Shown here: positions 1-13,592 of the stretch, one piece after another
Numbering within the stretch: the stretch's first letter is position 1
Layout of the letters: the number at the start of each line of letters is the position of its first letter
Program-made: the position numbers and the translations under genes
Assembly (NCBI GenBank): GCA_937925095.1
Contig: CALEXX010000013.1
Coordinates: 1-13,592, forward strand
From: an uncultured Leptotrichia sp.
Lineage (GTDB): Bacteria > Fusobacteriota > Fusobacteriia > Fusobacteriales > Leptotrichiaceae
Direction of reading: 5' to 3'
Length of the DNA stretch: 13,592 bases
The notes under the pieces: model-generated
What the model was told of the DNA's origin: nothing
Databases searched by the model: none
Seen by the model: the letters and a program-made list of their open reading frames with translations, nothing else

Positions 1-332
1 GAAACGACTACTATTCAGTAAAACCTGAAGTGGGAATAGAATTCAAGTATAAACAGCCAATGGCAGTAAGAACAACATTTGTAACTACTTTAGGTCTAGG
101 ATATGAAAATGAACTGGGAAGAGTAGGAAATGTTAAGAATATGGCAAGAGTAGCATATACAGATGCAGACTGGTTTAATATCAGAGGAGAAAAGGATGAC
201 AGAAAAGGAAACTTCAAGGCTGATTTGAATATAGGAGTAGAAAATCAGAGAGTAGGAGTAACATTTAATGCAGGCTATGATACAAAAGGCCACAATGTAA
301 GAGGTGGAATAGGATTTAGAGCTATTTACTAA
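1..332 (+). CDS. C-terminal fragment of an outer-membrane beta-barrel protein (autotransporter/OMP-like); the 5' end lies upstream of the window
   Basis: Reading frame is open from nt 3 to the TAA at 330-332. It shows alternating hydrophobic/aromatic beta-strand patterning (TTFVTTLGLGY, VGVTFNAGY) and ends in an aromatic residue (…GFRAIY), as OMP barrels typically do. A bidirectional terminator follows. Confidence 0.5.
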   Translation, partial: NDYYSVKPEVGIEFKYKQPMAVRTTFVTTLGLGYENELGRVGNVKNMARVAYTDADWFNIRGEKDDRKGNFKADLNIGVENQRVGVTFNAGYDTKGHNVRGGIGFRAIY

Positions 333-342
333 TAAAGATAAG

Positions 343-381
343 AAAAAAGGCAGTGAAACTTAGGTTTTACCGCCTTTTTTT
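343..381. terminator. Bidirectional rho-independent terminator shared by the convergent OMP gene (+) and lipoprotein operon (-)
   Basis: Stem GGCAGTGAAAC (349-359), loop TTAG, stem GTTTTACCGCC (364-374) with one mismatch and one G-T pair. It is preceded by an A-tract (343-348) and followed by TTTTTTT (375-381), so each strand sees a U-tract after the hairpin. Confidence 0.6.
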
Positions 382-465
382 AAGAGAAAATCTCAAATTT
401 TGTATAAGTTTAAGACACAGTAAAGGATAATAAGGGTGTGTACAAAATTTTGTGTATCTACCCCT

Positions 466-1056
466 CTACTTACCGTTATTTTTATTGTCTTTATTTATTT
501 TTTCCAGTATAGAAGCGAATCCTAAAGTTAGACCATCTATGAACTCTTTATTTTTAGGATTTTCTTCATCAAATTTCCATTCGTTTCCCTCTTTTTTAAA
601 CACAACTTCTACATTTTTTTCAAAATATTTTAAATCTTTTGAATTTAATTTTTCTTCAAAGAATTCTTTTGAAAGGTTTTTAATTTTTGCTTCTGTATCT
701 TCTTCTTTTCCATTTAACGCAGAAAAACTTAATTCCATTGCCTTCTGAAAATATTCAGGGAAATAACTTGCTAATTCAGGAATTTTTAAGTCAACATTCA
801 TAGTTGTAGTATCTCCTTCAACTTTTGCATTTGTAACTTTATAAGTTAATTTTTTATATGCATTTGCAAAAGCTTCAGACATTTCATCGTTAGGATTTGA
901 AAAATTCTTAGTATTAGAAATAATTCCTGTTATATTGGTTGTTTCTCCAGATTGTAACGCATTTAAATCCTTTTCAAGGATTTTCTGTGCTTCAGGTTTA
1001 CCACAACTAACTGTTAACAATAATGTTAACATAATTATAGTTAATATTTTTCTCAT
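466..1056 (-). CDS. Hypothetical lipoprotein (196 aa)
   Basis: N-terminus MRKILTIIMLTLLLTVSCGK is a signal peptide with a lipobox (LTVS-C). An SD-like GGAGTG lies just upstream of the ATG at 1056. It is the last gene of a three-gene minus-strand operon. Confidence 0.7.
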   Translation of the reverse strand: MRKILTIIMLTLLLTVSCGKPEAQKILEKDLNALQSGETTNITGIISNTKNFSNPNDEMSEAFANAYKKLTYKVTNAKVEGDTTTMNVDLKIPELASYFPEYFQKAMELSFSALNGKEEDTEAKIKNLSKEFFEEKLNSKDLKYFEKNVEVVFKKEGNEWKFDEENPKNKEFIDGLTLGFASILEKINKDNKNNGK

Positions 1057-1100
1057 TTAAATCACTCCACTTATTAGTTTTATTATTTTTCAGTTAAAAA

Positions 1101-1772
1101 TCATATATTATCTTTGAACATTACACTGAAGACTATGAATAGCAGTCCACAACATACTAAAAGAGCCTTTTCGCCAAGAAGTTCAGAAAAAAATGAACCT
1201 GCTACTGCACCTATCATAAAAAAGACTATTAGGCCATAATAAATTAAAATATTATGTTTGAAGTCCCTATCTTTTGTAGTTAGATAGTGATATAAGTTTT
1301 CCGTTCCGCTTCTTAGGTTTCCTGTACACATTGTTGTTGCAGAAATATTTCCCCGAATCTTTCTGAAGGCCTGAACCTGGAGGGAACAGACAAAAGAAAT
1401 TGCAATATTTACATAGACATTAAGTTCACCTTTAGGAATAAAGGAAGAAACAAGAAGAACCACTATTTCCATAAGGATTATAATCTGTCTCCAGTGAATT
1501 CTGCTATGTTTAAATTTTTCTTTTATAAATTCGGCAATTAAAATACCAAGTGCAAAAGCCGCAATTGGGAGGAAATAAAACAGTGCCTTCATCCATTTCA
1601 TTTCAATAAGTCTGAGGGCAAAAAAAACCATATTTCCTGTTTGGGCATTTGCAAGAACCTTTCCTCTTATAGTAAAAGTATAGGCATCGGTGAATCCTCC
1701 TACAAGACATAGCAGTAATCCAAGTCTGAAAGTTTCTGCAACCTTTTTTTTATTTTCTTTTTTATTTTCCAT
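1101..1772 (-). CDS. DUF1275/YoaK-like multi-pass membrane protein (223 aa)
   Basis: N-terminal GGFTDAYTF…QTGN motif pattern and about six hydrophobic helices are typical of the YoaK/DUF1275 family. It starts 18 nt downstream of the nitroreductase stop, implying co-transcription. Confidence 0.6.
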   Translation of the reverse strand: MENKKENKKKVAETFRLGLLLCLVGGFTDAYTFTIRGKVLANAQTGNMVFFALRLIEMKWMKALFYFLPIAAFALGILIAEFIKEKFKHSRIHWRQIIILMEIVVLLVSSFIPKGELNVYVNIAISFVCSLQVQAFRKIRGNISATTMCTGNLRSGTENLYHYLTTKDRDFKHNILIYYGLIVFFMIGAVAGSFFSELLGEKALLVCCGLLFIVFSVMFKDNI

Positions 1773-1790
1773 ATAAATAATCCCGCATCA

Positions 1791-2315
1791 TTAAAGAATA
1801 ATTCTTACAAAATCATCTTTTCTAGGTTTAGGAGAAGGAAGCTCACAGTCACGATAGCCTAAAATACAGAATCCTATTCCGGCATATTTATCTTCCACTC
1901 CCCATTCACGTGCAAGATTTCTACCTTCTTCAGATTCGAAAATTTGTCTTGCCCTGTGAATCCAGCATGAATCAACTCCTAGAGCATAAGCTGCATTCAT
2001 AAGATTTCCCATTACAAGGCTTCCGTCTTCAACAAATGTATGTGAAGTAGTGTCTCCAAAAACAACAACTACAGTAGGTGCATTATAAAATGGCTTTGCA
2101 TCCGGATTTCCCATTACTTTTGCATTCATTACTTCCAGAGTTTTTATAAGTTCGGCATTCTGTATGGCAACAATAGATGTTCCCTGAATACCTCTACCAT
2201 TTGCGGCATATGTTCCTGCTTCAAGTATTTGATTTAAAAGACCTGTGTCAATCTTATCATTTTTATATTTTTTGATACTTCTTCTTTCAATCAGATTTTT
2301 CAGTGTTTCATTCAT
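1791..2315 (-). CDS. Nitroreductase-family NAD(P)H flavin oxidoreductase (174 aa)
   Basis: N-terminal LIERRSIKKY matches the RRS(I/V)R(K/R)(F/Y) nitroreductase signature, and the length fits the family. A strong SD AGGAGGAAATC precedes the ATG at 2315. Confidence 0.8.
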   Translation of the reverse strand: MNETLKNLIERRSIKKYKNDKIDTGLLNQILEAGTYAANGRGIQGTSIVAIQNAELIKTLEVMNAKVMGNPDAKPFYNAPTVVVVFGDTTSHTFVEDGSLVMGNLMNAAYALGVDSCWIHRARQIFESEEGRNLAREWGVEDKYAGIGFCILGYRDCELPSPKPRKDDFVRIIL

Positions 2316-2351
2316 AAGATTTCCTCCTGCTGATAAAAATGTTTTTATAAT

Positions 2352-2360
2352 ATTATAACA
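2352..2360 (-). promoter_or_regulatory. Extended -10 element (TGTTATAAT on the minus strand) likely driving the nitroreductase/YoaK/lipoprotein operon
   Basis: The reverse complement of 2352-2360 reads TGtTATAAT, about 30 nt upstream of the nitroreductase SD. No good -35 was seen. Confidence 0.35.
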
Positions 2361-2382
2361 GAAAAATTTGAATTTTAAAAGA

Positions 2383-2411
2383 TTGACAATATGAAATTTA
2401 GAGTATATAAT
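2383..2411 (+). promoter_or_regulatory. Perfect-consensus sigma70-type promoter (TTGACA-17-TATAAT) with no annotated gene downstream
   Basis: TTGACA at 2383-2388, a 17-nt spacer (2389-2405) and TATAAT at 2406-2411, all on the + strand, inside a gap whose two flanking genes are both on the minus strand. Confidence 0.5.
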
Positions 2412-2418
2412 GTATATG

Positions 2419-2650
2419 TAAAAAATAAGGAAATAAAATAAATTTTATATTTCTGGTCTATTTGTTACCGACAATACAATTTTTGGGCTTTACTCTATTA
2501 TAATGGGGTTATCTCTTTATATGCTGAATCAGGAAAATCACGGCGGTCAAGACTTAGCACGGATTCTGTACATCATTATAAACATGACTACCACCTGTAC
2601 ACTTTTACAGGCTACCAAAAATTAAGTCGAAACGGTAGACCGGATTTTTT
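2419..2650 (+). ncRNA. Candidate small RNA (about 230 nt) running from the orphan promoter to a terminator-like hairpin with a U-tract; identity unknown
   Basis: Predicted TSS about 7 nt after the -10. The 2500-2645 segment is GC-richer than its surroundings. Hairpin CCTGTA-CACTTT-TACAGG (2595-2612) is followed by stem GGCTACC / GGTAG(A)CC and GGATTTTTT (2611-2650). The only ORF is a 34-codon frame at 2521 with poor SD spacing. Confidence 0.25.
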
Positions 2651-2908
2651 ATTAAAATTTTTATTGAAAAATAACAAAAAAATTAATGTTAATATTTTCT
2701 TTTAAAAGTTGAAAAAGGGTAAAGATAATAGAAATCCAGTTTTAATAATGAAAAAAGATAAGGAAAAAGATTTAAAATAACAGTGAGTTGAAAAAGGTAA
2801 AAAAAATTTTTTAGGAAGGTATTGCTTTTTATCAAAATCAGGGTATATTTTATTAGTACTTATTTTTAAAAAAGATTTTATCTTTTTTGTCTTTTCATAG
2901 CGTTACTT

Positions 2909-2944
2909 GAAGAGTGGATCCCCAACCACTCTTCTTCTTTTATT
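2909..2944 (+). terminator. Rho-independent terminator oriented for + strand transcripts
   Basis: Perfect 9-bp inverted repeat GAAGAGTGG (2909-2917) / CCACTCTTC (2926-2934) with an 8-nt loop, followed by TTCTTCTTTTATT on the + strand. The minus-strand flank is not U-rich. Confidence 0.5.
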
Positions 2945-2958
2945 CAAACGTTTTAATT

Positions 2959-3621
2959 TTATAGATTTTCACAATTTAATTTATATTTGCCACTTTTGAT
3001 TTTTGTAAGAATTCCCTTGTCACACAGGGAAGAAATTTCTCTCGATAGGGAAGGACGTGTAACTTCAAATTTTTTAGCCAGTTCAGAAATATTAGGCTTA
3101 AATGAAATATATCCATTTTTCTGGTTTTCCTTAATATAGCTGAGGACTTTTTCATTTATTGTTTTATTCATAAAGTTAAACCATATTCTTTTGGAAAGAA
3201 GCTGTCCCTTGTTTGAAATTTCATCCAGAAAATTAACAAGAAGTCTTTCATCCTTCTGCATGGCACTTAGAAAATTATCTTTATTTAAAAATAAAAATTT
3301 TGAATTTTCTGTAGAAATAAGATCTACAGGGAAAGTTCTATTGCTTCCAAAAATAAAAGCGGGAGCAATAAGCTGATACGGAGTAATGTAGTCAATAGTT
3401 ATAGTATCCCCATTAAATTTCTGCATTTCTCCTTTGGAAGTTCCTGACAGGATAATGATAATCTGTTCAAGGGAATCATCTCTAAAGAAAACGGTTTCGC
3501 CTTTTTTGTAGTTCTTAATCTGAAAATTCATGGTTTTCAGAATTTCTTCAATTTCTTCTATATTAAAACCTTTAAACAAAGGTATTCTAGACATTATTTC
3601 ATAAAGTTCCTGAGGTTTCAT
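2959..3621 (-). CDS. Crp/Fnr-family transcriptional regulator (cNMP-binding domain plus C-terminal HTH, 220 aa)
   Basis: N-terminal cNMP-binding-like fold (…PLFKGF…FFRDDSLEQIIIILSG…) and C-terminal HTH ELAKKFEVTRPSLSREISSLCDKGIL, at the length of Crp/Fnr proteins. It is divergent from the asparaginase gene. Confidence 0.85.
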   Translation of the reverse strand: MKPQELYEIMSRIPLFKGFNIEEIEEILKTMNFQIKNYKKGETVFFRDDSLEQIIIILSGTSKGEMQKFNGDTITIDYITPYQLIAPAFIFGSNRTFPVDLISTENSKFLFLNKDNFLSAMQKDERLLVNFLDEISNKGQLLSKRIWFNFMNKTINEKVLSYIKENQKNGYISFKPNISELAKKFEVTRPSLSREISSLCDKGILTKIKSGKYKLNCENL

Positions 3622-3729
3622 AAAGTAATCACTCCCTACATTGAATTTATATAGAATATTTTTTAGTTATCAGATTATACCATAATATTGTATAAATTTT
3701 ACATTTTTAGGAAAAAATGATTTTTTCTA

Positions 3730-3758
3730 TTTAAAAAAGATACAATGTAGGTTATAAT
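3730..3758 (+). promoter_or_regulatory. Putative promoter for the asparaginase gene (TTTAAA-17-TATAAT)
   Basis: TTTAAA at 3730-3735, a 17-nt spacer and TATAAT at 3753-3758, about 40-55 nt upstream of the candidate start codons. Confidence 0.4.
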
Positions 3759-3796
3759 TACTATGTAAAATTAAAAAGTAAACCGGAATTTTAAGA

Positions 3797-4879
3797 ATGG
3801 AGGAAATGAAAATGGAGGATGAAAAAGTTCTCATAATAAATACCGGAGGAACAATAAGCATGGTTCATTCAGATAAAAATGATCCTGAAAGTGCCTTAAG
3901 ACCTTCAAAATCATGGAGTGAAGTTGTGAAAAACTATCAGTTTCTGGAAAATCTGAATGTAGGATACGCACAAATAAAGGATGTTATAGATTCTTCAGAT
4001 ATGAATTGTGAAGTATGGAAGGAAATTGCTGAAATAATAGATGAAAATTACTACAAATATAAGGGATTTGTTATTCTGCATGGAACAGATACAATGTCCT
4101 ATACTGCAGGGATGCTGTCCTTTATGCTGAAAAATTTAGGAAAGACGGTTATTCTTACAGGAGCACAGAGACCTATTCAGGAAGTCAGAAGTGACGGACT
4201 TCAGAATCTTTTAACGTCCATTGAAATAATAGAAAGACAGAATAGGATTCCAGCTGGAAAAAGTGAATATGAATTACCTGTAATACCTGAAGTATGTGTT
4301 TTTTTTAGGGACTATCTTTTTAGGGGGAACAGATCCAGAAAGCTTAATACATCAAACTATTTTGGTTTTTCTTCTCCAAATTATTTGTTTCTAGGGGAAG
4401 CCGGATCAAAAATAAAAGTATATGAAGACAGGCTTTTAAAAATGCCAAAACCTGAAGAAAAATTTTATGTGGATTATGAAATAGACACTAATGTTATAAT
4501 TCTTGATATTTTTCCTGGTTTCAATCCGGAAATTCTTCTGAAAATTTTTTCAGGAAATGAAAATATTAAGGGACTTATCCTGAAAACATATGGAAATGGA
4601 AATGCTCCGCAAAACAAGGAATTTTTAAAGGCATTAAAATTTGTAATTGATTCAGGTGTAGTAGTACTCAATGTTACTCAGTGCAATGAAGGAAGTGTGG
4701 AAATGGGAATTTATGAAGCAAGTTCAGAACTTATGAAACTTGGTGTGATAAGTGGATATGACATGACTCCTGAAGCTGCCATTACAAAATTTATGCATAT
4801 TTTAGGAAAATATAATGACGTGGAAATAATAAAAGAAAAGCTGAATGAGAACATTGCAGGGGAAGTTTCTGGAGTGTAA
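3797..4879 (+). CDS. ansA: Type I (cytoplasmic) L-asparaginase
   Basis: N-terminal VLIINTGGTISM matches the asparaginase TGGTIAG threonine active-site motif, and the 355-360 aa length fits type I enzymes. Three in-frame ATGs occur at 3797, 3806 and 3812. Only 3812 has a well-spaced SD (GGAGGA at 3799-3804, 7-nt spacer), so it is the likely true start. Confidence 0.85.
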   Translation: MEEMKMEDEKVLIINTGGTISMVHSDKNDPESALRPSKSWSEVVKNYQFLENLNVGYAQIKDVIDSSDMNCEVWKEIAEIIDENYYKYKGFVILHGTDTMSYTAGMLSFMLKNLGKTVILTGAQRPIQEVRSDGLQNLLTSIEIIERQNRIPAGKSEYELPVIPEVCVFFRDYLFRGNRSRKLNTSNYFGFSSPNYLFLGEAGSKIKVYEDRLLKMPKPEEKFYVDYEIDTNVIILDIFPGFNPEILLKIFSGNENIKGLILKTYGNGNAPQNKEFLKALKFVIDSGVVVLNVTQCNEGSVEMGIYEASSELMKLGVISGYDMTPEAAITKFMHILGKYNDVEIIKEKLNENIAGEVSGV

Positions 4880-4920
4880 AATAAAAGAAATAAAAAAACA
4901 AAAAAAAATTCAAATTATGC

Positions 4921-4949
4921 TTGTTTAATTTAAAAAAATATGTTAAAAT
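4921..4949 (+). promoter_or_regulatory. Putative rplS promoter (TTGTTT-17-TGtTAAAAT, extended -10)
   Basis: TTGTTT at 4921-4926, a 17-nt spacer, TG at 4941-4942 and TAAAAT at 4944-4949. Confidence 0.45.
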
Positions 4950-4955
4950 ATCACG

Positions 4956-5039
4956 TACATTTAAAAAGGATATTCCGCTTTTATTGTTGCTGCCGAAGAA
5001 TATCGGTATAGATGAAATGAATATCGCGTAAAGAAGGGA
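4956..5039 (+). promoter_or_regulatory. Structured 5' leader of rplS, a possible autoregulatory L19 leader-like element
   Basis: GATATTC (4969-4975) is exactly complementary to GAATATC at 4998-5004 and to a second direct-repeat copy GAATATCG at 5019-5026. This allows mutually exclusive hairpins just upstream of the SD AAGAAGGGAG (5031-5039). Confidence 0.25.
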
Positions 5040-5399
5040 GTGGATTTCTTGAAAGAGAAATTAATCGAATTAGTAGAAAAAGATTATCTTAAATCTGATA
5101 TTCCTCAATTTAAAGCAGGGGACACAATAGCTGTTCACTACAAAGTAAAAGAAGGAAACAAAGAAAGAATACAGGTTTTTGAAGGTGTAGTTATTAGAGT
5201 TTCAGGAGGAAGCGTAGCTAAAAACTTCACTATAAGAAAAGTATCTTCAGGTATAGGTGTTGAAAGAATAATACCTATTAATTCTCCTTTAATCGAAAAA
5301 ATAGAAGTTAAGAGAATAGGAAAAGTAAGAAGAGCAAGATTATATTATTTAAGAAACTTATCAGGAAAAGCTGCTAGAATTAAAGAAATTAGAAAGTAG
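5040..5399 (+). CDS. rplS: 50S ribosomal protein L19
   Basis: Strong full-length similarity to L19 (…[33 protein letters not shown]…GKAARIKE…). The ORF track starts at GTG 5040, abutting the SD. TTG at 5049 has 9-nt spacing from GGGAG and is a plausible alternative start. Confidence 0.9.
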
Positions 5400-5403
5400 C
5401 TAT

Positions 5404-5430
5404 AAGCTAGCAATTGCTAGCTTTTTCTGT
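5404..5430 (+). terminator. Hairpin and T-tract after rplS (probably a partial terminator or attenuator)
   Basis: Perfect palindrome AAGCTAGC-AATT-GCTAGCTT (5404-5423) followed by TTTCTGTTT. The lepB SD and ATG follow only about 20 nt later, so read-through is likely. Confidence 0.45.
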
Positions 5431-5448
5431 TTATAGGAAAGGAAAAAG

Positions 5449-6963
5449 ATGAATATATTGTTATGGGGAATATTTTATTTAGTAACTGCCATATTTCTTG
5501 GATATTTCTTTTTTAAGGAAAAGGAAGTCATAGATTTTATAAAGGTGAAGGAAGATCTTCTGCTAAATAAAATTTCACTGGAGGAAAATGAAAAAAATTT
5601 AAAGACGGGAAATATCATTACTGTAGCAGGACTGATAGTAACTGTTATTTTCTTTTTTATTTCAGACAGAACGCCTGATGCCAATGTTGGAATAAAAATA
5701 ATAGGTATTTATGCTATGTTTATATTGAATACAGTATTCTTTCTGCTTCGTGCACAGCATGAATGGATATTTATGGGAAATATAGTAATGCTTATACTTG
5801 GCCGTCTGATGTTTAATATAATGGATGTAAAATTTTATATATTTTTAGTAATAAATGCAATATTAGCTTTAGCTCTAATTTTCCTATTTAGACGTCCTAC
5901 CAAAGAGGAAATTACAGAGAGAACTCTTCTGGAGGAAATAAAGGAAGATAAAAAAAATGCCGATAAAAAGATTACGATAGAAAATCTTGAGGAAAAAATA
6001 GACATTGAAAAGAAACGTAGAAGCAGTTTTGGAAAAGCTCTTCACAGGGTTGACATGTCGGTAATGGCAGTAGTGCTTGTACTTCTTATACAGACTTTCT
6101 ATATTGGGAATTATGTAATTCCTACAGGATCAATGGAAGAAACAATAAAGATAAAAGACAGAGTTTTTGCAAATATGGTAAAATACAAATTTACATCTCC
6201 AAAGGTAAATGATATTGTGGCATTTAAAGAACCTATGACAAATAAGCTTATGTTCACAAAAAGATTGGTAGGAGTGGCGGGTCAGACTTTACAGATTAAA
6301 GATATACAGGCAATGGATTTAACAGACCCTTCAACAGTGGATAACGCAGGAAATGTCAGAGTTTCAAATGTTGATGCAGGAAATATTTATTTAGATGATA
6401 AAAAAGCAGAAAAATTGAACAGACCTTACACTAAAGATGGTTTTTTATTAGACAGTAAGATATATATTCCTAAAAAAGGTGATAAAGTAAAAATTGATAA
6501 AATAGTTATAATTCCTAAAGGAAAAGCAAGAATAGAAGGAACAGATAACTTTATTACAGGAACTGACTGGTCAGGATATGGAGATGGAAGTTACAAATTT
6601 TTAACTCCGGAGGAATTTTTAGCTAGAATAGGTACAGATAAAGGGTTTAAGGATATAGTAGGAAACGAAGACCGTTATGAGGAAGGTAATCCAAAATACG
6701 ATGTATACTATACATTCTTTCTTAAAGTGGAAGGAAGAGATGAACTGGTACTTCCTATAATGGACTTTAAATATGATGATGCCCTGTTCCTGAAACTGTT
6801 AAAGGGAGAAAGTTTGACTCTTAATAAGAACTATTATATCGCTATGGGAGATAACACTACAAACAGTCTTGATTCAAGGTTTTTCGGATATGTTGCAGAA
6901 GATAGAATAAAAGGAAAGTTGCTGTTAAGATGGTGGCCGTTAAACAGATTGGGATTAATATAA
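5449..6963 (+). CDS. lepB: Signal peptidase I (LepB family) with an unusual N-terminal extension of about 190 aa and five transmembrane helices (504 aa)
   Basis: Box B VIPTGSME (catalytic Ser), box D TKRLVGVAGQ (catalytic Lys) and box E GDNTTNSLDSRFFGYV are all present. Five predicted TM helices and a charged linker precede the canonical membrane anchor MAVVLVLLIQTF. The upstream 200 codons carry no in-frame stop despite AT-rich DNA. Confidence 0.8.
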   Translation: MNILLWGIFYLVTAIFLGYFFFKEKEVIDFIKVKEDLLLNKISLEENEKNLKTGNIITVAGLIVTVIFFFISDRTPDANVGIKIIGIYAMFILNTVFFLLRAQHEWIFMGNIVMLILGRLMFNIMDVKFYIFLVINAILALALIFLFRRPTKEEITERTLLEEIKEDKKNADKKITIENLEEKIDIEKKRRSSFGKALHRVDMSVMAVVLVLLIQTFYIGNYVIPTGSMEETIKIKDRVFANMVKYKFTSPKVNDIVAFKEPMTNKLMFTKRLVGVAGQTLQIKDIQAMDLTDPSTVDNAGNVRVSNVDAGNIYLDDKKAEKLNRPYTKDGFLLDSKIYIPKKGDKVKIDKIVIIPKGKARIEGTDNFITGTDWSGYGDGSYKFLTPEEFLARIGTDKGFKDIVGNEDRYEEGNPKYDVYYTFFLKVEGRDELVLPIMDFKYDDALFLKLLKGESLTLNKNYYIAMGDNTTNSLDSRFFGYVAEDRIKGKLLLRWWPLNRLGLI

Positions 6964-7409
6964 TAAAAATTGAAGCAGGAAATGTATCCCCTGAAACAGC
7001 TGAAAAACTTACAGAAATTCATAATGAAAATTTTGAAGAAAAGAAAAATGAAAGTTATTTTTTAGAAATTTTGAATAATGAACTGTACAGCGTTTACTGC
7101 CTATCTGCAGAAAAAATTCCGGAAATATCAGGATATGCAGTATTTTACGATACATTTGACAGTATTGACCTCTTTGAGATAGCCATATTGAAGGAAAAAC
7201 AGGGAAAAGGATATGGCAATACATTACTGAGTTATACATCTGATATTTTTTGCAGAAACGGAAAGAAAATATTGCTGGAAGTTAATGAAAACAATGAAAA
7301 AGCGATAAAACTGTATAAAAAGAATGGTTTTGAAGAAATATCGGTAAGAAAAAATTATTATGGAAATAATCAGAATGCAGTAATTATGATGAAAAATGAA
7401 GATATATAA
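6930..7409 (+). CDS. rimI: GNAT-family N-acetyltransferase, RimI-like (ribosomal-protein-alanine acetyltransferase)
   Basis: GNAT core motifs (…LFEIAILKEKQGKGYGNTLL…LEVNENNEKAIKLYKKNGFEE…RKNYY) at the length of RimI (159 aa). The ATG at 6930 overlaps the end of lepB by 34 nt. Confidence 0.7.
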   Translation: MVAVKQIGINIIKIEAGNVSPETAEKLTEIHNENFEEKKNESYFLEILNNELYSVYCLSAEKIPEISGYAVFYDTFDSIDLFEIAILKEKQGKGYGNTLLSYTSDIFCRNGKKILLEVNENNEKAIKLYKKNGFEEISVRKNYYGNNQNAVIMMKNEDI

Positions 7410-7455
7410 AAAAGATGTTGTGGTAGAAAATATAATATAAAAGGATTGGAGGTAA

Positions 7456-7493
7456 GGAAATTTCCAGTATGTAGCTAAATTACTGGAAATTCC
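7456..7493 (+). promoter_or_regulatory. Stable hairpin immediately upstream of the valS start, possibly translational or processing control; not a terminator
   Basis: Arm GGAAATTTCCAGTA (7456-7469) pairs with TACTGGAAATTCC (7481-7493) as a 13-bp stem with one bulged A and an 11-nt loop. No U-tract follows. The arm contains an SD-like AAGGAAA, and an ATG-TAG start-stop pair sits at 7469-7474. Confidence 0.3.
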
Positions 7494-7499
7494 GGAAAT

Positions 7500-10151
7500 A
7501 TGAAAAAAGAACTGGATAAAGTTTATTCGCCAACTGAAATCGAAGACAAGTGGTATAAAATATGGGAAGAAAATGGATACTTTAGTGCACAGCATAATGA
7601 CGAGAAGCCAGGTTACTCAATAGTAATCCCGCCTCCTAACGTAACAGGGATACTTCACATGGGTCATATGCTGGATAATACTATTCAGGATGCAATAATA
7701 AGATATAAAAGAATGAGTGGATTTGATACTTTGTGGGTTCCCGGAATGGATCATGCAGGAATTGCAACTCAGAATAAAGTTGAGAGAATGCTGAAGGAAC
7801 AGGGAACTTCAAAGGAAGAAATCGGAAGAGATGAATTCCTGAAAAAAACATGGGAATGGAAGGAAAAACACGGCGGACTTATAACTAAACAGTTGAGAAA
7901 ACTTGGAGTTTCTCCTGACTGGTCAAGAGAAAGATTTACAATGGATGAAGGGCTTTCGAGAGCTGTAAAGGAAGTATTTATAAAACTTTACAATGATGGT
8001 CTTATTTATAGAGGAGAATACATTGTAAACTGGTGTCCACATGATAAGACTGCCCTTGCAGATGACGAAGTAAACCACTTTGAAAAAAATGGAAAAATAT
8101 GGGAAATAAAATATCCTATAAAAGACAGTGATGGATATGTTGTAATTGCTACAACAAGACCTGAAACAATGCTGGGAGATACAGGAGTAGCTGTAAATCC
8201 TAACGACGAAAGATATAAGGATTTAATAGGAAAAAAGGTAATACTGCCATTAATGGACAGGGAAATACCTGTAGTTGCTGATGAGTATGTAGATATGGAA
8301 TTTGGAACAGGAGTAGTTAAAATGACGCCTTCCCACGATCCTAACGACTTTGAGGTGGCAAAAAGAACTGGACTTCCTTTCCTGAATATATTTACAGAAG
8401 ATGCAAAAGTAAATGAAAATGGTGGGAAGTATTGTGGGCTTGAAAGATTTGAAGCAAGAAAGGCTATACTGAAAGACCTTGAGGAACAGGGATACCTTGT
8501 AGGAGTGAAGGAACATAAAAATGCTGTTGGACACTGTTACAGATGTGACTCAGTAATTGAGCCAAGAGTTTCTACACAATGGTTTGTAAAAATGAAGCCT
8601 CTTGCTGAAAGAGCTCTAGAAGTAGTAAAAAATGGTAAAATACAGATAACTCCAAAAAGATGGGAAAAAGTGTACTATAACTGGCTTGAAAATATAAGGG
8701 ACTGGACAATTTCCAGACAGATCTGGTGGGGACACAGAATACCTGCCTATTATGCGGAAGACGGTTCAATATTTGTAGCTAGGGATTTAGAAGAAGCAAA
8801 GGCTCAGGCAAGGGAAAAATTTGGGAAAGATGTTCCTTTAAGAGAAGAAACAGATGTACTTGATACATGGTTTTCATCAGCTTTATGGCCTTTCTCCACA
8901 ATGGGATGGCCTGATAAGACAAAGGATCTTGAAAAATTCTTCCCGACAAATGTACTTGTAACAGGAGCAGATATACTGTTCTTCTGGGTAGCAAGAATGG
9001 TGATGATGAGTTTATATATAAATGATGAGATACCATTTGACTATGTATATTTACATGGTCTTATAAGAGATGAACAGGGAAGAAAAATGAGTAAATCCCT
9101 AGGAAACTCACCTGATCCTCTAGATCTTATAGATAAGTACGGAGCTGATGCAATAAGATTCAGTTTCCTTTACAATACATCACAGGGACAGGATATACAT
9201 TTCTCAGAAAAACTTCTTGAAATGGGATCAGCTTTTGCAAATAAAGTATGGAATGCATCGAGATTTGTATTGTCTAACCTTGAAGATTTTGACGACAAAG
9301 TGTCTGTAATGGATCTGGAATTCAAGCTGGAAGACAGATGGATACTGTCGAAACTTCAGTCAGCATCAAAATCTATAAATGAAAGCATGGAAAAATACGA
9401 GCTAGACAGTGCGGCAAAAATAGCCTATGAATTTTTCAGGGGAGATTTCTGTGACTGGTATGTGGAAATTGCTAAAACGAGAGTTTATGGTGGAGAAGGT
9501 ACAGATAAAGCAACTGCCCAGTGGGTATTGAAACATGTGCTGGATAATGGTCTGAAAATGCTTCATCCATTTATGCCATTTATTACAGAAGAAATATGGC
9601 AGAAACTTGAAATAGAAGAGCCTACTATAATGCTTTCAGATTTCCCTAAGGAAGACAAGGCATTAGTAAGTGTTGAATCAGAAAAGGAATTTGACTATTT
9701 GAAGGAAGTAGTAACAGCTGTAAGAAATATAAGAGGAGAAAACAATGTTTCACCTTCAAAGAAAATTGAAGTAATATTCAAGACTGTAAATGAAGCTGAA
9801 AAGAAAATACTGGAGCACAATCCTAAGATTTTAGATAAGCTTGCAAATGTTGAAAAATATGACTTCACACCTAATATTGAAATTCCTGAACTTGTAGGAT
9901 TCAGACTAGTTGAAACTACTGAAATATATGTTCCGCTTGCTGATCTTATAGACAAGGAAAAGGAAATTGCAAAACTTGAAAAGGATATAGAAAAAACTCA
10001 GAAGGAACTGGATAAGGTTTTAGGAAAGCTTTCAAATGAAGCGTTTTTAGCGAAAGCACCTCAAGCTGTTGTTGACAAGGAAAATGCAATTAAGGAAGAA
10101 CTTGAAACTAAAATTGCAAAATTCAGGGAATCGATAAACCTGTATAAATAA
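7500..10151 (+). CDS. valS: Valine--tRNA ligase (valyl-tRNA synthetase)
   Basis: Class I HIGH motif (PPPNVTGILHMGHML), KMSKS motif (GRKMSKSLGN), the typical N-terminus (…YSPTEIEDKWYKIWEENGYF), a C-terminal coiled-coil region and a length of 883 aa. Confidence 0.95.
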   Translation: MKKELDKVYSPTEIEDKWYKIWEENGYFSAQHNDEKPGYSIVIPPPNVTGILHMGHMLDNTIQDAIIRYKRMSGFDTLWVPGMDHAGIATQNKVERMLKEQGTSKEEIGRDEFLKKTWEWKEKHGGLITKQLRKLGVSPDWSRERFTMDEGLSRAVKEVFIKLYNDGLIYRGEYIVNWCPHDKTALADDEVNHFEKNGKIWEIKYPIKDSDGYVVIATTRPETMLGDTGVAVNPNDERYKDLIGKKVILPLMDREIPVVADEYVDMEFGTGVVKMTPSHDPNDFEVAKRTGLPFLNIFTEDAKVNENGGKYCGLERFEARKAILKDLEEQGYLVGVKEHKNAVGHCYRCDSVIEPRVSTQWFVKMKPLAERALEVVKNGKIQITPKRWEKVYYNWLENIRDWTISRQIWWGHRIPAYYAEDGSIFVARDLEEAKAQAREKFGKDVPLREETDVLDTWFSSALWPFSTMGWPDKTKDLEKFFPTNVLVTGADILFFWVARMVMMSLYINDEIPFDYVYLHGLIRDEQGRKMSKSLGNSPDPLDLIDKYGADAIRFSFLYNTSQGQDIHFSEKLLEMGSAFANKVWNASRFVLSNLEDFDDKVSVMDLEFKLEDRWILSKLQSASKSINESMEKYELDSAAKIAYEFFRGDFCDWYVEIAKTRVYGGEGTDKATAQWVLKHVLDNGLKMLHPFMPFITEEIWQKLEIEEPTIMLSDFPKEDKALVSVESEKEFDYLKEVVTAVRNIRGENNVSPSKKIEVIFKTVNEAEKKILEHNPKILDKLANVEKYDFTPNIEIPELVGFRLVETTEIYVPLADLIDKEKEIAKLEKDIEKTQKELDKVLGKLSNEAFLAKAPQAVVDKENAIKEELETKIAKFRESINLYK

Positions 10152-10167
10152 TTTGTGTAAAATAATG

Positions 10168-10196
10168 AAATTCTGATAGAATTTTATATTTCTGTT
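10168..10196 (+). terminator. Weak AT-rich hairpin and U-rich tract after valS
   Basis: AAATTCT-GAT-AGAATTT stem-loop followed by TATATTTCTGTT. Stem stability is low. Confidence 0.25.
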
Positions 10197-10219
10197 ACTG
10201 GCTGGTAAATTTATTAATC

Positions 10220-10248
10220 TTTAAAAAAAGCAAAAAATGTAGTATAAT
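10220..10248 (+). promoter_or_regulatory. Putative promoter of the nfeD-SPFH operon (TTTAAA-17-TATAAT)
   Basis: TTTAAA at 10220-10225, a 17-nt spacer and TATAAT at 10243-10248. It has the same architecture as the asparaginase promoter. Confidence 0.4.
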
Positions 10249-10335
10249 ATAAGAAAGAAATTTTATACATAACATATTAAATGTATGAAATAAAAAAACT
10301 TACGAATGGATTAATTTCCGGGAGGGAGAACTTTA

Positions 10336-10758
10336 ATGGGAGCTATGTTTTGGGCAATTGCTACGGCAGTATTTGCAATACTTGAAATTGTGATACCTGG
10401 TCTTGTTACAATATGGCTGGCTCTTGCCGCTCTAATTGTGACGGTATTTGCAGGATTTATAAATAATCCTACTGTGGAATTTGTTATTTTTGCGGTATTT
10501 TCATTGATTTTTGTAATATTTACAAGACCTGTTTTGAGAAGATACATTCAAAAGGCAGACAAAAAATTCAGTCCTCAAATGAAAGGTTCTGAAATAAAAA
10601 TCGAAAAAGTTGTAAATACTGACAAACAGAAAAAGGAATATGAAGTAAAATTTAAAGGTTCCATATGGACAGGAACTAGTGATGAATTTTTTAAGGTAGG
10701 AGATATTGTCAAAATTAAAAATTTTGAAGGAAATAAAATTATACTTGAAAGAAAATAG
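10336..10758 (+). CDS. NfeD-like membrane protein (short form, C-terminal OB-fold), partner of an SPFH protein
   Basis: Two N-terminal TM helices plus a C-terminal beta-rich domain (…GSIWTGTSDEFFKVGDIVKIKNFEGNKIILE) typical of the NfeD/YuaF family. SD GGGAGGGAG upstream. It lies immediately 5' of a band-7 gene, the canonical nfeD-SPFH pair. Confidence 0.8.
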   Translation: MGAMFWAIATAVFAILEIVIPGLVTIWLALAALIVTVFAGFINNPTVEFVIFAVFSLIFVIFTRPVLRRYIQKADKKFSPQMKGSEIKIEKVVNTDKQKKEYEVKFKGSIWTGTSDEFFKVGDIVKIKNFEGNKIILERK

Positions 10759-10800
10759 TAGTAGAAAAATATTTTAAATAAAACTTAGGAGGAGATTACA

Positions 10801-11703
10801 ATGTTTCTTTTATTACCATTTGGAATAATAATAATAGTAGCTGCGTTAATAATAATATTTAAGGCTATTAAAATTGTTCCTGAATCAAGAGTTTATATTA
10901 TTGAAAAATTAGGGAAATATGATCAGTCACTGTCATCAGGGTTGAATTTCATAAATCCGTTTTTTGACAGGGTTGCAAGGGTTGTTTCATTGAAGGAACA
11001 GGTTGTGGATTTTCCACCTCAGCCTGTAATTACAAAGGACAATGCCACTATGCAAATTGATACAATAATATATTTTCAGATAACTGATCCAAAGTTATAT
11101 ACTTATGGAATAGAAAGACCTATATCAGCTATTGAAAATCTTACTGCAACAACATTGAGAAATATAATCGGGGATATGACTGTTGACCAGACATTGACTT
11201 CGAGAGATGTAATAAATACAAATATGAGAGTTGAGCTTGATGAAGCTACAGACCCATGGGGAATTAAAGTAAACAGGGTTGAGTTAAAGAGTATAATTCC
11301 GCCGGCTGATATAAGATCTGCCATGGAAAAGGAAATGAAAGCAGAAAGGGAAAAAAGAGCGAATATTCTTGAAGCACAGGCAAAAAGAGAATCTGCAATA
11401 TTAGTGGCTGAAGGGGAAAAACAGGCGGCAATATTGAGAGCAGAGGCTAAAAAGGAACAGGCTATAAAGGAAGCAGAAGGGGAAGCGGAAGCTATTCTTT
11501 CAATTCAGAGGGCAAAAGCAGAAGCATTGAGACTTCTGAATGAAGCAAAACCTACACCTGAAGTACTTTCATTAAAAGGAATGGAAGCATTTGAAAAAGC
11601 TGCTGATGGTAATGCTACAAAAATCATCGTTCCTGCAAATTTCCAAAACCTTGCAAGCACAATAACTGCATTTGCAGAATTGAATGAAAAAACTGAAAAC
11701 TAA
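10801..11703 (+). CDS. SPFH/band-7 (stomatin/QmcA-like) membrane-anchored protein
   Basis: N-terminal TM anchor, SPFH domain, and an Ala/Glu-rich coiled C-terminus (EAQAKRESAILVAEGEKQAAILRAEAKKEQAIKEAEGEAEAIL). SD GGAGGAG upstream. 300 aa. Confidence 0.85.
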   Translation: MFLLLPFGIIIIVAALIIIFKAIKIVPESRVYIIEKLGKYDQSLSSGLNFINPFFDRVARVVSLKEQVVDFPPQPVITKDNATMQIDTIIYFQITDPKLYTYGIERPISAIENLTATTLRNIIGDMTVDQTLTSRDVINTNMRVELDEATDPWGIKVNRVELKSIIPPADIRSAMEKEMKAEREKRANILEAQAKRESAILVAEGEKQAAILRAEAKKEQAIKEAEGEAEAILSIQRAKAEALRLLNEAKPTPEVLSLKGMEAFEKAADGNATKIIVPANFQNLASTITAFAELNEKTEN

Positions 11704-11712
11704 AATAGTCCG

Positions 11713-11732
11713 GCAGTTTGAGAACTGCTTTT
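11713..11732 (+). terminator. Short hairpin and T-tract after the SPFH gene
   Basis: GCAGTT-TGAG-AACTGC followed by TTTTAAAGC. Confidence 0.35.
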
Positions 11733-11776
11733 AAAGCTTATATTTTTTCAGAGTGTAATATACTAAATAAATATTA

Positions 11777-11805
11777 TTGTTAAATATGACAAAGTATGCT
11801 AAAAT
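11777..11805 (+). promoter_or_regulatory. tpiA promoter (TTGTTA-17-TGcTAAAAT, extended -10)
   Basis: TTGTTA at 11777-11782, a 17-nt spacer, TG at 11797-11798 and TAAAAT at 11800-11805. Confidence 0.5.
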
Positions 11806-11838
11806 ATTTAGGAAAAATAAAAATATGGAGGAAGAATA

Positions 11839-12606
11839 ATGAGAAAAGTAATCGTAGCGGGAAACTGGAAAATGAACAAAACTGCAAAAGAGGCAGCAGA
11901 ATTTTTTGCAGAATTTAAACCTTTAGTTGCAGATGTTAAAAATGCAGGGATTGTTATAGGGGTACCGTTTACAGCTTTAGAGACAGCAACAAGAGAAACA
12001 GCAGGATCAAATATTAAAATAGCTGCTGAAAACATGAATGCAAATGACAGTGGGGCTTATACAGGAGAAGTTTCTCCATTAATGTTAAAAGATTTAGGTG
12101 TTGAATATGTTATTTTAGGACACTCAGAAAGAAGAGAATACTATGGGGAAACGGATGCCATAGTTAATGAAAAAGTAAAAGCGGCACTTAAACACGGATT
12201 AAAACCAATTTTATGCGTTGGAGAAAAATTGGAAGAAAGAGAAAATGGAACTACTGAAAAAGTAGTTGAAGAACAAGTAGTAGGTGGATTGAAAGATGTA
12301 TCTGCTGAAGAAATGGCAAATGTAGTAATAGCTTATGAACCTGTATGGGCAATAGGAACAGGTAAAACTGCAACTCCAGAACAGGCTCAGGAAGTTCATG
12401 CATTTATAAGAGGATTACTTGGAAAACTTTACAGTGCTGAAGTTGCTGAAAATGTAACAGTTCAGTACGGTGGATCAATGAATGATGCCAATGCGGCTGA
12501 GCTTATCGCTCAAAAAGATATAGATGGTGGATTAGTTGGAGGAGCAAGCTTAATTCCTGAAAAATTCACTGTAATAGTAAAAGCGGGAGATTCTGCAGTT
12601 AAGTAG
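11839..12606 (+). CDS. tpiA: Triosephosphate isomerase
   Basis: N-terminal VIVAGNWKMNKT, the active-site region AYEPVWAIGTGKTAT, a length of 255 aa and SD GGAGGAAG. Confidence 0.95.
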   Translation: MRKVIVAGNWKMNKTAKEAAEFFAEFKPLVADVKNAGIVIGVPFTALETATRETAGSNIKIAAENMNANDSGAYTGEVSPLMLKDLGVEYVILGHSERREYYGETDAIVNEKVKAALKHGLKPILCVGEKLEERENGTTEKVVEEQVVGGLKDVSAEEMANVVIAYEPVWAIGTGKTATPEQAQEVHAFIRGLLGKLYSAEVAENVTVQYGGSMNDANAAELIAQKDIDGGLVGGASLIPEKFTVIVKAGDSAVK

Positions 12607-12643
12607 TTAATGTATAATTTGCCGTAAATTCATAGGAGGAATA

Positions 12644-12847
12644 ATGTTAGAAAATTTACTGGTAATAATTTTAGTAGTTTTAGCTATAATTATGATAGCT
12701 GTTATCCTGTTACAGCCTGACAGAAGTCAGGGACTGGCTAAAAATGCCAATATAGTAGACGAGGAAAAAGAAGGAATTGAAAAGTTTACTGAATGGATAG
12801 CAACAGCATTTCTAGTTGTGGCGATACTGTTTCAGATAATAAGATAA
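12644..12847 (+). CDS. secG: Preprotein translocase subunit SecG
   Basis: 67-aa two-TM protein with the conserved SecG N-terminus (…IIMIAVILLQPDRSQGL…) and SD AGGAGGA. It lies directly downstream of tpiA, as in several phyla. Confidence 0.75.
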   Translation: MLENLLVIILVVLAIIMIAVILLQPDRSQGLAKNANIVDEEKEGIEKFTEWIATAFLVVAILFQIIR

Positions 12848-12881
12848 AAACTATTATAAATTAAATTCATGGAGGTAAAGT

Positions 12882-13097
12882 ATGAAAATGAAAGAACTAG
12901 AAAAAGATGAATTATTAAGAGTTGATGGAGGTCGTGGATTACGTGAATTTATAAGGGAAATTTCAGGTGGAGCAGTTTATGATGAAAGAGATAGATTAAG
13001 AGAGAGAGTTAAAGAGTTAGAAAGAAGAATTAGAGTAGATGACAGAGAAATTCATGAAAGAGACAGAGGGAAATCTGGATTACGTAGAGCAAGATAA
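12882..13097 (+). CDS. Small secreted-peptide precursor candidate (71 aa): double-glycine-type leader followed by a highly charged Arg/Glu/Asp-rich 54-aa core
   Basis: Strong SD GGAGGT (12872-12877) with a 5-nt spacer to the ATG at 12882. Residues 1-17, MKMKELEKDELLRVDGG, fit the GG-leader consensus: hydrophobic at -4, -7, -12 and -15, Glu at -8, Gly-Gly at -2/-1 (codons 12927-12932). The core has about 18 Arg/Lys and 13 Asp/Glu and very few hydrophobic residues. A clean terminator follows. The coding strand is strongly purine-rich. Confidence 0.5.
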   Translation: MKMKELEKDELLRVDGGRGLREFIREISGGAVYDERDRLRERVKELERRIRVDDREIHERDRGKSGLRRAR

Positions 13098-13109
13098 GAT
13101 GGAGAATGT

Positions 13110-13153
13110 ACTGCACCAAAATTTTAGATATAAAATTAAAGGTGCAGTTTTTC
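13110..13153 (+). terminator. Rho-independent terminator after the small peptide gene
   Basis: 8-bp stem ACTGCACC (13110-13117) / GGTGCAGT (13141-13148) with an AT-rich 23-nt loop, followed by TTTTTCT. Confidence 0.55.
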
Positions 13154-13219
13154 TATGAAATTGATTAGGAAGATAAAATCAAAATAAATGAAAAGGATTG
13201 AAAGGTAAAATTTAAAATT

Positions 13220-13592
13220 ATGAGAAGATATAAAAATGTATATTTATTTTTCAATTTATTTAGTATAGAGGTATTGCTGTTCATTATCTTCTTTTATAAT
13301 AGAAAAATGGATATGGTATATGTAAATGACGAATTTGTTTCCTATCTGTTTGAGGGAATTTATTTATCTCTAACTATATTTATTACGGAGGAAATGATTT
13401 TTAGGGAAGGATTTTTTATTATTCTAAAAAATAAAATGAAATATTACAATGTAATACAGGCAATTCTGTTTTCGATTTTTCACTTGAATTTTATTTATTT
13501 CTATGCAATAAAAAATATTTTTCTGAGTATTTTATACAGTTTTATTACAGGAATGATATATGGAAATATCAGGAAAAATTCTAAAAATGTAG
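13220..13592 (+). CDS. CPBP-family (CAAX protease / bacteriocin self-immunity, Abi-like) intramembrane metalloprotease, 5' part; continues beyond the window end
   Basis: Manually translated from the ATG at 13220 (in-frame TGA at 13199-13201 just upstream). No stop occurs through 13592, which is why it is missing from the ORF track. It encodes hydrophobic helices plus motif 1 EEMIFR (EExxxR) and motif 2 FSIFH (FxxxH) at the spacing typical of CPBP/Abi proteins. Motif 3 (HxxxN/D) is not resolved in the window. Confidence 0.55.
   Translation, partial: MRRYKNVYLFFNLFSIEVLLFIIFFYNRKMDMVYVNDEFVSYLFEGIYLSLTIFITEEMIFREGFFIILKNKMKYYNVIQAILFSIFHLNFIYFYAIKNIFLSILYSFITGMIYGNIRKNSKNV

What the first reader, a model, noticed from the sequence alone, without database searches (positions are those of the whole stretch)
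2316..2958. A 643-bp gene-free gap with a perfect-consensus + strand promoter and no + strand gene: candidate sRNA locus
Both flanking genes are on the minus strand. The gap nevertheless contains a textbook TTGACA-17-TATAAT promoter on the + strand (2383-2411), the strongest promoter-like sequence in the whole window. It is followed by a relatively GC-enriched structured segment (2500-2645) ending in a hairpin and GGATTTTTT, and further on by a perfect 9-bp-stem terminator oriented for the + strand (2909-2944). The only + strand ORF is 34 codons with poor SD spacing. I could not match the segment to SRP RNA, 6S RNA, tmRNA, RNase P or a riboswitch class by eye.
Basis: seen in the sequence. Interest (0 to 1): 0.55.

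Follow-up and report, generated by a model that had tools for sequence, protein, structure and literature searches.

The report
6S RNA gene plus a second sRNA
The "empty" gap holds the ordinary 6S RNA gene (the widespread RNA that sequesters RNA polymerase) of an oral Leptotrichia, driven by the perfect promoter, and also a second, separately transcribed ~90-nt small RNA of unknown function that is almost invariant across a subset of Leptotrichia lineages.

Summary
In detail: a 643-bp gap between two minus-strand genes, the window's only 12/12 sigma-70 promoter (2383-2411, +), a structured segment ending in GGATTTTTT, and a 9-bp terminator hairpin (2909-2934, +). Rfam RF00013 matches 2447-2650 (+) end to end at 48.4 bits (gathering 46.4). 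The same match passes gathering in 14 of 16 Leptotrichia relatives, and BLAST finds the homologue in the other two. The consensus fold is the canonical 6S rod (61 pairs, 99.3% paired, 10 with compensatory changes; 0/500 shuffles reach this). The perfect TTGACA-17-TATAAT precedes 6S in every species. The distal terminator belongs to a different unit: a ~89-nt RNA (2856-2944, +) with its own TTGCTT-16-TATATT promoter. Its first ~51 nt are nearly invariant in eight lineages. It occurs without 6S (L102, L113, L111), and 6S occurs without it (L087-L092). It matches no Rfam family and no target was found. Verdict: 6S is a known, ordinary housekeeping RNA and of low interest. The second RNA is a modestly interesting, apparently undescribed Leptotrichia sRNA candidate. 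No expression data were available.

The parts
2383..2411 (+). Sigma-70 consensus promoter of the 6S gene (-35 TTGACA 2383-2388, 17-nt spacer, -10 TATAAT 2406-2411); predicted TSS about 2416-2418
   Evidence: Only 12/12 match in the window; 0.01 expected by chance. A perfect TTGACA-17-TATAAT sits upstream of 6S in every relative examined.
2418..2446 (+). Predicted 5' leader of the primary 6S transcript: A/U-rich, not conserved, length varies between species
   Evidence: The distance from the -10 to the 6S 5' end is 20-78 nt across species, with no sequence conservation. The leader does not join the 6S fold. Trimming is inferred from B. subtilis and E. coli (PMC10578484).
2447..2650 (+). 6S RNA (ssrS). 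Closing stem 2452-2472 / 2626-2644; internal stem 2478-2486 / 2615-2623; 5' central bubble 2487-2503 (presumed pRNA template region together with 2478-2486); apical arm 2504-2593; hairpin on the 3' side of the bubble 2594-2611; invariant U-run 2645-2650
   Evidence: Rfam RF00013 at 48.4 bits (GA 46.4), model positions 1-187 of 187. Homologues in all 16 relatives. Consensus structure and covariation; coordinates.
2651..2821 (.). A-rich spacer, poorly conserved apart from an AGTTGAAAAAGG-like motif present twice (2707-2719, 2786-2798) and an A-tract/T-tract palindrome (about 2799-2813) upstream of the second promoter
   Evidence: Alignments A2 and A3. The repeat finder reports only low-complexity repeats. 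Function unknown.
2822..2849 (+). Promoter-like element of the second RNA: -35 TTGCTT 2822-2827, 16-nt spacer, -10 TATATT 2844-2849 preceded by a conserved GG
   Evidence: TTGnnn-15/16-TATAT(T/A) is kept in nine of the ten lineages scripted, and by eye in the tenth (L095, A3 alignment). The -10 lies 6-7 nt before the first conserved transcribed base. It is retained where no 6S lies upstream.
2856..2944 (+). Second small RNA ('sRNA2', ~89 nt): 5' tail 2856-2866, A/U hairpin 2867-2889, unpaired linker GUCUUUUCAUAGCGUUACU 2890-2908, terminator hairpin 2909-2934, U-rich tail 2935-2944
   Evidence: MFE -19.6 kcal/mol, z = -4.84. Nearly invariant in 8 lineages. One copy per locus. No Rfam match. Occurs without 6S in L102, L113 and L111.

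Best explanation
The gap carries two independent non-coding RNA genes on the + strand. (1) ssrS, the 6S RNA. It is transcribed from the consensus sigma-70 promoter at 2383-2411 as a precursor with a short, non-conserved 5' leader. It probably ends at the invariant U-run (2645-2650) that directly follows the closing stem. Like other 6S RNAs, it folds into a rod whose large central bubble mimics an open promoter. It binds the housekeeping sigma (RpoD)-RNA polymerase holoenzyme and holds it inactive. It is released when the polymerase copies the 5' bubble and internal-stem strand (2478-2495, invariant in 11 of 12 aligned copies) into a short product RNA, roughly 5'-GAGUAAAGCCCAAAAAUU, which unzips the internal stem. 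Shown here: homology, fold, covariation and a conserved promoter. Inferred from the family and from Fusobacterium nucleatum: polymerase binding, product-RNA synthesis and leader trimming. (2) A separate ~89-nt RNA (2856-2944) with its own promoter and intrinsic terminator. Its layout (5' A/U hairpin, 19-nt unpaired invariant linker, terminator) and extreme sequence conservation fit best with a trans-acting regulatory sRNA that base-pairs or binds protein through the linker. The target is unknown.
For: 6S: full-length Rfam RF00013 match above gathering. The same match passes gathering in 14 of 16 Leptotrichia relatives, and BLAST finds homologues at 79-98% identity in all 16. The MFE and consensus folds give closing stem, 17-nt 5' bubble, apical arm and a hairpin opposite the bubble, which is the canonical architecture described in PMC8414754. 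Of 61 pairs, 99.3% of cells are paired and 10 pairs show double changes; 0 of 500 shuffles reach this, and partners slid by 1-3 columns give 0-2. The perfect promoter is conserved in every species. The internal ORF is not conserved. F. nucleatum 6S pulls down RNAP including RpoD, and pRNAs have been detected there (PMC11039985). sRNA2: near-invariant block with diverging flanks. Conserved promoter geometry. T-rich tail on the + strand only. A G-C to A-U switch at the bottom terminator pair, and an A-to-G change in L083 that keeps a G.U pair only on the + strand. Present without 6S, and 6S present without it. Stable fold with z = -4.84.
Against: No expression data of any kind were available, so transcript ends, processing, abundance and polymerase binding are all inferred. 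The Rfam score is only 2 bits above gathering, and two relatives fall below it. The 3'-bubble hairpin (6 pairs) and most of the internal stem never vary, so they carry no covariation evidence. The 'GG at pRNA position 4/5 or 5/6' hallmark described for lactic acid bacteria and B. subtilis is not evident in the predicted product RNA. For sRNA2, variation is too low for real covariation: strand support rests on only two substitutions plus the T-tail. The promoter is a sequence-level inference with a short 15-16 nt spacer. No target stood out among 150 translation-initiation regions (best -18.1 against shuffled -16.3 +/- 2.0 kcal/mol).
Confidence: 0.93

Rival explanations
1. The whole region is one ~525-nt transcript that starts at the consensus promoter and ends at the 2909-2944 terminator. 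The second conserved block would then be the 3' part of a long 6S precursor, or be processed out of it, and not a gene of its own.
For: Both elements are on the same strand and in the same order in the window and the 10 Crp-linked relatives that carry the block, plus several metagenome loci. The 6S end has no separate short terminator hairpin, only the long-range closing stem plus U6, so some read-through is plausible.
Against: The block keeps its own -35/-10-like element at fixed distance. It occurs with a protein-coding gene or other DNA upstream in place of 6S in L102, L113 and L111. 6S occurs without it in L087-L092. GGATTTTTT is invariant at the 6S end. The spacer between the two is poorly conserved.
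Confidence: 0.12
2. The second conserved block is not an sRNA gene. It would be the 3' UTR and bidirectional terminator of the convergent minus-strand gene (the Crp/Fnr regulator or msrB), or a conserved DNA-level protein-binding site.
For: In most loci it abuts the stop codon of a convergent gene. In several species the hairpin is followed on the minus strand by 4-5 U. The minus-strand fold is also stable, z = -3.5.
Against: It follows different convergent genes (crp, msrB), and in L111 it follows none: a same-strand AraC/GyrI-like gene lies downstream instead. In the window the minus-strand tail is AAGUAAC, not U-rich. The L083 A-to-G change would create a C.A mismatch on the minus strand. 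Conservation begins about 7 nt after a -10-like hexamer oriented for the + strand.
Confidence: 0.2
3. The structured segment encodes a small protein (the 40-codon ORF at 2503-2625), or is a cis-regulatory leader or riboswitch.
For: An ATG-initiated 40-aa ORF exists.
Against: The start codon is lost in the closest relative L081, and there are premature stops in L085, L087, L090 and L091. No + strand gene lies downstream for a leader to regulate. No riboswitch family matches. Covariation supports an RNA structure.
Confidence: 0.01

Closest known systems
6S RNA / SsrS (Rfam RF00013): E. coli SsrS, B. subtilis 6S-1 (BsrA), Fusobacterium nucleatum 6S
   Same: Length of about 200 nt. Rod shape with closing stem, large 5' central bubble, apical arm and a hairpin opposite the bubble, as in B. 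subtilis 6S-1 and lactic acid bacteria (PMC8414754). Full-length covariance-model match. Its own strong sigma-70 promoter. A 5' leader on the primary transcript, as in B. subtilis (11 nt, RNase J1) and E. coli (RNase E/G) (PMC10578484).
   Different: The score is only just above gathering. The leader varies widely in length between species (20-78 nt from the -10 to the 6S start). The closing stem is followed directly by an invariant U6, a likely terminator with no separate hairpin. The predicted product RNA has a GCCC core, not the GG hallmark of Firmicutes. The 6S-plus-promoter cassette lies beside a Crp/Fnr-family gene across Leptotrichia, in either orientation.
Fusobacterial trans-acting sRNAs such as FoxI and FoxJ of F. 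nucleatum
   Same: For the second RNA only: about 90 nt, intergenic, own promoter, intrinsic terminator, a conserved unpaired stretch that could serve as a seed, and a phylum that lacks Hfq, ProQ and CsrA (PMC11039985, PMC9546586).
   Different: No sequence similarity was established. The promoter looks sigma-70-like, with no sigma-E-type -10 'GTC' at the right spacing. No target or inducing condition is known. The core was not found in the supplementary files held for PMC11005410.

Membership tests
6S RNA (RF00013) | Covariance-model score at or above the Rfam gathering threshold, over the full model | tested here: met
   48.4 bits against 46.4, model 1-187 of 187, E = 2.7e-7. 14 of 16 orthologous loci also pass, at 47.8-53.3 bits.
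6S RNA (RF00013) | Length about 160-200 nt; rod-shaped fold with closing stem, large 5' central bulge and apical stem-loop (PMC8414754) | tested here: met
   193-204 nt. The MFE and RNAalifold structures both give this architecture.
6S RNA (RF00013) | The structure is maintained in evolution (compensatory changes) | tested here: met
   61 pairs, 99.3% of cells paired, 10 pairs with double changes, 0 of 500 shuffles as high, slid controls 0-2. Caveat: only 11 distinct sequences from one genus.
6S RNA (RF00013) | Hairpin on the 3' strand opposite the 5' central bulge (B. subtilis 6S-1 / LAB type) | tested here: inconclusive
   Predicted at 2594-2611 in all sequences, but all 6 pairs are invariant, so there is no covariation either way.
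6S RNA (RF00013) | Non-coding, with its own promoter | tested here: met
   The internal ORF is not conserved. The perfect sigma-70 consensus is conserved in all species.
6S RNA (RF00013) | Binds housekeeping-sigma RNA polymerase holoenzyme | not testable with these tools
   Shown for F. nucleatum 6S in the same phylum (PMC11039985); inferred here.
6S RNA (RF00013) | Templates product-RNA synthesis from the central bulge; pRNA hallmarks (GG at 4/5 or 5/6, AA at 9/10 in Firmicutes) | tested here: inconclusive
   The presumed template strand 2478-2495 is invariant in 11 of 12 aligned copies. The predicted pRNA, GAGUAAAGCCCAAAAAUU, has the A-run but a GCCC core and no GG. The start site is unknown and no small-RNA data were available.
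Any Rfam family (for the second RNA, 2856-2944) | Covariance-model match | tested here: not met
   Nothing at gathering. At E <= 10 there are only chance, terminator-driven hits, the best being the L20 leader at 20.5 bits against a gathering score of 58.7.
Trans-acting base-pairing sRNA (for the second RNA) | Own promoter, intrinsic terminator and a conserved unpaired seed | tested here: met
   Sequence-level only: conserved TTGnnn-15/16-TATAT(T/A), 9-bp hairpin plus T-tail, invariant 19-nt unpaired linker.
Trans-acting base-pairing sRNA (for the second RNA) | An identifiable mRNA target with conserved complementarity | tested here: inconclusive
   Only about 150 initiation regions were available, and the best duplex was no better than shuffled seeds. 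Whole genomes could not be searched.

The most novel reading that the evidence does not exclude
The 2856-2944 unit is a previously undescribed Leptotrichia small RNA. It is a self-contained cassette of about 125 bp (promoter, RNA, terminator). Its first ~51 transcribed nucleotides are under stronger purifying selection than 6S RNA itself: 89-96% identity over the 104-nt block between lineages whose 6S copies are 80-85% identical and whose neighbouring regulator protein is only about 70% identical. It acts in trans through its invariant 19-nt linker (complement GUAACGCUAUGAAAAGAC, which looks like a start-codon region) in a phylum that lacks Hfq, ProQ and CsrA.
Probability: 0.5. Interest if true: 0.4.

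Novelty: already known. Interest (0 to 1): 0.2.

Why it matters
For the main feature it matters little. 6S RNA is near-universal, and this copy is found by the standard Rfam model, so the result mainly turns an "unannotated gap" into a routine annotation. Two points are mildly useful. First, the Leptotrichia 6S promoter is a perfectly conserved full consensus in a phylum whose sigma-70 promoters are reported to have weak -35 boxes (PMC9546586). That fits very high constitutive expression, and the promoter could serve as an expression tool. Second, the neighbouring ~89-nt RNA is an unusually conserved, unannotated sRNA candidate in an understudied oral genus. If it is expressed, it would be a good entry point for studying Hfq-independent RNA regulation in Leptotrichiaceae.

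Tried and rejected
(1) Using the nitroreductase flank to collect orthologous loci. 78 of the 80 hits were Firmicutes-type homologues. The two Leptotrichia loci were either cut off (L001) or in a different neighbourhood without 6S (L002). I switched to the Crp/Fnr flank, which worked. (2) A permissive Rfam scan of 2640-2990 for the second block gave only chance, terminator-driven hits. (3) A covariance model of the second block (R1), searched over 281 kb of Leptotrichia DNA, found no diverged or extra copies. The one marginal hit (L101 11257-11345) is an ordinary gene terminator. (4) BLAST for complementarity to the second RNA returned only low-complexity A/T matches. (5) A duplex-energy scan of the linker against 150 translation-initiation regions was no better than shuffled seeds. 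(6) A sigma-E-type promoter reading of the second block (its GTACTT and GTC motifs) was rejected by eye, because the 27-nt spacing is too long. (7) A reading as a dif or other recombination site was also rejected by eye: there is no XerD-arm-like TTATGT(T/A)AA. (8) A phage-borne element: no match in viral contigs. (9) Searches for the core sequence in the F. nucleatum sRNA papers' supplements: no files are held for one paper and there were no matches in the other. (10) Spacer repeats are low-complexity only. (11) No paper in the library mentions both Leptotrichia and 6S RNA. The Wassarman review could not be fetched.

Full report
OBSERVATION. The gap is as described. ORFs 1791-2315 (-) (nitroreductase family) and 2959-3621 (-) (cNMP-binding/HTH, Crp/Fnr-like regulator) bracket 643 bp with no substantial ORF. 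TTGACA-17-TATAAT at 2383-2411 (+) is the only 12/12 promoter match among 68 promoter-like sites in the window. A perfect match is expected 0.01 times per window (1 of 200 dinucleotide shuffles). The best terminator-like site in the window is the 9-bp stem at 2909-2934 (+) followed by TTCTTTTATT. The one inaccuracy concerns the ORFs: the + strand ORFs are 40, 23 and 30 aa, not a single 34-codon ORF.

WHAT THE STRUCTURED SEGMENT IS. A gathering-threshold Rfam scan of the whole window returns one hit: RF00013 (6S/SsrS RNA) at 2447-2650 (+), 48.4 bits (gathering 46.4), E = 2.7e-7, covering model positions 1-187 of 187. Because the margin is small, I tested the assignment independently. The segment folds into a long rod (MFE -48.7 kcal/mol, z = -3.7).

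ORGANISM AND RELATIVES. The window comes from an uncultured human-oral Leptotrichia. Synteny on the nitroreductase side is not kept. The Crp/Fnr-like regulator, however, has a graded series of Leptotrichia homologues at 58-96% identity, and I fetched 16 loci around 10 of them. Rfam finds a full-length 6S above gathering next to the regulator gene in 14 of the 16 (47.8-53.3 bits). BLAST finds the homologue in the remaining two at 84% identity. In L090-L092 the 6S gene, with its promoter, lies in the opposite orientation relative to the regulator gene.

STRUCTURE AND COVARIATION. Twelve copies align at 87% mean column identity. RNAalifold gives the following elements, with coordinates:
- a closing stem (window 2452-2472 with 2626-2644)
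- an internal stem (2478-2486 with 2615-2623)
- a 17-nt 5' central bubble (2487-2503)
- a long apical arm (2504-2593)
- a hairpin on the 3' side of the bubble (2594-2611)

This is the canonical 6S architecture described for lactic acid bacteria and B. subtilis 6S-1 (PMC8414754). Of 61 pairs, 99.3% of cells form standard pairs and 10 pairs carry double (compensatory) changes. None of 500 column shuffles reaches the observed values, and sliding the partners by 1-3 columns gives 31-40% pairing and 0-2 covarying pairs. Caveats: there are only 11 distinct sequences from one genus, and the 3'-bubble hairpin and most of the internal stem never vary. The 40-codon ORF inside the RNA is not conserved: the start is lost in L081 and premature stops occur in L085, L087, L090 and L091.

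PROMOTER, ENDS, MECHANISM. A perfect TTGACA-17-TATAAT precedes 6S in every species. This is notable because F. nucleatum sigma-70 promoters are reported to have an extended -10 and only a weak -35 (PMC9546586). The stretch between the -10 and the 6S 5' end varies from 20 to 78 nt, is not conserved and stays outside the fold. I therefore infer a precursor with a 5' leader that is trimmed or tolerated, as in B. subtilis (11 nt, RNase J1) and E. coli (RNase E/G) (PMC10578484). All copies end in an invariant GGATTTTTT directly after the closing stem. In L090 no other + strand terminator follows. I therefore infer that the closing stem plus U6 is the terminator. Function is inferred from family membership, and from F. 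nucleatum, where 6S pulls down RNAP including RpoD and product RNAs were detected (PMC11039985). The model is sequestration of the RpoD holoenzyme, with release by product-RNA synthesis templated on the strand 2478-2495, which is invariant in 11 of 12 aligned copies.

THE DISTAL TERMINATOR BELONGS TO A SECOND RNA. Aligning the whole intergenic region revealed a second block (window about 2842-2935). It is more conserved than 6S: 89-96% against 80-85% identity for the same species pairs. Conservation starts 6-7 nt after a TATAT(T/A) hexamer, which is itself preceded at 15-16 nt by TTGnnn (window: TTGCTT 2822-2827, TATATT 2844-2849). The RNA (2856-2944) folds into three parts (MFE -19.6 kcal/mol, z = -4.84):
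- a 5' A/U hairpin (2867-2889)
- a 19-nt unpaired linker, GUCUUUUCAUAGCGUUACU (2890-2908)
- the terminator hairpin with its U-tail

AUTONOMY OF THE SECOND RNA. A metagenome scan with its 20-nt core gave 17 further genuine copies and one chance hit. The unit is autonomous:
- In L102 and L113 a protein-coding gene, not 6S, lies upstream.
- In L111 it lies upstream of an AraC/GyrI-like gene with no 6S upstream and no convergent regulator gene.
- In L085/86 it follows msrB.
- 6S in L087-L092 has no such block.

STRAND OF THE SECOND RNA. Evidence for the + strand is limited but consistent. The T-rich tail is on the + strand. The bottom terminator pair switches G-C to A-U. One A-to-G change in L083 keeps a G.U pair on the + strand but would give a C.A mismatch on the minus strand.

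WHAT IS NOT KNOWN ABOUT THE SECOND RNA. It matches no Rfam family. It is absent from viral contigs. It is single-copy per locus. No convincing target was found in the small amount of Leptotrichia DNA available. I read it as an undescribed trans-acting sRNA candidate. The main rival reading is a conserved 3' UTR or bidirectional terminator of the convergent gene.

COMPARISON AND NOVELTY. The principal feature is a bona fide member of the 6S RNA family. Every sequence- and structure-level criterion I could test was met. Polymerase binding and product-RNA synthesis could not be tested. It is detectable with the standard public model, so it is already known in kind and of low interest. No paper in the searchable library mentions Leptotrichia together with 6S RNA, so the genus-specific details appear undocumented but are unsurprising: the conserved perfect promoter, the variable leader, the U6 end, and the linkage to a Crp/Fnr gene in either orientation. 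The second RNA is the only potentially new item.

VERDICT. This is an sRNA locus, but it consists of the known 6S RNA plus a separate small RNA, not one unknown RNA. Confidence that 2447-2650 is 6S RNA: about 0.93-0.95. Confidence that 2856-2944 is an independently transcribed sRNA: about 0.6-0.65. Overall interest is low (0.2).

Noticed in passing
L090 4738-4939 (+); L091 and L092 4776-4978 (+): In three more distant Leptotrichia lineages the 6S gene with its consensus promoter lies 60-98 nt downstream of the Crp/Fnr gene on the SAME strand. In the window and the other 13 loci it is convergent. The cassette has therefore been inverted while staying linked to the regulator gene.
   Followed up: partly
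window 2707-2719, 2786-2798 and about 2799-2813: An AGTTGAAAAAGG-like motif occurs twice in the spacer and recurs in relatives. It is followed by an A-tract/T-tract palindrome upstream of the second RNA's -35 (in L111 a near-perfect TTGAA-N6/7-TTCAA). This may be a regulator-binding site or an UP-like element. It is of interest because a Crp/Fnr-family gene lies next door.
   Followed up: partly
L109 about 9720-9900 (minus strand): The sequence just downstream of 6S (AAAATTTTTATTGAAAAATAAC...) and the second RNA are retained, but 6S itself is replaced, starting within a few bases of its 3' end, by an unrelated gene and terminator. This is either a real rearrangement with its breakpoint at the 6S 3' end or a chimeric metagenome assembly.
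   Followed up: no
L094 about 1900-1925 (minus strand): An 11-nt tandem duplication (AATGAGGTATA) covers the -10 region of the second RNA's promoter in one metagenome contig. The contig is otherwise identical to L093.
   Followed up: no
window 2352-2379 (-): TTTAAA-16-TATAAT with an extended -10 TG lies back-to-back with the 6S promoter. It is probably the nitroreductase promoter, and its type (extended -10, weak -35) matches what is reported for F. nucleatum.
   Followed up: no
L002 3396-3546 (+): A glmS ribozyme (RF00234, 87 bits) lies upstream of a 609-aa ORF (presumably glmS) in a related Leptotrichia MAG. It is unrelated to the finding.
   Followed up: no
L093 6202-6723 (-), L094 3361-3882 (-): A ToxN-family (type III toxin-antitoxin) toxin gene lies about 1 kb from the 6S locus in one lineage. 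I did not look for ToxI-like repeats.
   Followed up: no
L100 and L112 (contigs BNJS01002674.1, BNJT01000589.1): Both RNA genes show homopolymer-length differences (for example an extra A or T in runs, CCCC becoming CCCTC) in these 2.4-Mb contigs. These are most likely long-read assembly errors and not real variants, so I excluded them from the alignments.
   Followed up: partly
L091 and L092 5001-5492 (+): A 163-aa ORF with no Pfam hit and a plausible ribosome-binding site (AAAGGAAAATATG) starts 23 nt after the 6S U-run, so it could be co-transcribed by read-through.
   Followed up: no

What the first reader, a model, noticed from the sequence alone, without database searches (positions are those of the whole stretch)
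12882..13097. Orphan double-glycine-leader peptide gene with an Arg/Glu-rich core, wedged behind tpiA-secG
The first 17 residues (MKMKELEKDELLRVDGG) reproduce the spacing of the double-glycine leader used by class II bacteriocins, competence pheromones and some RiPPs: hydrophobic residues at -4, -7, -12 and -15, Glu at -8, GG at -2/-1. GG leaders are cleaved by C39-peptidase ABC exporters. The 54-aa core is unlike typical Gly-rich, hydrophobic bacteriocins. It has about 18 Arg/Lys and 13 Asp/Glu, few hydrophobic residues and a net positive charge, and a predicted single charged helix (ER/K-like) with a second internal GG. The gene has an excellent SD and its own terminator. It sits only 34 nt after secG with no intervening terminator, so it may ride on the housekeeping tpiA-secG transcript or use a weak TTCAGA-18-TATAAA promoter at 12831-12860. 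No exporter or modification gene lies within the window. This may be an undescribed leader/core family.
Basis: partly seen in the sequence, partly recalled or inferred. Interest (0 to 1): 0.8.

Follow-up and report, generated by a model that had tools for sequence, protein, structure and literature searches.

The report
Charged secreted-peptide gene in Leptotrichia island
The 71-codon gene is real and encodes an export-leader peptide, but it is not an orphan: it is the first gene of an accessory island in an oral Leptotrichia, and closely related DNA shows the matching exporter and probable self-protection genes just past the window's end, so it is a new and unusually charged member of the well-known bacteriocin/microcin type of secreted peptides.

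Summary
ORF 12882-13097 encodes MKMKELEKDELLRVDGG followed by a 54-aa core (16 R, 2 K, 13 D/E, net +5, GRAVY -1.5). It has a GGAGG ribosome-binding site and its own hairpin terminator. It is not an orphan. In near-identical or syntenic contigs the block continues with a second CPBP, a C39-peptidase ABC exporter (passes TIGR01193) and an HlyD-type adaptor, then addBA. Many related genomes have an empty site, where secG, its terminator and addB are adjacent. The block is therefore an accessory island, and its insertion removed secG's own terminator. The peptide belongs to a small family of 14 clusters, found only in metagenome assemblies (several labelled human oral), with no curated model and no remote homologues. 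Between lineages the leader DNA is invariant and the exporter is 98-99% identical. The peptide core (61%) and its two CPBP neighbours (71-79%) diverge together. The most likely reading is a class II microcin/bacteriocin-like double-glycine peptide with a cognate CPBP immunity pair. Antibacterial activity is inferred, not shown. I file it as a new member of a known kind with an atypical hyper-charged core. Interest is moderate.

The parts
11839..12606 (+). tpiA (triosephosphate isomerase), the upstream housekeeping gene of the likely shared transcript
   Evidence: PF00121, E 2.9e-99
12644..12847 (+). secG. In this genome its native terminator is missing.
   Evidence: PF03840 and TIGR00810 above cutoff. 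Island-free relatives have a -29.8 kcal/mol hairpin plus U-run directly after secG.
12851..13592 (+). Left end of the accessory island (peptide/CPBP cassettes, exporter, adaptor). It runs off the window.
   Evidence: Homology to empty-site genomes (L111-L120, including CP012410.1) stops at window 12850. All cassette copies align from about 12845.
12871..12875 (+). Shine-Dalgarno GGAGG, 6 nt before the ATG, invariant in all cassette copies
12882..12932 (+). Double-glycine leader MKMKELEKDELLRVDGG. Predicted cleavage is after G17.
   Evidence: Consensus positions -15, -12, -8, -7, -4, -2 and -1 are met. There are no nucleotide substitutions against the L001 pep68 leader, while the core has diverged. 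Leader HMM E 0.0017.
12933..13097 (+). 54-aa hyper-charged core (RGLREF...GKSGLRRAR) plus stop. It carries the conserved C-terminal motif RVD(D/E)RE(I/V)H..DRGKSG.RR.R.
12999..13008 (+). (AG)5 tract inside the core. An (AG)4 allele elsewhere truncates the peptide to 42 aa.
   Evidence: P0004
13110..13155 (+). Intrinsic terminator or attenuator: ACTGCACC...GGTGCAGT followed by TTTTTCT
   Evidence: dG -21.6, z -6.2. Other peptide subtypes have non-homologous hairpins with U-runs at the same place.
13220..13592 (+). CPBP_a, a CPBP/Rce1-like (Abi) intramembrane protease homologue. It is cut by the window end (187 aa in L013). It is the putative immunity or processing partner.
   Evidence: PF02517, E 9.5e-9. 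EExxxR and FxxxH motifs are present; HxxxN/D is absent in the full-length L013 copy. TM-like segments are present.

Best explanation
The gene encodes the precursor of an unmodified double-glycine (GG) peptide. It is the first gene of a 5-8 kb accessory island inserted between secG and addB in an oral Leptotrichia lineage. The island consists of one or more cassettes, each with a GG peptide and two CPBP membrane proteins, followed by a C39-peptidase ABC exporter (PCAT) and an HlyD-type adaptor. The island insertion replaced secG's own terminator. This copy also lacks the TTTACA-17-TATAAT promoter that internal cassette copies carry. It is therefore most likely transcribed by read-through from tpiA-secG and stopped by its own hairpin, which also limits transcription into the CPBP genes. 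After translation from a strong SD, the amphipathic leader docks in the C39 domain and is cut after G17. The 54-aa, 6.6 kDa, net +5 core is then pumped out through the PCAT, the adaptor and an outer-membrane channel. The secreted peptide most likely acts as a narrow-spectrum antagonist of related Leptotrichia, in the manner of a class II microcin or bacteriocin. The adjacent CPBP_a/CPBP_b pair most likely gives cognate self-protection. Shown here: the gene anatomy, the family, the leader conservation, the island and its empty site, the exporter genes in relatives, and the joint divergence of peptide and CPBPs. Inferred: cleavage, export, antibacterial activity, the immunity role of the CPBPs, and the presence of a full exporter on the very molecule the window came from.
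For: The ORF, SD and terminator are real. The next gene is a CPBP. L013, 99.4% identical and colinear, shows pep71, CPBP187, CPBP195, a 113-aa C39 relic and the start of the next cassette. L100, L101 and L104 carry the same cassette at 97.1% nt, followed directly by a 721-aa PCAT, a 373-aa adaptor and addBA. L098 has the simplest form, with secG, peptide, two CPBPs and the PCAT. The PCAT passes TIGR01193 (645.6 against a cutoff of 523.85) and has the C39 Cys, His and Asp motifs. The adaptor's best hits are type_I_hlyD and bacteriocin_acc. The empty site, secG then terminator then addB, occurs in L111-L120, including the complete genome CP012410.1. Leader DNA has 0 substitutions while the core has dN 0.41 and dS 0.56. 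Between L013 and L001, Band7 is 99.3%, TIM 99.6%, SecG 97.0% and the ABC N-terminus 97.8% identical, but the peptide is 61%, CPBP_a 71% and CPBP_b 79%. Where the peptide type is the same (L098 against L013), the CPBPs are 98% and 94% identical. Other Leptotrichia PCAT loci carry cargo with the same type of leader. The literature frame is that class II microcins have a GG signal, a PCAT, an MFP, TolC and adjacent small membrane immunity proteins, sometimes two (PMC12219008), and that CAAX/Abi proteins are implicated in bacteriocin self-immunity (PMC8692603, citing Kjos 2010).
Against: No exporter is seen on the window itself, so its presence is inferred from relatives. Curated GG-leader models score below threshold: PF10439 11.6 bits against 27.1, and TIGR03949 13 bits against 21.5. 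The core is hydrophilic and lacks the Gly-rich or hydrophobic segment typical of membrane-active class II peptides. Core dN/dS is about 0.7-1, or above 1 for pep62 orthologues, on few sites. This fits diversifying selection but also relaxed constraint. Some alleles are decayed: a 42-aa frameshift, pep75, and a frameshifted PCAT in L005 and L006. No TolC-like gene lies in the island. No activity, secretion or expression data exist. CPBP_a lacks the third catalytic motif.
Confidence: 0.7

Rival explanations
1. The peptide is exported by the PCAT but is not a toxin. It would be a signalling, adhesion, colonisation or host-directed factor, as described for some streptococcal GG peptides (CSP, BriC, VP1). 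The CPBPs would then act in its processing or sensing rather than in immunity.
For: The core is very hydrophilic, with 57% charged residues and no membrane-active segment. GG peptides have several non-bactericidal roles (PMC7595303). Allelic peptide/partner co-variation also fits pherotype-receptor pairs. The C-terminal motif is conserved across subtypes.
Against: No histidine kinase, response regulator or Rgg-type regulator lies in the island or its flanks in the 20-kb loci. Each cassette has its own membrane-protein pair. Cassettes are multiplied and exchanged, and peptides decay while CPBPs stay intact. This is the pattern of toxin-immunity loci such as the pneumococcal blp region. Bacteriocin export is the commonest PCAT function (PMC7018657).
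Confidence: 0.2
2. The gene is a decaying or non-exported remnant. The GG-leader resemblance has no present function in this strain, for example because the exporter is disrupted or absent, so the peptide stays cytoplasmic or is not made.
For: This copy lacks the strong cassette promoter. Core dN/dS is near 1. Frameshifted peptide and PCAT alleles exist in relatives. The exporter is not seen on the window.
Against: The ORF is intact here, with an invariant SD and leader. The identical peptide occurs on 12 contigs from different samples. Indels among paralogues are in-frame. A strong terminator follows the gene. The PCAT is intact in most related contigs.
Confidence: 0.07
3. It is a RiPP precursor whose core is post-translationally modified before export.
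For: GG leaders are also used by some RiPP classes (general knowledge). The CPBPs are enzymes by family.
Against: Complete islands (L001, L100) have no radical-SAM, YcaO, LanM/LanB/LanC, methyltransferase or other tailoring gene. They contain only peptides, CPBPs, the PCAT and the adaptor. The window-type core (pep71) has no Cys or Thr and only two Ser.
Confidence: 0.03

Closest known systems
Class II microcins of Gram-negative bacteria (MccV/ColV type; CvaAB-TolC export)
   Same: [quoted passage not shown] Export genes are a PCAT and a membrane-fusion/HlyD-type adaptor in a diderm host. Small membrane proteins are encoded next to the peptide as candidate immunity, and two are sometimes required (PMC12219008).
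   Different: The host phylum is Fusobacteriota, and I found no report of a microcin in this genus. The core is 57% charged with GRAVY -1.5 and has no Gly-rich or hydrophobic segment. The candidate immunity genes are a pair of CPBP protease homologues. There is no sequence homology to any known microcin. Activity is untested.
Gram-positive class II bacteriocin loci with Abi/CPBP immunity genes (plantaricin and sakacin loci; pneumococcal blp 'bacteriocin-immunity region')
   Same: GG peptides lie beside CPBP/Abi membrane proteins. A variable cassette region sits next to a conserved PCAT and accessory protein. Cassette content differs between strains, and exporter genes are sometimes frameshifted (PMC8692603; Kjos 2010 and blpA frameshifts from my own knowledge).
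   Different: No quorum-sensing two-component system lies in the island. Each cassette has two short CPBPs (152-198 aa). The host is diderm. The core chemistry is different.
Other Leptotrichia PCAT cargo (L. trevisanii AP019831.1 locus L105; metagenomic loci L107 and L109)
   Same: The leader type is the same, MK[IM]xEL...E...I[ND]GG. The core begins with an Arg-rich segment. The PCAT is 71-74% identical, an HlyD-type adaptor follows, and CPBP genes are nearby.
   Different: Those cores are 88-100 aa and two of the three (L105, L109) carry a Gly-rich, hydrophobic (glycine-zipper-like) segment; L107 has a shorter hydrophobic stretch. The window's family has none. The CPBPs there are 288-298 aa and not arranged as a short pair. 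There is no detectable core homology.
Bactofencin A (a highly cationic class IId bacteriocin of Lactobacillus salivarius)
   Same: It is a precedent for a strongly basic bacteriocin whose immunity comes from an unusual membrane protein, not a classical small immunity protein (PMC3809560: title and abstract start listed, paper not read further; its sequence features and DltB-like immunity are from my own knowledge).
   Different: It is 22 aa, has a disulfide and few acidic residues. Its immunity is DltB-like, not CPBP. It is unrelated in sequence.
Pneumococcal rtg-locus GG peptides (RtgAB cargo)
   Same: They are GG peptides of unknown function, exported by a dedicated PCAT, variable in number between strains, and suspected to be bacteriocins because of adjacent immunity-like genes (PMC7018657).
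   Different: They are regulated by Rgg/SHP, the host is Gram-positive, and the sequences are unrelated.

Membership tests
Double-glycine (GG) leader peptides exported by PCATs | An N-terminal 15-30 aa leader ending in GG (or GA/GS), with hydrophobic residues at -4, -7, -12 and -15 and an acidic residue at -8 | tested here: met
   MKMKELEKDELLRVDGG fits at every position. The regex is rare, at 2 of 8801 ORFs. An independent Leptotrichia leader HMM gives E 0.0017. The leader is conserved in all 14 family clusters.
Double-glycine (GG) leader peptides exported by PCATs | A cognate ABC exporter with a catalytically competent N-terminal C39 peptidase domain in the same locus | tested here: met
   It is not in the window. 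It is present directly downstream in L098, L001-L006 and L100-L104. It passes TIGR01193, and the Cys (DCGPAC), His (HYIVIH) and Asp (SDPA) motifs are present. Its presence in the window's own molecule is inferred.
Double-glycine (GG) leader peptides exported by PCATs | Actual cleavage after GG and secretion | not testable with these tools
   Needs mass spectrometry or a secretion assay.
Pfam PF10439 Bacteriocin_IIc / NCBIfam TIGR03949 (curated GG-leader bacteriocin models) | A score at or above the curated gathering threshold | tested here: not met
   PF10439 scores 11.6 bits against 27.1, E 0.29. TIGR03949 scores 13 bits against 21.5, E 0.065. Only the leader aligns.
Class II microcin system | A membrane-fusion (HlyD-type) adaptor encoded next to the PCAT | tested here: met
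   A 373-aa protein with BSH_RND and Beta-barrel_AprE domains. Its best NCBIfam hits are type_I_hlyD and bacteriocin_acc, both below their cutoffs. Seen in relatives only.
Class II microcin system | An outer-membrane channel (TolC-like) | not testable with these tools
   None is in the island. The rest of the genome was not available.
Class II microcin system | An adjacent small inner-membrane immunity protein that protects the producer | tested here: inconclusive
   Two membrane CPBP homologues of 187 and 191-195 aa follow the peptide, and they co-vary with the peptide type. A protective function was not tested.
Class II microcin system | Antibacterial activity of the mature peptide | not testable with these tools
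CPBP / Abi (Rce1-like, PF02517) intramembrane proteases | A Pfam hit above threshold and the three motifs EExxxR, FxxxH and HxxxN/D | tested here: met
   The window's CPBP_a scores 35.9 bits against 22.4 and has motifs 1 and 2. Full-length CPBP_a lacks motif 3. CPBP_b has all three.
GG-type peptide pheromone systems (CSP/ComCDE, BlpC/BlpHR) | A cognate histidine kinase and response regulator encoded with the peptide and exporter | tested here: not met
   No such genes are in the island or within about 10 kb of flank in L001 and L100. The nearest regulator is a MarR-family gene beyond addA, and it is also present at empty sites.
RiPP precursor | A tailoring enzyme gene in the cluster | tested here: not met
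   Complete islands contain only peptides, CPBPs, the PCAT and the adaptor.
ER/K single alpha-helix | A long, stable, isolated helix with alternating E and R/K, conserved in the family | tested here: inconclusive
   AlphaFold2 predicts a helix at residues 18-57, but mean pLDDT is 57. There are 8 opposite-charge i/i+4 pairs. The ER-rich stretch is missing from the 57-64 aa paralogues.

The most novel reading that the evidence does not exclude
These peptides would define a distinct class of PCAT cargo. They are fully hydrophilic, Arg/Glu-rich and carry a conserved C-terminal RVDEREIH..DRGKSGLRR.R module. They could not act by inserting into membranes. They would instead be taken up to hit a periplasmic or cytoplasmic target, or act on the host or as a signal. 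Producers would be protected by a dedicated heteromeric pair of CPBP proteases, one catalytically complete and one lacking motif 3, which recognise or cleave the cognate peptide. That would give a soluble, tractable substrate for the long-unresolved mechanism of Abi/CPBP bacteriocin immunity.
Probability: 0.25. Interest if true: 0.65.

Novelty: new member of a known kind. Interest (0 to 1): 0.4.

Why it matters
I found no described bacteriocin- or microcin-type system in Leptotrichia, a common member of the human oral flora. This island is a strain-variable competition or communication locus with natural island-free relatives, so the test panel already exists. The peptide core lies outside the usual chemistry of class II peptides. 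Its tight co-variation with a pair of CPBP proteins makes it a candidate model for how Abi/CPBP proteins confer peptide-specific protection. The case also shows that 'orphan' small-peptide calls near a contig end should be checked against syntenic contigs, because repeated cassettes break metagenome assemblies exactly at such loci.

Tried and rejected
- **Genome scan with the peptide profile:** the scan of 185,579 species genomes matched 600 leader-like stretches and none was confirmed.
- **Genome scan with ValRS:** The best hit was an uncultured Leptotrichia at 85%, and that locus (L020) lacks the tpiA-secG-island arrangement. It is about 90% nt identical to CP012410.1.
- **AlphaFold2 of the precursor:** mean pLDDT was 57, too low for a fold search, so I ran none.
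- **PDB profile search:** nothing below E 1.
- **Pfam and NCBIfam on the paralogues:** no family.
- **Rfam on the window:** only 6S RNA, and nothing near the peptide.
- **Kjos et al. 2010:** the paper on Abi immunity is not held, so I cite it only through PMC8692603 and my own knowledge.
- **Literature searches:** searches for Leptotrichia bacteriocins or microcins and for hydrophilic Arg-rich GG peptides found no description of this family.
- **Internal GG (residues 29-30) as a second cleavage site:** rejected because it is not conserved.
not rejected, but considered weak. The TATAAA lies in the invariant 5' UTR of all copies, downstream of the much better TTTACA-17-TATAAT of internal copies.
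- **C-terminal sorting signal processed by MrtJ/MrtS-type CPBPs:** rejected. Those hits are sub-threshold, and the peptides have no C-terminal transmembrane helix.

Full report
**What is in the window**

The ORF at 12882-13097 (+) exists as described and translates to MKMKELEKDELLRVDGGRGLREFIREISGGAVYDERDRLRERVKELERRIRVDDREIHERDRGKSGLRRAR. Counting back from G17, the leader has M-15, L-12, E-8, L-7, V-4, G-2 and G-1. The 54-aa core has 16 Arg, 2 Lys, 5 Asp and 8 Glu. That gives net +5, GRAVY -1.5, 6633 Da and pI about 11.

GGAGG lies at 12871-12875, 6 nt before the ATG. The gene starts 34 nt after the secG stop (12845-12847). A hairpin at 13110-13148 (ACTGCACC...GGTGCAGT) is followed by TTTTTCT and folds at -21.6 kcal/mol, z = -6.2.

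The upstream genes are tpiA and secG by Pfam and NCBIfam. The rest of the window is housekeeping: ValRS, NfeD, a Band 7 protein, L19, a 504-aa S26 peptidase, a GNAT, asparaginase, a Crp-like regulator, a nitroreductase, DUF1275 and a 6S RNA.

An ORF starting at 13220 and cut by the window end is a CPBP/Rce1-like (Abi) intramembrane protease homologue. It hits PF02517 at E 9.5e-9 and has the EEMIFRE and FSIFH motifs.

**Is the leader more than chance?**

Curated GG-leader profiles match only below threshold. PF10439 gives 11.6 bits against a cutoff of 27.1, and TIGR03949 gives 13 bits against 21.5. Three other tests are stronger.

- A regex for the classical consensus, placed at the N-terminus, hit only 2 of 8801 mechanical ORFs in about 1.4 Mb of unrelated loci plus the window. 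One of the two was this ORF.
- An HMM built only from the leaders of three exporter-linked peptides of other Leptotrichia loci picked this ORF as the sole significant hit among 12441 ORFs. Its E-value was 0.0017, and the next best was 3.6.
- Every homologue keeps the frame, the leader and the GG.

**The family**

Two searches of 5.8 billion proteins and one exhaustive HMMER search of 1.84 billion representatives found only a small family of 14 clusters. All come from metagenome assemblies, several of them labelled human oral. None carries a name or a Pfam domain. There are no remote homologues and no PDB relative.

There are three subtypes.

- **68-71 aa:** the window's type, with an ER-rich insert.
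- **57-62 aa:** of the form ...GRGFFD...WEYRGSGRVDEREIHEKDRGKSGLRRTRP.
- **63-64 aa:** of the form ...REIHDYSGAS.GRSDRDYTPSPDTPEGRRRTATRP.

Shared features are the leader, an RG.R..F start to the core and a basic C-terminal module. AlphaFold2 predicts a helix at residues 18-57, but mean pLDDT is only 57. The ER-rich stretch is absent from the shorter paralogues. The 'single charged helix' therefore remains a weak idea.

**Context: not an orphan**

Contigs carrying the same or related peptides are syntenic with the window (S26 peptidase, GNAT, ValRS, NfeD, Band 7, tpiA, secG) and continue past the point where the window stops.

- **L013** is colinear with the window at 99.4% nt. It shows secG, pep71, CPBP_a (187 aa), CPBP_b (195 aa from the ATG at 3910; 191 aa from the called start at 3922), a 113-aa N-terminal relic of a C39-ABC gene, and then the first 30 nt of another cassette.
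- **L014 and L015** show CPBP_b, the C39 relic, an identical pep71 and CPBP_a. The cassette is therefore tandemly repeated, which probably explains why assemblies, and this window, break here.
- **L100, L101 and L104** carry the same cassette at 97.1% nt. It is followed directly by an intact 721-aa C39-ABC exporter, a 373-aa HlyD-type adaptor, addB and addA.
- **L098** has the minimal form: secG, peptide, CPBP_a, CPBP_b and the exporter.

The exporter passes NCBIfam TIGR01193, 'peptide cleavage/export ABC transporter', at 645.6 bits against a cutoff of 523.85. It has the C39 Cys, His and Asp motifs. The adaptor's best matches are type_I_hlyD and bacteriocin_acc, both below their cutoffs.

**An accessory island that took away secG's terminator**

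A look-up of the window's exact SecG protein found many contigs where secG is followed after about 200 nt by addB. One of them is the complete genome CP012410.1. From memory only, this is Leptotrichia sp. oral taxon 212. The taxon exists, but I did not verify the link to the accession.

Homology between the window and these empty sites ends at 12850, 3 nt after the secG stop. On the far side it resumes 67 nt before the addB start codon. The 127 nt that the island replaced include a strong hairpin with a U-run directly after secG, at -29.8 kcal/mol and z = -8.

Internal cassette copies carry a near-consensus TTTACA-17-T(G)GTATAAT promoter about 37 nt upstream of the ATG. In the window's copy, and in other secG-proximal copies, the 3' end of secG occupies that position instead. 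So this copy has lost both secG's terminator upstream and the cassette promoter. Read-through from tpiA-secG, ending at the peptide's own hairpin, is the most economical reading, though it is an inference.

Each peptide subtype has a different, non-homologous hairpin with a U-run after its stop codon. This argues that termination or attenuation at that place is functional.

**Evidence that the peptide and the CPBP pair are functionally coupled**

The table compares the window's lineage (L013) with L001, plus the longer exporter comparison from L098.

| Protein | Amino-acid identity, L013 vs L001 |
|---|---|
| Band 7 | 99.3% |
| TIM | 99.6% |
| SecG | 97.0% |
| Exporter N-terminus (93 aa) | 97.8% |
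| Exporter, 678 aa (L098 vs L001) | 98.8% |
| Peptide | 61% |
| CPBP_a | 71% |
| CPBP_b | 79% |

Where the peptide type is the same (L098 against L013), CPBP_a is 98% and CPBP_b 94% identical.

The 51 nt coding the leader show no substitution between the window and L001. The core has dN 0.41 and dS 0.56. Other pairs give dN/dS of about 1 or higher.

Cassette similarity is also decoupled from the backbone. Against L100 the cassette is 97% identical and the flanks 90%. Against L001 the cassette is 77% and the flanks 94%.

Cassette content differs between strains, and decayed alleles occur.

- An (AG)5 to (AG)4 slip truncates the peptide to 42 aa.
- A pep64 variant has lost its leader.
- The exporter carries a 5-nt deletion in two samples.

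Taken together, this is a conserved exporter beside a hypervariable, exchangeable peptide-plus-membrane-protein module, with occasional loss of the toxin or the exporter while the membrane proteins are kept. That is the population signature of bacteriocin-immunity loci. No kinase, response regulator or tailoring enzyme lies in the island.

CPBP_b has all three CPBP motifs, while CPBP_a lacks the third. Both have TM-like segments.

**Comparison with what is known**

In function and architecture the locus matches the class II microcin paradigm: a GG signal, a PCAT, a membrane-fusion protein, an outer-membrane channel, and adjacent small membrane immunity proteins, of which two are sometimes needed (PMC12219008). 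It also matches Gram-positive class II loci in which Abi/CAAX proteins are implicated in self-immunity (PMC8692603). PCAT cargo of unknown function is commonly presumed to be bacteriocin on the same grounds (PMC7018657). However, GG peptides can also be signals or colonisation factors (PMC7595303).

Other Leptotrichia species have PCATs 71-74% identical, with cargo bearing the same leader type. One is L. trevisanii; the source name for Leptotrichia sp. oral taxon 847 comes, and I did not inspect that locus. In the three loci inspected, two cores (L105, L109) combine an Arg-rich start with a Gly-rich hydrophobic tail. The window's family has no hydrophobic part at all.

Searches of the held literature found no report of a Leptotrichia bacteriocin or microcin, or of this peptide family.

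**Verdict**

The GG-leader interpretation is supported. 'Orphan' is an artefact of the window's end.

I rate as very likely that this is PCAT cargo in a strain-variable island. A cognate toxin-immunity function is the most likely role, but it is unproven. The whole statement gets a confidence of 0.7, and the antibacterial part alone about 0.5.

It is a new member of a known kind, with an atypical, fully hydrophilic core. Interest is moderate at 0.4. It would rise if the peptide acts by a non-membrane mechanism or proves to be a direct substrate of its CPBP pair.

Noticed in passing
window 2447-2650 (+): 6S/SsrS RNA gene, Rfam RF00013, 48.4 bits against a gathering score of 46.4. It lies between the nitroreductase and the Crp-like gene.
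   Followed up: no
window 12999-13008; L098 about 3530-3545 (-): An (AG)5 tract lies inside the peptide core. L098 and cluster P0004 carry (AG)4, which frameshifts the gene to a 42-aa product while the CPBPs and exporter stay intact. This could be slipped-strand on/off switching, decay or an assembly error.
   Followed up: partly
L013 4625-4966; L014 1148-1489; L001 9420-9741; L100 7833-8174: Relics of the exporter's C39 N-terminus (83-113 aa) sit between cassettes. They match the full gene up to FPIIAHIKTEKNFL and then diverge. They are scars of tandem cassette duplication with one breakpoint inside the ABC gene.
   Followed up: partly
L005 11576-13736; L006 2084-4244: The full exporter gene is split into 67 aa and 658 aa by a 5-nt deletion (GATTTGATGGGAAAGCAG becomes GATTTGAAAGCAG). 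The same variant is found in the C39 relic of L001, which suggests recombination or gene conversion from the relic into the functional copy. It resembles exporter-negative 'cheater' genotypes.
   Followed up: partly
L116 (CP012410.1) 10205-10403, against window 12848 onwards: This is the empty site of the island. secG is followed by a -29.8 kcal/mol terminator and the addB promoter region. The island replaced 127 nt, including that terminator. No integrase or flanking repeat was seen, so the mode of insertion is unknown.
   Followed up: yes
window 12845-13592 against L100 8348-9098 and L001 9964-10672: The cassette is 97% identical to L100 while the flanking backbone is 90%. Against L001 the reverse holds, with the cassette at 77% and the backbone at 94%. 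Cassettes appear to be exchanged between lineages.
   Followed up: partly
L001 7425-8097; L100 5414-6496: Cassette A carries two or three peptide genes of different subtypes (57-62 aa plus 63-64 aa) ahead of a single CPBP pair. This may be a two-peptide arrangement. In L100 the 64-aa type is replaced by a 75-aa ORF that has lost the leader.
   Followed up: no
L105 7310-7865 (L. trevisanii AP019831.1); L107 6290-7057; L109 6687-7040: Other Leptotrichia PCAT loci encode 105-117 aa GG-leader peptides. Two of the three (L105, L109) have a Gly-rich, glycine-zipper-like segment after an Arg-rich N-terminal core. L105 and L107 also encode small TM proteins of 59-66 aa that are probably immunity proteins. 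These too appear undescribed.
   Followed up: partly
window 5449-6963 (+) and 6930-7409 (+): The S26 signal-peptidase homologue is unusually long at 504 aa, with two matched S26 stretches. Its 3' end overlaps the start of a GNAT acetyltransferase gene by 34 nt.
   Followed up: no
window 466-1056 (-): A 195-aa ORF with no Pfam family at E <= 0.001.
   Followed up: no
window 13083-13094: The mature peptide would end in ...LRRAR-COOH, an R-x-x-R C-terminus of the 'C-end rule' type. That is my own recollection and was not tested. Paralogues end in RRTRP, RRSRS or RRMR, so a terminal Arg is not conserved. It is probably incidental.
   Followed up: no

What the first reader, a model, noticed from the sequence alone, without database searches (positions are those of the whole stretch)
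13220..13592. Unannotated CPBP/Abi-type membrane protease ORF running off the window, the likely immunity partner of the upstream peptide
The supplied ORF track omits this frame because it has no stop inside the window. Manual translation from 13220 gives more than 124 codons without a stop. It contains EEMIFR (motif 1, EExxxR) and FSIFH (motif 2, FxxxH) embedded in hydrophobic helices, which is diagnostic of the CPBP (CAAX protease and bacteriocin-processing) family. Members of this family are frequently encoded next to bacteriocin structural genes as immunity proteins. Its position directly after the GG-leader peptide and terminator is consistent with a toxin/immunity or signal/receptor pair. 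The N-terminal region has fewer helices than usual before motif 1, and the SD is weak (AAAGG, 14-nt spacer), so the exact start is uncertain.
Basis: partly seen in the sequence, partly recalled or inferred. Interest (0 to 1): 0.6.

Follow-up and report, generated by a model that had tools for sequence, protein, structure and literature searches.

The report
Motif-3-less CPBP gene in peptide-export island
The open reading frame is a real CPBP/Abi-family membrane protein gene at the start of a small secreted-peptide island in an oral Leptotrichia, but near-identical full-length copies lack the third catalytic motif, so it is a plausible immunity or helper subunit and probably not an active protease.

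Summary
Frame 13220-13592 (+) has 124 codons without a stop and carries EEMIFR and FSIFH. It matches Pfam PF02517 above the curated cut-off (35.9 bits, E 9.5e-9).

Contigs 98.7-99.4% identical to the window give a full length of 187 aa. There, motif 3 (HxxxN) reads R-I-A-S-F. Arg replaces His only in this clade, 6 of 126 relatives, while motifs 1 and 2 are invariant.

The gene is the first of a tightly linked CPBP pair; the second, of 191-195 aa, has all three motifs. Complete islands lie between secG and addB. They hold double-glycine (GG) leader peptides, CPBP pairs, truncated C39 fragments at duplication junctions, a peptide-cleaving ABC exporter (TIGR01193) and a HlyD-type adaptor.

The bacteriocin-like context is therefore real. 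The CPBP pairs are the only candidate immunity genes in the island.

Points against a simple immunity reading:
- The same CPBP pair also occurs without any peptide at two other chromosomal sites.
- The peptide cores are very hydrophilic, unlike known class II bacteriocins.
- No function was tested.

Verdict: family assignment supported; immunity role plausible but unproven, about 0.45. It is a variant of a known kind and of moderate interest.

The parts
12644..12847 (+). secG, the last core-genome gene before the island.
   Evidence: Pfam SecG and TIGR00810 are above their cut-offs. Homology to island-free genomes L015-L022 ends at window 12850.
12848..13592 (.). Left end of an accessory island inserted between secG and addB. 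The window stops inside its second gene.
   Evidence: In L015-L022, secG is followed directly by addB/addA. In L007, L008 and L023-L027, peptide, CPBP and exporter genes lie between them. The repeated module starts at about 12845. GC is 22% here against 32% for the whole window.
12882..13097 (+). Gene for a 71-aa peptide with a double-glycine leader (MKMKELEKDELLRVDGG) and a 54-aa very hydrophilic core.
   Evidence: ORF. The leader has L-12, E-8, L-7, V-4, G-2 and G-1, read from the sequence. There is a weak leader-only hit to TIGR03949 (E 0.065). Exact copies sit on 12 contigs, always followed by the CPBP gene where the contig is long enough.
13110..13153 (+). Intrinsic-terminator-like hairpin (ACTGCACC...GGTGCAGT) followed by TTTTT, between the peptide gene and the CPBP gene.
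   Evidence: Fold of 13098-13165 gives dG -21.6 kcal/mol and z -5.7; 0 of 200 shuffles fold as well. A different hairpin with a T-run sits at the same place after pep68 in L024.
13200..13205 (+). SD-like GAAAGG, 14 nt upstream of the ATG.
   Evidence: Read. It is conserved as GAAAGG or GGAAGG at the same distance in L008, L024 and the locus-2 copies.
13220..13592 (+). The 5' 124 codons of the CPBP/Abi-family gene ('CPBP187'). The expected full length is 186-187 codons.
   Evidence: L008:3347-3910 is the 187-aa counterpart on a contig 98.7% identical over 996 nt. The full-length orthologue scores 39.6 bits against PF02517.
13388..13405 (+). Motif 1, EEMIFR (EExxxR).
   Evidence: E, E and R are invariant in 126 of 126 relatives.
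13469..13483 (+). Motif 2, FSIFH (FxxxH).
   Evidence: F and H are invariant in 126 of 126 relatives.

Best explanation
The ORF is the 5' two-thirds of a 187-aa, six-helix inner-membrane protein of the CPBP/Abi (Rce1-like, PF02517) family. It is the first gene of a tightly linked pair of CPBP paralogues.

The pair lies inside a roughly 7.7-kb accessory island inserted between secG and addB in some oral Leptotrichia strains. The island encodes:
- GG-leader peptides.
- CPBP pairs.
- A C39-peptidase ABC exporter (PCAT).
- A HlyD-type adaptor.

Most likely mechanism (inferred, not shown): the PCAT cuts the leader after GG and exports the peptides together with the adaptor. The CPBP pair in the inner membrane protects the producer, or carriers of orphan pairs, from the exported peptides.

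CPBP187 has lost the His/Asn oxyanion-hole motif. It is therefore probably not a protease itself. It more likely acts as a non-catalytic partner, in binding or specificity, of the adjacent complete CPBP (191-195 aa).

Shown here: family membership, gene order, loss of motif 3, purifying selection and island architecture. Inferred: export, immunity and partnership.
For: Family: PF02517 is above the cut-off for both the fragment and the full-length orthologue, and motifs 1 and 2 are invariant.

Full length and motif 3: P0001-P0007 and L007, L008, L010, L024, L044 and L048 all read ...CI(M/I)LRIASF..., with Arg where 120 of 126 relatives have His. In Rce1, H227 and N231 form the oxyanion hole (PMC5874806).

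Context:
- In 16 of 16 contigs that extend past a peptide gene, CPBP187 is the next gene.
- Complete islands L023-L027 read secG, pep62, pep64, CPBP, CPBP, C39 fragment, pep68, CPBP187, CPBP191, PCAT, adaptor, addB.
- The PCAT scores 647 bits against TIGR01193, above the cut-off of 524, and keeps the catalytic Cys motif. The adaptor is HlyD-type.
- No other candidate immunity gene, kinase or regulator lies in the island.

Selection, L008 against L024:
- CPBP187 is 70.6% identical, with dN/dS 0.28.
- The peptide is 63% identical.
- The partner CPBP is 78.5% identical.
- The exporter N-terminus is 99% identical, and TpiA and Band7 are 99-100% identical.
The peptide and CPBP genes are thus the fast-evolving part of the island yet remain under constraint.

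Coupling: the two CPBP genes are 0-11 nt apart or overlap at all three loci.

Precedent: the Abi/CPBP proteins SkkI, PlnI and PlnL are bacteriocin immunity proteins (PMC8538875; PMC9298176). Orphan CPBP pairs without peptides fit the known pattern of orphan immunity genes.
Against: - No function was tested.
- The window's own 3' end is unseen.
- The peptide cores are 34-57% charged, have GRAVY -1.4 to -1.9 and contain no hydrophobic segment. This is unlike membrane-active class II bacteriocins, so toxicity is unproven.
- A peptide variant (P0018) sits next to an almost unchanged CPBP187 allele, so there is no fine-scale co-variation.
- A strong hairpin separates the peptide gene from the CPBP gene.
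- From my own knowledge of Kjos et al. 2010 (paper not held), SkkI immunity required the conserved motifs. A motif-3-less protein would then be a poor stand-alone immunity protease.
- CPBP proteins near bacteriocin loci can have other roles, as SilX, SagE, MroQ, LsrS, SpdC and Abx1 show.
- At locus 2, CPBP187 is often frameshifted or fused while its partner stays intact.
Confidence: 0.45

Rival explanations
1. Maturation or export helper. The CPBP pair processes the peptides, for example by trimming the conserved C-terminal tail or making a second cut, or it assists their export. SagE, MroQ and SilX act this way. On this reading it does not protect the cell.
For: CPBP proteins with processing roles are documented (PMC9298176). 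All four peptide paralogues share a conserved C-terminal (D/E)REIHxxDRGKSG(L/S)RRxR tail that could be a recognition or cleavage element. The genes lie between the peptides and the exporter.
Against: - CPBP187 lacks the motif-3 His and Asn.
- The PCAT already carries a catalytic C39 domain for leader removal.
- The same or closely related pairs occur at two loci with no peptide and no exporter. That is hard to explain for a dedicated maturase.
Confidence: 0.2
2. A non-catalytic membrane scaffold or regulator, or a general envelope function, unrelated to the neighbouring peptide. SpdC and Abx1 are examples; they act through histidine kinases without needing the catalytic motifs. The adjacency would then be a by-product of modular duplication.
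For: Tandem CPBP pairs lie next to housekeeping genes at lysS (locus 2) and PFOR/NUDIX (locus 3). The locus-3 pair is 97% and 86% identical to the island's module-A pair. The loss of motif 3 resembles SpdC-type proteins.
Against: There is no kinase or regulator in the island. Every peptide gene or gene group (pep62+pep64, pep68, pep71) is followed by a CPBP pair. The pair diverges as fast as the peptide while the flanking genes are nearly identical. That pattern is typical of toxin/immunity cassettes.
Confidence: 0.2
3. A decaying, functionless paralogue. It lost its catalytic motif and survives only by linkage to the intact CPBP next to it.
For: - Motif 3 is lost.
- Locus 2 carries frameshifted (L003-L006), insertion-bearing (L002) and deletion-fused (L001/P0010) alleles.
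- Many truncated database entries exist (P0009, P0011-P0016).
- AlphaFold gives only low-confidence models.
Against: - dN/dS is 0.28 across orthologues only 71% identical, with E58, E59, R63, F85 and H89 fully kept.
- All complete island copies seen are intact at 187 aa, except L045, where the called ORF is 167 aa because of a 5' truncation.
- Intact copies also occur at locus 2 (L036, L037). Cluster P0002 has 652 member sequences.
- The start region and SD are conserved.
Confidence: 0.1

Closest known systems
Abi/CPBP bacteriocin immunity proteins of Firmicutes (SkkI for sakacin 23K, PlnI for plantaricin EF, PlnL for plantaricin JK).
   Same: Both belong to PF02517. Both are small multi-pass membrane proteins with EExxxR and FxxxH, encoded next to GG-leader peptide genes in a locus with a C39 ABC exporter.
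   Different: - The motif-3 His and Asn are replaced by Arg and Phe.
- The protein occurs as a coupled pair with a complete paralogue.
- The host is a diderm (Fusobacteriota), with a HlyD-type adaptor.
- The cargo peptides are extremely hydrophilic.
- The sequence is very remote: phmmer finds only 10 representatives among 1.84 billion, and there is no NCBIfam hit.
- Immunity was not tested.
Class II microcin systems of Gram-negative bacteria (for example MccV: cvaC, cvi, cvaA, cvaB).
   Same: Both have a GG-leader precursor plus a PCAT plus a HlyD-family adaptor in a diderm. In both, the producer needs an inner-membrane immunity function (microcin background in PMC12219008).
   Different: Known microcin immunity proteins are small dedicated proteins and are not CPBPs (my own knowledge). 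The cargo here is 34-57% charged, not Gly/Ala-rich or hydrophobic. The 2025 microcin survey text does not mention Fusobacteriota, Leptotrichia or CAAX/CPBP.
CPBP proteins that act without catalytic motifs (S. aureus SpdC; GBS Abx1).
   Same: Both are CPBP-fold membrane proteins whose function does not depend on proteolysis. SpdC lacks the conserved catalytic motifs (PMC9298176).
   Different: CPBP187 keeps motifs 1 and 2 strictly and loses only motif 3. No histidine kinase lies nearby.
CPBP maturation proteases (SagE, MroQ, SilX).
   Same: All are CPBPs encoded in or beside secreted-peptide loci.
   Different: Those proteins depend on intact catalytic motifs, and CPBP187 lacks motif 3. Leader removal here is covered by the C39 domain of the PCAT.

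Membership tests
CPBP / Abi / Rce1-like (Pfam PF02517) | Significant match to the family profile above the curated cut-off. | tested here: met
   The window fragment scores 35.9 bits against a cut-off of 22.4, E 9.5e-9. The 187-aa orthologue scores 39.6 bits.
CPBP / Abi / Rce1-like (Pfam PF02517) | Motif 1, EExxxR. | tested here: met
   EEMIFR at aa 57-62. It is invariant in 126 of 126 relatives.
CPBP / Abi / Rce1-like (Pfam PF02517) | Motif 2, FxxxH. | tested here: met
   FSIFH at aa 84-88. It is invariant in 126 of 126 relatives.
CPBP / Abi / Rce1-like (Pfam PF02517) | Motif 3, HxxxN/D (the oxyanion hole; H227/N231 in MmRce1). | tested here: not met
   This region lies beyond the window. In the orthologues on contigs 98.7-99.4% identical it reads L-R-I-A-S-F. 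Arg appears in 6 of 6 clade members and His in the other 120 of 126. There is no later His. The role of the motif is given in PMC5874806.
CPBP / Abi / Rce1-like (Pfam PF02517) | Multi-pass helical membrane protein. | tested here: met
   Both AlphaFold models show six long helices, though the models are low-confidence. A hydropathy scan finds 5 strongly hydrophobic 17-mers.
CPBP / Abi / Rce1-like (Pfam PF02517) | Rce1-like three-dimensional fold. | tested here: inconclusive
   The models reach pLDDT 41 and 49 and pTM 0.25-0.29. Foldseek against the PDB gives no match. A profile search of PDB sequences gives no match.
CPBP / Abi / Rce1-like (Pfam PF02517) | Intramembrane proteolytic activity. 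| not testable with these tools
   This needs biochemistry. The loss of motif 3 argues against activity.
Abi-type bacteriocin immunity protein | Encoded beside a GG-leader peptide gene, in a locus with a dedicated C39 ABC exporter. | tested here: met
   The peptide gene lies 122 nt upstream in the window. The PCAT (TIGR01193, 647 bits) and the adaptor are present in complete islands L023-L027. They are not visible inside the window itself.
Abi-type bacteriocin immunity protein | Confers protection against the cognate peptide. | not testable with these tools
   An experiment is required.
Abi-type bacteriocin immunity protein | The cognate peptide is antimicrobial. | not testable with these tools
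   The core is hydrophilic, net +5, with no hydrophobic segment. It matches no known bacteriocin family beyond the leader.
Abi-type bacteriocin immunity protein | Strict linkage to the peptide. | tested here: inconclusive
   The peptide is followed by CPBP187 in 16 of 16 informative contigs. However, CPBP187 and its partner also occur with no peptide at locus 2.
Class II microcin system | GG-leader precursor exported by a PCAT plus a HlyD-family adaptor in a diderm. | tested here: met
   The leader consensus was read from the sequence. The PCAT and adaptor are in L024. No outer-membrane component was identified.
Class II microcin system | A small, largely hydrophobic or Gly-rich mature toxin with a small dedicated immunity protein. 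| tested here: not met
   The cores are 34-57% charged with GRAVY -1.4 to -1.9. The island has no small immunity ORF, only CPBPs.

The most novel reading that the evidence does not exclude
The island encodes an undescribed family of strongly hydrophilic, Arg/Glu-rich GG-leader peptides, exported by a PCAT and adaptor in a Fusobacteriota diderm. Only four peptide clusters exist among 5.8 billion proteins. Self-protection or handling of these peptides would rely on a heteromeric CPBP pair. In that pair, CPBP187 would be a catalytically dead pseudo-protease that supplies specificity to its active partner. This would be a new kind of immunity module and possibly a new, non-membrane-active mode of action for a class II-type peptide.
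Probability: 0.2. Interest if true: 0.65.

Novelty: new variant of a known kind. Interest (0 to 1): 0.4.

Why it matters
CPBP/Abi genes beside bacteriocin genes are routinely annotated as 'immunity' without evidence. This case shows why the third motif and the gene neighbourhood need checking. The flagged gene is probably a pseudo-protease paired with an active paralogue.

The locus appears to be the first GG-leader peptide export island described for oral Leptotrichia, as far as the held literature shows. Its cargo looks unlike known bacteriocins. If the peptides are active, they could inform competition within the oral microbiome. They would also give a tractable system for asking how CPBP proteins confer immunity, a mechanism that remains unresolved.

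Tried and rejected
- Species-representative genomes, first scan. Searching with the 124-aa fragment found no relative.
- Species-representative genomes, second scan. Searching with a family alignment found only remote CPBPs (23-40% identity) in Firmicutes and other MAGs. No named reference genome carries this gene.
- Structure. Two AlphaFold runs, with 7-sequence and 126-sequence alignments, gave pLDDT 41 and 49. Foldseek against the PDB returned nothing. A PDB sequence-profile search returned nothing. All of this is uninformative, not negative evidence.
- Promoter scan. No plus-strand promoter was found between the terminator and the ATG. The region is too AT-rich to judge. Locus-2 copies have a perfect TATAAT there.
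- Fine-scale peptide/CPBP co-variation. The P0018 peptide variant has practically the same CPBP187 allele, so this test gives no support.
- 'CPBP187 is intact only when linked to a peptide'. I considered this and rejected it after finding intact locus-2 copies in L036 and L037.
- A second GG at aa 29-30 of the peptide as an alternative cleavage site. Rejected, because it is not conserved in P0018.
- Antisense ORFs over the CPBP gene (for example L008 3625-3810, minus strand). I regard these as by-products of AT-rich hydrophobic coding sequence.
- Kjos et al. 2010 could not be read because it is not held.

Full report
**Observation**

The frame starting at 13220 (+) translates into 124 codons without a stop and runs off the window. 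An in-frame TGA lies at 13199-13201, so 13220 is the first ATG. EEMIFR (aa 57-62) and FSIFH (aa 84-88) are present.

With the local composition (22% GC), about one codon in ten would be a stop. A 124-codon open frame then has a chance of about 3e-6, and no other frame of this stretch is open.

Pfam PF02517 (Rce1-like, the CPBP/Abi family) matches at 35.9 bits against a curated cut-off of 22.4 (E 9.5e-9). The observation and the family assignment are confirmed.

**Where the window comes from**

The upstream genes are housekeeping: asparaginase, rplS, S26 signal peptidase, GNAT, valS, NfeD/Band7, tpiA and secG.
- SecG is identical to that of CP012410.1, and the window is 90.7% identical to that genome over 8.2 kb.
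- CP012410 is listed among the genomes of unnamed oral Leptotrichia taxa (PMC5646626).
- The closest contigs come from human oral metagenomes: L008 at 99.4% and L007 at 99.0%.

The window is therefore from an oral Leptotrichia that is a different species from CP012410.

**Full length and motif 3**

The window ends inside the gene, so I used near-identical contigs. L008 is 98.7% identical over the last 996 nt and reads straight through the window's last bases. The ORF there is 187 aa, as it is in L007, L010, L024, L044 and L048 and in database clusters P0002-P0007.

After ...GNIRKNSKNV, the sequence continues EVCIMLRIASFLSK.... Aligned with its relatives, the Arg stands exactly where the others have the motif-3 His. 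The residue four positions on, where Asn is expected, is Phe.
- In a 126-sequence family alignment, E58, E59, R63, F85 and H89 are invariant.
- The motif-3 His is present in 120 sequences.
- It is Arg only in the six members of this clade.
- No other His follows.

In Rce1 these two residues (H227, N231) form the oxyanion hole (PMC5874806). The protein is thus a CPBP homologue that has most likely lost proteolytic competence.

It is also an isolated lineage. phmmer against 1.84 billion representatives finds only 10 proteins at E <= 1e-3, and half of those are fragments of the protein itself.

**Neighbourhood**

Homology to island-free genomes, where secG is followed by addB/addA, stops at window 12850. 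What follows is an accessory island. Complete copies (L023-L027) read as follows:

secG | pep62, pep64, CPBP152, CPBP194/198, C39 fragment, pep68, CPBP187, CPBP191, PCAT (721 aa), HlyD-type adaptor (373 aa) | addB

- The PCAT matches TIGR01193 (peptide cleavage/export ABC transporter) at 647 bits, above the cut-off of 524, and keeps the Cys motif QNDEKDCGPAC.
- The module [peptide, CPBP, CPBP, 5' end of the PCAT gene] is tandemly duplicated, with a 2,168-bp unit in L008.
- The junctions are marked by 76-113-aa C39 fragments that stop before the catalytic His.
- The window corresponds to the L008 arrangement: secG, pep71, CPBP187, CPBP195, C39 fragment, pep71 and onward.
- These repeats probably explain why assemblies, and the window, break here (inference).
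- The island has 17-27% GC against 31-37% in the flanks.

**The pair**

CPBP187 is always followed, within 0-11 nt, by a second CPBP of 191-195 aa. That protein has all three motifs (AEEVIFR, FALWH, HMLFN) and a much stronger Pfam score, 69 against 40 bits.

The same two-gene design is seen at three sites. It consists of an 'A-type' protein with an insertion after motif 2, then a 'B-type' protein:
- In both island modules.
- At a second site, lysS, a 161-aa gene, CPBP187, CPBP195, then a 321-aa protein.
- At a third site, PFOR, CPBP194, CPBP192, NUDIX.

The third-site pair is 97% and 86% identical to the island's module-A pair. Neither of the other two sites has a peptide gene or an exporter.

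At locus 2, CPBP187 is intact in some contigs (L036, L037). In others it is frameshifted (L003-L006), carries an insertion (L002), or is fused in frame to its partner at the shared KYYNVIQA stretch (L001/P0010). That fusion restores motif 3. The partner gene stays intact where no fusion has occurred.

**Selection**

| Gene product (L008 against L024) | aa identity | dN/dS |
|---|---|---|
| Peptide | 63% | 0.71 |
| CPBP187 | 70.6% | 0.28 |
| Partner CPBP | 78.5% | 0.39 |
| PCAT N-terminus | 99% | not computed |
| TpiA | 100% | not computed |
| Band7 | 99% | not computed |

The peptide and CPBP genes are the hypervariable core of an otherwise conserved locus. CPBP187 is under purifying selection, so it is not simply a dead gene. 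At finer scale, the P0018 peptide variant is linked to an almost unchanged CPBP187, so there is no tight co-variation.

**The peptides**

The leader (MKMKELEKDELLRVDGG) fits the double-glycine consensus at positions -12, -8, -7, -4, -2 and -1. NCBIfam gives only a weak, leader-restricted hit.

The cores have these properties:
- Length of 45-54 aa.
- 34-57% charged residues, with net charge +4 to +6.
- GRAVY of -1.4 to -1.9.
- No Cys and no hydrophobic segment.
- A shared C-terminal (D/E)REIHxxDRGKSG(L/S)RRxR.

Only four clusters of this family exist among 5.8 billion proteins. This is unlike membrane-active class II bacteriocins or known microcins. Whether the peptides are toxins is open.

A strong hairpin plus T-run separates the peptide gene from the CPBP gene. 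A different hairpin occupies the same position in L024. This suggests high peptide expression with attenuated read-through (inference).

**Interpretation**

Evidence for an immunity role:
- Exclusion: the CPBP pairs are the only non-peptide, non-export genes in the island.
- The fast but constrained divergence together with the peptide.
- Peptide-free orphan pairs elsewhere.
- Precedent from SkkI, PlnI and PlnL (PMC8538875).

Evidence against an immunity role:
- The missing motif 3.
- The odd cargo.
- The documented variety of CPBP roles: processing (SagE, MroQ, SilX), receptor (LsrS) and kinase partner (SpdC, Abx1) (PMC9298176).

My best reading (about 0.45) is that the pair is the island's self-protection module. 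In it, CPBP187 is a non-catalytic partner of the complete CPBP. Rivals are a maturation helper (0.2), a peptide-unrelated scaffold (0.2) and a decaying paralogue (0.1).

**Novelty**

This is a variant of a known kind. It is a CPBP/Abi gene in a GG-peptide export locus, but it differs in these respects:
- Motif 3 is degenerate.
- It occurs as a coupled pair.
- The host is a diderm of the Fusobacteriota.
- The cargo family is unusual and essentially undescribed.

The held literature shows no Leptotrichia bacteriocin locus. Interest is moderate.

**What failed**

Structure prediction gave low confidence (pLDDT 41 and 49), so the fold and PDB searches gave no information. The two scans of reference genomes found no close relative.

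Noticed in passing
window 2447-2650 (+): A 6S RNA (Rfam RF00013) scores 48.4 bits, just above the gathering score of 46.4, E 2.7e-7, with a full-length match to the model.
   Followed up: no
window 12882-13097; L007 7524-7712; L024 7420-7608, 7898-8092, 10001-10207: A family of GG-leader peptides (pep71, pep62, pep64, pep68) has extremely hydrophilic Arg/Asp/Glu-rich cores and a shared C-terminal REIHxxDRGKSGLRRxR. Only four clusters exist in a 5.8-billion-protein database, and the target is unknown.
   Followed up: partly
L008 4625-4966; L024 9490-9741; L044 1309-1539 and 3442-3783: Truncated 5' fragments of the PCAT gene encode 76-113 aa. They keep the C39 Cys motif but stop before the catalytic His. 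They mark the junctions of tandemly duplicated [peptide, CPBP, CPBP] modules, with a unit of 2,168 bp in L008.
   Followed up: partly
L001 8001-8561 (P0010): An in-frame deletion joins the N-terminal half of CPBP187 to the C-terminal half of its neighbour at the shared KYYNVIQA stretch. The result is one 186-aa CPBP with all three motifs.
   Followed up: partly
L038-L043 6424-7579: A third chromosomal site (PFOR, CPBP194, CPBP192, NUDIX) carries a widespread tandem CPBP pair. The pair is 97% and 86% identical to the island's module-A pair, with no peptide or exporter nearby.
   Followed up: partly
window 13232-13240: The window's CPBP lacks one codon near the N-terminus, reading MRRYK-NVY where all relatives read MRRYKENIY or MRRYKEKIY.
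   Followed up: no
L037 about 1600-1610, L003 about 7950-7960, against window about 13170-13179: Locus-2 copies have a perfect TATAAT about 45 nt upstream of the CPBP187 start. The island copy in the window has GATAAAAT there. This suggests an own promoter at locus 2 and weaker or read-through expression in the island.
   Followed up: no
window 5449-6963 (+): The S26 signal-peptidase ORF is 504 aa, with two separate S26 stretches. That is unusually long for a type I signal peptidase.
   Followed up: no
L003 9200-14900: Downstream of the locus-2 CPBP pair lies a 321-aa protein with no confident family match. It is followed by a run of small ORFs with no family hits, including one DUF6966. This looks like a variable cassette region.
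   Followed up: no
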